A stretch of DNA of 64,000 bases from a virus (IMGVR_UViG_3300011862_000001:128001-192000), one strand, 5' to 3'; shown: positions 1-64,000, numbered from the stretch's first letter. Notes: a model not told the origin generated them from the letters alone. Program-made: numbers and translations.

Positions 1-67
1 AGCGGCTGCGTTAAAGAATCACGAACTGTATTTAAGTATCGATGCCATCGAATCCGTTCTTCGCTGG

Positions 68-598
68 GTGTCGTTGTGGGAAGAATCCTTAAAGGATAAC
101 ACCCAGGACTTTCCAGGCGCGGTATTACACATCAACGGCCTGGACTTTGTGTTGTGCGATCCCAGTGCCTACCAGTGTCCTGATGTCGAGACGATGGCTA
201 CAACGAGCCGCACGGAATTCCAAGCGGTGCTGGAACGGGTACGCGAAAATGTCGACCCGGGTGGTATAGGCATGGCGTGGTCCCAACACGGCCTGTCGCC
301 CTATCATCACTATACTGAATCCTGCAACAAACCGGGTTTGTTACTGACCATGCACAAAAAGCACTGTCAGCCGGTATACAATTTACACCGCAACGGGTTT
401 GATGCGGTTAAGCCGGTGTATGCCACCAGTGACCTTACGTTGGTGCGCATAGTTGAGGCATTGTTTGCGATTGCTGATACCAACACCTATCCGCAAGACG
501 GGTATAAACTGGCACTGACTCACCTTTTTGGTAACACCGAATTAGCCGCGCTGACCCGTGATCAAGTTCGCGACATCGCAGAGCGCCTGGTACCGTGA
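68..598 (+). CDS. hypothetical phage protein
   Basis: 176-aa ORF followed by a T-tract; no recognisable motif; start uncertain. Confidence 0.6.
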   Translation: MSLWEESLKDNTQDFPGAVLHINGLDFVLCDPSAYQCPDVETMATTSRTEFQAVLERVRENVDPGGIGMAWSQHGLSPYHHYTESCNKPGLLLTMHKKHCQPVYNLHRNGFDAVKPVYATSDLTLVRIVEALFAIADTNTYPQDGYKLALTHLFGNTELAALTRDQVRDIAERLVP

Positions 599-606
599 TG
601 TTTTTT

Positions 607-628
607 TACGTGGACGACAAGTGATATG
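607..628 (+). promoter_or_regulatory. TAC-N15-TRTG candidate middle/late (nvRNAP) promoter
   Basis: TAC at 607-609 and TATG at 625-628; the same spacing recurs at six other intergenic sites. Confidence 0.5.
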
Positions 629-650
629 TGCTTGCACTCCACGTAAAATG

Positions 651-671
651 AGATAGATATTATCGATGTGA
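651..671 (+). promoter_or_regulatory. phiKZ-type early (vRNAP) promoter motif
   Basis: AGATAGATATTATCGATGTGA; six intergenic copies in the window; resembles the phiKZ early TATATTAC core. Confidence 0.7.
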
Positions 672-704
672 ATTGATTGTTGGTTTTCTAATTGGGTATT
701 TTCG

Positions 705-1802
705 ATGAATCATCACAAACTGGACACGAAACCGGTAGTTGTCCCTCGACCCGTGCAGCACGGTGTCTTGACTAAAACGATGAGTTACGAAAACAATACT
801 GGGATTCCTTTATACGTTACTGAAAGCAATGGCAAGTCGTTTATCCTCGAGCCTAAAAAGCATCGTGTGATATCGCCTACCGCCATCTCTGTCTACGTGA
901 CGTATAAGGCACCCGCAGGCACAGCTAATCTGACACCGTTAGCTGAAGCGTTCTCTGATGTGGTTTTCCGCAGCATGTGTAACGAGATTCGCCAGTGTGG
1001 GGAAGCCACCTTGATGTACGTGGTGGAAGATCCGGTGCCAATTTTACGTGGGGATGCAGTTATATTGACGGAACTGGGTTTGGCGTTCTCTAATCGTCCG
1101 ATTGAGATTAACCGAGCCCCGTTAGTTAAATCACACGGTGAACGTGCGACGATGACCCTTGGGGTAGTTGTTGTACAAAGCCGTGACGATCCACGCATGT
1201 TGAGTTGGGTACGTTACTACACCAGTATGGTGGAGGTAACACCGATACGTTCGAAGTTTTACGACGCGGGCGTGTATATGGTCATGATGACAGGGGAGAC
1301 GGTAGAAGGGGGACGCTTGCTGCGTTTTGAGTTTGATGACCCACTCTCACCGTTTCGCGTATTCGAGTCCGAAGAAGATGCTCGAGAGTTTCGCTGGATG
1401 TCTGACGCTGTGCCAGAACTCCGTACGCTGAAAGAGCAGCTGGAAAATAAGATTCGCCAAGCCGAAGAGTTAATTACCGATCGCAAAGCGAATCAGGAAT
1501 ACGATCACCGACAGCGGATGAACGACCTGGCCTTTAATAAGGAAGAGGTATTGGCGTATTTCCGCGACATGGACTTATCCCTGAAGTACCGAGCAGATGA
1601 GCGTAAAGATACGTTCGAGGAACGTTCGTTGGCACGTAAAGACGTCTACGATGAACGCACCACCGTGCGTAAAGACAGCTCAGAAGTTCGGAAAGACCAA
1701 TACGATTCTCGCTCAATATTGCGTAAGGATGGGTCAGACTTTATGAAATCAATTCCTACGTATTTGGCAGCAGGTATGACATTGCTGGCGATGATGAAAT
1801 AA
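705..1802 (+). CDS. conserved jumbo-phage protein (phiKZ gp122-like) with C-terminal RKD repeats and hydrophobic tail
   Basis: Lies just upstream of the nvRNAP subunit; coiled coil plus RKDxxxERSxx repeats; hydrophobic C-terminus IPTYLAAGMTLLAMMK. Confidence 0.6.
   Translation: MNHHKLDTKPVVVPRPVQHGVLTKTMSYENNTGIPLYVTESNGKSFILEPKKHRVISPTAISVYVTYKAPAGTANLTPLAEAFSDVVFRSMCNEIRQCGEATLMYVVEDPVPILRGDAVILTELGLAFSNRPIEINRAPLVKSHGERATMTLGVVVVQSRDDPRMLSWVRYYTSMVEVTPIRSKFYDAGVYMVMMTGETVEGGRLLRFEFDDPLSPFRVFESEEDAREFRWMSDAVPELRTLKEQLENKIRQAEELITDRKANQEYDHRQRMNDLAFNKEEVLAYFRDMDLSLKYRADERKDTFEERSLARKDVYDERTTVRKDSSEVRKDQYDSRSILRKDGSDFMKSIPTYLAAGMTLLAMMK
1602..1745 (+). repeat. RKD-(x8) ~11-aa imperfect coding repeats
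   Basis: RKDTFEERSLA-RKDVYDERTTV-RKDSSEV-RKDQYDSRSIL-RKDGSDF. Confidence 0.8.
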
Positions 1803-1814
1803 TGGAGGGTCAAT

Positions 1815-3584
1815 GTGTTTGCAGATTCGATAAGACGGTTAAAACAGGAAGGCAAGATCGTACCTTTTAACCGTGCCGTGGCAGAAGGTATCGGATATAC
1901 ACAAGCAAAAGATGGAATACACGAGCGCGTCTACAGCATCCTACGTCGTGAATTGACGTATGATCCGGAAACGAACCCGCGTCTGCCAATCGGTTTGGCG
2001 GTACAACAGTTCCGCTTTATGTCGCCGTTTGAAACCTTTGTGTTTAAAGTGGCCAAAGCGGATACGCGCCAAGCCCGAGGTCGTGCCCCGATTTCTATTG
2101 CCCGCACCGATCAGTACATGATCATGGCGAACTTTAAAATCCCGGGCGAGAACCGTCTGACTCCACGACCCATCTACCTGCCGTTTATTCGCCGTGGCGG
2201 ATTAATGTACAGTTGGGGTACGTTGTACCATGTGGCACCGGTGATTCACCAACCGGGCATCTGCCGTGAGCATGGCGGTATCTTCATCAACTTTGACTTC
2301 ACCCGTAAGGTCTCGCTGAAGTTCTGTAAGAACCCCGCGAAGATTCTGGTTAACGGGAAGAAGGAGGAAATCTATCTGCCGGGTACGTCCAATTTATACG
2401 TACCAAAAACCACCCAGGGCAACGATTCCGATGAGAAGCCACTGATGTATTGGCTCTTTGGTAAATACGGCTTCAGTGAGGCTGTGAAGCGTTGTACGGG
2501 TGCTGATGTGCGCATCATCCCCGCTTACCGTATCCACGAACTGGATTTGGAAAAGGAGGTAGTGATTTCATCCGGTGAACCGCAACTGGCGAAGACCATC
2601 CAGTACGCGTTAGTCACCGACCGTCGTAACTTCCCGAACCTGGACAAGTCACGTTGGGACCAAGATGAACACATGTTGTTAGTGGTGTGTGCGGCGTTCT
2701 ATAAAGCAGCGCATTACTACGCCAGTAAACAATCGGCCCGTTCGCCACAGCGTACCACCCTGACGCCACTGTTTACTCGCATCAACGAATTTGATGAGCA
2801 GGAGGATTTGAATAACCTGGACAGTCCTGAAATCTGGAAAGAGATCTTAGGGCGCAGTATTCAGGGCACCAAACCATCTGAAGTCGATTTACTGCGCAGC
2901 ATGAACAGCCACTTTATGGAATGTGAACGCTACGTGAACAATACGTTCCGTGCCGAGCTGATGGTCAGCGATCCGAACATCGATCCTGACATGGACATGT
3001 TTGGCTTCCTGTACTACACCACCCGCTTAATGGTACGTACCCGCTTAACCAAGCAGGATGATATCCCATCCATGTACGGCAAGCGTCTGACGGTGGTGGA
3101 TTACTTGCTACTCGGTCAGAATGGCTTTACCAGCACCATCTCCAACATCCGTTGGCGATTAAGTCAGCTGGAAAACCGCAGTGCGGAGAGTTGCCACGAT
3201 ACCATTCGTGATGAGCTGAATAAGAAGATAGTGCCTAACTTGGTGTGCCGCGGTATCACCAGTAACGGAGCGATCAACTTCTTCAATGCCTCAACCGAAT
3301 CCATGGTACTGGCGGTATCGACCCATGCGATTGGCCAAACTGAAACCGACAGTAAACGGGGCAAGAAAGGGAAGACCGTTAACCTTAACGATCGTACCAA
3401 ACACGCTTCTGCGTCGCATCTGGAACTCGGTAACGTGTACTACATTCCGAAGTCCGCGCCGTTTAAGTCAAACATCCTCAATCCATACATGATGACCAAC
3501 CGTAACCTGGTCATGCTACGTAACCCGGCGCTCGATAAATACATTCGTGAAGCCGAAGCCGACATTGCACTTATCGGCCGTTAA
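1815..3584 (+). CDS. non-virion RNA polymerase beta-like subunit (phiKZ gp123-like)
   Basis: 589 aa; motifs IYLPFIRRGG..GTLYHVAPV and SHLELG..IPKSAP..LNPY recalled from the gp123 family; synteny with portal; GGAGG RBS. Confidence 0.7.
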   Translation: MFADSIRRLKQEGKIVPFNRAVAEGIGYTQAKDGIHERVYSILRRELTYDPETNPRLPIGLAVQQFRFMSPFETFVFKVAKADTRQARGRAPISIARTDQYMIMANFKIPGENRLTPRPIYLPFIRRGGLMYSWGTLYHVAPVIHQPGICREHGGIFINFDFTRKVSLKFCKNPAKILVNGKKEEIYLPGTSNLYVPKTTQGNDSDEKPLMYWLFGKYGFSEAVKRCTGADVRIIPAYRIHELDLEKEVVISSGEPQLAKTIQYALVTDRRNFPNLDKSRWDQDEHMLLVVCAAFYKAAHYYASKQSARSPQRTTLTPLFTRINEFDEQEDLNNLDSPEIWKEILGRSIQGTKPSEVDLLRSMNSHFMECERYVNNTFRAELMVSDPNIDPDMDMFGFLYYTTRLMVRTRLTKQDDIPSMYGKRLTVVDYLLLGQNGFTSTISNIRWRLSQLENRSAESCHDTIRDELNKKIVPNLVCRGITSNGAINFFNASTESMVLAVSTHAIGQTETDSKRGKKGKTVNLNDRTKHASASHLELGNVYYIPKSAPFKSNILNPYMMTNRNLVMLRNPALDKYIREAEADIALIGR

Positions 3585-3613
3585 AGAATATTAAAAAATC
3601 TAAGGAGTATCAA

Positions 3614-5191
3614 ATGCCACAAATTAAACCCGAGTTAGTTGTTAGTCTGTGTGAAGCCCGTCTCGCTACTGATCGCACATTAGCCATCATTAACGAGCAA
3701 GTGGCCAAGCTCAGACTCAGCTTAACGGATGCGTTGGACCTGGCAGTACGTTTTGGTAACGTAATGCAGCAGCGCAACACCGACGAAGAAACGCTGACCA
3801 ACGGTATCGTTGCCGCCTTTAAAGCCGGTGCGTACCGTATGTTGACCAATAGCGGCGTGGCGTTTACGAACGATAAAGAACTCCACGACCGTTTAACCAA
3901 CCTGTTTACCAGTGTGGTTACCGCCATCAAAACTGCGAGCACCGTGCAGGAAACTGCATCATTAACCGGTGGTCTGCGTTTAGGCGGATTGGGTGGTCAG
4001 GGTATCATTGCCGGTGGTTCGCTGTCTGTCGAGCCGTCTAGCAAGACGTCTGTCGATTACGACGTGGGGTTAGGTGGCGGGGTGCTTCACAGTGGTGGTT
4101 TAGCTGTCGATACCGGTGGCCTGCGGGTGGAAACGTCTCCTTTAGCGTCTATGCCCGCAGCCCCACTGATTCCTGACCCGGAACCGACTCCTGTTGCTGT
4201 GCCACAAGTAAGCTATAATCAACCGGTATACAATCCATTCGAGGAACCTAACTTGGAAACCTATGCAGAGCATGAGCTGGCTGCACCGAAACGTCGAGTT
4301 TCTTTGCCGGCAAAAGAAGCCAACGATCGCGTCACCCAGTATGCCGAGCAGAACGATTGGACGTCACCACTGGAAGATTTGGTATTGGGTTCCACCAGTA
4401 CCGTCTACTATAAAGGTGCCGACATCGCTGTACGCACGAGTCAGGTCGATCGTAAGTACCTGGTGGCGGTTAACGACGAAAGTAAAGCCCGCTTTGAGAA
4501 GTTTGCAGCGGGACACAAAGAAGCGATTGATCACCTGCTGAAATTGCCGAGCCTGAACTTCGACGAGCAAAAGCTGATTTCCACTGTGACCGGCATTATT
4601 GATGTCATGCGTCGTGATGTGGTACAGCTGTATCTCGAATCGGTCTCCGAGAACGAAGAAGTCACCGAAACCGTGGTAGCTGAAGCGGTGCGTTTTGTCA
4701 ATGCGTATCTGTCCGTACTGACCACCCACGTACACAACGGTCTGGTGCTTGCTACCAACCGTGGTACCGAAGTTGCCGGGATTAAAGGCCGTGTTGAACT
4801 CGAGCGCAAAATTGATGACCTGGTGTTCTTTGCAGACGATCTGAACAAACGTCTTATGGGTGATAACGGCTTTAGTACCGAGCCGGATTTCTTCCACGAC
4901 CTGTTCTTGACTGTCGCCATGGCACTGTCCACCTTTAACGTTTCGTTTGATGGCTCCACCATCGCCATTAGCATGAAGAATGCCGACATCCTGATTCCGG
5001 GTAGCTATCCGGCACTGGAACGTAACAATCTGATTGGCCGTCACAGCTTAGGCGCAACGGCAGATGCGCTGACGGATATGTTTGAATACCTGCGTGCCCA
5101 AGCACCAGATACCAACGTATTCCTGGTGGCACCACAGGGGCGTTATCTGTTGCTGAGCAACGGTGAGCCAACTGCGGGTATCCGCTACTAA
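3614..5191 (+). CDS. hypothetical protein with Gly/Pro-rich linker
   Basis: 525 aa; AAGGAG RBS; terminator follows. Confidence 0.8.
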   Translation: MPQIKPELVVSLCEARLATDRTLAIINEQVAKLRLSLTDALDLAVRFGNVMQQRNTDEETLTNGIVAAFKAGAYRMLTNSGVAFTNDKELHDRLTNLFTSVVTAIKTASTVQETASLTGGLRLGGLGGQGIIAGGSLSVEPSSKTSVDYDVGLGGGVLHSGGLAVDTGGLRVETSPLASMPAAPLIPDPEPTPVAVPQVSYNQPVYNPFEEPNLETYAEHELAAPKRRVSLPAKEANDRVTQYAEQNDWTSPLEDLVLGSTSTVYYKGADIAVRTSQVDRKYLVAVNDESKARFEKFAAGHKEAIDHLLKLPSLNFDEQKLISTVTGIIDVMRRDVVQLYLESVSENEEVTETVVAEAVRFVNAYLSVLTTHVHNGLVLATNRGTEVAGIKGRVELERKIDDLVFFADDLNKRLMGDNGFSTEPDFFHDLFLTVAMALSTFNVSFDGSTIAISMKNADILIPGSYPALERNNLIGRHSLGATADALTDMFEYLRAQAPDTNVFLVAPQGRYLLLSNGEPTAGIRY

Positions 5192-5196
5192 CAGAC

Positions 5197-5230
5197 AGGG
5201 AACCTTCGGGTTCCCTTTCTTTTTGTTTTT
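5197..5230 (+). terminator. intrinsic terminator
   Basis: AGGGAACC-TTCG-GGTTCCCT plus T-tract. Confidence 0.85.
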
Positions 5231-5242
5231 AAGGAGCAGGAC

Positions 5243-5509
5243 ATGTTGACGATTGATATTCTGGATCACACTGGAAAGAAATTATTTGATGTGGATGTCA
5301 ATGTCCACGGGGATAAGGTAAAACGATTCGCTGAACAGTGCGATCGCTTCAGTACCTTCAAGGTAGGGCGTAAGACGTGTGTGCGTTACAGCACCGTGAA
5401 AAAGGAACTGGATGCGCTATTAGATGAGCAGTACAGTCGCCATCTCCTCGCGAAACTCCAGAGCCTTGACCCACACTTCACGCTCATTACCCACGATTAT
5501 TATAGATAG
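5243..5509 (+). CDS. hypothetical protein
   Basis: 88 aa; AAGGAG RBS. Confidence 0.7.
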   Translation: MLTIDILDHTGKKLFDVDVNVHGDKVKRFAEQCDRFSTFKVGRKTCVRYSTVKKELDALLDEQYSRHLLAKLQSLDPHFTLITHDYYR

Positions 5510-5539
5510 TCTGTGAACGCTGCGTAATGAGGTACGTGT

Positions 5540-5842
5540 ATGGTGAGGTTGTGTGTAATAGAAATGAACCAGTGGCGTGATGTGCTGCTACGGTTCGAAC
5601 TCCCGGAGAACGACGCCACTGCCGCCTTCCTGGAACGTTTTCAACAAGTGAAGTCTTCGTTATATAGCGGTCGTCGTTTCCACGTCTATTACAACGTACG
5701 TCGTGCATTGTTACCGGCGGTGGAAGCAGCACAGTTACCTGAGCTACTAGCGTTGTTGGCGAAGTATGAAAATGATCCGTTGGCCATTGGTATCATGAAG
5801 GAAGAAAAAGAGCTGATTGGCAAAGCCGCATCAAGCGAATAA
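5540..5842 (+). CDS. hypothetical protein
   Basis: 100 aa; GAGGT upstream; ends at a bidirectional terminator. Confidence 0.65.
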   Translation: MVRLCVIEMNQWRDVLLRFELPENDATAAFLERFQQVKSSLYSGRRFHVYYNVRRALLPAVEAAQLPELLALLAKYENDPLAIGIMKEEKELIGKAASSE

Positions 5843-5896
5843 AAAAAGTATACCTCTACCCAATGGGTAGAGGTACGCTTAACTTATTTTTTTTTT
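5841..5896. terminator. bidirectional intrinsic terminator
   Basis: A-tract, TACCTCTACCC-AAT-GGGTAGAGGTA, T-tract, between convergent genes. Confidence 0.8.
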
Positions 5897-5901
5897 GTTA
5901 T

Positions 5902-8706
5902 TTACTGCGGGATGCCGTCTTCGTCTTCTTCTTTAGCGCTGCCATCGTCAGCAGCCCCAGTATCATCCCCGAGACCATCATCGTCAGTGCCAAGATCCCC
6001 AGCATCATCTCCATTGTCGCCATCGTTTCCATCCATGCCGTCATCTTGTGTTCCCAAGCCATCGTCATCCCCAGTGTCATCTCCCATACCGTCGTCACCT
6101 AAACCATCGTCGCCCATGCCATCGTCACCGCCGCCGAAGTCGTCGTCACCGCCCAGACCGTCATCACTACCACCGTTCGGGTCACCAAAATCACCACCTG
6201 AGCCATCCACAACATCAGACGCTTTGGCAATGGTTTCAATTTTACCGGAGGCACGTTTGACGAGCTGAATAATCGTCTTCGCCGCAGCCGCAGCATCATC
6301 AGAGAGCATCTTCACGTTCTCGCCGCGCTTATCATCTTCGTAGATAAGGTCGAAGAAGTCGTTTTCGATGCCTTGACGACGTAACCAGTTACGCGCATAG
6401 AAGGATTTCACCATGACTTTGATGTTGTCAACGTTCATGGTTACACCCGCATCCTGAAGCATACCGGTAACATCATCGGTCACGACGAGGTCAGCCAGTT
6501 TCTCAAAGAACTCCATACGCTTATCGAACATGTCCATCTGCGAAGAAGCCGCAGAGGTATCCGGTGGTGGCAGCGTAACCTTGATACCGTTGATATAAAG
6601 CCCCATCAGTTCCGAAGCACGTTTCACGTACTCAGACTCTGGCAGGTTGGTTTCCGTTTCCTTGATGTACTCCACGCACGCCTTAATCATCTCTGATTGC
6701 AGCTTCGGTGAAGACAGGGTAGAGGTCACTACATAACGCGTCAACGGCTTCTGGAGTATCTCCTGCTTCTTGGTAATCTGTTGGGTTACCAGCAGGGACT
6801 TCGAGAAGATTTGCGAGGCGAATTCCAGGTTATCCGGGGTCAACACTAAGTCTGGGTCAACGCCTGCGATATGACAGGTACGACGCAGCAGGTTCTCATC
6901 GATGGTGCCATCCGGCGTTTTGTATTCCGGGGTGGTATCCGATACCGAGATTTTGTGCGACGAGTAGTGCTCGTTACCTTCCACGTTAAAGGCAATCCCC
7001 GAGTTGGTGGACATGGACCAAATGTCATCCATGTTACCCCACATCGGCTGGCGACGGTTGTAGCTGTTGAGAATGTCGGATTTGATTTTCGCAACTGCTT
7101 CTTCGCCGTTCATCGCATCCGGTGACAACTGAATGTCGTACTGCATGTGACGCGCGGAGTTGAGAATCGCTGAGTTCATGGTGGCAAACAACAGCGCCAT
7201 ACGCACAGACGAGATAATAAAGGCACGTTCGGTAATGGACACACCGATACCGTCTTCATCAAAGTCGGTGGCAAAGTAGCACAGGTTCTCAGCCGGGATA
7301 TACAACACTTGCGTGTGACGTTTTGCAAGATGGCGCGTCAGCATCACACGACCAAAAGTTTCAGTCACGTTAATGTCGAGCTCTGCACCACCTAACGCAT
7401 CGCCTAAGGCAACCGCTAATTGGTTCTCGGCAATCTCACCAAAACGCGAGATAAGACGATTGGCAATGTCAGGTGTGACTTTGGCATTACCCTGACCCAT
7501 GTTAATTGCGGCACGGTTAATGGTGGAGTCAACCATCCCGTCGTTGTTCAGGTAGTTCATAAAGTTCGCATCGCCGTATAAGGACGAGCGCGCATTGATG
7601 AAGTTCCCCAATTCGTCGATAATCGTCAGGTACCCAATCGGGTTCATCACGTCATCGCCCAACACCAACGGTAAGGTGGATTCCGCTGGCAGGATACGCT
7701 CCACGTACTCCAGACGGTTCTGGTCGTCCAGCTGGGCTTTTTGCATTTCTGCATACAGCATCTGCTCAGGCGTACCACGATACGTTTCGTTAAGATCAGC
7801 AATCTTAATGTGGTTCGGCATCGACTTGTCTTGCTGCTGATGAGCATTGCTGGCATCGAACGTACCAAGGCCCGTTGGGGTCATTGGCTTTTCATATGCA
7901 GATTGTTCCATCTGGCCGTAAAACGAGCTGCTGGCGTTCTCACGCGCCACACGGCGCACGACTTCCGGCATGAGCATAACGTTACGGTTATCGGTGACGC
8001 TCAGTTGAAGCGTACCGAACCCTGAATCGGGTTTAAAAAGCTCAGTCAGGTTTAAGTCGATGGTCTGCGGACCATCCGGCTTTTGACGGATACCGAGAAT
8101 GCTCTCCAGACCCACTTTGTTTTCACCGGGCTTCGAGATTTTTCCCAGTATCCCACGCTGTGCGGTAAAGAATTCTTTACGGCGGTTATTAAAAGCATCG
8201 AGCTGTGTACCACGCAGGGCTTCTGTTGCGACTTTGGTATTAAGGCCGAACAGGTTATCAAAGCCGCTGTCAGACAGCAGCAACACTGGCGTCGCGCCTT
8301 TTGATTTTAATGCGTCGTAGATCCATTTATACAACTTGCCCGGCAACTTACGCACGTTATCGTGATAGTCGCGTTCAATTGCGGTCAGCCTTTCCTTCAA
8401 GTCTAACGGTACGTCAGTGACGCAGTCGTAGATTAAGCTGGTGTTAACCAGGTCTTTAGAAGAGAGCAGAGAGGACGTCGCAATGGTGACGATCGTTTCC
8501 AGCTCAGGCAGGGCCTGATAAATGCGCTGCGCGTTTTTAGTGGTACGAATACGCGAACTGGCAATCCCAGTCAACTCTGACCGGGTAGGCGTGGTTCCAC
8601 CTTCTTCGCGCTTTCCGCGTTCCTGTGCCCCTGCCGGGCCAGTAGATTTACGCAGAATCGCATTGATGGCAGGATCACGCGCAGTTAACTTACTAATATC
8701 GTCCAT
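5902..8706 (-). CDS. portal protein (phiKZ gp129 / SPN3US gp81-like)
   Basis: ~934 aa from the ATG at 8706 (GGAG RBS); size, opposite orientation, IYQALPELE / IGYLTIIDELGNFI / LYIPAE motifs and acidic tail fit the phiKZ-type portal. Confidence 0.7.
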   Translation of the reverse strand: MDDISKLTARDPAINAILRKSTGPAGAQERGKREEGGTTPTRSELTGIASSRIRTTKNAQRIYQALPELETIVTIATSSLLSSKDLVNTSLIYDCVTDVPLDLKERLTAIERDYHDNVRKLPGKLYKWIYDALKSKGATPVLLLSDSGFDNLFGLNTKVATEALRGTQLDAFNNRRKEFFTAQRGILGKISKPGENKVGLESILGIRQKPDGPQTIDLNLTELFKPDSGFGTLQLSVTDNRNVMLMPEVVRRVARENASSSFYGQMEQSAYEKPMTPTGLGTFDASNAHQQQDKSMPNHIKIADLNETYRGTPEQMLYAEMQKAQLDDQNRLEYVERILPAESTLPLVLGDDVMNPIGYLTIIDELGNFINARSSLYGDANFMNYLNNDGMVDSTINRAAINMGQGNAKVTPDIANRLISRFGEIAENQLAVALGDALGGAELDINVTETFGRVMLTRHLAKRHTQVLYIPAENLCYFATDFDEDGIGVSITERAFIISSVRMALLFATMNSAILNSARHMQYDIQLSPDAMNGEEAVAKIKSDILNSYNRRQPMWGNMDDIWSMSTNSGIAFNVEGNEHYSSHKISVSDTTPEYKTPDGTIDENLLRRTCHIAGVDPDLVLTPDNLEFASQIFSKSLLVTQQITKKQEILQKPLTRYVVTSTLSSPKLQSEMIKACVEYIKETETNLPESEYVKRASELMGLYINGIKVTLPPPDTSAASSQMDMFDKRMEFFEKLADLVVTDDVTGMLQDAGVTMNVDNIKVMVKSFYARNWLRRQGIENDFFDLIYEDDKRGENVKMLSDDAAAAAKTIIQLVKRASGKIETIAKASDVVDGSGGDFGDPNGGSDDGLGGDDDFGGGDDGMGDDGLGDDGMGDDTGDDDGLGTQDDGMDGNDGDNGDDAGDLGTDDDGLGDDTGAADDGSAKEEDEDGIPQ
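5905..6215 (-). repeat. Asp/Gly low-complexity (DDGxG) repeat tail of portal
   Basis: DDGLGGDDDFGGGDDGMGDDGLGDDGMGDDTGDDDGLG... Confidence 0.85.
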
Positions 8707-8721
8707 TGGGGTCTCCGAATA

Positions 8722-10839
8722 ATGCAGAGGTTCAATATCTTTAGAGACCAGAACATCGCGCTGGCGAAGTCGTTGATTATTAAATCCGACATCATTGCCC
8801 AACAGATGAATCTGGCCATAACCCAGAAAGGCGGTTATGTGTCGAGTGACCGCAACACATGGCGGTATTACCTGCACCTGGCAGGCAGACGACATGACCT
8901 TGATCAGCCTATCTTAATCACATCGTTAGATACACAAGAGCTTATCGAACTCACAACAGCAAACCTGTCGATTCATAAGAAAACCTCGAACGTGTATCGC
9001 TCCAACACCGAATATATCGACCAGCTAATACTCGCTAATCTGGACTACGCGGTCTATATAAAGGGCTGCTTCTGGCCTATCCCTTTGCGGGTGTCAGTCA
9101 GTGTGCGTGATAACTCGATTTTGTACTACAACCCGACGTTAGTCGAGTCGCAAGAACAGTCACTTATCCGTAATCTGGAGGATAAAATTACTGCCTTCCA
9201 TGTCCGCTATATGGCAGACGGTTGGCGGGTGCACAACGATGCGTTTGTGCTGGCCTTCTATAACATGTTGTATCCTGCGTTACCGGGCATGTTGATGCGC
9301 TTACGCACAGAGAAACAACATACATTAGAAACACATTCGTATTTTGTCACCGAATTCCTGGCCTCCCACCAGGAGCTACATGAGTTCATTCCGTACCTGA
9401 CGCGTAATCAAATGTTTACCGTCTATCGCAATATCCGCTATTGGGAGCGCAACTCCGGCAAGAAGGACATCTTTGACACCATGGTCAATACCTTCTTTAC
9501 TGGCTGGAGTATGCCTGCGGTGGCGTACCGGGTAGGGCAACAGATTCATGACCCGTCCAGTGGTAAAGATGAAGACCTCACCCCGTTACCGGTGGGTTAT
9601 CAAGAAGCGCTTAACTACACCGAGCGTAACTCAGGTCGTGACCTCGATTTGGTGACTACCGCAGACATCATCCAAAAGGAAGTGCGGCTGGCGTATAACA
9701 ACTTCGTTCACCAGGCAGAGTACCAACGCTCGCTCGATACCCGGTTAAGTCTCACCCAGTATCCGAACCTGACCACCAAACTGGTTGAGGTGACAGCGAT
9801 TGACCCGGAAGCGGTGGAACGCTTTGAGTTTACCCACGGGCTATTTAACGAGTGGCTGCATCTGGCGGCTAAAGGGCGTTACAATATCCTGCAAGACTTC
9901 TTGAACCCGACCAACGGGGAAACCATCCGGCTTAACAGCAAGGAGCTGATGGCGCTGTATCTCTACGCAGGCTTTAAAGGCTACTCCGGGATAGCTCTTG
10001 AGAAGATTCCTACCTTTAACGCCTTAGGGGTGCAGATTAAGCGCTGGGTGTCAGTCGGTGAAATGCAACGCTATCTGGTACCAGACAGTTGGGAAGGTCG
10101 CTATGATAAAACCGTCAACTACTTTGCCGATACCCAAGTCGATGTGATTGGGGATGTGCTCAGTAATGATGAGTTTTACGACATGGCGTCCACCATGATT
10201 AACAACAAACGGCGTCGTTGGACGTATGCCTATAACCGTCGCAAGATGAAAGACCGGGCGGCGGCATTGCAACTGTTCGCCTACCACTACCGTGACTACC
10301 GCTGTGATTTAGGGTTGCCTTATGAGAACTACGACGCCTTCTTCCAGGCGCTGGGGTTTGATTATACGATAATCTCTGATGAAACCTGGCAGGATATCGC
10401 CACGGATGCGTTCAATATCGCCACCAACCTGGATAACCGCGCGACCTTGTCGCAATCGGAAATCCAACGGGCGATGGTGAAGCTGATGAGTAAGCTGTCA
10501 TCGTACTCGATTCATTTCGCGGCACGTATGTCTTCAGACACCTATGACACAACCGACCCGATTACGCCGATACTGGGAGACATCTATACATCCGGTGGCA
10601 TGTCGACCACGATTGATGATGCGCACGTTGGGGTGGTGTCGACACAGGTGGCAGCGAAGATGCGCACGGCCACACCGTTGTCCGTGATGCCGACCGTGGT
10701 GGCGATGTCTATGCCACGGCGTTATAAGCTACGCATGAATATCTATCCGGGTATTCAAGTTCGCGTGCACCAGAAGCTGCGTATCGATATTGAGACGAAT
10801 GCCGTGGGGGTTGTTTCGCAAGAAGTAACCAGTAGCTAA
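8722..10839 (+). CDS. virion structural/baseplate protein (phiKZ gp128-like)
   Basis: 705 aa; LAKSLIIKS, TWRYYLHLAG, ITSLDT and YRNIRYWERNSGK motifs typical of this jumbo-phage family; divergent from portal. Confidence 0.7.
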   Translation: MQRFNIFRDQNIALAKSLIIKSDIIAQQMNLAITQKGGYVSSDRNTWRYYLHLAGRRHDLDQPILITSLDTQELIELTTANLSIHKKTSNVYRSNTEYIDQLILANLDYAVYIKGCFWPIPLRVSVSVRDNSILYYNPTLVESQEQSLIRNLEDKITAFHVRYMADGWRVHNDAFVLAFYNMLYPALPGMLMRLRTEKQHTLETHSYFVTEFLASHQELHEFIPYLTRNQMFTVYRNIRYWERNSGKKDIFDTMVNTFFTGWSMPAVAYRVGQQIHDPSSGKDEDLTPLPVGYQEALNYTERNSGRDLDLVTTADIIQKEVRLAYNNFVHQAEYQRSLDTRLSLTQYPNLTTKLVEVTAIDPEAVERFEFTHGLFNEWLHLAAKGRYNILQDFLNPTNGETIRLNSKELMALYLYAGFKGYSGIALEKIPTFNALGVQIKRWVSVGEMQRYLVPDSWEGRYDKTVNYFADTQVDVIGDVLSNDEFYDMASTMINNKRRRWTYAYNRRKMKDRAAALQLFAYHYRDYRCDLGLPYENYDAFFQALGFDYTIISDETWQDIATDAFNIATNLDNRATLSQSEIQRAMVKLMSKLSSYSIHFAARMSSDTYDTTDPITPILGDIYTSGGMSTTIDDAHVGVVSTQVAAKMRTATPLSVMPTVVAMSMPRRYKLRMNIYPGIQVRVHQKLRIDIETNAVGVVSQEVTSS

Positions 10840-10886
10840 ACCGCCAAGTGGGCAGACCGTGCCCACTGTAACCATGTGAGAAATGT

Positions 10887-11408
10887 ATGACGTACCGTGT
10901 AGACTTATCAAAACCCGCCGCTGAGGTGCTGTTAAACCGTATCAACTACGTCTTTGGTACTTCTTATAGACCAGACCAGATTGAGTTTAACCAACGCGGC
11001 GCGTGGCCCCTTACTTCCAGCGAACAGCGGGCGAAAGGCGTGGAATCAAAGATTGCCGCCCAGTTCAAAAACGGGGTCTACGGAACGCGTGAGTTTTACA
11101 TGACTCGCGCAGATTTAACAGAATTGCTTCATGATGTGGTGGTTGAAGTTCCACAGAACGCCGTCACATGGAGCCATTATCTGGTGCCGTATATTACCGA
11201 AGCGCTCGGTCTTCAGTTAGAGAGTATGGATTTGTGGGTGGAGCCGGTAGACAGTAGTGCGGGTACTTACTTAGCACGCATTGCCCCACACCATCCCGCC
11301 TTTAAAGGCTCGATTGCAATCGAGTTTATTAACCCACAACCCCGCCGTCTGGCAGAGCTGCTTACGCTGCGCAACCTTGATGGATTCAGATTCGGAGAAT
11401 TTCTATAA
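10887..11408 (+). CDS. virion protein of the phiKZ gp130-like tail paralog family
   Basis: N-terminus xxKPAAEVLLNRIN; Y/F-x-R-x-DL motif; C-terminal LDGF; resembles genes at 42-56 kb. Confidence 0.6.
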   Translation: MTYRVDLSKPAAEVLLNRINYVFGTSYRPDQIEFNQRGAWPLTSSEQRAKGVESKIAAQFKNGVYGTREFYMTRADLTELLHDVVVEVPQNAVTWSHYLVPYITEALGLQLESMDLWVEPVDSSAGTYLARIAPHHPAFKGSIAIEFINPQPRRLAELLTLRNLDGFRFGEFL

Positions 11409-12295
11409 TGTCAAACAGTAAAACCTACGACGGCAAACTCTCAACCGCCACACTGAGCGCGATGCGCCTGTCGGCTGCGTTGATTACCGGCGCAGATATC
11501 CAGTATCCGCAGAACTCGACGTTGAATGAGTTCTACAAGTTAATGACCGCGCGTATCCCTGACCCGAAAGCCCGCCCGACTTTGAAGTACATGGCGCTCG
11601 GTTATAAAGGCCACCGGGTAGAAAACGACGGGGAAATTGATGACGTGGTGCCGGTGGGTAAGCGTCAGACCACCTCCGGGATGTTCAGTGAAGTGCCGTG
11701 GGTATTGCGCCCGCTCGATAACGACCTCAGTGACGAGCAGCGTAAGAACTACCGCTTTCGTACCCAGGTGAAAATAAATGGCCGTGATTACTGGGCCTAT
11801 TACCTGCGTGTGCTCGATATGCGCACGATTGCAACCAGCGATGTGGAAACGATTCGTGAGAACGGCGTGCCGCGTATGGGTGACTTCGTGTATACCGACG
11901 CTGAGCTGCATCCGGTTCCGGCTACTTTGCCTGACTACGATTACGATGATGACGACACGGTAGAAATGCCAGACGGTCGTTACGTCGAATCCGGTGTGGA
12001 TTTACAAATCGTCTGGAACGACTTTGACGTGCAGGAATACCTGAACGTGATTTCCATTATGCGTGGTAACCCGAACCGTGCAGTGATTTCTGAAATCGCC
12101 CTGTGTTCTGGTCTCGACGTACCGGAAACAGGAAAGTCGGCCACCGGTTCTCCGTTTAGCTACACCGAAGCGATTGGCGTGCAAGCGCTGTATCACATCT
12201 CGATGTATGCGAACCTCGCCCAGACTAACGAAAACCTGGCGCTGACCGTGCGTATTGGTCAACCGGCACCGTTCTTCTTAGGGGATGCATCATAA
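11408..12295 (+). CDS. virion structural protein (phiKZ gp139-like)
   Basis: NSTLNE, PWVLRPLDNDLS, YWAYYLR and AVISEIALCSG motifs; synteny. Confidence 0.65.
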   Translation: MSNSKTYDGKLSTATLSAMRLSAALITGADIQYPQNSTLNEFYKLMTARIPDPKARPTLKYMALGYKGHRVENDGEIDDVVPVGKRQTTSGMFSEVPWVLRPLDNDLSDEQRKNYRFRTQVKINGRDYWAYYLRVLDMRTIATSDVETIRENGVPRMGDFVYTDAELHPVPATLPDYDYDDDDTVEMPDGRYVESGVDLQIVWNDFDVQEYLNVISIMRGNPNRAVISEIALCSGLDVPETGKSATGSPFSYTEAIGVQALYHISMYANLAQTNENLALTVRIGQPAPFFLGDAS

Positions 12296-12945
12296 TGCAA
12301 ATCCCTGAACCGCGATTGCCGGAGAAGATGGTGCGCATTGCAGCTGTTGACCCCGGCACCAGTCACTTAGGGCTCGCGGTTCTCGATTGGGAATTCGGTA
12401 CGGAAATGGCAGAGGTGGTGTGGGCAGATACCGTTCACGCAAAAGACCCGACGCATGATACCCCCTATGGGGAATACGTGGGGAGACGTGATGCCCGCTT
12501 GGCTTATCTGGAAGAACAGTGGGAATTGTTCTTACGGATGGCTAACGCCACCTTCCATGCAACCGAAACTCCATTCATGAAACGTGCGAAGCTTTCGGCC
12601 TATGAATCGGGTGTCGAACTGCAACTGATGTTACGTCGCACCTTGTGGCGCGTCCATCCAGGCAAAGTGCTCCATGGTTTTAACCCCATTATTGTGAAAT
12701 CCTTTGTGGGTGTGGAAGCCAAAGGGACAGATAAATCGCACATGGCAGCGGCTGTCCAGAAGCTCTACTGCAACCACACACAGATTGACCTTAGCGCCCT
12801 TGACGAACACAGTATCGACGGGATAGCGGTAGGGAACATCTTTGTGCGGGTCTCACTACTCAATCTCAATAGTCTGTTGCCGCCACGGGAGAAAAAACCC
12901 AAGCCGGGCAAGTCTCGCCGTCGTCACAGACGTAACCGGGGCTAA
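12295..12945 (+). CDS. ruvC: RuvC-like Holliday junction resolvase
   Basis: RNase H-fold acidic motifs IAAVDPGTSHLG, ATETPF, DEHSIDGIAVG; basic tail. Confidence 0.8.
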   Translation: MQIPEPRLPEKMVRIAAVDPGTSHLGLAVLDWEFGTEMAEVVWADTVHAKDPTHDTPYGEYVGRRDARLAYLEEQWELFLRMANATFHATETPFMKRAKLSAYESGVELQLMLRRTLWRVHPGKVLHGFNPIIVKSFVGVEAKGTDKSHMAAAVQKLYCNHTQIDLSALDEHSIDGIAVGNIFVRVSLLNLNSLLPPREKKPKPGKSRRRHRRNRG

Positions 12946-12949
12946 AACT

Positions 12950-13525
12950 ATGTCACAAAGTTTGCAGGACGCCACTTCGACCGTGTTGGACGTACTCATC
13001 AAGGCCGGCAGTAACACGCTGACCGCTGAAGATGCGCAACAGCTCAAAGAAGCCGCGGTAGTTGCTGTGGGGTCATCTGATCTCATTGACGTGACAAAAC
13101 CCGCTAACATTATCCTGGCCACCTTGCGCCCGATGCTGATTCAGCAAATCGGTACGCTCGGTAAGACCATGGAGAAGTTAGCTATCGACTCCATCGAAGG
13201 GATGGATGCGAAATACGGTAAAGAAACCATCATGACCCTCTGGCCTTCCCTGTCATTACCTGTCAAAGCCATCATTGTGCTTTTGGCATTAGCGACAGCG
13301 GGTGGCGACATCTACATGACCCACGACTTTGTTCAGCGTGAGGTGGTGGAGTTGTTTGATGCGGTCACGGTGGCAGTGGTACCGCTCTTCGCATTGTTTA
13401 TCTTTGCAACTGTGCCCATTAAGACGCTGGCGTATACGTCATTAAGCGTTGGGGCCAAGGTAGTAGAGGCGAGACTCCAGAAGTCCACCGCATCGAAACC
13501 ATCGGGCGATGCTTCGTCCAAATAA
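12950..13525 (+). CDS. membrane protein with two predicted TM helices
   Basis: Hydrophobic segments LPVKAIIVLLALATAG and AVTVAVVPLFALFIFATVPI; start taken at MSQSLQ, after the ruvC stop. Confidence 0.7.
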   Translation: MSQSLQDATSTVLDVLIKAGSNTLTAEDAQQLKEAAVVAVGSSDLIDVTKPANIILATLRPMLIQQIGTLGKTMEKLAIDSIEGMDAKYGKETIMTLWPSLSLPVKAIIVLLALATAGGDIYMTHDFVQREVVELFDAVTVAVVPLFALFIFATVPIKTLAYTSLSVGAKVVEARLQKSTASKPSGDASSK

Positions 13526-13528
13526 GCG

Positions 13529-13565
13529 TGCTCGCTCCTTCGGGAGCGAGTATTTTTATTTTTTG
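13529..13565 (+). terminator. intrinsic terminator
   Basis: CTCGCTCC-TTCG-GGAGCGAG plus T-tract. Confidence 0.85.
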
Positions 13566-13571
13566 CCTAAT

Positions 13572-13593
13572 TACAGTATTTCAACATTATGTG
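13572..13593 (+). promoter_or_regulatory. TAC-N15-TRTG candidate promoter
   Basis: TAC 13572-74 and TATGTG 13588-93, just after the terminator. Confidence 0.5.
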
Positions 13594-13616
13594 TGGACCT
13601 TACCAGGATGAACATC

Positions 13617-14219
13617 ATGAAAACCCAGACGAGAACCCGCACCCTACTGTTGGAAGCAGGCAGCGTACTGTCGGCGATTCCCAACGGTGAAAAACGGGTC
13701 TTTACCCATCAAGAACGTATACTGATAGCCGGATTAGTGTTGGATGAAATCACCTTCACGTTGTGGTCAACGGTGTCATGGTTTCACAGCATGAAACATC
13801 CACCCTACCAGGGGATGGCCTTTGTCAAGTTAAAAGAGTTATTGCCTCGTCCTCCATCGGATGATGACCTGCGTGCCATTATCGCGCTGCTCACCCGTAA
13901 ATGGACGGTGCTGTTTGCCCGCCACGGTTTGCCGTACACCTTAAAGGGTGACGACATCTTACCGACGGACTTCTATGACGACAACCCGCCCCGGGTGTTC
14001 GACCATGGCGTTCGTTACCACTGGCACAAGGATTACCTGCAAGCCACTTGGCTGCGTCCGGTGATTGACTTCCAGGAGATGTCGGTCACAAGCTTTATGC
14101 GCCGCATTGCCCACAACAACCCCAAAGCCGGGTTAAAGCCCGACCAGGTGTTCGATAACCTTCAGTCGGTACCGTTGTGCGCGTTCCTTACTACGCGTTA
14201 CCAAGTCGAAGTTTTTTAG
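13617..14219 (+). CDS. hypothetical protein
   Basis: Start chosen by the AGGA RBS; the upstream ORF extension overlaps the terminator. Confidence 0.7.
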   Translation: MKTQTRTRTLLLEAGSVLSAIPNGEKRVFTHQERILIAGLVLDEITFTLWSTVSWFHSMKHPPYQGMAFVKLKELLPRPPSDDDLRAIIALLTRKWTVLFARHGLPYTLKGDDILPTDFYDDNPPRVFDHGVRYHWHKDYLQATWLRPVIDFQEMSVTSFMRRIAHNNPKAGLKPDQVFDNLQSVPLCAFLTTRYQVEVF

Positions 14220-14228
14220 GAGTAGAGT

Positions 14229-14708
14229 ATGTTAGTTATCACTGTCCCGCTTGATAAAATCTCCGGTACCACCTTTCCTGGTCTACGCAGCTGGCTGGAA
14301 GAGTTAAACAGCATCCGTGAAACGCCGGTCAACGTTGTGATGGCGGTAGAAGATGATAACGTCATGGGCGTTATGGTCTATGAACCGGGTAACCTTATCT
14401 ATCTGTTCGTCCCTCAGGCTGTCCGTCGCTGTGGCGTTGGGCGCTTTTTGGTGAACTACCTGGCTCAACAGTCTGAGCGTAAACAGGTGGCCTGTCGGGT
14501 GTCCCCAGACGCCGTAGAAGCCATATGTTTCTTTCACCAACTGGGCTGGCAGATAGAACGCTGGTATATTGGCCTTGACAATCGACGCTACTTTCGTATG
14601 ACGAACAGTACACCGCATTCGTCACATACTCCATCGGAGGAAAACCACTTGGCACAGTTCGCTGCTAACGTGCCAATCTTTCTCTCGATGGCGGGAGGTA
14701 TATCTTAG
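14229..14708 (+). CDS. GNAT family acetyltransferase
   Basis: Motif A LFVPQAVRRCGVGRFLV; motif B AICFFHQLGW. Confidence 0.85.
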   Translation: MLVITVPLDKISGTTFPGLRSWLEELNSIRETPVNVVMAVEDDNVMGVMVYEPGNLIYLFVPQAVRRCGVGRFLVNYLAQQSERKQVACRVSPDAVEAICFFHQLGWQIERWYIGLDNRRYFRMTNSTPHSSHTPSEENHLAQFAANVPIFLSMAGGIS

Positions 14709-14723
14709 TCGCGAGAGTACAAC

Positions 14724-15209
14724 ATGATACGTGTTACCTACGAAACACGAAACCTGGAGGATCTTCAGGCACGGCCAGTGGAATGTACCGAGATTGTACC
14801 CGGCGCAGTGTTAAACCTCGCACGTTCTACGTTGCGAGGTGTACCGGTTAAGATACTCAGTCATGAGCCTTGGCGCGAAGCTAAAACTATAAAGACAACC
14901 CCGGCTGTAAAGCCCCGTAACAGAAAGAACTATGCGGCACTAAAACATCGCTTGGTGCGGCATTTCCGACGCAGTGCCTGGAAAGCACTGGTCGTGATGG
15001 TTATCGATGATTTCATTCGTGAGTTAGAATGGGAAGAGGTCTTGAAAGAAGCGGGCTACCGTACAAAACCTTTCACTTATCATTGGCATCACTTTAAAAG
15101 TCAGTTCATTGACGCTTTACACTGGTCACCTGCAACACAAAAGATGCTACCAAGGCTGGAGCAACAGGAGTGGCTTCTCCCTTATTTGGATGAGGATAAA
15201 AAGTTATGA
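14724..15209 (+). CDS. hypothetical protein
   Basis: 161-aa ORF within the operon. Confidence 0.65.
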   Translation: MIRVTYETRNLEDLQARPVECTEIVPGAVLNLARSTLRGVPVKILSHEPWREAKTIKTTPAVKPRNRKNYAALKHRLVRHFRRSAWKALVVMVIDDFIRELEWEEVLKEAGYRTKPFTYHWHHFKSQFIDALHWSPATQKMLPRLEQQEWLLPYLDEDKKL

Positions 15210-15595
15210 CCCGTTTCCTTTTCGCCATTGCATTGTTGGCGATGACGTTTTCAGTTTCCGCGAAGTTCGACCCCAGTCAGATGGTGGGCTTTACACCGTC
15301 TAATCCGGGCGACGTTCGTGTTAAATTCAGTAAAGCCGATAATCCCAAAGTGGTTGCTGAACACGGTGGGTTTGCGGTGGTGAACTTCGGCCGTGAAGAC
15401 AAGTGTCCGAGCGGCGGCTTTTACCTGGTCAATCTGACGCGCCAAACCTACCAGTTTATTGATGCTGGCAGTTGCGCGAAGAATCTGAGCGTTACGCTAA
15501 TCGACCCGATGTACAATCAATCGGTCGTGACCCAAATACTTACCTTCTATATTGGTGAGCTTATCACAGCGCGTTATCCGCTGTATGGGTACTGA
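15206..15595 (+). CDS. secreted/periplasmic protein
   Basis: Sec signal peptide MTRFLFAIALLAMTFSVSA; two Cys. Confidence 0.75.
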   Translation: MTRFLFAIALLAMTFSVSAKFDPSQMVGFTPSNPGDVRVKFSKADNPKVVAEHGGFAVVNFGREDKCPSGGFYLVNLTRQTYQFIDAGSCAKNLSVTLIDPMYNQSVVTQILTFYIGELITARYPLYGY

Positions 15596-15600
15596 TATGC

Positions 15601-15638
15601 CCCTCTCCCCACTCGGGAGAGGGTACTCTTATTTTTTT
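15601..15638 (+). terminator. intrinsic terminator
   Basis: CCCTCTCCC-CACTC-GGGAGAGGG plus T-tract. Confidence 0.75.
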
Positions 15639-15671
15639 CGTATCGGCTCAGTGCTATAGGAGGATTGGACG

Positions 15672-16283
15672 ATGAAAAAACTGTATCGTTTAGCAGTGAT
15701 TGGTTCGCGTAAAACAGACCAGGCGACCATGCATGAAATGTACATGGTGTTACTGCGTGGCTTGAATATGTTAGGGCGACGGGGGTATGAGTTTCTCTGG
15801 ACGTCCGGAGGTTGCTGGGAAGGGCCTGACCAGCTCCAGTTTGAAATGGCCCGTCAGTGGCGTAACACGGTCGTGATTGGCCCGCAGGGCAAACCGATGG
15901 ATGCCAAACCCGACGGTCAATTCGTCTGCTATCTGCCGGATGATAAAAAGCGGGCGATGCTCTCGCGGTTACACCCCAACGTAGAGTTCCGTATAATCGC
16001 TCAGGACGAACGCTACCGTGAGATAGTAGGTAACCTTCACCCCGCGCCAGATAAGCTCCAGGAGTTCGCCTGGGCGCTTCACGGACGCAATTTGAATATC
16101 ATTATGGGTGACCAACTGGATACCCCGGTGGATGCAGTGTATTACTCTGCCCCACTGAACAAACACGGCGAACCTACCGGCGGTACCGCAATGGGGGTGA
16201 AGTACGCCAAACAATGTGGCATCCCGTGTTACAATCATGTTAACGATGCCCGGACCTGGCTGGAGTCACTGCGTTTATTATGA
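15672..16283 (+). CDS. SLOG (DprA/Smf-like Rossmann) nucleotide-binding protein
   Basis: AVIGSRK, TSGGCWEGPD, LHGRN and GGTAMGVKYAKQCGIPCYN motifs. Confidence 0.75.
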   Translation: MKKLYRLAVIGSRKTDQATMHEMYMVLLRGLNMLGRRGYEFLWTSGGCWEGPDQLQFEMARQWRNTVVIGPQGKPMDAKPDGQFVCYLPDDKKRAMLSRLHPNVEFRIIAQDERYREIVGNLHPAPDKLQEFAWALHGRNLNIIMGDQLDTPVDAVYYSAPLNKHGEPTGGTAMGVKYAKQCGIPCYNHVNDARTWLESLRLL

Positions 16284-16310
16284 CCTGGCCACCATTTACC
16301 GGAGTACGCT

Positions 16311-16580
16311 ATGAAACAAAAACCCCTGCTGGTTCGCCTTTTTGACGTATTGTTTCCCGAGGAAGTGAAGACCGGGTTACCTTCCGTTTGTTCCTTCCCA
16401 GGCACGGAAGAAGACTTCTGGGACTATCTCGATATACACTATCCGAAATGGACACCGGTGTATCCGATGGACGAAAGCAAAGCGCGTGTGGTCCACTATC
16501 ACAATGCAGAAGGCACCCTGGTGGCTATCTGTGTGCGTTGGCCACAACGTAACTATTACTACACGGTTTCCGTGGACTGA
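16311..16580 (+). CDS. hypothetical protein
   Basis: 89 aa; GGAG RBS. Confidence 0.65.
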   Translation: MKQKPLLVRLFDVLFPEEVKTGLPSVCSFPGTEEDFWDYLDIHYPKWTPVYPMDESKARVVHYHNAEGTLVAICVRWPQRNYYYTVSVD

Positions 16581-16588
16581 GGGACGAT

Positions 16589-16903
16589 ATGGCCAGACGT
16601 GTAAAACTGAGCGAAACAGCGGTCGCGTTTGTGTGCCCGGGATGCGGCCGTACGCACGTTATCCCGGTCAACGAAACAGCGCGTCCGCGTTGGGACTGGA
16701 ACGGACAAGTCGATGCGGTGACGTTAACGCCGAGTATTCTGGCGACCTGGAATGAACCCAGTGACGACCCAGAACTGTTTGACGACCCCGCGCACGACCA
16801 ACGACACATTTGTCATTCTTACGTCCGTGACGGCTATATTGAATTCCTGGCGGATTGCAGCCATAGCTTGTCTGGACAAACGGTACAGCTGACGGCGTTT
16901 TAA
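16589..16903 (+). CDS. DUF6527-like Zn-binding protein
   Basis: CPGCGRTH..WDWNG..TLTPSI..CHSYVRDGYIEFLADCSH. Confidence 0.75.
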   Translation: MARRVKLSETAVAFVCPGCGRTHVIPVNETARPRWDWNGQVDAVTLTPSILATWNEPSDDPELFDDPAHDQRHICHSYVRDGYIEFLADCSHSLSGQTVQLTAF

Positions 16904-16912
16904 GGGGTTATC

Positions 16913-18067
16913 ATGTCTGCTGATTTTGATTTTGACACACTGTGGGAGGACTACGACACGGTCGTGGCGTTAGAATCCCGTGGGGCGGGGATGGACAATC
17001 CCATGATGCGTGCGATTGCGCAGCGTTGGTGCCTGCTAGACGAAATGGAACAGCAGGTAGCCCATGAGTCCAGAGCCATGATGGAACGTGCCCAAATCGT
17101 GGCTGACGGTGCAGCCGATGGTCGTATTGCCAAGAAGATTGCCAAAGATGCTGCCCGGGCAACCGGGCGTGTCGTGGGGGCGACTGCCAAGCTTGCCGGT
17201 AAAGGGGCCGCGAAAGCAGGCCGTGCTGCGGGACGGGGTGCGGGTAAACTCTCTGTGGCGTTAGGCAACAAGTTTAAAGAATGGGCAGCGCACTACGGCC
17301 CTATTTTTAAAGAGAAGCTCGCCGACATGACCTCGAAAGCCACGCTACTGGAAAACCGTCGTCAGAAAGTCGAAAAGCATCTACAAGCGAAAGACACGCT
17401 TTCCACTGCGCCGTTAACAGCGGGGATGTGGGTGTCGAAAATCTGCTTTGAGGACAAGGTCAGCCTCGAAGAGTGCTTAAAGCTTGCGAGCCAAAGCCAA
17501 GCCATGGATGCAGCGGTGAAGCAGTATACCGTGAACGTGCGTCAGTTCGAAGGGTTGTTGGTGCATCGTTACAAAAACGAAGACGGGGTACTCAGCAAAA
17601 TCGGTTATCCGTCTAACGCTGCCATTCATCGTGCGTCTGGGATACTCGGCCGCTTTACGGAAAAAGACGTTCAAGCCCGTCCGCTTGCTGGTAACGTGAT
17701 TATCGTTAACCACGGGCGTGCACCGAAAGAGAAGGTTGAGTTTGCGGTCGCCCGTGAAGCGAAGCTTTCTAATGAGCTTGAGCCACTGAACAAAGCAGAA
17801 TGCCAGAAAGCGTTGGGTGCGGTAAAAACCATCGCGGCTACACTGCGTGACCGGGGCGTCAAACGGGGTGTCTTCAGCTACAGCGGTATTTACGCTGAGA
17901 TGGAACAGATGCAACAGCAGATGGAAAGTCTCGAAGGCGAAGAACTGCGCTCGGCGATGTTGTATTACAAAAATGCCATGGCGCTGGAAGATGCGTTCAC
18001 AACTGCCTTAGCCCGTGTGGGTGACGGTCTGTTGAACTGGGTGACGGCCAGCGTCAAAGCGGGGTAA
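16913..18067 (+). CDS. putative internal head protein with protease-processed propeptide
   Basis: Acidic N-terminus with AxE sites (VALE/S, AHE/S) as cleaved by the phiKZ/SPN3US head protease, then an Ala/Lys-rich helix. Confidence 0.6.
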   Translation: MSADFDFDTLWEDYDTVVALESRGAGMDNPMMRAIAQRWCLLDEMEQQVAHESRAMMERAQIVADGAADGRIAKKIAKDAARATGRVVGATAKLAGKGAAKAGRAAGRGAGKLSVALGNKFKEWAAHYGPIFKEKLADMTSKATLLENRRQKVEKHLQAKDTLSTAPLTAGMWVSKICFEDKVSLEECLKLASQSQAMDAAVKQYTVNVRQFEGLLVHRYKNEDGVLSKIGYPSNAAIHRASGILGRFTEKDVQARPLAGNVIIVNHGRAPKEKVEFAVAREAKLSNELEPLNKAECQKALGAVKTIAATLRDRGVKRGVFSYSGIYAEMEQMQQQMESLEGEELRSAMLYYKNAMALEDAFTTALARVGDGLLNWVTASVKAG

Positions 18068-18070
18068 TTG

Positions 18071-18538
18071 ATGAAAATCATACTCATTCTTAAACTTAGC
18101 TCACGCTATGGCAGGACGTACCACGATGAGCTAACCCGTCTGCACAATGCACTGTACGCCGACCAAAGCATCAAGTTGTCTGAACTCAACGGGCGGGAAG
18201 GTTTTAAGCCCATTGGTTCGGTGGAGGAGGTTTGGTCACCGGGTACCATGATGGCGCTGGCCATCACGGACGAGGGCGAGGCAGTCGGTTTTTTAAGTTT
18301 TTCCATGAGTGGCAAAAACGCCACACGGTGGTTATGGATTCACAACTTCTTCGTTGACCCCGCTATGCGCGGGAAAGGCGTCGGGAACATGTTGATGCGC
18401 ACGGTGAAGGATTACGGGAAATCGAAAGGCTGCTCATTTATGCAGCTGACGGTACTCGATAATAACTCACCGGCGATTGCCATGTACCAGAAGTTTGGCT
18501 TCCGAACCGAGATGCAAGACATGGTCTCTGAAATTTGA
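18071..18538 (+). CDS. GNAT family acetyltransferase
   Basis: FFVDPAMRGKGVGNMLM; VLDNNSPAIAMYQKFGF. Confidence 0.9.
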   Translation: MKIILILKLSSRYGRTYHDELTRLHNALYADQSIKLSELNGREGFKPIGSVEEVWSPGTMMALAITDEGEAVGFLSFSMSGKNATRWLWIHNFFVDPAMRGKGVGNMLMRTVKDYGKSKGCSFMQLTVLDNNSPAIAMYQKFGFRTEMQDMVSEI

Positions 18539-18547
18539 GGATAAGCT

Positions 18548-19183
18548 ATGACGGTACATCGCAGCGTCCCCTACTCACCGGGTTCGCGATACACCTTTGC
18601 AGTTAAACGTTTTGGGTTTTGTAATCGTCCTGGTTGGAAAGTGATTCGTATTGCGGGTACCTTCTGGCAACTCCCTCCGGGTATTGAAGAACACTTCGGT
18701 ATCGAGCAAATCGAACGCTTCTTAGCACTCGCCGACCGGCGTCAGTTGGCCAGTTGGGCCGACACCGGCAAAGCGCGTGATGCATCGAAAACCCGCAATG
18801 CCACTGTGCCCGGTGTGTACTGGACAGGTCAGCATTGTTTCCAGGTTGGGCCTGAGCCTGAGAAGTGTGTAGTGGAACCGTTTAATGAAATGATTGACGG
18901 CGAAATCTTCACCGGTATCAAAGTCTGTTTCCCAACCAGGCCTGAGCAGAATTATCTGCTGGCAACGTTGCGAGATGTCACGCTGTCTACTTTCTACAAG
19001 TATCTCCTGTTTTACAACCGCCTGGTGTATTTTCATCCGGTACAGGAGGACTGGTCTTATCGTCACTCCATGCCGTATGGGCGCAACAGGAGACTTGCCG
19101 GATGTTCTATACTGAACTTGCCAACTACACCGCCGCCTTGCGCGCCGGTACCACCAAGCATGACGCCTCTTTTGACGACGTAA
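18548..19183 (+). CDS. hypothetical protein
   Basis: 211 aa; GAGG RBS. Confidence 0.65.
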   Translation: MTVHRSVPYSPGSRYTFAVKRFGFCNRPGWKVIRIAGTFWQLPPGIEEHFGIEQIERFLALADRRQLASWADTGKARDASKTRNATVPGVYWTGQHCFQVGPEPEKCVVEPFNEMIDGEIFTGIKVCFPTRPEQNYLLATLRDVTLSTFYKYLLFYNRLVYFHPVQEDWSYRHSMPYGRNRRLAGCSILNLPTTPPPCAPVPPSMTPLLTT

Positions 19184-19470
19184 AGCAAGCGTTATCCCAC
19201 TTCCCGGAACTCGATGTTGCGGTTCATACCGCACACGTTCTGGGTAATACCATGCTGGCGGAAATCACTTTCACCACGCCACACGGCTCCATTGAACTGC
19301 GGTATCGTTATAGTCCTGACTACTTTTTATTGTTGCCAGGCAAAGTACGCCACGAGGGACATGTATATCCTGTGAGATGGTGGAACGATATTAACAAGTT
19401 CACGTACGCGCTGACAGAACACCGTCAGACCGTGCACGACTTTATGCGAGCCGTGAACGACGGTTTCTAA
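19102..19470 (+). CDS. hypothetical protein
   Basis: AGGAG RBS upstream; overlaps the previous ORF by 82 nt. Confidence 0.6.
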   Translation: MFYTELANYTAALRAGTTKHDASFDDVKQALSHFPELDVAVHTAHVLGNTMLAEITFTTPHGSIELRYRYSPDYFLLLPGKVRHEGHVYPVRWWNDINKFTYALTEHRQTVHDFMRAVNDGF

Positions 19471-19481
19471 GAGAGCGAAAG

Positions 19482-20081
19482 ATGCCAGAAATGATTTTAG
19501 ATTCATTATTTCTGATCACCAGCGCCTATATCAGCAAGCACAAAAAGTTACCGGTTCAGGTTTGCGTACGCCGTAAAGGGGTAAGTCGCCTATACCACAT
19601 GACGACCGTGCTGGATATTGCCTGCAAAGTGACAGGAATGGACAAACCCAAAAGCCTTAACCGATTTAACCACATTCGTGGGATTCTTCACAAGGCGGTG
19701 TGTGTGGTGTACCGAATGCGTCGGGACTCACCGTATCGCTTTTTGTTGAAAGACGGTGTGGCGGTCAGTGACTACCGGGAAAACCTGGTAGACTTGCGTG
19801 ACGACTACTGTAATGTTTGCGGCATGGGCCGTGAGCGTCTGGTAGCAGTCGCACAGGGAACCTCGCGTGCCCCTACCCAACAAGAAGCCGAAGCCGCTAT
19901 CGAGATGATGCGTCGTGCGGAGTTGGTGGTGGTGAATACGGAAAAAGAAGCTTACCGTCTTCAGCACTATTTGGCAGAACGCGCACTGACTCCTATCGTG
20001 GTACACCATGCAGCGGTTGCAGGATTGGAACTTCCGAAAACGGAAGGCCAGTGGTCTGAACCGACAGTGGTGCACCAATGA
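19482..20081 (+). CDS. hypothetical protein
   Basis: 199 aa; followed by a terminator. Confidence 0.7.
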   Translation: MPEMILDSLFLITSAYISKHKKLPVQVCVRRKGVSRLYHMTTVLDIACKVTGMDKPKSLNRFNHIRGILHKAVCVVYRMRRDSPYRFLLKDGVAVSDYRENLVDLRDDYCNVCGMGRERLVAVAQGTSRAPTQQEAEAAIEMMRRAELVVVNTEKEAYRLQHYLAERALTPIVVHHAAVAGLELPKTEGQWSEPTVVHQ

Positions 20082-20084
20082 GCA

Positions 20085-20122
20085 GTACCCACCCTTCGGG
20101 GTGGGTACATCTTATATTTTTT
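20085..20122 (+). terminator. intrinsic terminator
   Basis: GTACCCACCC-TTCG-GGGTGGGTAC plus T-rich tract. Confidence 0.8.
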
Positions 20123-20123
20123 C

Positions 20124-20144
20124 GAATAGATATTATTTAGGTGA
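20124..20144 (+). promoter_or_regulatory. phiKZ-type early promoter motif
   Basis: GAATAGATATTATTTAGGTGA. Confidence 0.7.
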
Positions 20145-20186
20145 GAATACATCCTATTCTTTTACCAGACTATCGAGGAAGTCGTT

Positions 20187-20921
20187 ATGTTAAAGAAAAC
20201 CGTGGGTCGCAATATCAGTGAGGTGTTGGAGAACCCGTTTCTGGAACTGGTGTATCATTTAGAAATTCCTGGCAACCCGTGGGCGGCGTATTACTTTACC
20301 GATAACCGACCGAAGAATAGCGCATGTGGGGTGTTGGTTGAACGCCGTAGCGGCAGAATAATCCACCGCTTGAATAAGGCGGTGTCCGGCAGTACAAAAC
20401 GTAAACCCATCTTCATGCCCTACTCGTTTGTCTTCAATCTCGAGGAAGAGATACACCACTACTTCTTTCAACATGCTTGTGGTGATATTGATTTGGTGAA
20501 CGCTTTAGAGAAACGCGACAAAGTGATGATAAAAACTCTCGACCCGTTCTTCTATACCCTACTCGATCTCTATCAACGCGCAGCGTATCTGCAATGGCCC
20601 ACCGAGAAGTTTGAACAGTGGCCGACATTCCGTACACTAACCTCGACCATCTCCACCACCATTATGGTGAACGGGATACGACGCTGGGTGCAGGTGACCC
20701 GTTCATTGGAAATGCGTTACGTCAATAAGAGTGTGGAGTTTGTGGTGAACTTTGGTTTTCCCAGTTGGCGTAGTGGCACCTTCGCGGCCACTATCAACCG
20801 CCAGTATAACTTAAAGGAACTGCCGACGGTGAAACAGTTTGTAGACGACCCGCGACACCAACCGATTTATGAACTCGTTTTTCGTGATTACGATGAACGT
20901 GTCCCGCCTAAAAAGCGGTGA
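20187..20921 (+). CDS. paralog 1 of tandem ~240-aa family, function unknown
   Basis: Shares LxxExxxYFF..D..DP and C-terminal INRQYNLKELPT with four neighbours. Confidence 0.8.
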   Translation: MLKKTVGRNISEVLENPFLELVYHLEIPGNPWAAYYFTDNRPKNSACGVLVERRSGRIIHRLNKAVSGSTKRKPIFMPYSFVFNLEEEIHHYFFQHACGDIDLVNALEKRDKVMIKTLDPFFYTLLDLYQRAAYLQWPTEKFEQWPTFRTLTSTISTTIMVNGIRRWVQVTRSLEMRYVNKSVEFVVNFGFPSWRSGTFAATINRQYNLKELPTVKQFVDDPRHQPIYELVFRDYDERVPPKKR

Positions 20922-20926
20922 TTTTA

Positions 20927-20948
20927 TACAGTAGCAATCATCTTTATG
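20927..20948 (+). promoter_or_regulatory. TAC-N15-TATG candidate promoter
   Basis: TAC 20927-29 and TATG 20945-48; the final G is the first base of the pseudoknot. Confidence 0.5.
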
Positions 20949-20973
20949 CCGTTGTGCGTCGGTTAAAACGCAT
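20948..20973 (+). ncRNA. 26-nt H-type pseudoknot leader element, copy 1
   Basis: GCCG-TT-GTGCGT-CGGT-TAAA-ACGCAT; S1 GCCG/CGGT, S2 GTGCGT/ACGCAT; ends 25 nt before ATG. Confidence 0.7.
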
Positions 20974-20998
20974 CACCCTTAACTAAGAGAGAACTATC

Positions 20999-21748
20999 AT
21001 GTTGACACATTTCGATATCGTTTCAAACACTACCGGTAAACGTTTGGAAGTTCGCGAGTCCCACGTTAAAGCCAATCATCCCAACATCGTACGATTAAGC
21101 CTATCCCTCGTAGATGTGGTGTCCGGTGAAACGAAACCGTTGACAACATCCCCCCGCTTAAACATTCAGCTGTCGCCCGAAGCTAATGCCCAGCGTGTCT
21201 TGATGGCCATTAAGAACGAAGCCAGTATCCAGTTCTTCAAACTGGTAGCCCGTAAGCCCGAGGCCATCAGCGCGTATCACGAAAAAGACTGGACGACCCT
21301 GTCTCGACTGGCCCCGCTGTTTGCTCAGCTGCTGGACTTCGTACAGATTTACAGCCGGATGCTCGGTGCGGCGCACTCCGGTGACCCGTTCGATTTCCAG
21401 CCACTGGGCAAGATGGACTTGCGTGCATCACACAACCACGTTCCGTTGAAGGTGAGTTGTGACATGATGATGGTGGAAGGCCGGACGTCTGACCGTGTCC
21501 GGGTGACGTACGCGTTCTCCCTGGACGGCGTCGCGGTTAAAAGGCTGCGTGAAAACGGACAGCTGACGCTGAGGTACACGTATCCCGTGGCTGAATGGCC
21601 GAGTATAAAAGTGTTTATGGAAGAAGAACGTGTGCAACGTATTCTGGATGCCTGGCTCCCTCCGTCCCGTATGGAATCTCCGCATGCGTCGAAGGCAATG
21701 ATGCCGACGGGGGAAGTCACCAAAGACCGGCCGAGCGATCAAGAATAA
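20999..21748 (+). CDS. paralog 2 of tandem ~240-aa family
   Basis: IKNEASIQFF..D..AP; LTLRYTYPVAEWPS. Confidence 0.8.
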   Translation: MLTHFDIVSNTTGKRLEVRESHVKANHPNIVRLSLSLVDVVSGETKPLTTSPRLNIQLSPEANAQRVLMAIKNEASIQFFKLVARKPEAISAYHEKDWTTLSRLAPLFAQLLDFVQIYSRMLGAAHSGDPFDFQPLGKMDLRASHNHVPLKVSCDMMMVEGRTSDRVRVTYAFSLDGVAVKRLRENGQLTLRYTYPVAEWPSIKVFMEEERVQRILDAWLPPSRMESPHASKAMMPTGEVTKDRPSDQE

Positions 21749-21759
21749 CCGAAGTAGTA

Positions 21760-21792
21760 AAACAGGCGACCGTCGGGTCGCCTGTTTATTTT
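21760..21792 (+). terminator. terminator-like hairpin
   Basis: AAACAGGCGACC-GTCG-GGTCGCCTGTTT then ATTTT. Confidence 0.75.
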
Positions 21793-21794
21793 AA

Positions 21795-21820
21795 ACCGTC
21801 GAGCCCCGGTCAAGAGGCTC
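21795..21820 (+). ncRNA. 26-nt H-type pseudoknot leader element, copy 2
   Basis: ACCG-TC-GAGCC-C-CGGT-CAAGA-GGCTC; ends 24 nt before ATG. Confidence 0.7.
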
Positions 21821-21844
21821 CTAACTAACAGAGAGTAAAAACCC

Positions 21845-22576
21845 ATGATTAAATACGACGTAGAAAAAGCAGCCCAGTTCCTGGACGGTAAGAATGTGAA
21901 AATCGTCCGTGAGTTTGTGGCTGACCGCGACTCCAATAATCGCCTGTTGGTGTTGCACTACACCCGTACCACTGGCACGGTCTCTACTCAAGCCGCGCTG
22001 TTATATCCTAACCACGCTATCGGTCTGATGAAACTGGATATGTTTCGCAGTGTGGTTGCGAATATTGAAGAGTGGTCGGATTTGGACAGGGTTTGTGAGA
22101 TGCTACGGGCAGAAATATCGCGTTACTTTTTCGTGAGGCTTGCCCGCTCGCGTGACGATATGGTGTTGTTTCGCCACGACCAGGCCCGACTGTTACAGGT
22201 GCGGTTCTTCCTTCGTCAACTCGCTGAATTAAACCGGGTGGTGTTGGCAGCGATTGACAACCCACGTACCCCCGTTGGGGTAAACGAACGGGAAACCGGG
22301 TTACCTGACCGGTTGTTCTGGTCAGACGAGTGTCGGGGGAACCTCGATGGTGAAGTGTACCACATTCGTCGGACACTTAGTCACAACAACGTACCGAACC
22401 TTTTAATAACGGACGGTGACAAAATTAATCGTCACTGCTTTGCCGATATTCGGATTTCGGGACGGGGTGGACGGAGCTTGTGCGTCGAGAAAACCTACCC
22501 ACTGACCATTTGGCCGACGGGGGACGATGTGTTGAAAGAGTACGCTGAATCCGTTCGCCGAATGAATAACAATTAA
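21845..22576 (+). CDS. paralog 3 of tandem ~240-aa family
   Basis: LRAEISRYFF; LCVEKTYPLTIWPT. Confidence 0.8.
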   Translation: MIKYDVEKAAQFLDGKNVKIVREFVADRDSNNRLLVLHYTRTTGTVSTQAALLYPNHAIGLMKLDMFRSVVANIEEWSDLDRVCEMLRAEISRYFFVRLARSRDDMVLFRHDQARLLQVRFFLRQLAELNRVVLAAIDNPRTPVGVNERETGLPDRLFWSDECRGNLDGEVYHIRRTLSHNNVPNLLITDGDKINRHCFADIRISGRGGRSLCVEKTYPLTIWPTGDDVLKEYAESVRRMNNN

Positions 22577-22582
22577 TGACCC

Positions 22583-22611
22583 AGGCGACCTTCGGGTCGC
22601 CTCTTTATTTT
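22583..22611 (+). terminator. terminator-like hairpin
   Basis: AGGCGACC-TTCG-GGTCGCCT then CTTTATTTT; near-copy of the hairpin at 21760. Confidence 0.75.
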
Positions 22612-22613
22612 AA

Positions 22614-22639
22614 AACCGATACGTGCCGGTTAAGCACGT
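22614..22639 (+). ncRNA. 26-nt H-type pseudoknot leader element, copy 3
   Basis: AACCG-AT-ACGTGC-CGGTT-AA-GCACGT; ends 25 nt before the ATG at 22665. Confidence 0.75.
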
Positions 22640-22664
22640 CTATACTCTCAATAGGAGAAAAGTT

Positions 22665-23321
22665 ATGAAAGCCACTTACGCCAAAATCGGTATGGAGTTT
22701 ACCAAGTTACTCGCGCTCCCTCGTGTGAAGGAGATGGAGCTACCGACTGTTTATCTCGGTAAGGCGACGGTACACTTGATGTACGATAAACTGGAGACGA
22801 TTTATTTTGTGGTCGCGGTCGAGGATGGGGTTATCGTACGACTGTTCCATCGTTGTAAACGCCCGCACGCCCGTCCTAACGACGCACGTCTTGCTCGGCG
22901 TAATATCCTGCGTGATGAATGTGCTATGTATTTCTTTAAGCATATTGTCAGGAACGATACCAAGTTCGAACGGTTTATGGCCAAAGACCGTACTGCCCTT
23001 AAACTGCGCGACAACATGTACTTCAAGCTGCGTGAAGCGCATATCGCCACCCACGTCGGCACAGCCGCCCACCAGGAAGATGTGTGGGAAGTACCGAGTT
23101 GGGCAGGAAGAATGCAGGCCGTGATTAACGGTATCCCCATCTCGTTCTTTCGCCGTATCACCTTCTCACGCATGACCGGGGTGGTTACCGTCACCCACGA
23201 ATTTAGACGCACCAACGACAGTGAGTTAATCCTCAAAAAAGAATATCCCGATCGTCAGTGGCAGACCTCAAAAGTGCTGCTCGCCGAATGGGATATCCTG
23301 ACGTTGTTGAAACTGGCTTAA
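22665..23321 (+). CDS. paralog 4 of tandem ~240-aa family
   Basis: AGGAG RBS puts the start at 22665; LRDECAMYFF; LILKKEYPDRQWQT. Confidence 0.8.
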   Translation: MKATYAKIGMEFTKLLALPRVKEMELPTVYLGKATVHLMYDKLETIYFVVAVEDGVIVRLFHRCKRPHARPNDARLARRNILRDECAMYFFKHIVRNDTKFERFMAKDRTALKLRDNMYFKLREAHIATHVGTAAHQEDVWEVPSWAGRMQAVINGIPISFFRRITFSRMTGVVTVTHEFRRTNDSELILKKEYPDRQWQTSKVLLAEWDILTLLKLA

Positions 23322-23328
23322 ACTAACC

Positions 23329-23349
23329 GGCGGTGGCAACACCGCCTTT
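23329..23349 (+). terminator. GNRA hairpin, weak terminator-like
   Basis: GGCGGTG-GCAA-CACCGCC-TTT. Confidence 0.55.
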
Positions 23350-23352
23350 CCC

Positions 23353-23378
23353 TCCGATGCACACCGGATAAAGTGTGC
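23353..23378 (+). ncRNA. 26-nt H-type pseudoknot leader element, copy 4
   Basis: TCCG-AT-GCACAC-CGGA-TAAA-GTGTGC; compensatory T-A pair in S1; ends 23 nt before ATG. Confidence 0.75.
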
Positions 23379-23401
23379 CACACCCAAAAAAGGTAAAATA
23401 A

Positions 23402-24139
23402 ATGAACGTTGAAATTCTGCTTCGTCAAGCTATCAAAGATGTGATGTTACAGTCCGACTACACCCATGTGTTTACTCTCGATGCCCCGAACAGTGATTAC
23501 ACGGCGCACTACTTTGTGGGCCAGACGGACACGAACGATGCGCGTGGGGTATTGGTCAATAAAGCCACCGGTATTATCGATATGGTGATGGACAACTTTA
23601 ACTACAAGCGCTTAAACGCTGCCAAAGAAAAAGTCTGGATGCCCCGTTCGTTTAACCGTTCGCTTTATGAGAATGCCGCTGAGCGCTTTTTCCGCAACCA
23701 TGCCAACAACCAAGATTTTATTCTCGGCTTGATTGAGCAAGATGAAGAAAAAATTAAACGCTACGACCCGCTGCTCCACGCGTGCCTGGTTCTGTGGGGT
23801 GTGTGTCGCGATCATGACACCGGTCGCCCACAAGGCTTCTATCCACCGCGAATGGTGCAGTGGAACAGTACGCCGCGTATGCCGGTGCCGTACGAACACT
23901 TTATCCGGGTTGAGCGTAAGCTCACCATGGAGCTTTCTCGCAGCACCGTCGAATACCCCACAGTGGAAGTCTGTATGACCTTCCGGGGTCGTCATGTGCG
24001 GGACGTAAAACGGGGAGTCGGTAAACTCACCTTAACCCGTAACTTCCGTGGCGGCTGGGATAATACCCAACGCTTTGTGACCGACCCACGTAACAACCAA
24101 TACATCGAGCTATTCCTACAGGAAATCAGACTCGACTAA
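23402..24139 (+). CDS. paralog 5 of tandem ~240-aa family
   Basis: LYENAAERFF..QD..YDP; FVTDPR (cf. paralog 1 FVDDPR). Confidence 0.8.
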   Translation: MNVEILLRQAIKDVMLQSDYTHVFTLDAPNSDYTAHYFVGQTDTNDARGVLVNKATGIIDMVMDNFNYKRLNAAKEKVWMPRSFNRSLYENAAERFFRNHANNQDFILGLIEQDEEKIKRYDPLLHACLVLWGVCRDHDTGRPQGFYPPRMVQWNSTPRMPVPYEHFIRVERKLTMELSRSTVEYPTVEVCMTFRGRHVRDVKRGVGKLTLTRNFRGGWDNTQRFVTDPRNNQYIELFLQEIRLD

Positions 24140-24146
24140 CCTTAGC

Positions 24147-24180
24147 AGGTACCCTTCGGGGTACCTTCTTTTTTTTGTTT
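24147..24180 (+). terminator. intrinsic terminator closing the paralog array
   Basis: AGGTACCC-TTCG-GGGTACCT plus long T-tract. Confidence 0.85.
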
Positions 24181-24202
24181 TACAGGTTGTGTACATTATG
24201 TG
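24181..24202 (+). promoter_or_regulatory. TAC-N15-TRTG candidate promoter
   Basis: TAC 24181-83 and TATGTG 24197-202, upstream of tmk. Confidence 0.5.
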
Positions 24203-24234
24203 AACGAACCACCGCTTTACATTAGGGGAACATA

Positions 24235-24885
24235 ATGACGTTAACCGTGGCCTTTGACGGCCCAGATACTTCCGGTAAATCCACACTGGTTGCGAAAGTA
24301 AAAAAAGTTTTAGAAAGTATTGGTTTGCGGGTCGGGATGGTTAACCATCCGTCGTCCGCCTCCGAGACTGGTCAATTCGCTCGTCGCCAACTGGTGATGG
24401 GGATGAACGATGCTGTTGTGGCTCAGGCCATGTGCAAAGATTTTGAATACACGTTACAGTTTATCGTCCCGCAGTACGACGTGGTACTGCTAGATCGCTG
24501 GGCACCCGTGACCATCGCCAATCAGGGCGAAGCGGGTAAAGAAGAAGTGTTTCGCAGCAATATCTGTAATCTCGAAGGCGCACCGCAGATTTATGTCTCG
24601 ATGCAAGTCGATTACGAGACTGCCGTTAAACGCACTCAGAAGCGTCTGGCAGAGCAGGGCGTTGACTGGGATGAATCGGTCAGTGCGAAATTGTTCGTCT
24701 CACCTGAAGCGTGGCAGGCAGCCTGTGAGCGTTATAAGTACGCTTTCCAGATACTCACCGAAGGCGGCAACAAGTTCGACTGGTTGCAGTTTGACGAAAC
24801 CTCTGATCCGGCTATGACGACACTGACTATCGCGACGCACATTGCTGAGCGTTGGGCACGTACCCAGAAAGCAGTCGCGGCGTAA
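24235..24885 (+). CDS. tmk: thymidylate (dTMP) kinase
   Basis: P-loop VAFDGPDTSGKST; LLDRW motif. Confidence 0.85.
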   Translation: MTLTVAFDGPDTSGKSTLVAKVKKVLESIGLRVGMVNHPSSASETGQFARRQLVMGMNDAVVAQAMCKDFEYTLQFIVPQYDVVLLDRWAPVTIANQGEAGKEEVFRSNICNLEGAPQIYVSMQVDYETAVKRTQKRLAEQGVDWDESVSAKLFVSPEAWQAACERYKYAFQILTEGGNKFDWLQFDETSDPAMTTLTIATHIAERWARTQKAVAA

Positions 24886-24891
24886 CAGCCA

Positions 24892-24927
24892 CCCCTTACC
24901 TTCGGGTAAGGGGCTTTTTTACTTTTT
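24892..24927 (+). terminator. intrinsic terminator
   Basis: CCCCTTACC-TTCG-GGTAAGGGG plus T-tract. Confidence 0.85.
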
Positions 24928-24949
24928 TACGCTAAGGTTAAGTGGTATG
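24928..24949 (+). promoter_or_regulatory. TAC-N15-TATG candidate promoter
   Basis: TAC 24928-30 and TATG 24946-49. Confidence 0.5.
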
Positions 24950-24961
24950 TAAAATAATCTC

Positions 24962-24982
24962 GGATATATATCATCTTGGTGA
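24962..24982 (+). promoter_or_regulatory. phiKZ-type early promoter motif
   Basis: GGATATATATCATCTTGGTGA followed by a small hairpin. Confidence 0.65.
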
Positions 24983-25026
24983 AGGTTGGAAATTGTCCAG
25001 CTTAAATCTGAAACCAAGGAGCATTT

Positions 25027-25299
25027 ATGATACCTATCCCCGATTGCAATAGCCCGGTGTTAGCCGAACGTTTACTTCAACTGCGTCTGTCAAATTGGAA
25101 GAAAGCGTTTTTAGCGAAATTAAAAACCCACACCGAACTTAGCCCTGAACAGCTTGGCATCTCCGAAGAGGCACTGTCAACCTACGCTGCTCAGGACTTC
25201 AACATCGATGAGCTGATTACCCAGCTCTACACGGATAACATTTTGAACTACGATACCACCGGCCGACCGACATGGTTGCGTCGCCTTTTCCGTAAATAA
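25027..25299 (+). CDS. hypothetical early protein
   Basis: 90 aa; AAGGAG RBS. Confidence 0.7.
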   Translation: MIPIPDCNSPVLAERLLQLRLSNWKKAFLAKLKTHTELSPEQLGISEEALSTYAAQDFNIDELITQLYTDNILNYDTTGRPTWLRRLFRK

Positions 25300-25355
25300 T
25301 ACCCGGCGTGAGAAAGTCACGCCATTATCCTACAACGACTATCAAGGACTATCTC

Positions 25356-25706
25356 ATGCGCAAACATCACCCTGCTGTACACAGTGCCAAAGAAACTTTT
25401 CTGATTCACCTTTCGTACATTCTGACTGACCTTAACAAACAGGTCACCCAGCGCGAGATTGCCAAATTGTGCCAAGTCTCCTACTCTACCCTGAACGCCG
25501 TGAAGAACGGCCACGGTAAGAATGTCTCGCTGGAAACAATGTTACGTATTGCCGATGCTATCCGTCTTAGCTATACCTTGACCCTGACCTCACGACTGGG
25601 CAAGCCACGCTACACGGTGGTTGCAGAATCCGGCTATCAATACATGAAGTCCCCGCACCGTATTAACATCGGTTCGCGTACGGGGCTGTCATTAGGTAAA
25701 CGTTAA
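25356..25706 (+). CDS. XRE/Cro-type HTH DNA-binding protein
   Basis: VTQREIAKLCQVSYSTLNAVKNG..SLETMLRIADAI; AAGGA RBS. Confidence 0.8.
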   Translation: MRKHHPAVHSAKETFLIHLSYILTDLNKQVTQREIAKLCQVSYSTLNAVKNGHGKNVSLETMLRIADAIRLSYTLTLTSRLGKPRYTVVAESGYQYMKSPHRINIGSRTGLSLGKR

Positions 25707-25716
25707 GGAGCAGATA

Positions 25717-26088
25717 ATGAAACCATTGCACATCCATGGCTATATCAAGCACGGCGTCACCGTCGGTGACAGTCGCTGTAAGCATTTGAAACCGGGGCAA
25801 ACTGCCCACCGTTTTATCATTCAGCAAACCGAGGCACGCAGTGACAAGCACTACCTGTGCCTGAGCTGCCATGAGTCTTTGGTGGATGAGCTCTACCACA
25901 ACAAAGTTACCTGTGTGGATTGTGGCTGTACGCTGACCCGTGCTGATGCTATCGGCTGGTCAGGTTATGACACCAATCCCCACGAACCGCAGATTTTCCT
26001 GTGTAACGAATGCGTCGGCGGTGTTATCCACTTAAACCGTATCGAACGCGATCGTCATGATTTCAACGCGCAATTCTTTGCACTCTAA
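25717..26088 (+). CDS. Cys-rich Zn-finger protein
   Basis: CKH, CLSC, CVDC, CNEC. Confidence 0.7.
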   Translation: MKPLHIHGYIKHGVTVGDSRCKHLKPGQTAHRFIIQQTEARSDKHYLCLSCHESLVDELYHNKVTCVDCGCTLTRADAIGWSGYDTNPHEPQIFLCNECVGGVIHLNRIERDRHDFNAQFFAL

Positions 26089-26109
26089 ACCATAAAGGAG
26101 TATTTACCC

Positions 26110-26760
26110 ATGGCTATTTCCCCAGGCAAAAAACGTACCGCTAAAGCAGTTCCGGCTCCGGCAGAGACCAAAGCACCACAGGCTCCGGTTGTCGAAGAAC
26201 AAACCGAAACGGTTACTGATCCATTACTGACACCACCACGCTTGGCGGTATTTGGTGAGGCGATCGTTGAGCTTACCCATACGCCGTTTAAGCTTACCGT
26301 GTATGCGGACAAAAACTCGCACACGTTCGTCGTGACCCACAACGGTAAACCGATTGCTACCACCCGTGCACTGCGCACGATGCGTATCAATACCCTGCCC
26401 CTGCATGTCGCCGCACTGGCGCGTCTGGCGGTGAACGAATCCGAATGTCACACCGGCCCGTATCTGGAAGCGGCAAGCTTCTTTGATAATCTTCTCCAGC
26501 CGTACGGTGAGTTCTCGTTCAGTCCGGTCGAACTCAACTATATCGACGGCGATCGTACCGGCTATGTGTGCTATCTGGGCGACCGTGTCGTTTACGATGA
26601 GCAATGTACGGCTGCGCAACAAGAAGTGTTGTTCCGTGCCGTCCAACCGGTGGCGCTCTATATTCGACGCCGCCTGCATGGCAACAGTAGCGAAAAAGAA
26701 AAGTCGCTCATTGATACCATCCACATGGACGGTCCCAAGACCCCAGCCGGTAGCTGGTAA
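26110..26760 (+). CDS. hypothetical protein
   Basis: 216 aa; AAGGAG RBS; Pro/Ala-rich N-terminus. Confidence 0.75.
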   Translation: MAISPGKKRTAKAVPAPAETKAPQAPVVEEQTETVTDPLLTPPRLAVFGEAIVELTHTPFKLTVYADKNSHTFVVTHNGKPIATTRALRTMRINTLPLHVAALARLAVNESECHTGPYLEAASFFDNLLQPYGEFSFSPVELNYIDGDRTGYVCYLGDRVVYDEQCTAAQQEVLFRAVQPVALYIRRRLHGNSSEKEKSLIDTIHMDGPKTPAGSW

Positions 26761-26766
26761 AGAATA

Positions 26767-26793
26767 AAGGGGAGGAAACTCCCCTTATTTTTT
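26767..26793 (+). terminator. intrinsic terminator
   Basis: AAGGGGAG-GAAA-CTCCCCTT plus T-tract. Confidence 0.8.
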
Positions 26794-26800
26794 CCCTTTT

Positions 26801-26822
26801 TACATTTGCTTACCTTTTTGTG
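26801..26822 (+). promoter_or_regulatory. TAC-N15-TGTG candidate promoter
   Basis: TTTTTAC ... TGTG at the 15-nt spacing, upstream of the GNAT/dam operon. Confidence 0.45.
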
Positions 26823-26849
26823 TAGAACACACACTTTGGGGTTTTTGAA

Positions 26850-27797
26850 ATGTATAGCATCGGTAGGGTTTTGTGGGGAAGCGATCGGGCACGCAAAATG
26901 CGTGAAGCGCTCGAACCCAACAGCGAAGCAGTAAAACAATTGAATCGCTTCTTAAAAGATGGCGAAGTCAGCGTCTTCTCGTACGCCATTGAGGGTGTCG
27001 ATTCTGGGTATTTCGCCGTGACCGGTACCCCGGATGATGCGACGCTTGTCTGTCACCACATGCAGGAAATCAAGAAAGGGGCTTTCTCCCCTATCGCGTT
27101 TCATTTGTTAATGGACCACACCGGTACCAAAGACATTATGTTGCTGTGTGAATCCGACGCCATGTACACGCGTCTGTCGCGTTATGGCTTTGTGGAGGTA
27201 GAACGCAACTGGTCAGCTGATACCCGTTTGTACCGTGACGTCACGGTGGATGCGCGTATCAAAGAGGTCACTGGCCTTGACAGTCACGATGTCACACCAA
27301 ACGACGTGCAACAGATGTTGCGTATCATCGGCTTTACCATGCTCGATGAAGCCCAGGGTGACCCGTTCGGGCGCAGTATCTTCAGTAGCCTGCTGCCGGA
27401 AGAAGTGATTGAACGGGCGCGTATGGGACATTACCGCACCTTTATCTGGCGCGAGGACGGCATCATCAAAGGACTGGCACAGCTTGAGTACAACACCTGG
27501 GATGGTGTGTCATTGACTGGTCTGGGCGTTGATGCCAATTATCGTAAGGCCCGTATTGGACGTAACCTGGTGGCGAAGGTCTTGCAAATCGCCGGGGAAA
27601 CCCACGAAGCCTTACTGGCCACGTCGTTTGTCAACAACGGTGCTGCGACACACTTGTTTGGTAACGTATTACGTTGGTCTTCACTGGCCATGACCATGGG
27701 AATCCAGTTCCAACCTGAGGCGGTAAGCTGGAAGCGTACCAAGAATAAACTGGGTTTGGCATCCAACCACATTGGACCTACCCTCGAAGAGGTATAA
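26850..27797 (+). CDS. tandem-GNAT acetyltransferase
   Basis: C-terminal motif A LGVDANYRKARIGRNLV and NNGAATHLF; N-terminal domain ends LSRYGFVEV. Confidence 0.7.
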   Translation: MYSIGRVLWGSDRARKMREALEPNSEAVKQLNRFLKDGEVSVFSYAIEGVDSGYFAVTGTPDDATLVCHHMQEIKKGAFSPIAFHLLMDHTGTKDIMLLCESDAMYTRLSRYGFVEVERNWSADTRLYRDVTVDARIKEVTGLDSHDVTPNDVQQMLRIIGFTMLDEAQGDPFGRSIFSSLLPEEVIERARMGHYRTFIWREDGIIKGLAQLEYNTWDGVSLTGLGVDANYRKARIGRNLVAKVLQIAGETHEALLATSFVNNGAATHLFGNVLRWSSLAMTMGIQFQPEAVSWKRTKNKLGLASNHIGPTLEEV

Positions 27798-28616
27798 ATG
27801 CAACGTTCAATGTTAAAGTGGGTCGGCGGGAAAGGACGCGTGATTGGCCACTTGCGAAAGGTCTTACCGGAAGCGAGCTGTCTGGTTGAACCGTTTGTTG
27901 GTGGTGGCTCGGTGTTTCTCAACACCCACTACGACCAGTATCGGTTGTCGGACAGTAACCCGGATTTGATTCTGTTGTTCCAGGTGGCAAGTGTCGCCCC
28001 CCACGACCTGATTGAAGCCTGTACCGAGTTATGGGCAAAAGGCAACAATGGCGCATCCTACAACGACATTAAAGCCGAGTTCAATGAGAAGCGTATCGCC
28101 GTCGAAGACAGTATCGACCGGGCTGCCATGTTCTTGTACTTAAACCGCCACGGCTTTAACGGCTTGTGTCGTTATAACCAATCGGGAGGCTATAACGTCC
28201 CGTACGGCAAACACACCAACCCTTATCTGCCACGAGAGGAGATTCAGTTCTTTTCGAAGAAGTGTCGCGAGCACGAGGTTCACATCCGTTGTGAAACCTT
28301 TGAAGACTCGCTGGCGAGTGCGCCGGCAGGCTCAGTGATTTATGCTGACCCACCGTACGTACCGACCACGAAAACTGCCGCCTTTGCGCAGTATCACAAA
28401 GAGGCGTTTAACCAACACCATCATCGACTGTTGGCTAAGCTGTTGAAATCCACAACTGAACGCGGTTGTAAGGTGGTGCTGTCGAATTCTGACACGCTGC
28501 TGACTCGTGATATCTATTACGGGTTTGACTGGGTCTCGGTACAAGTGGGTCGTTATATTGGTGCTAAAGCCGATAAACGCGGCAAGGTCAATGAACTCAT
28601 TGGGATTTTAAAATGA
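27798..28616 (+). CDS. dam: Dam-like DNA adenine methyltransferase
   Basis: LKWVGGK, EPFVGGGSV, FLYLNRHGFNGLCRYN, DPPY. Confidence 0.95.
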   Translation: MQRSMLKWVGGKGRVIGHLRKVLPEASCLVEPFVGGGSVFLNTHYDQYRLSDSNPDLILLFQVASVAPHDLIEACTELWAKGNNGASYNDIKAEFNEKRIAVEDSIDRAAMFLYLNRHGFNGLCRYNQSGGYNVPYGKHTNPYLPREEIQFFSKKCREHEVHIRCETFEDSLASAPAGSVIYADPPYVPTTKTAAFAQYHKEAFNQHHHRLLAKLLKSTTERGCKVVLSNSDTLLTRDIYYGFDWVSVQVGRYIGAKADKRGKVNELIGILK

Positions 28617-29416
28617 AACTACGTCAATACCACGTCAGCGACGACCAGATTATTGTGGATTTTAATGGTCGACCAGCCCGCCTTGAAAAGGTATGGGATG
28701 CCATTAAACGCCTACGTGGCTTGAGTGACCATGACGAACACTACCTGGTGGTCTCTAACACTGACCGGGTATTGATGTACTTTACCGGCCAGCGGAGTGG
28801 CCAACACTACTATATCAGCGGGATTACCCCATTGTCCGATAAGCCCTTTCGCCAATGGAAAGCCCTGCAACGTGAACTGGACGTACGCTATCTGGAATTG
28901 GTGGCGGATGGCAAAGACGGCCGTGAGTTGGAGTCCATGATGACCGGGCTTGGGTTGAAACTGGTCAGTAAACGCATCGAGTTTACGATTAGCGACCCAG
29001 AGCGTGTGCATTTTGACGTCGACGGTGTCCAGCAACAAGACCACACTTCGCTTGAAGAGATTGTGGCACTGTGTGAACTGGCCCGTTGTGTGATGGATGA
29101 CCCGGAAGACTTACTGGCCAATGCCGCAGCAGGAGCGATTGATGTTCAGTTGCGTCTTACCGAGCGCGTGTTAACAAGTGCTTTGTTTTACAGCACCCTT
29201 AACGAGAAGACCCTGGTAAGTGAAGGTTTTATCTCGGCCTATCGGGTAGGGTCAATAGATTACGCGCAAGAGTTTGTTCAGCATTTCCATGCCTTACTTG
29301 TGCGTTGTGCGAAAGAAAAGAAAAGCTTGTCCATTGCCTTGGCTGCCGAGGCGACGATACCCCCGTATGACGGTATCAAGCACGAGGTAGTCACGTACCA
29401 CTACTCAATCGCATAG
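28613..29416 (+). CDS. hypothetical protein, possibly degenerate tandem GNAT fold
   Basis: MMTGLGLKLVSKRIEF resembles a GNAT C-terminal strand; size similar to neighbours. Confidence 0.6.
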   Translation: MKLRQYHVSDDQIIVDFNGRPARLEKVWDAIKRLRGLSDHDEHYLVVSNTDRVLMYFTGQRSGQHYYISGITPLSDKPFRQWKALQRELDVRYLELVADGKDGRELESMMTGLGLKLVSKRIEFTISDPERVHFDVDGVQQQDHTSLEEIVALCELARCVMDDPEDLLANAAAGAIDVQLRLTERVLTSALFYSTLNEKTLVSEGFISAYRVGSIDYAQEFVQHFHALLVRCAKEKKSLSIALAAEATIPPYDGIKHEVVTYHYSIA

Positions 29417-29424
29417 GAGGTTCA

Positions 29425-30222
29425 ATGCCTAATGTCCGCCTGGTGGAAGAAACCAACAAGCTATTTGACCTTAATTGGCTCAAAGAGGTTAACTGTGAGT
29501 TTTTTCAAGAAACGGCGGCCCGTTACCACCGTACAGAAGGTCCAGTGTTGCGTATCTTCGGTTACTTTATCAACGAAGAACGTGCCCTGACTTTGCTGGT
29601 TCAGGACTCGGTGTTTATGCTGGAGATTCTGGCCATTACCCGGGTAGAGGGAATGGCGGTACGACGGGTTATTGACCGGCTTCTGCGTTATACCAATCGT
29701 CCGAGTGTTGTCAGTTATAGCTCAGTGTACGACGAGACGTATATCTCAATGGGGTTACCAATCAGTACGGTTAACTACGCACGCCCCATTGTTCCAGGCC
29801 CGGTACCCGATCCCGAACGGTTTACCCTGAATGTAGGGCAACTGTTCCGTAGTCAAAAATCGTTTGTCAATATGGCAATGTCCATATTCCAAAACTCCGG
29901 TGCGGTGCACCGTGCGTTGACCGAAGGAGGCAAGCTGGCGCTACTGGTACTCGAAAGTGGTCGTCAGATATTGACTCTGATAAGTCGTGGCGAGAAACGT
30001 TGGATAGTTTCCGCACCCTTTTATTCAGACGACCATAGAGAGCCGTTATCCGATCGTGACTTCTCGCGAGTAATGTCTAATATCCTGGCAACCCTGAACA
30101 AGGGGGATATGTTGGTATACACCTCGCGAGTGAATGGGCGTGACAATCGGGTTATCTGGCTTATCAGCCATGGCTTCGTTCCTGAAAGCTACATGTATGA
30201 AAAGACTATCGAGGTATTGTGA
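29425..30222 (+). CDS. hypothetical protein, possibly degenerate tandem GNAT fold
   Basis: YISMGLP..YAR at mid-protein and WLISHGFVPESYMYEK at the end; AGGAGG RBS. Confidence 0.6.
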   Translation: MPNVRLVEETNKLFDLNWLKEVNCEFFQETAARYHRTEGPVLRIFGYFINEERALTLLVQDSVFMLEILAITRVEGMAVRRVIDRLLRYTNRPSVVSYSSVYDETYISMGLPISTVNYARPIVPGPVPDPERFTLNVGQLFRSQKSFVNMAMSIFQNSGAVHRALTEGGKLALLVLESGRQILTLISRGEKRWIVSAPFYSDDHREPLSDRDFSRVMSNILATLNKGDMLVYTSRVNGRDNRVIWLISHGFVPESYMYEKTIEVL

Positions 30223-30986
30223 TGCGTGAGATTACAAAAGAAGTCGAAGACGGTACGTACGACAAGCCGATGGGTCGTGGCGTACTGCGTATTCGCTCGT
30301 GGGAAATGAATGAGGGTGAAACCAAACACATCCTCGAATTAGGCGGTGGCCATTTTGCGTATGTACGTCGCTATGGCAATTCAGCGCTTATTGCTGATGC
30401 CGATGTGCCGAACGCCGAGCTTCCGTTGCTGGCAGGAATGGCAGACCTGCTGGACGTAGACGATGTCTTTATCTACACACACAACGACGAACTGGAACTG
30501 CACACCAAGCTTGGCTGTGTGTGGCGCTCAGTGCGGATGTATAAAGAAGGCGGTTACGAGCTCCCCCGTCCGGAGGGGCTTGAAATCGATACCGTGTTAA
30601 GCGAACCTGAACGTGAGAAGCTCTTTAGCATGGCGGAGCGCTTTCCACAGATGAAGATATTCGTCAGGCAAGTAGGACAGGGCACGGCCATGGTGAACCG
30701 CCTACCAAGTCCACACGGTGACGCGTTGCTCTTTACCACCCAACTCGGTGACCCCCAAGCCATTACGCTTGCTGGGTGCCATGCAAAGTCCGGGCAAGAC
30801 CTGGTACGTGCGCTGGATGCTTTTAACTATTTAACCGGTCAGTACGCGTACGGTTGTTACACCGATGAAGTCGAAGACGGTGAATTAACTGACCAATTGA
30901 AATACTTATCCACGTTAGGCTTTACCATTCAAAGTTACATTTACTCGATCCCTCGTACCCCTAAAGGAGAAAACCATGCAAATTAA
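30219..30986 (+). CDS. hypothetical protein, possibly degenerate tandem GNAT fold
   Basis: HTKLGCVWRSVRMYK at mid-protein and YLSTLGFTIQSYIYS at the end. Confidence 0.6.
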   Translation: MMREITKEVEDGTYDKPMGRGVLRIRSWEMNEGETKHILELGGGHFAYVRRYGNSALIADADVPNAELPLLAGMADLLDVDDVFIYTHNDELELHTKLGCVWRSVRMYKEGGYELPRPEGLEIDTVLSEPEREKLFSMAERFPQMKIFVRQVGQGTAMVNRLPSPHGDALLFTTQLGDPQAITLAGCHAKSGQDLVRALDAFNYLTGQYAYGCYTDEVEDGELTDQLKYLSTLGFTIQSYIYSIPRTPKGENHAN

Positions 30987-31254
30987 TCGTACTCTGTCTC
31001 GCTCTAAAGAAGTGGTCTATGCGATTGGCGATACCACCCCGCCGGATTTCCACGCAGTGATTGATGAAAACCATTCCCTGCTGATTGTTTACCCGTTTGA
31101 TGAAGTCACCCGTCCGCATCAGCGTGCTATTGATAAGCTCATTAGCAAAGCTAAAGCCCGTGACGGCATCAAAGACCACCAGATGTTCCTCGGTAAAGTT
31201 CTGGTGGAAGAAGCGGGCGAGTTGCTGATTACCCGCAACGTGCCAAACGAATAA
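30976..31254 (+). CDS. hypothetical protein
   Basis: 92 aa; AAGGAG RBS. Confidence 0.7.
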   Translation: MQINRTLSRSKEVVYAIGDTTPPDFHAVIDENHSLLIVYPFDEVTRPHQRAIDKLISKAKARDGIKDHQMFLGKVLVEEAGELLITRNVPNE

Positions 31255-31301
31255 TCGTGTATAGGGTCATTGTATGACCCTTAACCTAAAGAGGAAGCAC
31301 G

Positions 31302-31787
31302 ATGGAAGTTATTGACTTCGAGCAGTTGCCTCAACATGACTTCGATCTCCGCGTACGTGACGAAGCCGATAAGTCCCCGCAACTGCTCATGGACCGCTAT
31401 TACGCTATGCTAACCGGCGATGAACGCCAGAATGTCAGCCTCGATGATTTCGAGAAACTGCTCTCTGGTCTTATCGGCACCAACGCCTCGCATGTGGCTT
31501 TACTGCATGAACTCAACTTCACTTCGGTAGAACCGCTCGATGCGCAAATGATACTGTCCGAGAGCATCATCCCCAACGATGACATCCTCGATACAGTAGC
31601 CGGGTTACGTGCAGGGTTTGATGAAGCGGCGGAAGCCTACGCGGAGCAACTGCGCGAGACCGGTAAAACGTTTGTGGCACCGGTTGACCCGAACCCAACA
31701 GAGCAAGAAACTGACGCGGCCATTCAGCGCCTGGCTCGCTATGTTATCACCAGTGTCCTGGTTGATGACCGCGAAGCAGACGTGTAA
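31302..31787 (+). CDS. acidic hypothetical protein
   Basis: 161 aa; GAGG RBS; preceded by a TGTATG-containing hairpin. Confidence 0.75.
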   Translation: MEVIDFEQLPQHDFDLRVRDEADKSPQLLMDRYYAMLTGDERQNVSLDDFEKLLSGLIGTNASHVALLHELNFTSVEPLDAQMILSESIIPNDDILDTVAGLRAGFDEAAEAYAEQLRETGKTFVAPVDPNPTEQETDAAIQRLARYVITSVLVDDREADV

Positions 31788-31790
31788 TTC

Positions 31791-31830
31791 AAGACCTACC
31801 CTTCGGGGTAGGTTTTCTTTTTTTATTTTT
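31791..31830 (+). terminator. intrinsic terminator
   Basis: ACCTACCC-TTCG-GGGTAGGT plus T-tract. Confidence 0.85.
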
Positions 31831-31832
31831 TA

Positions 31833-31854
31833 TACAGCAACACGTTTGTATATG
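31833..31854 (+). promoter_or_regulatory. TAC-N15-TATG candidate promoter
   Basis: TAC 31833-35 and TATG 31851-54. Confidence 0.5.
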
Positions 31855-31883
31855 TACAAACCAAACACAAGAGGAAATACAGA

Positions 31884-32219
31884 ATGTGGCTTAGCGCTAT
31901 TCACAAAGACCTACCGAAAATCGTTGACTTTGGGCACTCGGTAACCGGTGACCCGCAAGACGAACCGGTTCAGGTTGACGTTGGCTTGGCAAAATTCGAT
32001 CGCATGGAAGAAGGCCAGTTTGTGGTTCTGGATGCGGAAGAAAACGAATACATGTTGTTCCACCCCGAAGTGGATACCACGGATGTGGTTGATGGTGTCT
32101 GGTTGGCCTCCTGGCAGAATCAGGCAACCGGTCAATGGATGTGGGCAGTGGCGCACTGCACCGGCCCGAACAGTTTCACCCTGGACAGCAAACATCACGT
32201 TGAACCCAAGCCTCACTGA
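31884..32219 (+). CDS. hypothetical protein
   Basis: 111 aa; GAGG RBS. Confidence 0.7.
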   Translation: MWLSAIHKDLPKIVDFGHSVTGDPQDEPVQVDVGLAKFDRMEEGQFVVLDAEENEYMLFHPEVDTTDVVDGVWLASWQNQATGQWMWAVAHCTGPNSFTLDSKHHVEPKPH

Positions 32220-32254
32220 TCCGCTCCAGGTCATGCTCTAACGAAATTCTTTTC

Positions 32255-32275
32255 AGATAGATGTTATTAAGGGGA
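32255..32275 (+). promoter_or_regulatory. phiKZ-type early promoter motif (variant)
   Basis: AGATAGATGTTATTAAGGGGA followed by the GGGGAGA/TCTCCCC hairpin. Confidence 0.6.
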
Positions 32276-32316
32276 GAACTGTTATCTCTCCCCCATTTCC
32301 CTGAAGGAGTTTTATC

Positions 32317-32823
32317 ATGCATTACACTCATCGCGTTCATGCCCGTAACAAAAACATCTTGTTCCTGGTAGACTTGTCGTCAACGGAGTTTTACCCGAAG
32401 CCGCTCGTCATGAATGTGGCAGGCTACGATGCCAAACATCTGCGTAAAGGGGTGTTAGTGGGTTTTAAAGGTTTACCGAAACCGGCTAACCTGCACTATG
32501 CCCGCGACAACCAAACCCTTAAGTTAACCCGCGTAGGTGAGCTTCCTAAATCCAAGCCGGATGTGGCTCCACGCTTTATAGTCGTGAAGCGCGAAGGCAG
32601 TGTGATTTACTACAAGCTGCTTACCAAAGAAGACTCTACGGTCAAACGCCATTTCGAAGATGAGACGGCCCCCATTGTTACAATGGACTTGGAAGGCTAT
32701 GCGTATCGTTGCATTCACAAACGGATTACCTTCTATTTTGAAAATAAGCATCTCCCGGGTGATATTCGCTTCTATACCCATAACCGCCTTGAACCGCGTA
32801 AGTTAGAACGGCGTACTTATTAA
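32317..32823 (+). CDS. hypothetical basic protein
   Basis: 168 aa; AAGGAG RBS. Confidence 0.75.
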   Translation: MHYTHRVHARNKNILFLVDLSSTEFYPKPLVMNVAGYDAKHLRKGVLVGFKGLPKPANLHYARDNQTLKLTRVGELPKSKPDVAPRFIVVKREGSVIYYKLLTKEDSTVKRHFEDETAPIVTMDLEGYAYRCIHKRITFYFENKHLPGDIRFYTHNRLEPRKLERRTY

Positions 32824-32825
32824 CT

Positions 32826-32864
32826 CTACTCGCCTTTTTTGGCGAGTAGGTCATTTAATTTTTT
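32826..32864 (+). terminator. intrinsic terminator
   Basis: CTACTCGCC-T6-GGCGAGTAG plus T-rich tract. Confidence 0.65.
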
Positions 32865-32889
32865 AGGACAGTAAAAAGGAGTGGTACCT

Positions 32890-33348
32890 ATGTTCGAGAA
32901 CTCCGTTGTTAGCGAAAAAGAATTAACGGAATTCCGGCAGCGGACGCAAGAGATGATTGACAATGGTCAGATGGCACGTAGCCGCCTGAAAGAAGCCATT
33001 GCCCATTTCCAGCAAGTGCCGGACATTGCCACCGTGTGGTCGTGTGAAGGGATGATACGCGTTGAGAAAGGAAAACCGCGTACCCGTACCCCGCATTACA
33101 TGACCTTTGTGGTGACTGAACGTGGTCTTAAAATGCTGCAAGCGATTTATGCTGCCTGGCAGACCACGCAAGACGGAGAGCGCATCACCATGACGTTCGG
33201 CCGTCCTCAGCATCAGAATCGCCCTGACACTACGTATCCGGCCTGGACTGTGAAGCTCAATCGCCGTCCAGACGATGACGTGGTAGACCGGGTCTGCGAG
33301 TTTTGGGAGTTCTTAGCCCGGGCGTTAGCAGAGAGTGATGATTTTTAA
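32890..33348 (+). CDS. hypothetical protein (TVWSCEG motif)
   Basis: AGGAG RBS before the ATG at 32890. Confidence 0.7.
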   Translation: MFENSVVSEKELTEFRQRTQEMIDNGQMARSRLKEAIAHFQQVPDIATVWSCEGMIRVEKGKPRTRTPHYMTFVVTERGLKMLQAIYAAWQTTQDGERITMTFGRPQHQNRPDTTYPAWTVKLNRRPDDDVVDRVCEFWEFLARALAESDDF

Positions 33349-33400
33349 CAACACCAACCCATCTTGTAGTAGAACCCCATTGAAGGAGAATCCTGGTAAC

Positions 33401-34057
33401 ATGGCTAAGCAGAAAAAAGCGCGGAATAAAAAATATAACCCGAAACAAGCCCACGCGGAAACCGCCCGCACGGTCACCGAAAACGCTCTGGGTCGTATCT
33501 CATTTATTGGTGCGTCTAACCGCCGTTTACAACCGTACGGCGGCCGTGGCTTCCAGTACACCGTGACGCGTGATGTACGTGTCACTGCCAGCGCTGCTTT
33601 AGCGGAAACCTTGTTTGAAGATACCCGCACTTGGCAGTTATGGATGTGCCATTTTGCTAACGGTGCCGAAGGCGTCGAAGCAACCTCAGCCGTGTTGTCA
33701 CTGGATGACTACACCCTGAACGATTTTAACGAGCATATCCAAACTCTGGTTGACCACACTAAGCCAGAAGAAGTTAGTGAAGAAGACTATATTGGTTTTG
33801 CGTTCTTCTGCTCGCCGAACCAACGTTACGACTTCGCTAACGAAACCACCGATCAGCGGTTGATTGAAAACTTTATGGCGTCCGGTGTGCTTGAAACCGA
33901 AACCCATATTCCGTTAACCGTCTGGCCACGTACCCGCGAAGAGCTGATTATCAGCCTGATGGCCGACCATCAGAAGTTTGATGCCAGCGTAAGCATTGTG
34001 CGTGGTGTCGGTGACGATTATCACATGGTCTCCAAACACGTTCTTGAAGGTGAATAA
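33401..34057 (+). CDS. hypothetical protein
   Basis: AAGGAG RBS; basic N-terminus AKQKKARNKKYNPK. Confidence 0.75.
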   Translation: MAKQKKARNKKYNPKQAHAETARTVTENALGRISFIGASNRRLQPYGGRGFQYTVTRDVRVTASAALAETLFEDTRTWQLWMCHFANGAEGVEATSAVLSLDDYTLNDFNEHIQTLVDHTKPEEVSEEDYIGFAFFCSPNQRYDFANETTDQRLIENFMASGVLETETHIPLTVWPRTREELIISLMADHQKFDASVSIVRGVGDDYHMVSKHVLEGE

Positions 34058-34635
34058 TGAACCCGATTAAACATTTGGTGCGGCGCTTTATTTCTGCCCC
34101 ACCTGCTCCACACAGCGAAGGTGCACGCTACAGTCAAATCGTTAGCGATTATTTTAAGGCCGGTAACCACAACGTGGTTGAGTTGTGTGATGCCATTGGC
34201 ATGACGCCAAGACAACTCTACTTCGCCTGTGATGATGACTCGGTGAAAGCGAGCATCTTACCGCGCTTGCCAGAAAGCTTGCGCCGCGAACTGACGATGG
34301 AAATCTGCTGTCGCATCTTCAGTGAGCAACCGGTCACGTTAGCCACCGTGTCCGCCGGGCGGATTGAGCATCTTGCGTTTCATAACCTGAAAGAGCTCTT
34401 AAAGCACGTAACGGACCTCCAGGAAACTACCCAGGTGACGGAAAACCTGAAAGTCACACCACCAATTCGTGCGTATATTCATACCCTCGTGCCACCCAGT
34501 GTCCGCTTAGAACTCAAACTGCCGAGTCATGATAAGCCCCTGGGAATCATCGAGAGTATCACCCGCGACCAACTTAACTTGCTGATGGTGAACTATGGAA
34601 AACTTAACCCCCGTGGAAATCGTCAAAGTTTTTGA
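34057..34635 (+). CDS. hypothetical protein with possible HTH
   Basis: NVVELCDAIGMTPRQLY resembles an HTH. Confidence 0.6.
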   Translation: MNPIKHLVRRFISAPPAPHSEGARYSQIVSDYFKAGNHNVVELCDAIGMTPRQLYFACDDDSVKASILPRLPESLRRELTMEICCRIFSEQPVTLATVSAGRIEHLAFHNLKELLKHVTDLQETTQVTENLKVTPPIRAYIHTLVPPSVRLELKLPSHDKPLGIIESITRDQLNLLMVNYGKLNPRGNRQSF

Positions 34636-36349
34636 CCAGTATGTCTACGGACAATCACTGGCGAAAAAGATGTTGGCGATTGCCTTGCGTAACCGTATCC
34701 GTATTGCTCAGTTAACGCTGGGCGATCGGGGCAGTGTGCGTAAGCAGAACCTGTTACTGATAGGCCCGACAGGTTCCGGGAAAACGGCATTAATGCGTGT
34801 ACTGCGCACCCAATTCGGATTGCCGGTACTGGAACTTGACATGACCGGTTTCTCTGAGACCGGTTACGTGGGCCGTAACGTTAACACCATCGGTGATGAC
34901 CTGATTGGCTTATCGCAGGCCACCGCCTTACCGGACTGGTACGTGACACTGCGTACCGGGATGGCCCTTGAGCAGGACAACAAGGAAGCGCCGCGTTATA
35001 CCGCCGAAGAGTGGGAAGTGAAACGTCGTGAGGAACAAGAGTCGGAATATCGTAAGCACGCGAGTGACGCAAAGCTTTATCGTGAAGCCAAAAAGGCCCA
35101 CGAAGCTAAACTGAAATCCCTCGGTCTGTTTCCAAGCGACGAAGAATACAAGCTGCTTCAGAACATCTATTACATGCGGGCCTTTCTGGTGGGGTACTGC
35201 GCACTCAAAGAGATTGAATACGATGACTTTGATTTGCGTGAGCTCGAAATTACCCCGGGCACAAGCCTAGGTCAGGCAGCTCAAAAGGCACACGCGTTGT
35301 TTGAAAAGCTGACCGGCAAGACCTTCACCAGTCCGGATGATTTGGATGTGAACGATACCGACGTCGATTTCGAAGAAATGCTGGAAACCAAACCGGAACT
35401 GTTAGGTGAGTTCATGGGTTTCGTCGGGTCAGTGGCTCCGCTTGTAACCTATGTGAACAAGGGCCTCGAGCTGCTCGGCAGTAATCCCGTTGCGGCTTGT
35501 GTCTCCGGCAGTGACTGGTTTGATGCCGCGTTTACGTTTAACGGCGAAGAAGAACGTCTTCCGCCGGGTATTGAATGGCGCTATTTCGATCAGAATCACT
35601 TCTTTCTCGAGATGGCAGTGCACTTATCGGTGGATGAGGGGTATCGTGACCTTATGGAGTCTTTCTGGTCAGTACGCGATTTCACGGAATTCGCCGACGA
35701 GAAACTCTGGACCGTTAAGGTCGAGTCACCCAATGACACAGCGCGTAAACGTAGCACCTCAGTTATCACGAAAAAAGAGCTGGCAGCACTTGACAACTGC
35801 AACGGCAAAGATTTCGTGGAAAACTTCGGGGTCGTGTTCCTCGATGAGTTCGACAAACTGATTGAAACCGATACCACCGGACGTACGCACGTTTCCCGCA
35901 GTGGGGTACAACGTAGTTTACTGAAGATGGTGGAAGGGGGATTGTACAGTGGTATCAACACAACCAATATCCTTTTTGTGGCTGCTGGGACGTTTGCTGA
36001 AGCGCCTGTTTCTAAACTCCTACCCGAACTCCAGGGACGCTTCTCATTAAGAGCGAACCTTGAGAAGCTAGATGCCAGTGCCATCAAAGCTATCTGTCGT
36101 CTGCCAAGCAGCGAGTTCCACGCTATGATTAAGCTTTTGAAGATTGAAGGTGTTAGCGTCCACTACGATGACGACACGTACAACTTCATTGCCGAACAAA
36201 CCGTGGAAGCCAACTTACACGATGACCTCGGTGCTCGCCGCTTAGCGGCCATCGTAGAATCGATTTTCCAAGAAGCGCTGTTCGAGCCGGAACGTTTTCT
36301 CGAGCGCGGCTTTGACATTACAGGAGTAAAGGTACGTGGAACAAAATAA
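34595..36349 (+). CDS. hslU: HslU/ClpX-family AAA+ ATPase with unusual insertion domain
   Basis: GQSLAKK..ALRNR, GPTGSGKT, ETGYVG pore loop, FLDEFDK, GVQRSLL..VEG, PELQGRF, LGARRL. Confidence 0.85.
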   Translation: MENLTPVEIVKVFDQYVYGQSLAKKMLAIALRNRIRIAQLTLGDRGSVRKQNLLLIGPTGSGKTALMRVLRTQFGLPVLELDMTGFSETGYVGRNVNTIGDDLIGLSQATALPDWYVTLRTGMALEQDNKEAPRYTAEEWEVKRREEQESEYRKHASDAKLYREAKKAHEAKLKSLGLFPSDEEYKLLQNIYYMRAFLVGYCALKEIEYDDFDLRELEITPGTSLGQAAQKAHALFEKLTGKTFTSPDDLDVNDTDVDFEEMLETKPELLGEFMGFVGSVAPLVTYVNKGLELLGSNPVAACVSGSDWFDAAFTFNGEEERLPPGIEWRYFDQNHFFLEMAVHLSVDEGYRDLMESFWSVRDFTEFADEKLWTVKVESPNDTARKRSTSVITKKELAALDNCNGKDFVENFGVVFLDEFDKLIETDTTGRTHVSRSGVQRSLLKMVEGGLYSGINTTNILFVAAGTFAEAPVSKLLPELQGRFSLRANLEKLDASAIKAICRLPSSEFHAMIKLLKIEGVSVHYDDDTYNFIAEQTVEANLHDDLGARRLAAIVESIFQEALFEPERFLERGFDITGVKVRGTK

Positions 36350-36611
36350 CAACGGTCTCGTCAAAGGTTACTACAACACGCCAACCGACCCGGCGTTTAT
36401 CACGGCACTGGGCAGAATCCATGAACTGGCACGTAAACGTGAAGTGTGCTACGGCCTGAATTACGGTGAGGCGCAAGACCAGTGGTACTTCACCGTCAGC
36501 TCTATGGCCAGCTGTGAAAACTTTGTCGGTAAAGATCGCTTACTGAGCTTTGCTGTAGAAGACGTTATTGAACATTTGGAAAATTTGGGGAAGGGTAATG
36601 GAGCAGAATAA
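36336..36611 (+). CDS. hypothetical protein
   Basis: 91 aa; GTG start overlapping the hslU stop. Confidence 0.65.
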   Translation: MEQNNNGLVKGYYNTPTDPAFITALGRIHELARKREVCYGLNYGEAQDQWYFTVSSMASCENFVGKDRLLSFAVEDVIEHLENLGKGNGAE

Positions 36612-37068
36612 CGTGACTGGCTTAACCATCACCGGACAAGGCGAAGACGTAGGCGGTAAGTTTTACACGGTTACCTTATTAGACCTTGGCAACTTGACTG
36701 CGGGTGATCGTGTGTACAACGGGGACATTGCCCACCTGACACGTAGCATTCGTCGTCTGCCGCGTGTGTACTGTGAAGTGGACCCGTATCACGACCATCG
36801 CTTTCAGATTCCGGAAAGCCAAGACCGTTTCATGCGTGCGGTAACCTCTATCGATGTGCAAAACGTCTGTGCGGCTATCGACAACATCCGCATCGATAAG
36901 GTAAAAGGAAAGGCCACCGGGGAACTGCGTCCGTGGGGTCCCCATGCCCGTATGGTACAGGGATTACTGGAAGACCGTAATGCAAATGTCACCTTCGGGA
37001 TGCGTGCACTGAAAACCTCAAGCGGTGCAATCGATCAAATCATCTGTTGGGACTTGTTGCCCGAATAA
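36598..37068 (+). CDS. prohead-protease (peptidase S80)-like protein, probably catalytically degenerate
   Basis: IDVQNVCAAI..GELRPWGP..LLEDRNANVTFGMRA aligns by eye with the phiKZ gp175-type pattern; catalytic His and Ser motifs appear altered. Confidence 0.55.
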   Translation: MEQNNVTGLTITGQGEDVGGKFYTVTLLDLGNLTAGDRVYNGDIAHLTRSIRRLPRVYCEVDPYHDHRFQIPESQDRFMRAVTSIDVQNVCAAIDNIRIDKVKGKATGELRPWGPHARMVQGLLEDRNANVTFGMRALKTSSGAIDQIICWDLLPE

Positions 37069-37093
37069 GCCCACCTGTATGCCAAAGAAGCTC

Positions 37094-37114
37094 AGATAGA
37101 TATTATCTTGATGA
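37094..37114 (+). promoter_or_regulatory. phiKZ-type early promoter motif
   Basis: AGATAGATATTATCTTGATGA, enclosed by the inverted repeat AGAAGCTCA/TGAGCTTCT. Confidence 0.7.
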
Positions 37115-37149
37115 GCTTCTGCTATTTCTTTTTTTCGCAAGGAAACGCT

Positions 37150-37347
37150 ATGTATATTGTTTACTGGGTGGTACTGATTTTATCCGCACCTATCGCAGGA
37201 ATGAAGCTTGCCCAACTGCAACACTGCTACAAGCACTGGAAGATATTGCATCCCTACCAACGGCAAATGATGATAGGTGCGTTCATCATGTTCCTGGCAA
37301 GCGTTAGCGCGTTGCTGTGGGCGTTGTACAGCATCTGGGTAAGGTAA
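37150..37347 (+). CDS. small membrane protein (2 TM)
   Basis: AAGGA RBS; two hydrophobic helices. Confidence 0.7.
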   Translation: MYIVYWVVLILSAPIAGMKLAQLQHCYKHWKILHPYQRQMMIGAFIMFLASVSALLWALYSIWVR

Positions 37348-37351
37348 CACC

Positions 37352-37735
37352 ATGGCTACCGTGCTGAACGTCTGGACGGTACAGATGGCGAAGTGGCGCA
37401 AAGCCCGTGAGCGCAATATCCCAACGATTGACATTACCGTCAAATCCGGGAACAAGAAGCTCGCCCCGACCTGGGAGTTTTTGATGGAGTATAAAAACTC
37501 TGCCAAAGACGAGGCAGCCCAAGCTGTCTACACCGAAAAATTTATTGCTAAAATTCAACAACTCAATCGGGATGAACCGGATGTGTTGTTGGAACTACTC
37601 TACAGTGGCGAGATAGCGCTGATGTGCTATTGTCCGGCAGGAAAATTCTGCCATCGTCATCTGTTGGTTACTGAACTCACCACGCTCGGTGCTGACCACG
37701 ATGTGACGGTCATCTACCGTGGTGAAATACGCTAA
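37352..37735 (+). CDS. DUF488-like protein
   Basis: LAPTWEFL..Y..F..IALMCYC...FCHRHLL. Confidence 0.75.
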   Translation: MATVLNVWTVQMAKWRKARERNIPTIDITVKSGNKKLAPTWEFLMEYKNSAKDEAAQAVYTEKFIAKIQQLNRDEPDVLLELLYSGEIALMCYCPAGKFCHRHLLVTELTTLGADHDVTVIYRGEIR

Positions 37736-37746
37736 GGAGAATTAAC

Positions 37747-38145
37747 ATGGGTTTCGATTTGCACAACGATGTACTGAAAGTGGTCATTCCGTCTGAGATT
37801 CCAGACGGGCATCCGCTGAGTTTTTCCGCCACGTCGATGCAGGAGCTCGGTACGTCTGCCGCTCTGCGTTTGACGAAAGAAGGCTTTATGAACGTCGTGC
37901 TGGTTGAGAAGCCGTTCGCGTTTTTCGTGCACTCGCAAAGTTCGGCGGATGAAAGGAAGAAACAGTTTGCCGGCTACATCCTGACACTGAAGGCGATATG
38001 TGCGGATAACGTCACACTCGGCGAGCAACAGAAGCACGCCCAAATAGTGAGGGTATATCACGATATGTTCACGCACCAGATACCAACCGATACCTGTGTT
38101 GATTTTTCCCCTACGTTGGCCATGGCTACCGTGTCCATCGGCTGA
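37747..38145 (+). CDS. hypothetical protein
   Basis: 132 aa; AAGGAG RBS. Confidence 0.7.
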   Translation: MGFDLHNDVLKVVIPSEIPDGHPLSFSATSMQELGTSAALRLTKEGFMNVVLVEKPFAFFVHSQSSADERKKQFAGYILTLKAICADNVTLGEQQKHAQIVRVYHDMFTHQIPTDTCVDFSPTLAMATVSIG

Positions 38146-38230
38146 TGACGCAAACACACCCCTCCGAGCCCTTCGGCGTCTTTATGGCGTCGAAGTGGTC
38201 TTGAGACTAAAATACCTAAAGGAGTATACC

Positions 38231-39226
38231 ATGTTTAAAGCCCCACATTTTGCTACCGGCTACACCAATATGCTGAAACCGCTTGCCCTTAAAGCGATAC
38301 GTAACTGTCATGAAATGGAACTCGTTGAAGTGCCCACTCCACGCACTGGCCACATCTTTGAATCTGGCTATTTTGAGTGGTTTCCGTTCTTGCGTGATGC
38401 GTATTTAGCGCTGCACAAATTGACTCCCGGTACGGAACAGGCTGAGATTATCAAAACGGCGCTGAATGATGCAGCGAAAATACTGTTGTCGGACCACCCT
38501 ACGATGGTGCCATCGATGGACAAGTTACGTGTTTTTCGTTATACCTCCACGATGTGCTCACTCACTGCCGAAGAGAGAAGCTTATCGAACTTACGTTCCA
38601 TCGCTGTGGTGTTAGCGGAAGATGCGACGAGAAAAGTAGAGGATGGCGAGAATCCCCATGCCTTGCGTCTGGATATTAATCGCCCGATTGGTAACCTGAA
38701 CTACGAAGAACTGAAAAGGACCTTAGCCGTCCTGTCGTTCCCGGTAGAAATCACCACCCTCGAAGACCGCCTTTCGGCATTACCGAGACCGGTGCACATT
38801 GTCTCATCGACTGCCACCGTCTTGGCACCGGAAAACACTATCGTCGCAAGACGCCTACGTCTCACGTTCACACTGAGCGAGGACTATATCAGTTCTCTGG
38901 CGCGTGACCTGATTAGAGAGTCTATTCAAAGGCGCAACCCAAGTTGTTACGCCCAGTGGCAGGACAACCAATTTATCGTCGAAACGTCCATGGCGAGTGA
39001 TGTCCAACTGAAAGACACCCTAGGCTGGCGTTCACAGATTGAAGCCCAGCTGGAAACGGACATGGCCTTAATGGTGGCCCATGCTAACAAGTCCTTCAGT
39101 GCGGTTCACAACGAGCCCGATAATTACGGTTACCACAATGTCCTGATGTCGTGGATGCTTTACGGGATGACTGATCCGAAAACCGGACAGCCGGGTATTT
39201 CTCCAAACGACACCTACAACCTTTAA
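38231..39226 (+). CDS. hypothetical protein
   Basis: AAGGAG RBS before the ATG at 38231. Confidence 0.75.
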   Translation: MFKAPHFATGYTNMLKPLALKAIRNCHEMELVEVPTPRTGHIFESGYFEWFPFLRDAYLALHKLTPGTEQAEIIKTALNDAAKILLSDHPTMVPSMDKLRVFRYTSTMCSLTAEERSLSNLRSIAVVLAEDATRKVEDGENPHALRLDINRPIGNLNYEELKRTLAVLSFPVEITTLEDRLSALPRPVHIVSSTATVLAPENTIVARRLRLTFTLSEDYISSLARDLIRESIQRRNPSCYAQWQDNQFIVETSMASDVQLKDTLGWRSQIEAQLETDMALMVAHANKSFSAVHNEPDNYGYHNVLMSWMLYGMTDPKTGQPGISPNDTYNL

Positions 39227-39236
39227 GGAGCATCGC

Positions 39237-39749
39237 ATGCAATTGTGTTTATTTACCAAACGCGAGCGCGCCTTTATGAAGGGCGTGATTGACGGTATAC
39301 CGCAAAACGACGAGAGCATTAACCTCGATCCGTTGAAAATGGCGGTTGCCAAACGCTTTCCCATGGAAGAGTGGGATGAGTGGTATGCTAAAGCCCTGGT
39401 GGTCACCAACGACTTGATAACCTTGGCCGAGTATAACACCTGCAAACGTTTGGAAGGCTGGACGTGGGAAACTCCAGGCACCCCTACCAAACTCTACCCG
39501 ATGGATAAGCCAGATAGTCCCATCAATATCGTTACCGTGGCACATCCTGAATCGCTCGATGAACATCTGCGTTCGCTCTGGGACCGTCCCCGTGAAGAGC
39601 TGCGGACGTTAATTGAAATTATCCAGGATGCCGGTAAGTTCTATTTCATTGAATGGGTCTGCCCGGATAAGAACCGTCTGTTCTGGCGCTTAACCTGGGT
39701 TGCGGGCGTGCACCATAACCGTAACATCGTCTATTTGGTGAGAAAGTAA
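39237..39749 (+). CDS. hypothetical protein
   Basis: AAGGAG RBS; Trp-rich. Confidence 0.75.
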   Translation: MQLCLFTKRERAFMKGVIDGIPQNDESINLDPLKMAVAKRFPMEEWDEWYAKALVVTNDLITLAEYNTCKRLEGWTWETPGTPTKLYPMDKPDSPINIVTVAHPESLDEHLRSLWDRPREELRTLIEIIQDAGKFYFIEWVCPDKNRLFWRLTWVAGVHHNRNIVYLVRK

Positions 39750-40025
39750 ATGCTGAACTGGTTACTGTCATTAATCAACAAACGTCAACAACAGCTGTTC
39801 CGGGAGAACCAACGACTCCAGGAACAGAACCGCCGTTACAAGATGGCGTACGAAGAGTTGGCGCTGTGGGTAGACTCTCTCGAAAACTACACCAGCACGA
39901 TACGTATCCTGACTGAGTCATCCACGGAACAACGCGTCGTGGAAACCAATGCTTTCGGGGTACAGTTAAGTTATAAAATTCGTCAACGTTTAAAAGTCTT
40001 ACAGGAGAAAATCAATGGATACTAA
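39750..40025 (+). CDS. hypothetical coiled-coil protein
   Basis: 91 aa; abuts the previous stop. Confidence 0.65.
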   Translation: MLNWLLSLINKRQQQLFRENQRLQEQNRRYKMAYEELALWVDSLENYTSTIRILTESSTEQRVVETNAFGVQLSYKIRQRLKVLQEKINGY

Positions 40026-40383
40026 CGTTACTACCGAGATGGCCCTGGCTATCGAAACCATGAAAGTCCACAGCTTAACGAATCTGCAAGCCAGAACGGC
40101 AGGCCAGTATGAGATGTTTAAGCTGATGTCCCAACACAACCTCGACGACCGTCGGGCGTTTATCAGCGAACTCAACGGGCTGGCCACCCGTATCCTCAAC
40201 GATCATCTGTCGCCACTCGATGCGCATGAAGCGCTGGACAAATTAAGCCGTCAGTTTACGCAGAAGCTCGAGCAGTTCCACACGGAAGACGAGTTCATCC
40301 GTGAGCAGCGTATCGACAAAGATGCCGAATTGCCGGATATGCATTTCCTGCGGAAACAACACCATGCCTACAGCAGCTATTAA
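40015..40383 (+). CDS. hypothetical protein
   Basis: AGGAG RBS. Confidence 0.7.
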   Translation: MDTNVTTEMALAIETMKVHSLTNLQARTAGQYEMFKLMSQHNLDDRRAFISELNGLATRILNDHLSPLDAHEALDKLSRQFTQKLEQFHTEDEFIREQRIDKDAELPDMHFLRKQHHAYSSY

Positions 40384-40678
40384 TCTCGCCGGGAAATCCC
40401 CGACCGAGGTAATGGCAGCGTTGCAATCGGGCCTCCTTCTCTGTGATGGGAAGGAGACTGCGGATGCGGTTATGATGACACTCATCCCTGCTCGGGGTGA
40501 GTATTATCAAGTGGCTGCACTAGGGGATGAGTATGTGGTACGCACACCAGGACGCGAATATGAAGCGTTGCGTGTGCCGCGTACCCTGGGTGGTGTCATT
40601 CTACTCCTACAGGCATTACCAGAAGCAGTGAAGAACTGTGGGCTTTATATCGCCACAGGTGGACGAGGACATTTCTGA
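40364..40678 (+). CDS. hypothetical protein
   Basis: Start at MPTAA, overlapping the previous stop region. Confidence 0.6.
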   Translation: MPTAAINLAGKSPTEVMAALQSGLLLCDGKETADAVMMTLIPARGEYYQVAALGDEYVVRTPGREYEALRVPRTLGGVILLLQALPEAVKNCGLYIATGGRGHF

Positions 40679-41034
40679 TGGGCTTATTTAACTGGCTAGG
40701 TGAGAAAGCTCGACTCCGTAAACAACTGGCTGAGCTTGAAGCCGAAAACGCAAATTTACACGCCGCGTTAACCAAGCTGCGTGACGATAACATCGCAGCG
40801 ACCAAAGCACTGTGCACCACGCTTGCTAACCTGAACGTCAGTATGCAAGCCGGGGAATGCTGGATAGAGGTGTTTAACGCACACCTTAACATGCTCCCAC
40901 CGCCCGACCAGGCGATGGTACGAGCTGCCACATTACAAGTGTTGCATAAGTGGTATATCGACGGGGTAGAGGTCAATATGAACCAACACCCTGCTTTCGA
41001 GTTCCCTACACCTCGTGAGTTGCCTCACGACTAA
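40678..41034 (+). CDS. hypothetical coiled-coil protein
   Basis: GAGG RBS; TGATG coupling; N-terminus like 39750 (LxNWL plus coiled coil). Confidence 0.7.
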   Translation: MGLFNWLGEKARLRKQLAELEAENANLHAALTKLRDDNIAATKALCTTLANLNVSMQAGECWIEVFNAHLNMLPPPDQAMVRAATLQVLHKWYIDGVEVNMNQHPAFEFPTPRELPHD

Positions 41035-41062
41035 TTTTGCCGTTACCTTAAGGAGAATCATT

Positions 41063-41446
41063 ATGTTAAAACCGCGTAAGTGTCGTAAGGCGTTAGTTAT
41101 CATCACGCCAAAGATTCAACTGGCTGTCGGTAAGCGCCTTATTACCCTGGACGGCAAATGGGTGAGTGAGCAATTCTCGGAGTACCTGTCCCGCTGCACG
41201 CATGACAGAAAGTGTGCGGAAAACGGTCGGAAACCGAAACGCAGTCGTCAGCAATGTACACAGGTTGCTCGTGTGCTCGGTTCAGCATACGGCTGGTACA
41301 TGAAGAACAATTTCCCCACCCAGTTAGTTAGCCGTGCCATAACAGGTGCCTACTTCAAACCCAGCGATGAACCGGTGCTGACCAGTCAAGTACGTACCGA
41401 TAAGCCGGCGAGCTTGCAACGGTTGCAGGATGCCCAAACAAAATAA
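41063..41446 (+). CDS. hypothetical basic protein
   Basis: AAGGAG RBS before the ATG at 41063. Confidence 0.7.
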   Translation: MLKPRKCRKALVIITPKIQLAVGKRLITLDGKWVSEQFSEYLSRCTHDRKCAENGRKPKRSRQQCTQVARVLGSAYGWYMKNNFPTQLVSRAITGAYFKPSDEPVLTSQVRTDKPASLQRLQDAQTK

Positions 41447-41451
41447 GCCGT

Positions 41452-41488
41452 ACCCTACTCCTTCTGGAGTAGGGTTTCTTCTTTTTTT
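41452..41488 (+). terminator. intrinsic terminator
   Basis: ACCCTACTCC-TTCT-GGAGTAGGGT plus T-tract. Confidence 0.85.
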
Positions 41489-41513
41489 GTCTGGTTAGAT
41501 TAAAAAAGATTTC

Positions 41514-41534
41514 AGATATATATTACTTAGGTGA
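41514..41534 (+). promoter_or_regulatory. phiKZ-type early promoter (exact TATATTAC core)
   Basis: AGATATATATTACTTAGGTGA. Confidence 0.8.
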
Positions 41535-41596
41535 GAGTAGTATGATACTCCCTTTACTTTTAACCATTATCGTTTATCGACAATAAGGATTTCACC

Positions 41597-41800
41597 ATGC
41601 GTATCGCAACTTTTAACATGAACAAAACTCGCTCTACCAAAACTCCTGACATGCTTGACCTGCTGTTAATGATGTCCAACGAAGAACGTAACAAAGTGTT
41701 GAACGTACTTAACGAAGGCAAGAAAATGGCTGACGATATCAACGCAGTGTACGGCAAAGAAGAAGAGAAGCAAACTGGCGGACTTGTGTGGGTCTGCTAA
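41597..41800 (+). CDS. small early protein
   Basis: 67 aa; monocistronic between an early promoter and a terminator; AAGGA RBS. Confidence 0.7.
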   Translation: MRIATFNMNKTRSTKTPDMLDLLLMMSNEERNKVLNVLNEGKKMADDINAVYGKEEEKQTGGLVWVC

Positions 41801-41834
41801 GGACAAAGCAATGCGTAACTATTACATGCGTTGT

Positions 41835-41885
41835 TAGAGTGCGGGAATTCCCGCACTCTATGCTTTCTTCTTTTTTTTTTGTTTT
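41835..41885 (+). terminator. intrinsic terminator
   Basis: TAGAGTGCGGGA/TCCCGCACTCTA plus long T-tract. Confidence 0.8.
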
Positions 41886-41998
41886 GCCGTTGTTTTTTGT
41901 CGAAGCGGGCAGTCCCAGTACAGTCGCCACCTTTAATATGCTGGCAGGGGGTTGAGCAACCGTTTGACCTTAATAAACCTCATAACCGAGTTAACGCG

Positions 41999-42802
41999 AT
42001 GTCTTTTAAATCTAAACAGAATCTGCTAAAACTCATCAACCACGAAAACCGACTCGATCCCGAGTTGACTTTCGACGATGTTGATATCTCTCTGCCGGAG
42101 GTGGTTTCAGTCGATGGGCGTGATTCGAAAGTCTCACTGACGTCGAAGTTAAAAGGTGATGAAGGGTCGGTTGTTGAGATTACTTACCACCGTCGAGACT
42201 TACCCGACTACATCAAAGACGATTTGACGTTCGATGCAATCGACGTGGTCACCACGCACGATTTCATTCCCGCGCTTAACGATCGTTACAACCTGAACCT
42301 GCTTCCGGAAGACCTGGAAGACGCCCCGGTCTCGGGTGATGCTCACACGGTTTCTGCCGTGGCAAGCTCACACGAATGGCGTGGGAACGTTATACTACAA
42401 CTGGTCACCGCCAAGCCGTTGGCATCGGTGATTACCCAGCCTACCTTAACCGGTCTGGTCTACCCTGAGCACCAAGACACCACGGTGGGGCAAGGGGTTA
42501 TATATTCGTACGATTTAGACGCCACACGTTTGGCGGCCTGGATTCCGACCCTTCTCGCAGGTCAAGCAGCAAGTACAGCGTTTGCGAACGCTTTGTCTAC
42601 TGTGGTTCCTGAGAACTGGGTGGTTAGTGCGACCCCAGCACCGTATAACCTGGCCAATGCTACACTGGCCTTCGCTGACAAAACGGCAAACCGTCCTGGC
42701 ACCAATCCGCATTACCAGTGGGTAATTGGACTGACGCTAGCGCCCGAATGCACCAACCTGCAAGGCACCCTGCTCTTGCACTTTACTGACCAGGAGGGCT
42801 AA
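41999..42802 (+). CDS. tail/baseplate paralog (phiKZ gp130/131-like family)
   Basis: LLKLINxEN, YxRxDL, LNDRYNLNL, VITQPTLTGLVYP, C-terminal GTLLLHF. Confidence 0.75.
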   Translation: MSFKSKQNLLKLINHENRLDPELTFDDVDISLPEVVSVDGRDSKVSLTSKLKGDEGSVVEITYHRRDLPDYIKDDLTFDAIDVVTTHDFIPALNDRYNLNLLPEDLEDAPVSGDAHTVSAVASSHEWRGNVILQLVTAKPLASVITQPTLTGLVYPEHQDTTVGQGVIYSYDLDATRLAAWIPTLLAGQAASTAFANALSTVVPENWVVSATPAPYNLANATLAFADKTANRPGTNPHYQWVIGLTLAPECTNLQGTLLLHFTDQEG

Positions 42803-43645
42803 GTGGGCTTTTACAACAAACCCTCGCGGGCGATGCTGCTGGACGCGATTAATCAGCAGAACGGGCTGATGGACAACCCGCTCACTTGGGACCAAATTGC
42901 TTCCGGGTATCCCGAAGAAGTATCGACCCCAGGTGCCGATCGCAACACGCGTGTGCTGCTGTATGGGATTACCAACGCCGGTTACCGGGGTAACGTTGCT
43001 ATCACCTACAACCGCATCCAGATGCCAATTCTGTTTCAGAATATCGTGCCGGTAGTCGTCACTGACCCGGTGCAAAAGCTCTCTGACCTGTTGCCGTTTC
43101 TGAACGACAAATACGGTTTATCGCTGACGGCTGACGACGTGGAAGATTTCTCCGTTGCGGACAAAGGTGAAAGCTGGTTGGCCGAGGTATCCATTCGACC
43201 GGGTTCATTAGCCTGGCAGGGCGTGTTTCGTTTGCGCTATGCCAAGTTCTTTCCGAACCTGTCTGATGTGATTACTGATGTTGACCTGACCGCGATTGTC
43301 GCCCCGTTTACAGTTGGGGATAAACCGCACGCGGAGTATGTGGCGTACGGCTACGATTGGACGGACCTTCAGAAGGTGTTCGAGGAAACCTGGAGCTATA
43401 ATCGCCTGCTTACCACAGACGACGTAGACCGGTTAAACGAGGTCGTACCGCTTGGCTTTACGATAGCACCTGCTGAGACGGCAAAGGCTGATGAGATTTC
43501 ACTGTTCGGTGCACGCTTTATGGGCACAGCCGCAGTGACAGACACCGGCCCGTATAATCCCGACTACCGTCGTGTGGCCGTCATTAAGTTAGCGACCACC
43601 AGTAACTACACCGGTAGCCTCTACCTCCATTATTCACCGAAGTAG
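42803..43645 (+). CDS. tail/baseplate paralog
   Basis: Same family motifs; GSLYLHY C-terminus. Confidence 0.75.
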   Translation: MGFYNKPSRAMLLDAINQQNGLMDNPLTWDQIASGYPEEVSTPGADRNTRVLLYGITNAGYRGNVAITYNRIQMPILFQNIVPVVVTDPVQKLSDLLPFLNDKYGLSLTADDVEDFSVADKGESWLAEVSIRPGSLAWQGVFRLRYAKFFPNLSDVITDVDLTAIVAPFTVGDKPHAEYVAYGYDWTDLQKVFEETWSYNRLLTTDDVDRLNEVVPLGFTIAPAETAKADEISLFGARFMGTAAVTDTGPYNPDYRRVAVIKLATTSNYTGSLYLHYSPK

Positions 43646-43653
43646 GGGACAAC

Positions 43654-44499
43654 ATGCCAATCTTAGCAACCGCTGAAGAAATTCTCATTAAAGAGATTAA
43701 CCTGGAAAACGGTCTGGACCTGTCGGTTGACGACATTGTCTTTGGTCCACCCCAGGTACCCACCAAGGATGAGGACGTGGCGAAAGCCAACGGCCACAAC
43801 AGCATGGTGCGACTGCAAGCCTTAGCCACGGCGAGTGCTATCGGTTACACCACCGTTTATTACGACCGGATTGATTTTGCTGATTTGTTTACGCCCCCCG
43901 ACGGTAACTCACCGCTGCGGGTGCCTGCACGATTAGACAGTGTGTTTACCACTCACCAGGTGCTAGAACTGATTAACCAATTCTACGGGTTACGGTTACG
44001 TCCAAGTGATGTGGAAGATGCGACTATCAATCGTAGCAACTGGCAAGTGCTCCTGAAAGCCACCCCAACCTCGCTAGGCTGGATAGGTGAGCAAACGGTA
44101 CAGTTAGTGCCAGGCGATGCGTCACTGCCTGCGAACTTTGTCCCGAAGACGGTCACCGCGTATCAGTATCCGCAATCCAACACGCGTGTAGGACAGGGCG
44201 CAATTTACTCCTACCCGTGGCGTTTTGATGATTATGCTGATGTGTTAAAGGCCGGTGGGTTAAGCCTGACCACTGAGCGTCTGGCGACGATTTTAAAAGC
44301 CGTCACCAAAGATGAATGGTTAGTCTACCGCAACCCGGTTAACTTTAACCTAAAAGAAGCCACCGTGGTCTACAATGGGCCGAACACCGTCGATATGCCG
44401 ACTAACCCCTCCGTGGATAACGTAGTGGTGATTGAACTGTCGTTGTATTGTCTTAATCTTGGCGGGCGTTTGTATTTGCACTACAACGACCCCGAATAA
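43654..44499 (+). CDS. tail/baseplate paralog
   Basis: YYDRIDF; GRLYLHYN. Confidence 0.75.
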   Translation: MPILATAEEILIKEINLENGLDLSVDDIVFGPPQVPTKDEDVAKANGHNSMVRLQALATASAIGYTTVYYDRIDFADLFTPPDGNSPLRVPARLDSVFTTHQVLELINQFYGLRLRPSDVEDATINRSNWQVLLKATPTSLGWIGEQTVQLVPGDASLPANFVPKTVTAYQYPQSNTRVGQGAIYSYPWRFDDYADVLKAGGLSLTTERLATILKAVTKDEWLVYRNPVNFNLKEATVVYNGPNTVDMPTNPSVDNVVVIELSLYCLNLGGRLYLHYNDPE

Positions 44500-44517
44500 C
44501 CGTGAAAGGAAGTTAGA

Positions 44518-45426
44518 ATGAAACCTTTAAACAAAACGTCCGACCTGCTGGTTCTCGACCTGATTAACGAAACGAACCCAGATGCCAAGCTGTCTTTGAA
44601 CAAAATCCTGTTTGAGCATCCGCAGGTGAAAGACGATGCTGATGGCACCAATACCTCTTTGCTGGTGAAAGCCCGTAAGAACTCTGGTTACATCTACAGC
44701 CAAGAGGTTGACTATAACCGTTTAGACGGTCACGCTTTGTTCCGCAACGTCACTGCGTATCTGGACGTGAAATCACCGACCAGCTCCAAAGACCTGCTGA
44801 ACCTGCTGAACAGCCAATACGGTCTGAAAATCACCGCAGACGACATCGTCTCTGCACCGATTGCCGAGGGCACCAACCCGCCGCTGGAAAACCCGGACGA
44901 TCCGGACCCGGTACCGGTTGACCACACCATTACCTTCGCTGACACCTGCTTGGCGTTTATCGGTACTATCCCGGTTAAAATCGGTCCACGTCCTCAGGTC
45001 GGTGAGCGTCTGAGCCTCGTCATTACCCAGCCGAAACTGGATGGCCTACATTACCCAGACGGTGCGTCGGCTAAAGGCCAGGCGTACATCTACTCCTACG
45101 GTGTGGATGCAACCGCTATCGCCTCGTTCCTGAAAGTTCAGGCTCCGGGTATCGTGGTGAACGACACGGCGTTCTTTGCTGAACTGAACAAAATCGTGCC
45201 GGAACTGTGGGTAGCAGAAGCAGAAGCTGCTGACTACAACCTGAAAGGGGCAGAGGTCATGTACAACGGTTCGACCACTGAACAAGTGGACGACGGTAAA
45301 GGCGGCACCATGCCGAAGCCGGTGGTGGGCGCGAACATGAACTACAACAGCATCATGCTGCTGAAGCTCAGCGACACCCTGTGCAGCAACTTCACCGGTA
45401 CCTTGTACCTGCATTACAACGCCTAA
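44518..45426 (+). CDS. tail/baseplate paralog
   Basis: YNRLD; VITQPKLDGLHYP; GTLYLHYN. Confidence 0.75.
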   Translation: MKPLNKTSDLLVLDLINETNPDAKLSLNKILFEHPQVKDDADGTNTSLLVKARKNSGYIYSQEVDYNRLDGHALFRNVTAYLDVKSPTSSKDLLNLLNSQYGLKITADDIVSAPIAEGTNPPLENPDDPDPVPVDHTITFADTCLAFIGTIPVKIGPRPQVGERLSLVITQPKLDGLHYPDGASAKGQAYIYSYGVDATAIASFLKVQAPGIVVNDTAFFAELNKIVPELWVAEAEAADYNLKGAEVMYNGSTTEQVDDGKGGTMPKPVVGANMNYNSIMLLKLSDTLCSNFTGTLYLHYNA

Positions 45427-45511
45427 CGGCAGCGCCAGAGGGATGGGTTAGGCTCGTCCTAACCTGCCCTCTGGACCCTCTTACTTTTTTAGACCTGCCG
45501 AGGAGGCTACT

Positions 45512-46348
45512 ATGCCACTTTATAGTAAGTCTCAGCAACAGTTTCTGCTTGATGCGATTAATGCCATCACGCCTGGGGCGATATCGCCTGCCGATATGGA
45601 AAACACCACTTTCGGCTTGCCCAAAGCGATTGCAGCAGCGCTACCGGACTCACCCAATACCGAGATTACCCTGCGGGGTCGTCAAGGTCGCGGCTACACC
45701 GGTACGCAAACCTTTCGCTATCGTCGCCTGTCGCTGAATGACTTATTTAAGAACTTTGTGCCGCAGGTCACGGCACCCACCGCTTACGGATGGCTCACTA
45801 CTGAGGCCAAAAAGAAAGCGTTTGCCCAAAACCTTAACGGCCGTTACGGGTTAAACCTGGTGGCCGCAGATATCCCGGATCAGTTCGTACAGCTCAACGT
45901 GGAGAACACCCTGGGAGTCCTCTCCAGTTGCCTTCAGTACACAGGCTCCATTACGTTTATGTCGATTCGTGGCAAGAACGATTTGGAAGAGCTGGTGCTT
46001 AACGATGTGCTGGACACGCTGAACCATCCGGTGGCAGTCGAAGATAAACTCTGTTTACCGCTGCTCAGTTACGGGTGGGACTTCACGGATGAACAACAGC
46101 TGATGTCCGGGTTCGTTAACGGCAGTCTGAGTGTAGGGGCGAATGCGACCAGTGGGCGTACTGACCAGTTGATGGCGCTGTTAGTCGAACGCGGTATTCC
46201 AAGCTTTGACCCAACAGGTGCGCGCATTACCCGTTACCTGACCACCGCTGAAACGCGTGCTAACACCCGCTATGATAACGTGCTGGTGATTACGGGTATC
46301 CGTGATGTGAATGTCGCGGGCGACTGCCTGCTTCACTACAATAATTAG
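45512..46348 (+). CDS. tail/baseplate paralog
   Basis: MPLYSK; YRRLSL; GDCLLHYN. Confidence 0.75.
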   Translation: MPLYSKSQQQFLLDAINAITPGAISPADMENTTFGLPKAIAAALPDSPNTEITLRGRQGRGYTGTQTFRYRRLSLNDLFKNFVPQVTAPTAYGWLTTEAKKKAFAQNLNGRYGLNLVAADIPDQFVQLNVENTLGVLSSCLQYTGSITFMSIRGKNDLEELVLNDVLDTLNHPVAVEDKLCLPLLSYGWDFTDEQQLMSGFVNGSLSVGANATSGRTDQLMALLVERGIPSFDPTGARITRYLTTAETRANTRYDNVLVITGIRDVNVAGDCLLHYNN

Positions 46349-46360
46349 GAATGAACACGA

Positions 46361-47245
46361 ATGGCTATTTATCAACCCGCGAAAGACGTTATTCTGGCCG
46401 CGGTTAACGCCCAGAACTCGCTGAGCATTAAGGCCACTGACGTGGTGTTCAGTGCACCGAAAGATATCCGTGGTACCGATAAAGGCACCATCACGGGTAA
46501 GAATACCCAAATCAAACTGACCGCAGCGCCGGTAGGCTCTGGTTGGTCAGGTAAGAAGAACGTGACCTATAACCGTTTAGACCTTGCTGATTTAGTGACC
46601 CTGATAGGCGACACGCTTATCATGGGTTCCTCGGTGCAGATGTTGCACGACGGTTTGATTGGTCTTAACAACCGCTACGGCTTTATCTTCGATACCGGGG
46701 ATTTAGACAACACCGAAGTCGAGTGGGCATCGGAGGGCGCAACCGGTAAAGTCATGCTGCGTGCGAAAGCAGACAGTGTGGGTTGGATTGGTGCGTACAA
46801 CTTCAATGTTAAACGTGGCGATGAATCGTTGGAATCGGCAGTCACCACCAATGTCCTCTCGGGCCTCAAATACCCGAACGGTCAGATGGGCTCCGAAACA
46901 CCGACTGCGATTATGGCACAGGTGTACTCTTACCCGTACAACTTCACCGCGTACCGCGACCAGTTGTTGGCAATGGCACCTCAGGTATTGACCGGTCAGG
47001 TTTTGACCGACATCACCAATATCCTGAAAACCGTCACGGGTGCCGCATGGCTTGCCACCACCTCCGCAACGTGGGGCTTGGCAGACGGCCGTATCCTGAG
47101 CGTCGGGCTCAACGATCCGATTACCATGCCGACCAACGCCAAGTACAAGTACGTCATGGTTATTCAGTTGCCAGCGGCTACCACCAACATCACCGGGAAC
47201 CTGTACTTGCAGTTCAACGACCCGGAAAACCCGTCTGAGGTGTAA
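46361..47245 (+). CDS. tail/baseplate paralog
   Basis: YNRLDL; GNLYLQFN. Confidence 0.75.
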   Translation: MAIYQPAKDVILAAVNAQNSLSIKATDVVFSAPKDIRGTDKGTITGKNTQIKLTAAPVGSGWSGKKNVTYNRLDLADLVTLIGDTLIMGSSVQMLHDGLIGLNNRYGFIFDTGDLDNTEVEWASEGATGKVMLRAKADSVGWIGAYNFNVKRGDESLESAVTTNVLSGLKYPNGQMGSETPTAIMAQVYSYPYNFTAYRDQLLAMAPQVLTGQVLTDITNILKTVTGAAWLATTSATWGLADGRILSVGLNDPITMPTNAKYKYVMVIQLPAATTNITGNLYLQFNDPENPSEV

Positions 47246-47248
47246 TCC

Positions 47249-48085
47249 ATGCTGAACTACTCCAAACCGTCTAACGTGCTGGTGTTTGATTTAATCAACT
47301 TGGCTAACCCGGGGCTACCTGCCTCGATTAATGCCGACAACTGTACGGTAGAGAAAATCGTTGAAATGACACCGGGGCCGGCGAGTAACTTTCGCAATAC
47401 CAGTGCCCGTATTCGTGGGGTGCAGGGTTCCGGTTTTCGTGACAGTATCACCGTCTATTACGACCGTGTGAAGCTGCCTACGTTACTGCCGTTTGGTAAC
47501 TCAGCTATCCGTGATGCCGCAGCCTTTACCACCTTTACGGCGGCAAACGTGCATGCTGCACTCTCGGCTATCAATGAAACCTACGGGTTGAACTTCGGTA
47601 CCATGGATGTGGTGAATGCCGCTATCGGTGGGGCAGGGGTGGCCAATAACATGACCACCATTGCACTCACTGCGACGGTTAACTCACCGGCGTATACCGG
47701 CAGTGCCAGCATTACCTGTAAACGTGGTTTACCGGTGCTTGACACCTCGGTGGTCGTTGATGTGTTAGACACCCTGAAGCATCCGATTGAGCCGAGTTTG
47801 CAGAAGAAATCCATCAGCTTGTTGACGTATGGCATTGACTTCACCGCCTACAAAAACTTGCTGGCAGTCGACGCTTCTGGTCTGCCGCAGTGGGCGGGCT
47901 TGCGTGCGCTGCTGGATGAGCTCGGTATCCCGGCATACGACGGTCCGCTTAACAGCAACACCGTACAAGACGTCCCGACCTCAACGGCGCAGTACGCCAA
48001 CAAAGCGTTTGACCGCGTGGTGATTCAAACCGGCATTGATAATGGACAAGTAAAAGGCCAAGCCTACTACCATTATAACAGTTAA
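47249..48085 (+). CDS. tail/baseplate paralog
   Basis: MLNYSKPS; YYDRVKL; GQAYYHYN. Confidence 0.75.
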   Translation: MLNYSKPSNVLVFDLINLANPGLPASINADNCTVEKIVEMTPGPASNFRNTSARIRGVQGSGFRDSITVYYDRVKLPTLLPFGNSAIRDAAAFTTFTAANVHAALSAINETYGLNFGTMDVVNAAIGGAGVANNMTTIALTATVNSPAYTGSASITCKRGLPVLDTSVVVDVLDTLKHPIEPSLQKKSISLLTYGIDFTAYKNLLAVDASGLPQWAGLRALLDELGIPAYDGPLNSNTVQDVPTSTAQYANKAFDRVVIQTGIDNGQVKGQAYYHYNS

Positions 48086-48089
48086 TACC

Positions 48090-48116
48090 AGGCCCTTCGG
48101 GGCCTTTTTCTTTTTT
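48090..48116 (+). terminator. intrinsic terminator
   Basis: AGGCCC-TTCG-GGGCCT plus T-tract. Confidence 0.8.
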
Positions 48117-48128
48117 GAGGATGTTGCA

Positions 48129-49439
48129 ATGATCAATTACAACAAGCCCACGGCCCAGCTGGTCTGGGATCAGATTAATCGCGATAACCCAGGCCTGGCA
48201 AAACCGCTGAATGCGAATAACGTGGGTGTATTGCAAGGTCCTTTAACCAGCGGGTTACAAGGCAACCGTAATACCAAGCTGATTATCACCGGGCTACCGG
48301 GCAGTGGTTATAGCGGTAAGCAAAGCATCTACTACGACCGCCTGGCGTTGCAGTCCTACGCCCGTAATTTCGTACCCATAAAAGTCCCTTACCGGGCCAC
48401 CAAGATGCGTGAGGTGTTGCCCGCGTTCAACGAGGCAGTAGGGTTGCAATTAACGGTTGACGACATCGCCAACCCTGATGCGATATTCGCACCCGTGACG
48501 ACCGGCAGCGGCAACCTGATACTGACGATAAATGCCAATTCCTTATCGTTTACCGGGTCACTGTATGTTAACTGGACACGAATGGCACCGAGTCTTGCAG
48601 ACATTTACACCAAACCGCAAATCGACTTATGGCCAGCGCTTGACGGGCACACCAAAATTTATAATACCGATTTCACACCCTACTCGTCTGTCCTCACCGC
48701 ACTGGCGTCAGGCTCGGTGTTAAAGTCCAGCCTCGGGACCAATGTCACGAATTTGATAAACGTGATTAAACGTTGGGCACTTGTACCGGTCACGGTGGGA
48801 ACGACACCCTCTGGCGCACCGCTTGATTTGACAGACTGGGTCCTGACAAAAATCACACCCAGCACGGGGGTACCGGATGCCAACCCGCTCTACTCTAACG
48901 CCGTGGTACTTACACCGCCTATCACCTCAGCGCATCAACGGCCGTTGTACTTGCATTACGGTAGACGCGATGGCAAAACCACTTACGCGCAAGAAGCTGA
49001 CTTGCTGCGCTATATTGCCCTTCAGGGCTACGACCCAGAAGGGCCGATGATAGGCGGGCCGGGAAGTGGTAGCGTGTGGCGCTCCGTATTACCGACTACA
49101 CCACAGCCAAGTGATTACATGTGGGGTTCACCGTGGGGTCAGTTTGTGGCGGCGGGTTATTGGTCACGTATTTGTCAGCACGCTTTTCCAACCCTTGCCA
49201 TGTTCCAGGACAGCGTACAGGCCAAACGTCGTGTACTGGTGCAGTACAATAATGAAACGGGCGCGAATACCAAAATTATCGGCACAGACCGTAATGGTTA
49301 CTTAAGCGAAACCGTCACAATAAACGGATGGCGACGCGTTACAGGATTTATCTATTACGACACCACGACTGGTGGTTACATGACGGTCAACCCCTTTACC
49401 ATGAGTGCGGCGACTGCCTGGTATCCACCTTATGCTTAA
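48129..49439 (+). CDS. tail fibre-associated protein, module A copy 1
   Basis: gp130-like N-domain plus C-terminal GSPW..FIYYD..NP..AWYPP domain; paralog of 51598. Confidence 0.75.
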   Translation: MINYNKPTAQLVWDQINRDNPGLAKPLNANNVGVLQGPLTSGLQGNRNTKLIITGLPGSGYSGKQSIYYDRLALQSYARNFVPIKVPYRATKMREVLPAFNEAVGLQLTVDDIANPDAIFAPVTTGSGNLILTINANSLSFTGSLYVNWTRMAPSLADIYTKPQIDLWPALDGHTKIYNTDFTPYSSVLTALASGSVLKSSLGTNVTNLINVIKRWALVPVTVGTTPSGAPLDLTDWVLTKITPSTGVPDANPLYSNAVVLTPPITSAHQRPLYLHYGRRDGKTTYAQEADLLRYIALQGYDPEGPMIGGPGSGSVWRSVLPTTPQPSDYMWGSPWGQFVAAGYWSRICQHAFPTLAMFQDSVQAKRRVLVQYNNETGANTKIIGTDRNGYLSETVTINGWRRVTGFIYYDTTTGGYMTVNPFTMSAATAWYPPYA

Positions 49440-49453
49440 AAGGTAATACATCT

Positions 49454-51574
49454 ATGCCGTTTATTCCAGACTTAAGAGACGCGGTGGTGCGTGCACTGAA
49501 CCGCATTAATAAACCGGCACAATCCGCCGTGCTTGCTGATGTGAAAGTTATCGGGGTGACGCCTTACGCCGGTGAGCGTTTAGATGTCACGATTACGGGC
49601 AATCAAAACCAACCCACGTACGGGGAGTACACCACCCAGCTTAAACGGCAGAATATCGCCGATTACTTCGCTGCGGTAGGGCCGTTGAAAGTACCGACCA
49701 GTGCGACACTGCACATTCTGCTGCCTCGTTTGCAACAGTCGGTTGGGTTTACCATGACCACAGACGACTTTGAAGACACACCGATAACCTGGGTGGATGG
49801 CAAAGCACAAGTGACCTTCACTGCCAAACCCGGCAGTGTGTTCTGGTACGGCAGTGCGACAGCAACGCTGTTGGATGGCGACCTCGACATGAGTGTGGCG
49901 TATTTAGCCCAAGCAGTGACGGTCGGCTCGAATATCACTAACCTCGACCAGTTGATAACCTACTATGGCGTCTCCGCTCGCCGGGCGGTTGATCTCGAGC
50001 GAGTCGAAGTCACCGGACCGTTTACGCTGGAAGAGGCCGGGTTAACCAACGCCAGCTATAACTCGGTCATAATTCTCACAGCCAAACCGTTCTCGGGGTT
50101 CAAAGGCTCACGCACGGTCTTCTTTAACCGCTTTAACCTCGCCACCGCAGAAGGCAAGACCACCCTTACCCCGGATGATTTTACCGGCAATACCCGTGAT
50201 GCGTTATTGACAGAAACACTGGGGATGGGGACGGCGGTACCGGTTGTTGACATTCGTGACGATGTTCTGCCTGACGGCTGGCCTAAAACCACCAAACTGG
50301 TGGCGATGCGACAGTCCGTGAGGGTCTTCGGGGAAGCCAACGTTACCGTAAAACGCTTTATGGATGACGCCAAAGTCATCAATGTGACCATCGGCAGTGG
50401 CGTATATGCTTACAGCGATGCCACATGGGATTTTTACGTCTACAACAAATACCCGTCGGCGGGACGGATCACGATTAACGTTAACGTCGCAGCCGACGCA
50501 TTGATGTTTGCATCAACCAACACCAACCACGCGATACCCATTAAACGTATGCCGACCGTCGGTGATGTGATTTGGAATATCGTTAACCGAGGAATTATCT
50601 CAGGACGCGGTGGCACAGGACAGGCAAACGGCGTAACGCCTGTGAAGGCGACCGATGGGATTAATATTGCCGCTGACTTCAAGGGCGTGGTCAATATTGA
50701 GAACTACGGGCTTATCGCCGGTGGCGGGGGTGGAGGTGACGCACAGGGCTATCCTGGGTGTATCATCCCGGGGAACGGTGGTGTACCTTCCGGTGATGCG
50801 GGGTCGGGTGACTATAATGCGCCAGGCCAAGTGGGTGGACAGAAGGTTCCGGCACCGGAAGTGTATTTGACCGGCTCTGATGGCAAGAAGTATTTCAATG
50901 GTGCAGGTGGGGGCTTTGGTCAACCGGGTAAACACGCGCGGTTCGAGTCGTATACCAACGGGGTTCTCAAAAGTGCCTCCGAAGGGACGAGTCCGTATAC
51001 CATGCCCGGACAACCGGGTGCGTCTATCGGTGGGCAACTGGCAGCGGTTAAGTGGATAGCTGAAGGTACCACGATGCCACCGGCTAAAAAACCGTATGCC
51101 GATTTCCTGGACTACCTGTCAACGCTTTCGACTACTGCGCTTATCGATAGCGACAATATGTCGCGTGTCAGTACGCTGCCGGTGGTGGTACAGATGTACG
51201 GCGGTAGCATTTCCAATAACTGGAAGCAATCTATCACCACCAAAAATGCGTTGTATGGTTCACCGTTCAAAGGGCCGGTTCTGGTGCGTCCAGAGTGTAT
51301 GTTGTTTGCGGTTATCTCACACTGCTTCCCACATCCGGACCCGTTGTACGACAACTACTTTACCAGCCGCAAGGTATTGATGTATCTCAGTGATGCAGGT
51401 AGTGCAAGTTCACCCACTCCGATTTATCGTAACTACATCAACAGCCTTGGCTCTGCGGAGTTTCCTGCGAAGCGGGTGGATAAATTCGTTTACTACGATG
51501 GCTTTAAAGGCATGATGATGGAATGCAACCCGTTCTTGGGCACCGATCCGGTACCTTGGGTACGACCAAGCTGA
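49454..51574 (+). CDS. tail fibre/adhesin with T-even gp38-like Gly-rich domain, module B copy 1
   Basis: GRGGTG..NIENYGLIAGGGGGG..GGVPSG; start at MPFIPD (AAGGT RBS). Confidence 0.7.
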   Translation: MPFIPDLRDAVVRALNRINKPAQSAVLADVKVIGVTPYAGERLDVTITGNQNQPTYGEYTTQLKRQNIADYFAAVGPLKVPTSATLHILLPRLQQSVGFTMTTDDFEDTPITWVDGKAQVTFTAKPGSVFWYGSATATLLDGDLDMSVAYLAQAVTVGSNITNLDQLITYYGVSARRAVDLERVEVTGPFTLEEAGLTNASYNSVIILTAKPFSGFKGSRTVFFNRFNLATAEGKTTLTPDDFTGNTRDALLTETLGMGTAVPVVDIRDDVLPDGWPKTTKLVAMRQSVRVFGEANVTVKRFMDDAKVINVTIGSGVYAYSDATWDFYVYNKYPSAGRITINVNVAADALMFASTNTNHAIPIKRMPTVGDVIWNIVNRGIISGRGGTGQANGVTPVKATDGINIAADFKGVVNIENYGLIAGGGGGGDAQGYPGCIIPGNGGVPSGDAGSGDYNAPGQVGGQKVPAPEVYLTGSDGKKYFNGAGGGFGQPGKHARFESYTNGVLKSASEGTSPYTMPGQPGASIGGQLAAVKWIAEGTTMPPAKKPYADFLDYLSTLSTTALIDSDNMSRVSTLPVVVQMYGGSISNNWKQSITTKNALYGSPFKGPVLVRPECMLFAVISHCFPHPDPLYDNYFTSRKVLMYLSDAGSASSPTPIYRNYINSLGSAEFPAKRVDKFVYYDGFKGMMMECNPFLGTDPVPWVRPS

Positions 51575-51597
51575 CCGCCAGGCGATGAGGATTAAAC

Positions 51598-52917
51598 ATG
51601 GCGTTATATTCAAAAAGAGCCTTTGGGCTTATTTGCGAACAGGTGAACCGGGATAACCCCCAACTGGCTGTACCGGTAAGTGAACGCAACATCACCTTGC
51701 TACAAGGTCCTTTCAGTACCGCCATGGAAAAAGGGCGTAATACCCGCGTGGTGGTAAACGGAATACCGGAAGGGGGCTACAGTGGCAAACAAACCCTGTA
51801 CTACGACCGGTTAAACCTGACGCAACTGTTTAAAGGAATCCCCATTCCCGTCACAGTTCCGTTTAGGGCACAACGTTACCGGGAGATTGTCACGCAGCTC
51901 TCAGAAGCCTGTGGGTTGTCGCTCTCCGTGGAAGACCTGGGTTACCCGGACAGCGTGTTTGATGCAGCGAATTTAGCAACAGGACAACGCACGGTACAGA
52001 TTCATGCCAACAGTGCGGCGTTTGCCGGTTCTATCACGATAAACTTTACCCGTGATAATCCGTTGTTGACAGATTTGTACCAGGTTACCGAGACCAGCGC
52101 GTGGGAATCACCGGATATCTACACTCGGGTTTACCAACTCGACTGGACGCCGTATATGCAGTCGACGCTGTCGTATCTGCCGCTCGGTACACCGATATAC
52201 AGTGGTATCAACAGCTATATAGCCAACTGCGTTAAAGCGTTGCGAGCGTGGACAGGGATACCCTTTACCTTAAGCTCAGCGATGAACGACAGTCCCTACG
52301 AGTTGTTCGGCTATGTCGTCACCCGGGAAAACAACCCCGGGCTCGACCCGGATATGCGCGGTGAGTTTGCTATCTGCTTTAAGTTCACCCCACCGGCTGC
52401 GTACGGTATGTTGCGCCAACCCTTCTTTTTGCACATGAGTCGCAAGGACAACACCAAGTACCTCACGCAGGAAGAAGACTTACGTCGCTATGTCAACTGG
52501 ATGGGATTTTTGCCGAACAGTAAAACGGATTTACATGCTGATGACTGTAACCGCTATGTGTTCATGGAAGCTCTCGCCCCGATTGGCAGTGACGTGATGT
52601 ACGGCTCACCGTACAAGAACCGAATGGCCATGGGTAAGTTGTCGCGTATGATTCAACACGCGTATCCCACCCAAGCAGACTGGGAATCAGCACTGGCTGC
52701 CAAACGTCCGGTTTTATTCATCATGGGTAACCAGATTTATAGCAGCTCCACCATGCGCTCGGGTCTTAACCGCAACGGTTACCAGAGTCTTGGTTTGAAT
52801 GATGTGCGCTCGTTCTGGTGTACCGAGTTTATTTACTACGACGTGGCGAAAAAAGGCTACATGACCTGGAACCCCGATAGCGCGACAACGCCTGTGGCGT
52901 GGTATCCACCGATATAA
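51598..52917 (+). CDS. tail fibre-associated protein, module A copy 2
   Basis: Paralog of 48129 (QINRDNP/QVNRDNP, YYDRL, QEEDLRRY, AWYPP). Confidence 0.75.
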   Translation: MALYSKRAFGLICEQVNRDNPQLAVPVSERNITLLQGPFSTAMEKGRNTRVVVNGIPEGGYSGKQTLYYDRLNLTQLFKGIPIPVTVPFRAQRYREIVTQLSEACGLSLSVEDLGYPDSVFDAANLATGQRTVQIHANSAAFAGSITINFTRDNPLLTDLYQVTETSAWESPDIYTRVYQLDWTPYMQSTLSYLPLGTPIYSGINSYIANCVKALRAWTGIPFTLSSAMNDSPYELFGYVVTRENNPGLDPDMRGEFAICFKFTPPAAYGMLRQPFFLHMSRKDNTKYLTQEEDLRRYVNWMGFLPNSKTDLHADDCNRYVFMEALAPIGSDVMYGSPYKNRMAMGKLSRMIQHAYPTQADWESALAAKRPVLFIMGNQIYSSSTMRSGLNRNGYQSLGLNDVRSFWCTEFIYYDVAKKGYMTWNPDSATTPVAWYPPI

Positions 52918-52926
52918 GGTACTGTT

Positions 52927-55134
52927 ATGCCGTACACACCTGATTTAGTGAAAACGGTTATTGATTCGCTTAACCGTAAAAACGTGGCGACGCTTGCAAA
53001 AGTAAAGATTGACCCGGTCAACATTCAGTTGGTGTCGGTGGTCTATCGTGATGAAACCACCTTAGACGTGACCGTGGCCGGGAAAGGGCCGATTGCCAGC
53101 TATGGGCAAGTCACTGCTCAGGTAAAAAAGCAAAGCATCGCCAGCTATTTTACCGCCATCCCGGTCAGCAAGCTACCACCGCGCACCACGGTACATGCTT
53201 TGCTGCCGGACCTTCAGCAGATACTGGGTCTCACATTCTTACCCCAAGACTTTGTTGACCTGCCGATTAACTGGCAAGACGGCCAAGCGGTCATCACCTT
53301 CCAAAGCACACCCACCAGTTTATTCTGGTACGGGACTGCCGACGTTACCGTCGTCAGTTCGGAAGTGGATATCGCGACCGTCTTTACCATTACCTCGCTT
53401 ACGGTCAGCGCGAAGAGCTGCACCCGTGCGGAGTGGATAACGCAATTAGAAACCGCCGCTAAGCGGCTGGTTGATGAAAGCAAAATCACTGTCAGTGCGC
53501 CGATGACCTTAGCCGAAGCGGGGGTCACTAATGCCTCGTTCAACACCGTGATTCGTCTTACCGCCAAACCGAACAGCGGCTATACGGGCACCAAAGACAT
53601 CTTCTATAACCGGGTTGACCTCAACCAGTTTAAAGGACTGCCTACGGCGGTGCCGGATGACTTTACCGGTACGATCGTTGATGCGCTCGCCATTGATAAC
53701 ATCGGCATACGACCGGTGCTGTCTTTAGACGAGCTGGACATGGGGCCCATTACTGGTGACTGGCCGAAGCAAGCGACCATCTCGGCTAAACCGGGCTCGT
53801 ATAAAACGTTCGGTACAGCGGCGATATCCGTGATTCGCTACGGCGATAGCGTGCAAACGCTTACCATCACGGCGGCGACGGCGATGGAGTTTAACGCTGC
53901 GTACTGGAAATCCTTGATAGATAACCGTGCACGTTGCGGACGGTTGTTGATGAACATCACGATAAACCAGAATATCTCCGTGTGGAATGATACCGTTAGC
54001 AACGCTACTCTGGAGCTCAAAGAGTTCCCACAGATTGGTGAGATAATCTGTACTATCGTTAACCGTGGCAACTTCTGTGGCCGAGGCGGCAACGGGGCGA
54101 GCTACGCCACCCCTCTCGGTGGTGCCGATGGCGGGACGGCTATTTCAATTAGCGATAACTTCCGCGGCAAGCTTATCATCGATAACTACGGCACCATCGC
54201 CGGCGGCGGTGGAGGTGGCGAAATGTGTTTGATGGGCTCCTATGCAGTAAGCGGTGGGGGCGGTGCACCGCGTGGTACGTCCCCGGCTCCAGGACTCGGT
54301 ACCTACCAAGCGACCAGTCAGAATGCTTCTGATACCTTCGGTGGCAACCCGTCGTTACTCACTTATAATGGGTCGGGTTACCGACAAGATTATGTCGGTG
54401 GTCGTGGGGGTGATATCGGTAAACCGGGTCAAGTCGCGCTGATGAACTCCTACAACACCCCCGGGGGTAATCTGCTATTTACCGGGAGCACGCTTGCAGG
54501 TTATTCCTTTAGGATACCAGGGCAACCCGGTAAAGCGATTGCCGGTAAGCTTGACAAAGTCACCTGGTTGAATAAAGGCACGGTGTTGCCGCCGGTGGTC
54601 GATGAGTATCAGGAATTCTTAGCCTACCTCGAAACCTTGAGTGCCACCCGCTTAGGTAACACGGACGTCTTTAGCGCCTTTAACGGGAAAAGCACGGCGG
54701 TGGTAGTCGAGCTGGCGGGGTTTGTCAACGGGACGCGTACTGCACCGAGTACCAACTCAGGGGATTATCTGTACGGGGCTCCGTGGGGCGGTCCTTTCGC
54801 GCTGGACGACACTCGCGCACTGGCGTTGTTGTGGCATTGTATGCCGAAGTTGGAGACGATGTTTGATAACTTCTTCCTTAACCGTAAAGTGTTGATAGAA
54901 CTGGCCCCCGAAGCCATGGGTGCAGTAGGGTCTGACCTGCGCAACGCCCTTCAGTCACGATCGAATGGCTCGCAGGTTAAGCGGGGCAGCGTGGTGCGCT
55001 GCGTCTACTACGATGCATTCCTCGGCAAGATGATGCAAACGAAACCGAAGACACTAGGTAACGACCAACCTTGGGTACGTCCACCGAAACTTCTCTCTGC
55101 GCTTAACGGCGAGCTCGACGGGTTTATTTCGTAA
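52927..55134 (+). CDS. tail fibre/adhesin with gp38-like Gly-rich domain, module B copy 2
   Basis: GRGGNG..GGTAI..IIDNYGTIAGGGGGG..GGGGAPRG; paralog of 49454. Confidence 0.7.
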   Translation: MPYTPDLVKTVIDSLNRKNVATLAKVKIDPVNIQLVSVVYRDETTLDVTVAGKGPIASYGQVTAQVKKQSIASYFTAIPVSKLPPRTTVHALLPDLQQILGLTFLPQDFVDLPINWQDGQAVITFQSTPTSLFWYGTADVTVVSSEVDIATVFTITSLTVSAKSCTRAEWITQLETAAKRLVDESKITVSAPMTLAEAGVTNASFNTVIRLTAKPNSGYTGTKDIFYNRVDLNQFKGLPTAVPDDFTGTIVDALAIDNIGIRPVLSLDELDMGPITGDWPKQATISAKPGSYKTFGTAAISVIRYGDSVQTLTITAATAMEFNAAYWKSLIDNRARCGRLLMNITINQNISVWNDTVSNATLELKEFPQIGEIICTIVNRGNFCGRGGNGASYATPLGGADGGTAISISDNFRGKLIIDNYGTIAGGGGGGEMCLMGSYAVSGGGGAPRGTSPAPGLGTYQATSQNASDTFGGNPSLLTYNGSGYRQDYVGGRGGDIGKPGQVALMNSYNTPGGNLLFTGSTLAGYSFRIPGQPGKAIAGKLDKVTWLNKGTVLPPVVDEYQEFLAYLETLSATRLGNTDVFSAFNGKSTAVVVELAGFVNGTRTAPSTNSGDYLYGAPWGGPFALDDTRALALLWHCMPKLETMFDNFFLNRKVLIELAPEAMGAVGSDLRNALQSRSNGSQVKRGSVVRCVYYDAFLGKMMQTKPKTLGNDQPWVRPPKLLSALNGELDGFIS

Positions 55135-55158
55135 TTAACTTTAAGGAGTAACGATACC

Positions 55159-56640
55159 ATGGGGTTGTATAGCAAACCTTCATTGGAACTCCTCTGCCAA
55201 CAGCTCATTCGTGACAACCCCGCTTTAGCTAACCGGGCTACCCCAGACGCATTCGGCGTGAAAGGGAGTCCGGTGGCGAAACAGGTCAACGGGCGTAATA
55301 CACAAATTACGCTGGCAGGGCGGCCAGGGAAAGGCTTTAGTGGGGAGCTCACGGTCTACTACGACCGGGTGAATCTGTCCCAATTGTTTCGTTCATCAAC
55401 ACAGCTGATTGAGGTACCACGCACGGCAAAGACGTACGGGGATTTACTCCCGGCGTTTAATGCCGCGCACGGCCTTAACTTGCAACCGAGCGATATCCAA
55501 CTGCCTGACCGGCCTATCGTGCTTTATGCCACACCGGTGACCGTACCGATTGTGACAACACCAGGAGCACTGTGTTTTACGGGTGGTACCAACATTACCT
55601 ACCGCGCCGCACCGATTGGTTATTATCCAAACAGTGGGCCAGGTGAGAAGTATTTACGGGCAGGTAATGAGCTCAACGGTTACTTTGGTTCAGTCAGTTC
55701 CGAGCAGTTGTTTGGCAGCGACTACTTTGCCCAGCGGTTATACGGCGACACAGGGTGGCCGTCACTGAACGCGGTGATGTGGTTGAAGTTCATGCTAAAC
55801 GGGAAGGTCGTCTTTATCCCGGGGCGGGGCTTATTCTACACCGACTGGCAACGACTTTACAAAGCCGGGGCGATATTCGGTACCAGTGGACCAGGACGGC
55901 GTCCACAGACACTGACAGGTGATGTGCCGCAAGAGCTTTACATCTCACGCACCGATGGTGATAAAAGCTATTATTTCAAGGTGTATACGCCGTTCTATCA
56001 AGAAGGTGTTGATATACCGAGTATGGCACAACCGCCGTCACCCACCTCGATATTCTCCCTGACGAAAAAACTGGGGACGTACAGCACCCCTGGTGAGTGG
56101 GGGCAACTTAACGGCACCGAAGGGTATTTAGGGACTGAAGTCTGGACACAGCACAGCGACATGTACAGCAAGGCGTATTACATTGCCATGGACGGCGGCA
56201 TGATGCGCAATACTGATTTGTTTATCAGTGCTGACTGGGCACCGATATTGGAGCTTATCGACCCGGCGACCAATGTGCTTCCGCCTACGGCAGTCACCTA
56301 CGCCCAAACCAAAGCCTTCCCGCCTCTGGTAGTGCAAAGCAAAGCGGCAGCACCGATTAAGCCAGTTAATCTCGACTTGCTTATTCAGCCGGCACCACTA
56401 CCGCTGGTAGGCAGTGCCAAACCGACTAACCCGCCGATTAAACCGGTGACGTTAGATGCGCCGGTGATCACCATACCGCGTCCGCTCGTGGTCAAAGCCT
56501 CAAACACCAATGGTGTTATTGCACCACCGAAGATACTGGGTGTTTACTCGACTGCTCCACATCCGTTGGCCGCTGTTTCACGCAGTTCGTCAAAAACTCC
56601 GCTCGCCAACACTCAAGCAGAGTTGGACGGGTTTAAGTAA
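55159..56640 (+). CDS. virion protein: gp130-like N-domain, GPG..GYFG domain, Pro-rich repeats
   Basis: MGLYSKPS; SGPGEKYLRAG..GYFG; PLV/PIKP repeats; ELDGF end. Confidence 0.7.
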   Translation: MGLYSKPSLELLCQQLIRDNPALANRATPDAFGVKGSPVAKQVNGRNTQITLAGRPGKGFSGELTVYYDRVNLSQLFRSSTQLIEVPRTAKTYGDLLPAFNAAHGLNLQPSDIQLPDRPIVLYATPVTVPIVTTPGALCFTGGTNITYRAAPIGYYPNSGPGEKYLRAGNELNGYFGSVSSEQLFGSDYFAQRLYGDTGWPSLNAVMWLKFMLNGKVVFIPGRGLFYTDWQRLYKAGAIFGTSGPGRRPQTLTGDVPQELYISRTDGDKSYYFKVYTPFYQEGVDIPSMAQPPSPTSIFSLTKKLGTYSTPGEWGQLNGTEGYLGTEVWTQHSDMYSKAYYIAMDGGMMRNTDLFISADWAPILELIDPATNVLPPTAVTYAQTKAFPPLVVQSKAAAPIKPVNLDLLIQPAPLPLVGSAKPTNPPIKPVTLDAPVITIPRPLVVKASNTNGVIAPPKILGVYSTAPHPLAAVSRSSSKTPLANTQAELDGFK

Positions 56641-56651
56641 GGAATTACTCC

Positions 56652-57644
56652 ATGGCATTTAAACTAAGCTGGAAAAATGACAACCCGGCTGGGTCAGTCA
56701 TCAAGATATATCGTAGTACGACCATGATGAAACTGGACAGTTTACCGACGGCACTGGCAACACTCAGTAACGGGGAAACGTCGTGGACGGATAACACTGT
56801 GGTGTTAAACACCACCTACTATTACCTGTTAACGGTAACCGTGAATGGAAGAACGGTCGCAGGTCCACAGAAAAGCATCACGATAAAGAACCGTCGTGGA
56901 ATCGGCCCAAGCGATTTCATTAACTGGGGCGATTCCGATGATTTAGCCTACTTAGGCGGTACACCTTACGCTGAACAGTTTACCTATAACGCTTTTCCGG
57001 CAGGCTTTCGAGCACTGACTGGTTTCTCGGGAGACTCACCGATAAACTTCGTCAAGTACCTCCACCGGGGGAGAGTGTTGTACCTGGCTGCTACGGCCGG
57101 CGGCAGGATACTTGGCCGTAAAGTATCGTGGGACAGTATCTATAATGCCGGGTTGGTGTATGGGGTAGACGGCCCGGGTCCCGACGGTGGGCGCGGTACT
57201 CTGGCTCCGGTTGACCAGGGCGGGTTGTTTGATTGGCAAGGTGATACTTATCGCATGCGGTTACTCACCGGGTTGTCGGATTTGGGGCAATCGCCTGCGA
57301 TGACGCTTCCTGATGAGATTAACAATGCGCAGCACGATGCCTTGCCGTACGGTCGCTGCGAGTATAACGATCTGATTTATCCGTCGTGCGAATGGGTGCC
57401 AGTCAAACAGCGTGTCCCGAACTGGGTCAACAACCCCTTATCGTCGGTGTTTAACAATACTGCGACGTGGGCGGGTACCGGTTTCTTGTGCCAAGAGCGA
57501 GACCCACAACGCAATGTGGTGGTGATGCGTGGCCAAGCACCCCTTGCCTCTGAAGGTGGCCGTGACCTGCTCCAGATGATTAAATTAGTCGACCCCAGTG
57601 TTGCTAATGGCCATTTTGTTCCTGTTATCGAATTAATGGAGTAA
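56652..57644 (+). CDS. virion protein, FN3/Ig-like N-domain plus GPG domain
   Basis: LSW..IYRS..WTDNTV..YYY; paralog of 57649 and of the 55159 middle domain. Confidence 0.7.
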   Translation: MAFKLSWKNDNPAGSVIKIYRSTTMMKLDSLPTALATLSNGETSWTDNTVVLNTTYYYLLTVTVNGRTVAGPQKSITIKNRRGIGPSDFINWGDSDDLAYLGGTPYAEQFTYNAFPAGFRALTGFSGDSPINFVKYLHRGRVLYLAATAGGRILGRKVSWDSIYNAGLVYGVDGPGPDGGRGTLAPVDQGGLFDWQGDTYRMRLLTGLSDLGQSPAMTLPDEINNAQHDALPYGRCEYNDLIYPSCEWVPVKQRVPNWVNNPLSSVFNNTATWAGTGFLCQERDPQRNVVVMRGQAPLASEGGRDLLQMIKLVDPSVANGHFVPVIELME

Positions 57645-57648
57645 GGAC

Positions 57649-58548
57649 ATGTCAATCACGTTAAGCTGGAAACAGCAACCCAGACAAACGTTAGATTCGA
57701 TTGAAATTTATCGTTTCGCTGATCCGCGTGCAACGCCTAACCCACTGGCATTGGGTACACCCCTTGCGGTGTTGCCGGGGGATGCTACAAGCTATGTGGA
57801 TAACACGGTAGCCAACTATACGACGTACCAATATCGCATCGTGTCGGTTAAAGGCAGCGACAAGTCGATGGGCTTCCCGATTGTCCAGGGCTATTTCCCT
57901 CAGACCGGTCCCGGGCCACAAGAGCTGTTGCGTGGTGACTGGTACTGTGGGTATTTTGGCACGCTGTCGAACACCGAGTTCTTCCTCAGTGCTAACGAGT
58001 TTAATGGGTTATTCGGCAACGCAATATGGTCTTATAGTCCGCTGTTGTTCCACAAGTTTGTGTTTCGTGGAAAGATTCTCTTCATCCCTGACACGCAAAC
58101 CGCACAAAATACTCCATGGCGTACCTACGCCGCTGGCGTAATGTATGCCGTAGAGGGAAACGGTCCGCTTGTTCCTGTGGGCTATAATGGCGTTAGCCAG
58201 AGGAAGACGGTGGTTAAGAACGGCTACGAGTATATCGTACGTTTACCGTTACTGATGGAGGGTGCTTATAATGCGAGCTGGAACCAGCCGGTGAACTATA
58301 ACTCTGGCGAATGGTATAACACCATGGGACGTCTGTACTGGATGACCACAGGCCTGCAACGCTTTAACGATCTGCGGTTAGCGGCAGGGGGTTCGCCTAC
58401 CGGCGTAGGTTCTGTGTTATTTGCGAGCGCTGCCGACGCAGGGCGCAACTACTGGTACTGGAACCCGGCGGCACCGACCGCACCTGCGACAGTCGATGTG
58501 GATGCTAACTGTAGCATTTTCCATGTCCTGGAACTGGTGTTGAGTTAA
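57649..58548 (+). CDS. virion protein, FN3/Ig-like N-domain plus GPG domain
   Basis: LSW..IYR..YVDNTV..YQYRI; TGPGPQELLRG..GYFG; VLELV end. Confidence 0.7.
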   Translation: MSITLSWKQQPRQTLDSIEIYRFADPRATPNPLALGTPLAVLPGDATSYVDNTVANYTTYQYRIVSVKGSDKSMGFPIVQGYFPQTGPGPQELLRGDWYCGYFGTLSNTEFFLSANEFNGLFGNAIWSYSPLLFHKFVFRGKILFIPDTQTAQNTPWRTYAAGVMYAVEGNGPLVPVGYNGVSQRKTVVKNGYEYIVRLPLLMEGAYNASWNQPVNYNSGEWYNTMGRLYWMTTGLQRFNDLRLAAGGSPTGVGSVLFASAADAGRNYWYWNPAAPTAPATVDVDANCSIFHVLELVLS

Positions 58549-58555
58549 TCGTTAG

Positions 58556-58600
58556 AAAAAAATAAAGCTCTACTCCCTGAAGGGAGTAGAGGCTTTTCTT
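58556..58600. terminator. bidirectional terminator
   Basis: A-tract, CTCTACTCCC-TGAA-GGGAGTAGAG, T-tract, between convergent genes. Confidence 0.75.
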
Positions 58601-59065
58601 TCATTTGCTGAGCATGGGCGGCGTTGGTGTCGGTGTGCACTGCAAGAACGTCATCCCGGTGCCTTCTCCAGTACGTCCATCAACAGACGAGTAGGAATAG
58701 GTCGGTGCTTTGGCGTTCACACCCCGGATACGATAATAACGGATACCGGTTGTGACATCGACGGCACCATCAATCTTACCGAGCAAGTCTTTATACAGTT
58801 GCGGAGACTCTACTTTCCCACCCGGGAAGGTTGCGACCCACGTCGAACCGTTGTCGATAACTGTGGCTGCGAAAGGCAGCAGTTGTAGCTTACCGAGTTG
58901 AGGCTGGAAGTGGGCAAATGTTTCTTGGGTAGCGCTGCACTGATAGACCGCAAAGGTCTCGGCGGTTTCCACAGGCACCGTGCCAAATTGACCCGCTTGA
59001 TTCGGAGCCATAGCACAACCTGCCAACAGTGCGGAGGCTAACACCGCAAACAAATACTTCACCAT
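58601..59065 (-). CDS. lipoprotein
   Basis: Signal peptide with lipobox LLAG/C; AAGGA RBS. Confidence 0.8.
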   Translation of the reverse strand: MVKYLFAVLASALLAGCAMAPNQAGQFGTVPVETAETFAVYQCSATQETFAHFQPQLGKLQLLPFAATVIDNGSTWVATFPGGKVESPQLYKDLLGKIDGAVDVTTGIRYYRIRGVNAKAPTYSYSSVDGRTGEGTGMTFLQCTPTPTPPMLSK

Positions 59066-59181
59066 AACGTGTTCCTTTTTTAAAATTGACGCAAGTCGTC
59101 ATATTACGGGCCGTGTCTGTAGAAAGTTGCCAGCCGAGCCCGCTTTTCTATGAACCACCCACACTAGCGAGGATGTAAACC

Positions 59182-59718
59182 ATGGCCATTGTAACGGCAC
59201 AGGCGCAACTGGTTGCCCTGTTTAATGCAAAGAATAGCAGTCTTGCCCAGGCGTTGACTGTAGGGGATGTCGACTTTGGTGCCGTTGCTGCATACAGCCC
59301 GACGGACGGAGCAGATACCCGTAACTCCAAGCTGACCATCACCGCAAAAACCGCGTCTATCTATTTCACTGGCGCAAAAGAACTCCACTACACCCGCTTG
59401 CCCGCTGCCGTTATCGGTGCGCAAGCTATCACTGAAGACCAGGCTAACTGGGACACCGATGCTAAAGTGTTGGCAAAAGTCAACGCAGCGGTTATCGCGG
59501 CCGGTAAAACCCAGGATGAGTTCGCACAGGCGGATTTGACTATTACACGCACCGATGGTGCCGATGGCGATGCAGGTAAGAAAATCGTCACGGTGGCCAT
59601 TAAAGCCGGTCACATCAAATACCTCGCGGGTAACCTCGCGGTGTATACCATCACTCAGCCTATTGTTAAGAATGACCTGAGTGCATCCAACGGTGAACTC
59701 GATACGTTTACCAACTAA
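59182..59718 (+). CDS. virion structural protein (gp130-related)
   Basis: RNSKLTIT..FTG..LHYTRL; C-terminal NGELDTF; GAGG RBS, TATG upstream. Confidence 0.65.
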   Translation: MAIVTAQAQLVALFNAKNSSLAQALTVGDVDFGAVAAYSPTDGADTRNSKLTITAKTASIYFTGAKELHYTRLPAAVIGAQAITEDQANWDTDAKVLAKVNAAVIAAGKTQDEFAQADLTITRTDGADGDAGKKIVTVAIKAGHIKYLAGNLAVYTITQPIVKNDLSASNGELDTFTN

Positions 59719-59722
59719 GTTC

Positions 59723-59760
59723 TAAGCCCACTTCGGTGGGCTTATTGGTTTCTTTTTTTG
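59723..59760 (+). terminator. intrinsic terminator
   Basis: TAAGCCCAC-TTCG-GTGGGCTTA plus T-tract. Confidence 0.8.
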
Positions 59761-59763
59761 GCA

Positions 59764-59805
59764 AATAAAAAAGAAAAAGACCTACTACCCATTGGGGTAG
59801 TAGGT
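59764..59805 (-). terminator. intrinsic terminator (minus strand)
   Basis: ACCTACTACCC/GGGTAGTAGGT stem with an A-tract on the plus strand. Confidence 0.75.
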
Positions 59806-59836
59806 ATCTCTATTTTAAGCGGCCTGTACGCCATTC

Positions 59837-60547
59837 TCAGACGTTTAAAATGGCAAGCTGCGTAATCGGATTACTTAGCGGTTGCACGCCCCAAAACGCC
59901 GTCTGTGCGTTAAATGCACGTTTGATGTTTTGGTAGCGCATATTCACACACCGCCCAGTCGTCAAATCGAAACGCTCGTGGTCAGGTACCCCAGCATCAA
60001 CATCCGTTCGAAAGAACAGGTAGTTGCGATTGTAGTTGAGCGTGACGTCTGACGGTGACGGATAGGAATAGACGTGCGGGTTATCGTTGCGGTCAGCATA
60101 CGACGGCCAGCCGAAACATTTCACCGCCTCGTAGAACGAGTCACGGATAAAGGTGTCAACCCTTAAGCTTTCCATGATGCGCAGAAACATCAAATCGGCA
60201 AAGGCTTTATCAGTGCAACGCGACAGATTCCCCGCCGGGGTATCCGGGTACGCTACCGGTGACGGGGCACGTTGGTACAGCAGGTCGTGAATACACGCCC
60301 CACCGGCCCACGGTCCATCGGGATGCAGAATCGGACGTAAAGCTTCCGGGATACTCGCCAAGTCCGTGACAAACCCTTTCGGGGCCACCACGTACATCGT
60401 CGTATCAGGATGCACACCCGACAGGTGTACCATTTCATCCATCCCCGGTTTATCGCGGTACAATGAGCGCAGCGTAAACTCGAAGTGGTAGTCTTCGGTT
60501 AAGATAAACCACGGCTTTTCCAATACCTGGTACTTCAACTGGAACAT
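59837..60547 (-). CDS. DUF1353 family protein
   Basis: PKGFVTDLASIP..ACIHDLLY..ADLMF..YEAVKCFG; start at MFQLKY. Confidence 0.85.
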   Translation of the reverse strand: MFQLKYQVLEKPWFILTEDYHFEFTLRSLYRDKPGMDEMVHLSGVHPDTTMYVVAPKGFVTDLASIPEALRPILHPDGPWAGGACIHDLLYQRAPSPVAYPDTPAGNLSRCTDKAFADLMFLRIMESLRVDTFIRDSFYEAVKCFGWPSYADRNDNPHVYSYPSPSDVTLNYNRNYLFFRTDVDAGVPDHERFDLTTGRCVNMRYQNIKRAFNAQTAFWGVQPLSNPITQLAILNV

Positions 60548-60693
60548 ACAAGCACCTTCATACAGGCTAACACCACCATACCGAGCAATGACCCCCACAG
60601 TACAAACGGAGGCGGATCGTCATCACCAAAGAATTTATATTCTTCTCGGATTACTTGCACTTCGGGAAACACTGGGGGTACCGGTTTTTTCAT
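60535..60693 (-). CDS. 52-aa single-TM protein (not in ORF track)
   Basis: GAGG RBS; MKKPVPPVFPEVQVIREEYKFFGDDDPPPFVLWGSLLGMVVLACMKVLVCSS*. Confidence 0.55.
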   Translation of the reverse strand: MKKPVPPVFPEVQVIREEYKFFGDDDPPPFVLWGSLLGMVVLACMKVLVCSS

Positions 60694-60712
60694 GGTGTTA
60701 GCCTCACGGTTA

Positions 60713-61315
60713 TTATTTAGCGCACACGCCTACCTTGATGGCATAGTCATCCATCTCGCCGTAGACACGATCGTACCAGCCGTAGGTGAACTCTTCGTTC
60801 TGCACACGCTTCTCAGAGATTTCCGTGTAGTAGGAAACCTGATGGCAGCACAGCGCAAACATCAGACGGTTCAGGCCAGCGGCACCACGGGCTTTCACAA
60901 AACCGCCTAAGGCAGTAAGCGTAGCCGGGCCGATACCGCCATCTGCGTCGATGTCATCGTAGAGTTTACCCTGACGGTTCAGTACGTTCAGGACGCGTTG
61001 TAGGGATTTGATACAGTTAGCACGACCGGCGTTAATGCCGAAGTCGAACATACGGTCAGCCAGCAACGGGCTCATTGCAGTAATCTGGTCAAGACGCATA
61101 CGGTCCCACCAGAGTTTCTTGTAGATAGCCAAAGCCATCTCACGAGTTAGGTTACGCATGTCACCGGTATATCCATATTCACGAGCGGTAACTTGCGTGA
61201 TACCGAAGTTAGTTGGACCACCTAAGTCATTCGCGTTATTTACATAGCCAGCCTCAATGTTCACCTTGGCGGCAATGATGCCTTCCATGCTCCAGCGGTC
61301 TACGGCCATCGCCAT
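60713..61315 (-). CDS. endolysin, glycoside hydrolase family 108 with PG-binding domain
   Basis: EAGYVNNANDLGGPTNFGIT; FDFGINAG; LQRVLN..DGGIGPAT; FTYGW. Confidence 0.9.
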   Translation of the reverse strand: MAMAVDRWSMEGIIAAKVNIEAGYVNNANDLGGPTNFGITQVTAREYGYTGDMRNLTREMALAIYKKLWWDRMRLDQITAMSPLLADRMFDFGINAGRANCIKSLQRVLNVLNRQGKLYDDIDADGGIGPATLTALGGFVKARGAAGLNRLMFALCCHQVSYYTEISEKRVQNEEFTYGWYDRVYGEMDDYAIKVGVCAK

Positions 61316-61356
61316 AATTAAGTCCTCATTCTGTTATTGGATTCATACGAACGAGG

Positions 61357-61389
61357 AAAAAAAAAATAACAGTGGCCCGAAGGCCACTG
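61357..61389 (-). terminator. intrinsic terminator (minus strand)
   Basis: CAGTGGCC-TTCG-GGCCACTG plus T-tract on the minus strand. Confidence 0.8.
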
Positions 61390-61393
61390 AGGA

Positions 61394-62050
61394 TTACAAC
61401 AGACCTTCGTCTTTTGCCAACTGCATCACTGCGGTAAAGTCACCTTGTTCGGCGAGCGTACGCAGACGTTGCTTTTTGACGTTGAGCGACATATGCAGGT
61501 CGTTATCACGTTGGATAATTGCCGCATACAGACCTTTCACATCATCAATCGCAAACGGTTCAACCGGGCTGTTGGTGGCATCAATCCAGTACATCGGGTC
61601 AACCCCAGACTGGATATAGCCGGTGAGTGCGGTGCGGGATTTCTCGTCAGCCTGGTAACGGTGACCAGCAAACTCGATATCCTGATAACGCAGCTCTGCA
61701 TAGCGGGTGTTCATCGCTTGCATCACACGGTTAAACTCACGCCACAGGTGACCTAAGGTTGAGGTCAGCCCTTTGCGGATATCATCCAACGGCAGTTCCA
61801 ACACGTCTTTGATAAACGCTTTGGTCTTTTCCATGGTGAACGCCGCTTCGGCATCAGAGAGGTCATGCCCTTTCAGCGCTTTCATCGCCTCTTTATCACT
61901 CATGCCGTTTAGCAGGTGATAATGCAAAAGGGTACAGAACCCTTGGCGCGTGGCGTCTTCAGTTCGCAGAATCCCGCTGTAGTTACCATGGCGGTCAATC
62001 GGGGTGCCAAACTCGAAGTAGCGACGCTTTATTTCGTCATTACTAAGCAT
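61394..62050 (-). CDS. DUF4376-domain (tail-fibre-assembly-like) protein
   Basis: IEFAGHRYQADEKSR..YWIDATN..KKQRL. Confidence 0.65.
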   Translation of the reverse strand: MLSNDEIKRRYFEFGTPIDRHGNYSGILRTEDATRQGFCTLLHYHLLNGMSDKEAMKALKGHDLSDAEAAFTMEKTKAFIKDVLELPLDDIRKGLTSTLGHLWREFNRVMQAMNTRYAELRYQDIEFAGHRYQADEKSRTALTGYIQSGVDPMYWIDATNSPVEPFAIDDVKGLYAAIIQRDNDLHMSLNVKKQRLRTLAEQGDFTAVMQLAKDEGLL

Positions 62051-62586
62051 TCAGTTGCTCCTACTAAGCCCAGGTCCATCGCCAAGTCAAAGTCGAACAG
62101 CTGGAAGTCAGTGTAGATATCCTGGCCCCAGACGATGTTCATTTGCTCAGCGTGGTCCTGATTTTGTTCCATATAAGCCCGCGTCAAGTGCATCTCTTCC
62201 CCGAAGGCGTCATACGCTTCGTGGGAACGCACGGCACGTACCCGAAGCTCAGGCCAGCTTAACGCCAGACCAATCAGGTTTTCCGTGTCGAGATTACGCG
62301 TAGAGCGGCGTAAGATTTCGATTTTGTGGCGCGGGAAGTCAGTGACACGCGCTTCAAAGCCCGGGTTACGTTTTTCCACTTCGACCACCGAGTTATGGTG
62401 TTCTTCGACACCGTCCAACGTCAGTATCACGTTTAAGCCAAACCGGATACACAGTTTAACGACGTCGTCGGTAAAGGCATCGGGCGCTACCAGCGCATGG
62501 GCGTTGTACAAGCCGTGCTTGTGCAAAAACGCCGCCACCAGGTGGTGACTACGCTTGGTAAAATTGTGTATCAGAAAGGCTTTCAT
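62029..62586 (-). CDS. hypothetical protein
   Basis: GGAG RBS before MKAFLIH. Confidence 0.7.
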   Translation of the reverse strand: MKAFLIHNFTKRSHHLVAAFLHKHGLYNAHALVAPDAFTDDVVKLCIRFGLNVILTLDGVEEHHNSVVEVEKRNPGFEARVTDFPRHKIEILRRSTRNLDTENLIGLALSWPELRVRAVRSHEAYDAFGEEMHLTRAYMEQNQDHAEQMNIVWGQDIYTDFQLFDFDLAMDLGLVGATECLVMTK

Positions 62587-63889
62587 TAGCAGTGGCTCCA
62601 GTTTGGGTCTTTTTCGCTGCTTCTGCACGTTGACGTACGCAAGACACGCAGTAGCATTGGGTTTTATCGTTTAAGTCGGTATAGCGTACGGTACCAGTTT
62701 TCTGGTAGAAGTATTCCGCGACTAACAGCTTCGCCGTCGTCCATCCACACTGGCGACGTTCAGCGTGGTACTCTTTACGGGCTTCAATCTCACCGTCACC
62801 GTTTTCGTACGAGGCCGCAGCACAGCTGCCGCACGCGTGTTTCATCGGACACCCTAAGCAGGTCTCTGGGTAGTTGGTGTACTGATTTTGAATCTCATTC
62901 AGTAACTTACCACCGTCGATGTTAACGATTTCCCGGCCACGCAGTTCAGCGACCGCCTGACGGGTCGTTACGGTAGACATAAAACGGTTGCAGCCGTAAA
63001 TCTTACGATCAAAGCCCAGGCAGGTCATGTGGGATACTGTACCACAGAAAGGACGCACACGCTCCGGGTTCAAACGGGTGGCTTCGTCGTCGAGTAACTT
63101 CTGACGCCAGTCCGGGTCCCAGGTCGCCATAAAGTCCAGACCATCCGGGAAGATGTGAGTCAGACGGTTACGCGGGTCATGCTGCAAGCCTTTGTCAAAC
63201 CAGTAGTCAATCACATCCATCATCTGGTTGGCAATCGACAACGCCGACTGACGTGGCAGCACGTCTTCGTACGTTACGTTACCCGAGATGGTGCCACCGC
63301 CGGTGACGTCAATCAGGTGCTTCATGCTCTCGGCATAACGCGGCAGGGTTTCACTGGTGAAGGTCGCTTTGATACCAAGCTCCAGGATACCCACCGACTT
63401 CAGGTAGTTGTAGCCGCGCATCGCTTTCTCATACGAGCCTTCACGGCTTACCGTAAAGATACGATAGCGGTCGTGCACTTCTGGCAAGCCATCAATCGAC
63501 ACCCCGATAGACAGCTTGTCGCGCCAGCGTTCGATAATCTGCTGGTTCAGTGGACGGTCAAACAACGTACCGTTAGTGGAGATAGAAAAGATAACGTCGC
63601 GATTATCGCGCTTGGCTAACTCTTCTGCCGCCTCAAAGACACCGAGCAGGATTTTCGGTTGCATCATCGGCTCACCACCGATAATGTCGATAATCACTTC
63701 CACGTTCTCTAAGTGACGGTCACGGTCAAAACACGCATGGATAAAGTCTACCGCGTCATCGACTTTGTTGTTACGCGGGTACTTACGCTCGTAGCAGTAT
63801 TCACAGTCGAGGTTGCACGACAGGTTGGTGACCACCTGATAAGTCTTGGTGATTTTGGGTGTTACCACCGGCATTTTATTATCGCGCAT
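62549..63889 (-). CDS. radical SAM/SPASM-domain protein
   Basis: CNLDCEYC, GGEP, STNG, SIDG; SPASM Cys CG..YGCNRF..CLGCPMKHACGSCAA..C. Confidence 0.9.
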   Translation of the reverse strand: MRDNKMPVVTPKITKTYQVVTNLSCNLDCEYCYERKYPRNNKVDDAVDFIHACFDRDRHLENVEVIIDIIGGEPMMQPKILLGVFEAAEELAKRDNRDVIFSISTNGTLFDRPLNQQIIERWRDKLSIGVSIDGLPEVHDRYRIFTVSREGSYEKAMRGYNYLKSVGILELGIKATFTSETLPRYAESMKHLIDVTGGGTISGNVTYEDVLPRQSALSIANQMMDVIDYWFDKGLQHDPRNRLTHIFPDGLDFMATWDPDWRQKLLDDEATRLNPERVRPFCGTVSHMTCLGFDRKIYGCNRFMSTVTTRQAVAELRGREIVNIDGGKLLNEIQNQYTNYPETCLGCPMKHACGSCAAASYENGDGEIEARKEYHAERRQCGWTTAKLLVAEYFYQKTGTVRYTDLNDKTQCYCVSCVRQRAEAAKKTQTGATANESLSDTQFYQA

Positions 63890-64000
63890 TGCTTAGCCCC
63901 ACTTGAATTACACGATTGATGTAACGATACGCGTCCAGACCGATTACTTCAGCCAGACGGTTACAGCCCGAGTCCAACGCATCGACCGCGTTCTCACTTT
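63879..64000 (-). CDS. 3' end of upstream gene (partial)
   Basis: Open frame ..SENAVDALDSGCNRLAEVIGLDAYRYINRVIQVGLSNAR* overlapping the rSAM ATG. Confidence 0.55.
   Translation of the reverse strand, partial: SENAVDALDSGCNRLAEVIGLDAYRYINRVIQVGLSNAR

Follow-up and report, generated by a model that had tools for sequence, protein, structure and literature searches.

The window analysed here, a stretch of 64,000 nucleotides from a giant phage with a genome of 236,909 bp (237 kb), carries a tandem array of five paralogs that belong to an old protein family, and the compact leader pseudoknot found in front of copies 2-5 very probably represents a gene-specific cis-regulatory element. Five consecutive + strand ORFs were confirmed between 20187 and 24139 (Table 1), and they are exactly the five phrog_6820 copies detected genome-wide. 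As predicted originally, they are paralogs: the single profile matches all of them (copies 3 and 4 over profile positions 73-245 only), Foldseek comparisons agree, the FF motif is invariant in 5/5 ORFs, and the C-terminal motif LxLxxxYPxxxWP is present. HMM built from 23 members located outside the window recovers all five ORFs with E-values from 2e-17 to 8e-43 and does not match the neighbouring genes, while direct BLASTP comparison links paralog 5 to paralog 1 (28% identity, E 4e-12), identities among window copies being 28% at most. For paralog 4, the start is almost certainly ATG 22665 rather than GTG 22623, since the latter falls within the pseudoknot; from ATG 22665 the distance between pseudoknot and start agrees with that of the other copies.

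Table 1. Positions of genes, leader pseudoknots and putative transcription signals in and around the array, counted from the first nucleotide of the window.
Feature	Coordinates	Strand	Description
Terminator-like hairpin, UUCG loop	20085..20108	+	10-bp stem, 7 GC pairs; closes upstream virion-protein operon
Promoter-like box TTTTTTCGAATAGATATTATTTAGGTGAGA	20117..20146	+	phage type, probably early class
Paralog 1	20187..20921	+	244 aa, A-type; strong SD GAGGA; phrog_6820 E 4e-41
Second promoter-like box TTATACA-N13-TTATG	20925..20948	+	final G is the first nt of pseudoknot 2
Pseudoknot, paralog 2	20948..20973	+	S1 GCCG/CGGU, S2 GUGCGU/ACGCAU, L3 UAAA; covariance model 68.4 bits, E 2e-14
Paralog 2	20999..21748	+	249 aa, B-type; phrog_6820 E 2e-45; placed in tree
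Terminator-like hairpin and U-rich linker (to 21794)	21760..21787	+	RNAfold
Pseudoknot, paralog 3	21795..21820	+	S1 ACCG/CGGU, S2 GAGCC/GGCUC; covariance model 51.3 bits, E 5e-10
Paralog 3	21845..22576	+	243 aa; phrog_6820 E 4e-5
Terminator-like hairpin, UUCG loop, and U-rich linker (to 22614)	22583..22602	+	after paralog 3
Pseudoknot, paralog 4	22615..22639	+	S1 ACCG/CGGU, S2 ACGUGC/GCACGU, L3 one nt shorter; covariance model 36.9 bits, E 2e-6
Paralog 4	22665..23321	+	218 aa from ATG 22665; phrog_6820 E 6e-5
Hairpin after paralog 4	23329..23346	+	weak/poor U tract
Pseudoknot, paralog 5	23353..23378	+	S1 UCCG/CGGA, S2 GCACAC/GUGUGC; covariance model 48.6 bits, E 2e-9
Paralog 5	23402..24139	+	245 aa, A-type; phrog_6820 E 7e-25
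Strong intrinsic terminator	24147..24175	+	8-bp stem, UUCG loop, T8; hairpin 24147-24166; ends array

The family is rare: only 35 representatives were found at E<=1e-3 among 1.84 billion proteins, and every member with traced origin comes from SPN3US-like jumbo phage. Members assigned to phrog_6820 in PHROGs v4 include SPN3US gp99 (numbering inferred from tmk = gp100 and gene order), Caitlin gp107-109 and Asesino gp115/116. All family records are annotated as "hypothetical protein", the leader RNA is annotated in none of them, and the proteins gave no match in Pfam, in PDB sequence search or in PADLOC. Homologs in relatives share with the window array both the profile and the syntenic position, i.e. 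phrog_6820 gene(s) between a gp98-like virion protein gene and the gene of thymidylate kinase. In the list of 86 SPN3US virion proteins gp94, 95, 97 and 98 are present and gp99 is missing (PMC5694885, Suppl. Table 1). The virion paralog families A-C of SPN3US and phiKZ are likewise tandem and highly diverged, and their numbers vary between related giant phages; they are, however, head or tail proteins found in virions (PMC5694885), whereas SPN3US gp99 is absent from the virion list, and the family described here possesses its own promoter, terminator and RNA leaders.

In the ML tree window copies cluster with orthologues from other genera (support 97-100): paralog 1 with Caitlin gp107 (57% identity), paralog 3 with Caitlin gp109 (67%), paralog 2 with Caitlin gp108/Asesino gp116 (about 33-34%) and paralog 4 with Kwan gp129 (31%) and SNUABM_11 00131; paralog 2 is also the orthologue of the single copy (gp99) in SPN3US-type phages. 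Since each copy groups with an orthologue of another genus, the duplications are old. Comparison of 15 phages, window phage included, revealed one copy in SPN3US, Proteus phage 7, EC001, ChrisDB, SNUABM_9, SNUABM_6, SNUABM_43 and pSal-SNUABM-04, two in Asesino, phiEaH2 and SNUABM_4, three in Caitlin and Kwan, four in SNUABM_11 and five in the window phage, whose array is the largest observed. Phages differ in which of the old copies (from 1 to 5) are kept. The proposed gene-accordion expansion, understood as a recent event, is thus not supported, because the nearest relative of every window copy belongs to another phage and not to the array; the expected variation in copy number between relatives is there, but the array copies are not mutual nearest relatives. 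Strong divergence, another element of the same proposal, is not uniform either: relative to Caitlin, paralogs 1 and 3 diverge about like the neighbouring genes (53-78% identity), and only paralog 2 (33%) evolves fast.

These data bear on the suggestion that the proteins are host-conflict factors, implicated in anti-defence or host takeover and diversified by an arms race, so that each paralog faces a different host target while the leaders are incidental expression signals. Variable copy number, rapid evolution of paralog 2, confinement to one phage group, absence of the SPN3US homolog from the virion list, the early-type promoter of the array and the slot behind this promoter, which, depending on the phage, is empty or holds either a copy-1-type gene or small unrelated ORFs, are all compatible with such a role. 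We nevertheless consider it unlikely, given that the paralogs are old and have orthologues across genera at ordinary divergence, which is not the signature of recent amplification, that none of the relatives examined lacks the family altogether, as fits a core rather than an accessory function, and that no likeness to known defence or anti-defence families emerged (none in PADLOC; fold comparison with AcrIF24 gave only Z 4.2-4.9, i.e. noise level).

As anticipated, the array is bounded by a promoter-like box and a terminator, and its transcription would start at the early-type promoter at about 20117-20146 and end at 24147. The upstream box is conserved in position in SPN3US, Asesino, Caitlin and phiEaH2, and its core (GATAGATATTAT) recurs in about 10 closely similar intergenic copies across the genome. 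It agrees with what is generally described for early promoters of jumbo phages (PMC7598289) and probably belongs to the early class. GC-rich hairpins followed by U tract, as expected for intrinsic terminators, were found at 20085-20108, 21760-21787, 22583-22602 and 24147-24166. The idea of repeated cassettes consisting of hairpin, U-rich linker, pseudoknot, RBS and gene is valid as a general arrangement but not for all units: copy 1 lacks the pseudoknot, and ahead of copy 2 the hairpin is missing, the second promoter-like box standing in its place. In the copy-2 lineage (10 phages) this box is conserved as TTTTTTACG-N12-TATG; boxes of this class, one of which is found ahead of tmk, number 15 genome-wide compared to 3.2 in shuffles. 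Since the late promoter of phiKZ is described as T(-3)ATG(+1) (PMC7598289), a TATG-type transcription start may lie flush with pseudoknot 2.

The leader element itself is an H-type pseudoknot of 25-26 nt, in which S1 (4 bp, GC-rich) and S2 (5-6 bp, free in sequence) are combined with a 2-nt L1 and a YAAA L3. The organization is classical, with two helices, the 3′ arm of S1 lying within the loop of the S2 hairpin, and compensatory changes. AUG follows after 23-25 nt in the window copies and after up to about 30 nt in relatives, while SD, often a weak AGAGAG, is located about 10 nt 3′ of the pseudoknot. A structure 23-25 nt before AUG is inside the reach of the 30S footprint. In the alignment fitted to S2 by covariance model, 98.2% of 220 pair cells are paired versus 25-44% in slid-partner controls, seven of 10 pairs change on both sides, and the covariation score amounts to 0.528 against 0.142 in shuffles, none of 500 shuffles reaching 0.528; ungapped MAFFT alignment gives the same picture. 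All six S2 pairs change on both sides, whereas in S1 three pairs are invariant and the outer one appears as GU, CG, AU or UA, but is never unpaired. About 10 nt of the pseudoknot are invariant, and its many G-U pairs make it compatible with sense RNA only. Between phages, the leader of Caitlin gp109 has an S2 identical to that of paralog 3, and that of pEa_SNUABM_4 00119 differs in S2 from the paralog 5 leader by four compensatory transition pairs.

The pseudoknot was found in 24 of the 28 family genes examined, and the four genes devoid of it form one clade in the tree. Across the entire window phage genome the covariance model matched the window leaders and no other site, and when five complete genomes (about 240 kb each) were scanned, all its matches lay in front of genes of this family. 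Compact H-type topology, A-rich L3, invariant nucleotides, location in the 5′ leader and strict gene specificity are also features of small-ligand riboswitches (preQ1-I/II/III, SAM-II/V, guanidine-III), implying that the element might sense a metabolite linked to the protein function. Indeed, preQ1-I, SAM-II and guanidine-III are alike in size class and topology, including the placement of the S1 3′ arm within the S2 hairpin loop; however, SD is not included in the window pseudoknot, the conserved nucleotides differ and the gene context implies no ligand. SD and AUG lie outside the structure, no alternative pairing to SD was seen (it is unpaired in copies 2, 3 and 5), and there is no terminator between pseudoknot and AUG; thus there is no evident expression platform. 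S2 varies freely, with no more than the invariant positions mentioned above, and within 20000-24300 no Rfam family matches the pseudoknots, including preQ1-I/II/III, SAM-II/V, guanidine-III and fluoride even at E<=10. Ligand sensing is therefore very improbable.

More weight should be given to a protein-independent function in cis, i.e. a 5′-terminal or proximal structure shielding each cistron from 5′-end-dependent decay by RNase E/RppH, and/or a ribosome (S1) standby or enhancer site offsetting the weak AGAGAG SD, the 5′ end being generated by TATG(+1) initiation or by cleavage within the U/A-rich stretch that links the upstream hairpin to the pseudoknot. The positions of the element suit this mode of action: in the copy-2 lineage it starts exactly at the G of the TATG box, matching the phiKZ late start, and in copies 3-5 it starts 0-3 nt after hairpin and U/A-rich linker, a typical RNase E context. 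Conservation of S1 and L3 corresponds to the needs of a stable compact pseudoknot. SDs point in the same direction, since the copy-1 lineage without pseudoknots has strong ones (GAGGA, AAGGAG), and AGAGAG is found in most genes that carry the element. Nevertheless, paralog 4 (GGAG), Kwan gp129 and SNUABM_11 00131 keep the pseudoknot despite good SDs, and if the element were a general stabiliser or enhancer, other genes should carry it too, whereas in the five whole genomes none does. Furthermore, the leader of paralog 2 is 88% identical to its Caitlin counterpart over 51 nt, unpaired positions included, against 33% for the encoded proteins, and is the sole megablast-detectable conserved stretch of the 4.2-kb array; this exceeds the needs of a structural cap. 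Taken together, such a protein-independent role is possible but somewhat doubtful.

The encoded proteins, about 245 aa in length, are mostly basic (pI 8.7-9.8 for the window copies), and no RNA-binding domain or fold was detected in the family by Pfam and PDB fold searches. The AF2 model of paralog 2 (pLDDT 88.5, pTM 0.83) retrieved from BFVD by Foldseek uncharacterised proteins of related Erwinia jumbo phages (prob 1.0, TM 0.5-0.8), several with lengths fitting other subtypes, and no solved structure in PDB matches the predicted fold, best Z being 5.0 or below. Comparisons with PUR, Whirly (ChmC-like) and levivirus coat proteins remain at noise level, Z 3.5-3.9 overall (PURA 3.9, WHY1/2 3.8-3.9, PBF-2 3.7, PP7 coat 3.9), and concern residues 136-225 only. 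Modelling further suggests that the family protein is probably a homodimer: ipSAE is 0.61 versus 0.01 for the best of three controls, a mark that 20 of 30 same-chain pairs of solved structure attain, compared with one of 23 proteins solved as single chains. At least 84% of contacts are shared between runs, partner pLDDT is at least 83, and the predicted interface comprises the conserved LxLxxxYP strand (residues 184-194) and helix 211-219. Among weak fold matches, phiKZ gp37 Dip, an inhibitor of RNase E (PDB 5ft0) that comes from a phiKZ-like phage and is comparable in length (273-aa ORF, 255-residue solved chain), recurs for residues 139-223. Dip is a dimer, but it is acidic, whereas the window family is basic; with Z 4.1 (rmsd 3.5) over 67 aligned residues and hhalign probability of 0.05%, it was treated as unrelated.

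Considering gene-specific control as the preferred reading, the pseudoknot would set the expression of each copy post-transcriptionally, and by analogy it may be an autogenous operator bound by the encoded protein, a suggestion that we hold tentatively, at somewhat less than even chance. The anatomy of the T4 gene 32 leader and its autogenous operator are well established. As in the window, the T4/T2 gene 32 operator is a compact, coaxially stacked H-type pseudoknot that is specific to its gene and occupies that gene's own 5′ leader; in both cases RBS lies further downstream, after an unstructured A/U-rich spacer of UUAAA type. The window pseudoknot differs in being smaller (4 + 6 bp), nearer to AUG (23-25 nt) and repeated together with its gene along a tandem array, and gp32 is an OB-fold SSB, while our family has no counterpart in Pfam or PDB and no fold match above Z 5. 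According to this scheme, the encoded dimer would bind its own leader and impede access of 30S, so that the gene would be autogenously repressed in the manner of T4 gene 32; each copy would be titrated separately within one operon, and the inter-gene hairpins would attenuate or process the transcript.

Several observations count against an operator. Leader exclusivity could come from descent of one ancestral cassette rather than from product feedback; the lack of a detectable RNA-binding domain or fold also belongs here; the copy-1 lineage manages without the pseudoknot, using strong SDs, so that expression as such does not require it; and GC-rich S1 with A-rich L3 may simply reflect what makes a pseudoknot stable (minor-groove triples) and need not be a protein recognition site. 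As to the cognate RNA-protein pairs suggested originally, the pattern of S2 is compensatory, as in a structural helix, and because the leader is physically linked to the gene, co-divergence of S2 and protein is expected by descent alone.

A broader possibility, which seems to us improbable, is that the family constitutes a new type of RNA-binding protein, dimeric and belonging to nucleus-forming jumbo phages, where each paralog would recognise its own pseudoknot through S2 identity and the conserved S1/L3 core, forming orthogonal self-titrating pairs that would act on further RNAs of phage or host as well. In any case, the window phage retains five diverged copies of a protein specific to SPN3US-like jumbo phages, of which its relatives retain one to four.

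The 4.2-kb region belongs to a virus record of 236,909 bp that has direct terminal repeats (the window is its bases 128001-192000) and whose closest catalogued relatives are SPN3US-like jumbo phages infecting Salmonella, Erwinia, Escherichia and Proteus. Megablast-level similarity is confined to a single 51-nt stretch matching Erwinia phage Caitlin alone, and tblastn with copy 2 retrieved 34 phage records, all from the SPN3US-like group. The five ORFs (see table), separated by gaps of 46-96 nt, are only partially linked to each other by BLASTP (p1-p5, E 4e-12; p2-p4, E 7e-7). Nevertheless all of them match the PHROG profile phrog_6820 of unknown function (E 2e-45 to 6e-5), which has exactly five copies in the whole genome, each in the array, and an HMM built from 23 members of other phages detects all five (E 2e-17 to 8e-43) and none of the flanking genes. 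Foldseek comparison of the copy-2 model with BFVD returned uncharacterised Erwinia jumbo-phage proteins (Kwan, Wellington, phiEaH2, Machina) with probability 1.0 and TM 0.5-0.8, several of them having lengths that suit other subtypes (phiEaH2, 232 aa; Wellington, 224 aa). Since both profile and structure comparison reveal homology, the ORFs are true paralogs, as originally predicted. Two of the motifs proposed to be shared are present in the alignments, FF being invariant in the five window copies and almost so across 36 sequences, and the C-terminal LxLxxxYPxxxWP being real as well. The family is small: of 1.84 billion cluster representatives, 35 belong to it at E<=1e-3; a match to a 4,438-aa representative (P0033), an IgGFc-binding repeat protein, was judged spurious. 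Searching IMG/VR for related loci, whether by the five-way alignment or by copy 2 or copy 3, gave no relatives, and a word-based homologue search recovered the query alone. The ChrisDB member (L013 2699-3601) has 300 aa owing to a C-terminal extension of about 50 aa missing from other members.

Features of the paralog array (window positions)
Feature	Position	Strand	Remark
Promoter-like box TTTTTTCGAATAGATATTATTTAGGTGAGA	20117-20146		about 10 close genome copies; conserved at the locus in relatives
Paralog 1 ORF (p1)	20187-20921	+	
Paralog 2 ORF (p2)	20999-21748	+	
Paralog 3 ORF (p3)	21845-22576	+	
Paralog 4 ORF (p4)	22623-23321	+	from GTG 22623; proposed start ATG 22665
Paralog 5 ORF (p5)	23402-24139	+	
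Strong terminator	24147-24175		ends the array

Synteny at the locus holds for the whole group (an internal head protein and an acetyltransferase, then three small genes, the family and thymidylate kinase), and comparison of copy number yields a range from one (SPN3US, Proteus phage 7, EC001, ChrisDB, SNUABM_9, SNUABM_6, SNUABM_43, pSal-SNUABM-04) through two (Asesino, phiEaH2, SNUABM_4), three (Caitlin, Kwan) and four (SNUABM_11) to the maximum of five in this phage. In the ML tree of 28 members every window copy stands beside orthologues from other genera and none beside another window copy: p1 clusters with Caitlin gp107 (57% identity), p3 with Caitlin gp109 (67%), p2 with Caitlin gp108, Asesino gp116 and phiEaH2 gp24 (about 33-34%), p4 with Kwan gp129 and SNUABM_11 00131 (31%), while p5 falls in a clade of SNUABM_4 00119, Kwan gp130 and the p1 group. 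The copies therefore arose by duplications older than these genera, which leaves the supposed gene-accordion expansion unsupported; judging from the tree, the phages differ by retention or loss of old copies and not by recent amplification. Divergence, also claimed to be strong, is not uniformly so: against Caitlin, p2 has 33% identity, p1 57% and p3 67%, and identity in nine flanking genes is 33-78%, eight of these falling within 53-78%. Expansion and divergence had been taken to signify host conflict; as regards the cellular role of the protein, anti-defence activity is unsupported and, as the main driver, appears unlikely. Both the age of the paralogs and the occurrence of at least one copy in each SPN3US-like relative examined argue for a core rather than accessory role. 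What lies between the early-type promoter and the gene of copy-2 type differs among phages: some have a paralog of copy-1 type in this slot, others have small ORFs unrelated to the family (ChrisDB L013 2148-2612, SNUABM_9 L016 2895-3236, SNUABM_4 L018 2877-3200), and in SPN3US it is empty. The ChrisDB and SNUABM_9 slot ORFs are mutually related (30% identity, E 4e-12) and that of SNUABM_4 matches neither; all three, as well as Kwan gp126/127, were rejected as family members.

Each of the spacers before copies 2-5 conforms to the pattern N-CCG-NN-(5-6 nt)-CGG-N'-YAAA-(complement of the 5-6 nt), whose geometry, as read from the pairing pattern, is that of a classical compact H-type pseudoknot: helix S1 of 4 bp, loop L1 of 2 nt spanning the 6-bp helix S2, no junction nucleotide and loop L3 (YAAA) spanning S1. 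It is found upstream of family genes in every relative (24 of 28 genes, with about 12 different S2 sequences). In a model-fitted alignment of 25 distinct sequences standard pairs occupy 98.2% of pair cells versus 25-44% when partners are slid by 1-3 columns, and the covariation score is 0.528 versus 0.142 in shuffles. Both sides change in all six pairs of S2, whereas in S1 the three inner pairs are invariant CCG/CGG and the outer one is GU, CG, AU or UA, never unpaired; because of its G-U pairs the structure belongs to the sense RNA alone. Plain MAFFT alignment leaves the first 26 columns ungapped with the same pairing except for window copy 4, which needs a one-column shift, its L3 being one nucleotide shorter, and therefore the signal is not an artefact of model fitting. 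Four compensatory transition pairs distinguish S2 in the copy-5 leaders of this phage and SNUABM_4, so that S2 drifts as a structural helix. A covariance model run over five whole genomes (this phage, SPN3US, Caitlin, Kwan and Asesino) found the element solely before phrog_6820 family genes, one extra Asesino row (20-bit, E 0.06) being taken as chance. Exact-pattern scans of IMG/VR with the copy-3 and copy-5 pseudoknots left Caitlin alone confirmed by the covariance model, the 14 other loci being chance matches. No relevant family was found in Rfam at E<=10, nor anything relevant in the literature on leader or other pseudoknots in jumbo phages.

The genes devoid of pseudoknot (window p1, Caitlin gp107, Asesino gp115 and phiEaH2 gp23) form one clade, and each is the first after a promoter-like box and has a strong SD. 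The repeated cassette of hairpin, linker, pseudoknot, RBS and gene envisaged for the whole array is valid for copies 3-5, where the pseudoknot directly follows a GC hairpin and U/A-rich linker, but not for p1 or for copy 2, whose spacer lacks the hairpin. In the copy-2 lineage the whole leader is kept (this phage and Caitlin agree at 88% over 51 nt, versus 33% for the proteins). The start of copy 4 should be ATG 22665 rather than GTG 22623, because the latter sits within the pseudoknot and both spacing and SD suit the ATG. In this leader (22641-22664) RNAfold predicts a small hairpin pairing the SD GGAG with upstream CUCUC, absent from the other three window leaders. In Kwan (L010 4076-4102) a family gene runs at its end into the pseudoknot of the copy that follows, its stop TAA being the UAA of L3, and therefore translating one copy should unfold the following leader; to judge from coordinates, pEa_SNUABM_11 (L015 4058-4083) may have a similar overlap. 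Taken over the family, the pseudoknot is probably a gene-specific post-transcriptional signal co-inherited with the gene in every duplication. A spacing to the RBS that hardly varies (23-25 nt from pseudoknot end to AUG in the window) argues for action on translation initiation, while the exclusivity of the element and the conservation of the whole leader argue for a dedicated trans partner. That it might instead serve as a riboswitch is very improbable, since an expression platform is missing.

The candidate for such a partner would be the product of the gene itself, basic in most family members (pI 8.7-9.8 for window copies) and predicted to dimerize. The AlphaFold2 model of copy 2, obtained from a 36-sequence alignment, is confident (pLDDT 88.5, pTM 0.83) and comprises an N-terminal five-stranded sheet, a four-helix segment with the FF motif, a four-stranded sheet and C-terminal helices. 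The homodimer is predicted with ipSAE 0.61 versus 0.01 for the best of three controls, the mark being reached by 20 of 30 solved one-chain pairs and 1 of 23 solved single chains, counts that are only rough here as a custom alignment was used. Contacts agree by at least 84% between runs with partner pLDDT of at least 83, and the interface pairs the conserved LxLxxxYP strand (184-194) with its twin and includes helix 211-219. Foldseek against PDB with the first model found no solved-structure match (best E 3.7e-3 at TM 0.15); wide VIA searches with two models gave best Z of 4.7 and 5.0 (exhaustive) and a second VIA look 5.0; ESM Atlas searched by shape and by features returned nothing above TM 0.4, and BFVD only uncharacterised jumbo-phage proteins. 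Pfam and PADLOC gave no matches and PDB sequence profiles chance ones only, including a colicin DNase (E 0.92) whose HNH motif is missing from these proteins. Residues 136-225 produced weak fold rows for PUR-alpha, Whirly, PP7/Qbeta coat, type III chaperones, AcrIF24 and phiKZ Dip within the noise band (Z 3.5-5), and hhalign argues against Dip (probability 0.05%). By gene order, masses and the identity of tmk, the thymidylate kinase gene, with gp100 (PMC5694885), the SPN3US member is gp99; it is missing from the list of 86 virion proteins, where its upstream neighbours gp94, 95, 97 and 98 appear, and no mention of it was found in the literature. By analogy with T4 gene 32, the product may repress its own translation through the leader, a tentative proposal which we hold somewhat short of an even chance. 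Cognate pairing of individual RNAs and proteins, as originally suggested, cannot be derived from co-divergence of linked sequences.

The gene immediately before the array (19482-20081), 78% identical to Caitlin gp106, is the orthologue of SPN3US gp98, a low-abundance virion protein reported missing from vRNAP-mutant particles (PMC5694885), and thus the array opens a new transcription unit after the virion/ejected-protein block. The motif (T-rich)-GATAGATATTAT-(N)-AGGTGA, found at the head of the array and at about 10 other genome sites (for example 48193, 57580, 78221, 160250, 210998 and 222561), usually just after a terminator hairpin, is probably the early (virion RNAP) promoter consensus of this phage. 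As a published generalisation has it (PMC7598289), every RNAP-encoding jumbo phage carries some AT-rich motif ahead of its presumed early operons, and the box fits this description; the promoter proposed at the array start is backed by conservation and genomic recurrence of the box, while its early class is inferred. The strong terminator proposed for the array end is present. Ahead of the copy-2 pseudoknot, ten phages carry a second box, TTTTTTACG-N12-TATG. In the majority of these phages pairing in the pseudoknot begins with the final G of TATG, but leaders of the SPN3US type and those of Asesino/phiEaH2 have TATG 5-7 nt farther upstream. The same class stands before tmk and has 15 genome occurrences versus 3.2 in shuffles. 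In the form TTTTAC(G/A)-N11-14-TAT(G/A) it is seen at window 24178-24201 (before tmk), 24925, 604 and 1257 and at genome 216852 and 235071, resembling the phiKZ-type TATG(+1) start with upstream box; phiKZ late promoters are T(-3)ATG(+1) (PMC7598289). These TATG(+1) and hairpin-linker contexts, together with weak AGAGAG SDs, suggest a pseudoknot working independently of the protein, whether by stabilising the 5' terminus, by marking a processing boundary or as a standby site for ribosomes, which we consider nearly as likely as autogenous repression. Four transcriptomic runs of one study contain a near relative of SPN3US, the majority of contigs being at least 99% alike, with contigs spanning the leader, the gp99 homologue and tmk; assembled contigs cannot show 5' ends, strand or level, and breaks inside the gene bear sequencing-adapter tails; depth steps in the contigs are no evidence.

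Cis-regulatory RNAs of jumbo phages are almost unexplored, and in this locus a protein family without recognisable fold has a one-to-one link with a small RNA whose covariation is of textbook quality. Whether or not the protein binds it, the pseudoknot merits an RNA family entry, and the annotation is corrected as to the copy 4 start, leaders, promoters and terminators. As SPN3US is genetically tractable, the question can be put directly to its single-copy version, gp99 with its leader. Binding of the leader by the protein would mean a novel RNA-binding fold and a naturally diverged series of operator-protein pairs; without such binding, the pseudoknot would be a novel kind of phage element that stabilises mRNA or acts in translation.
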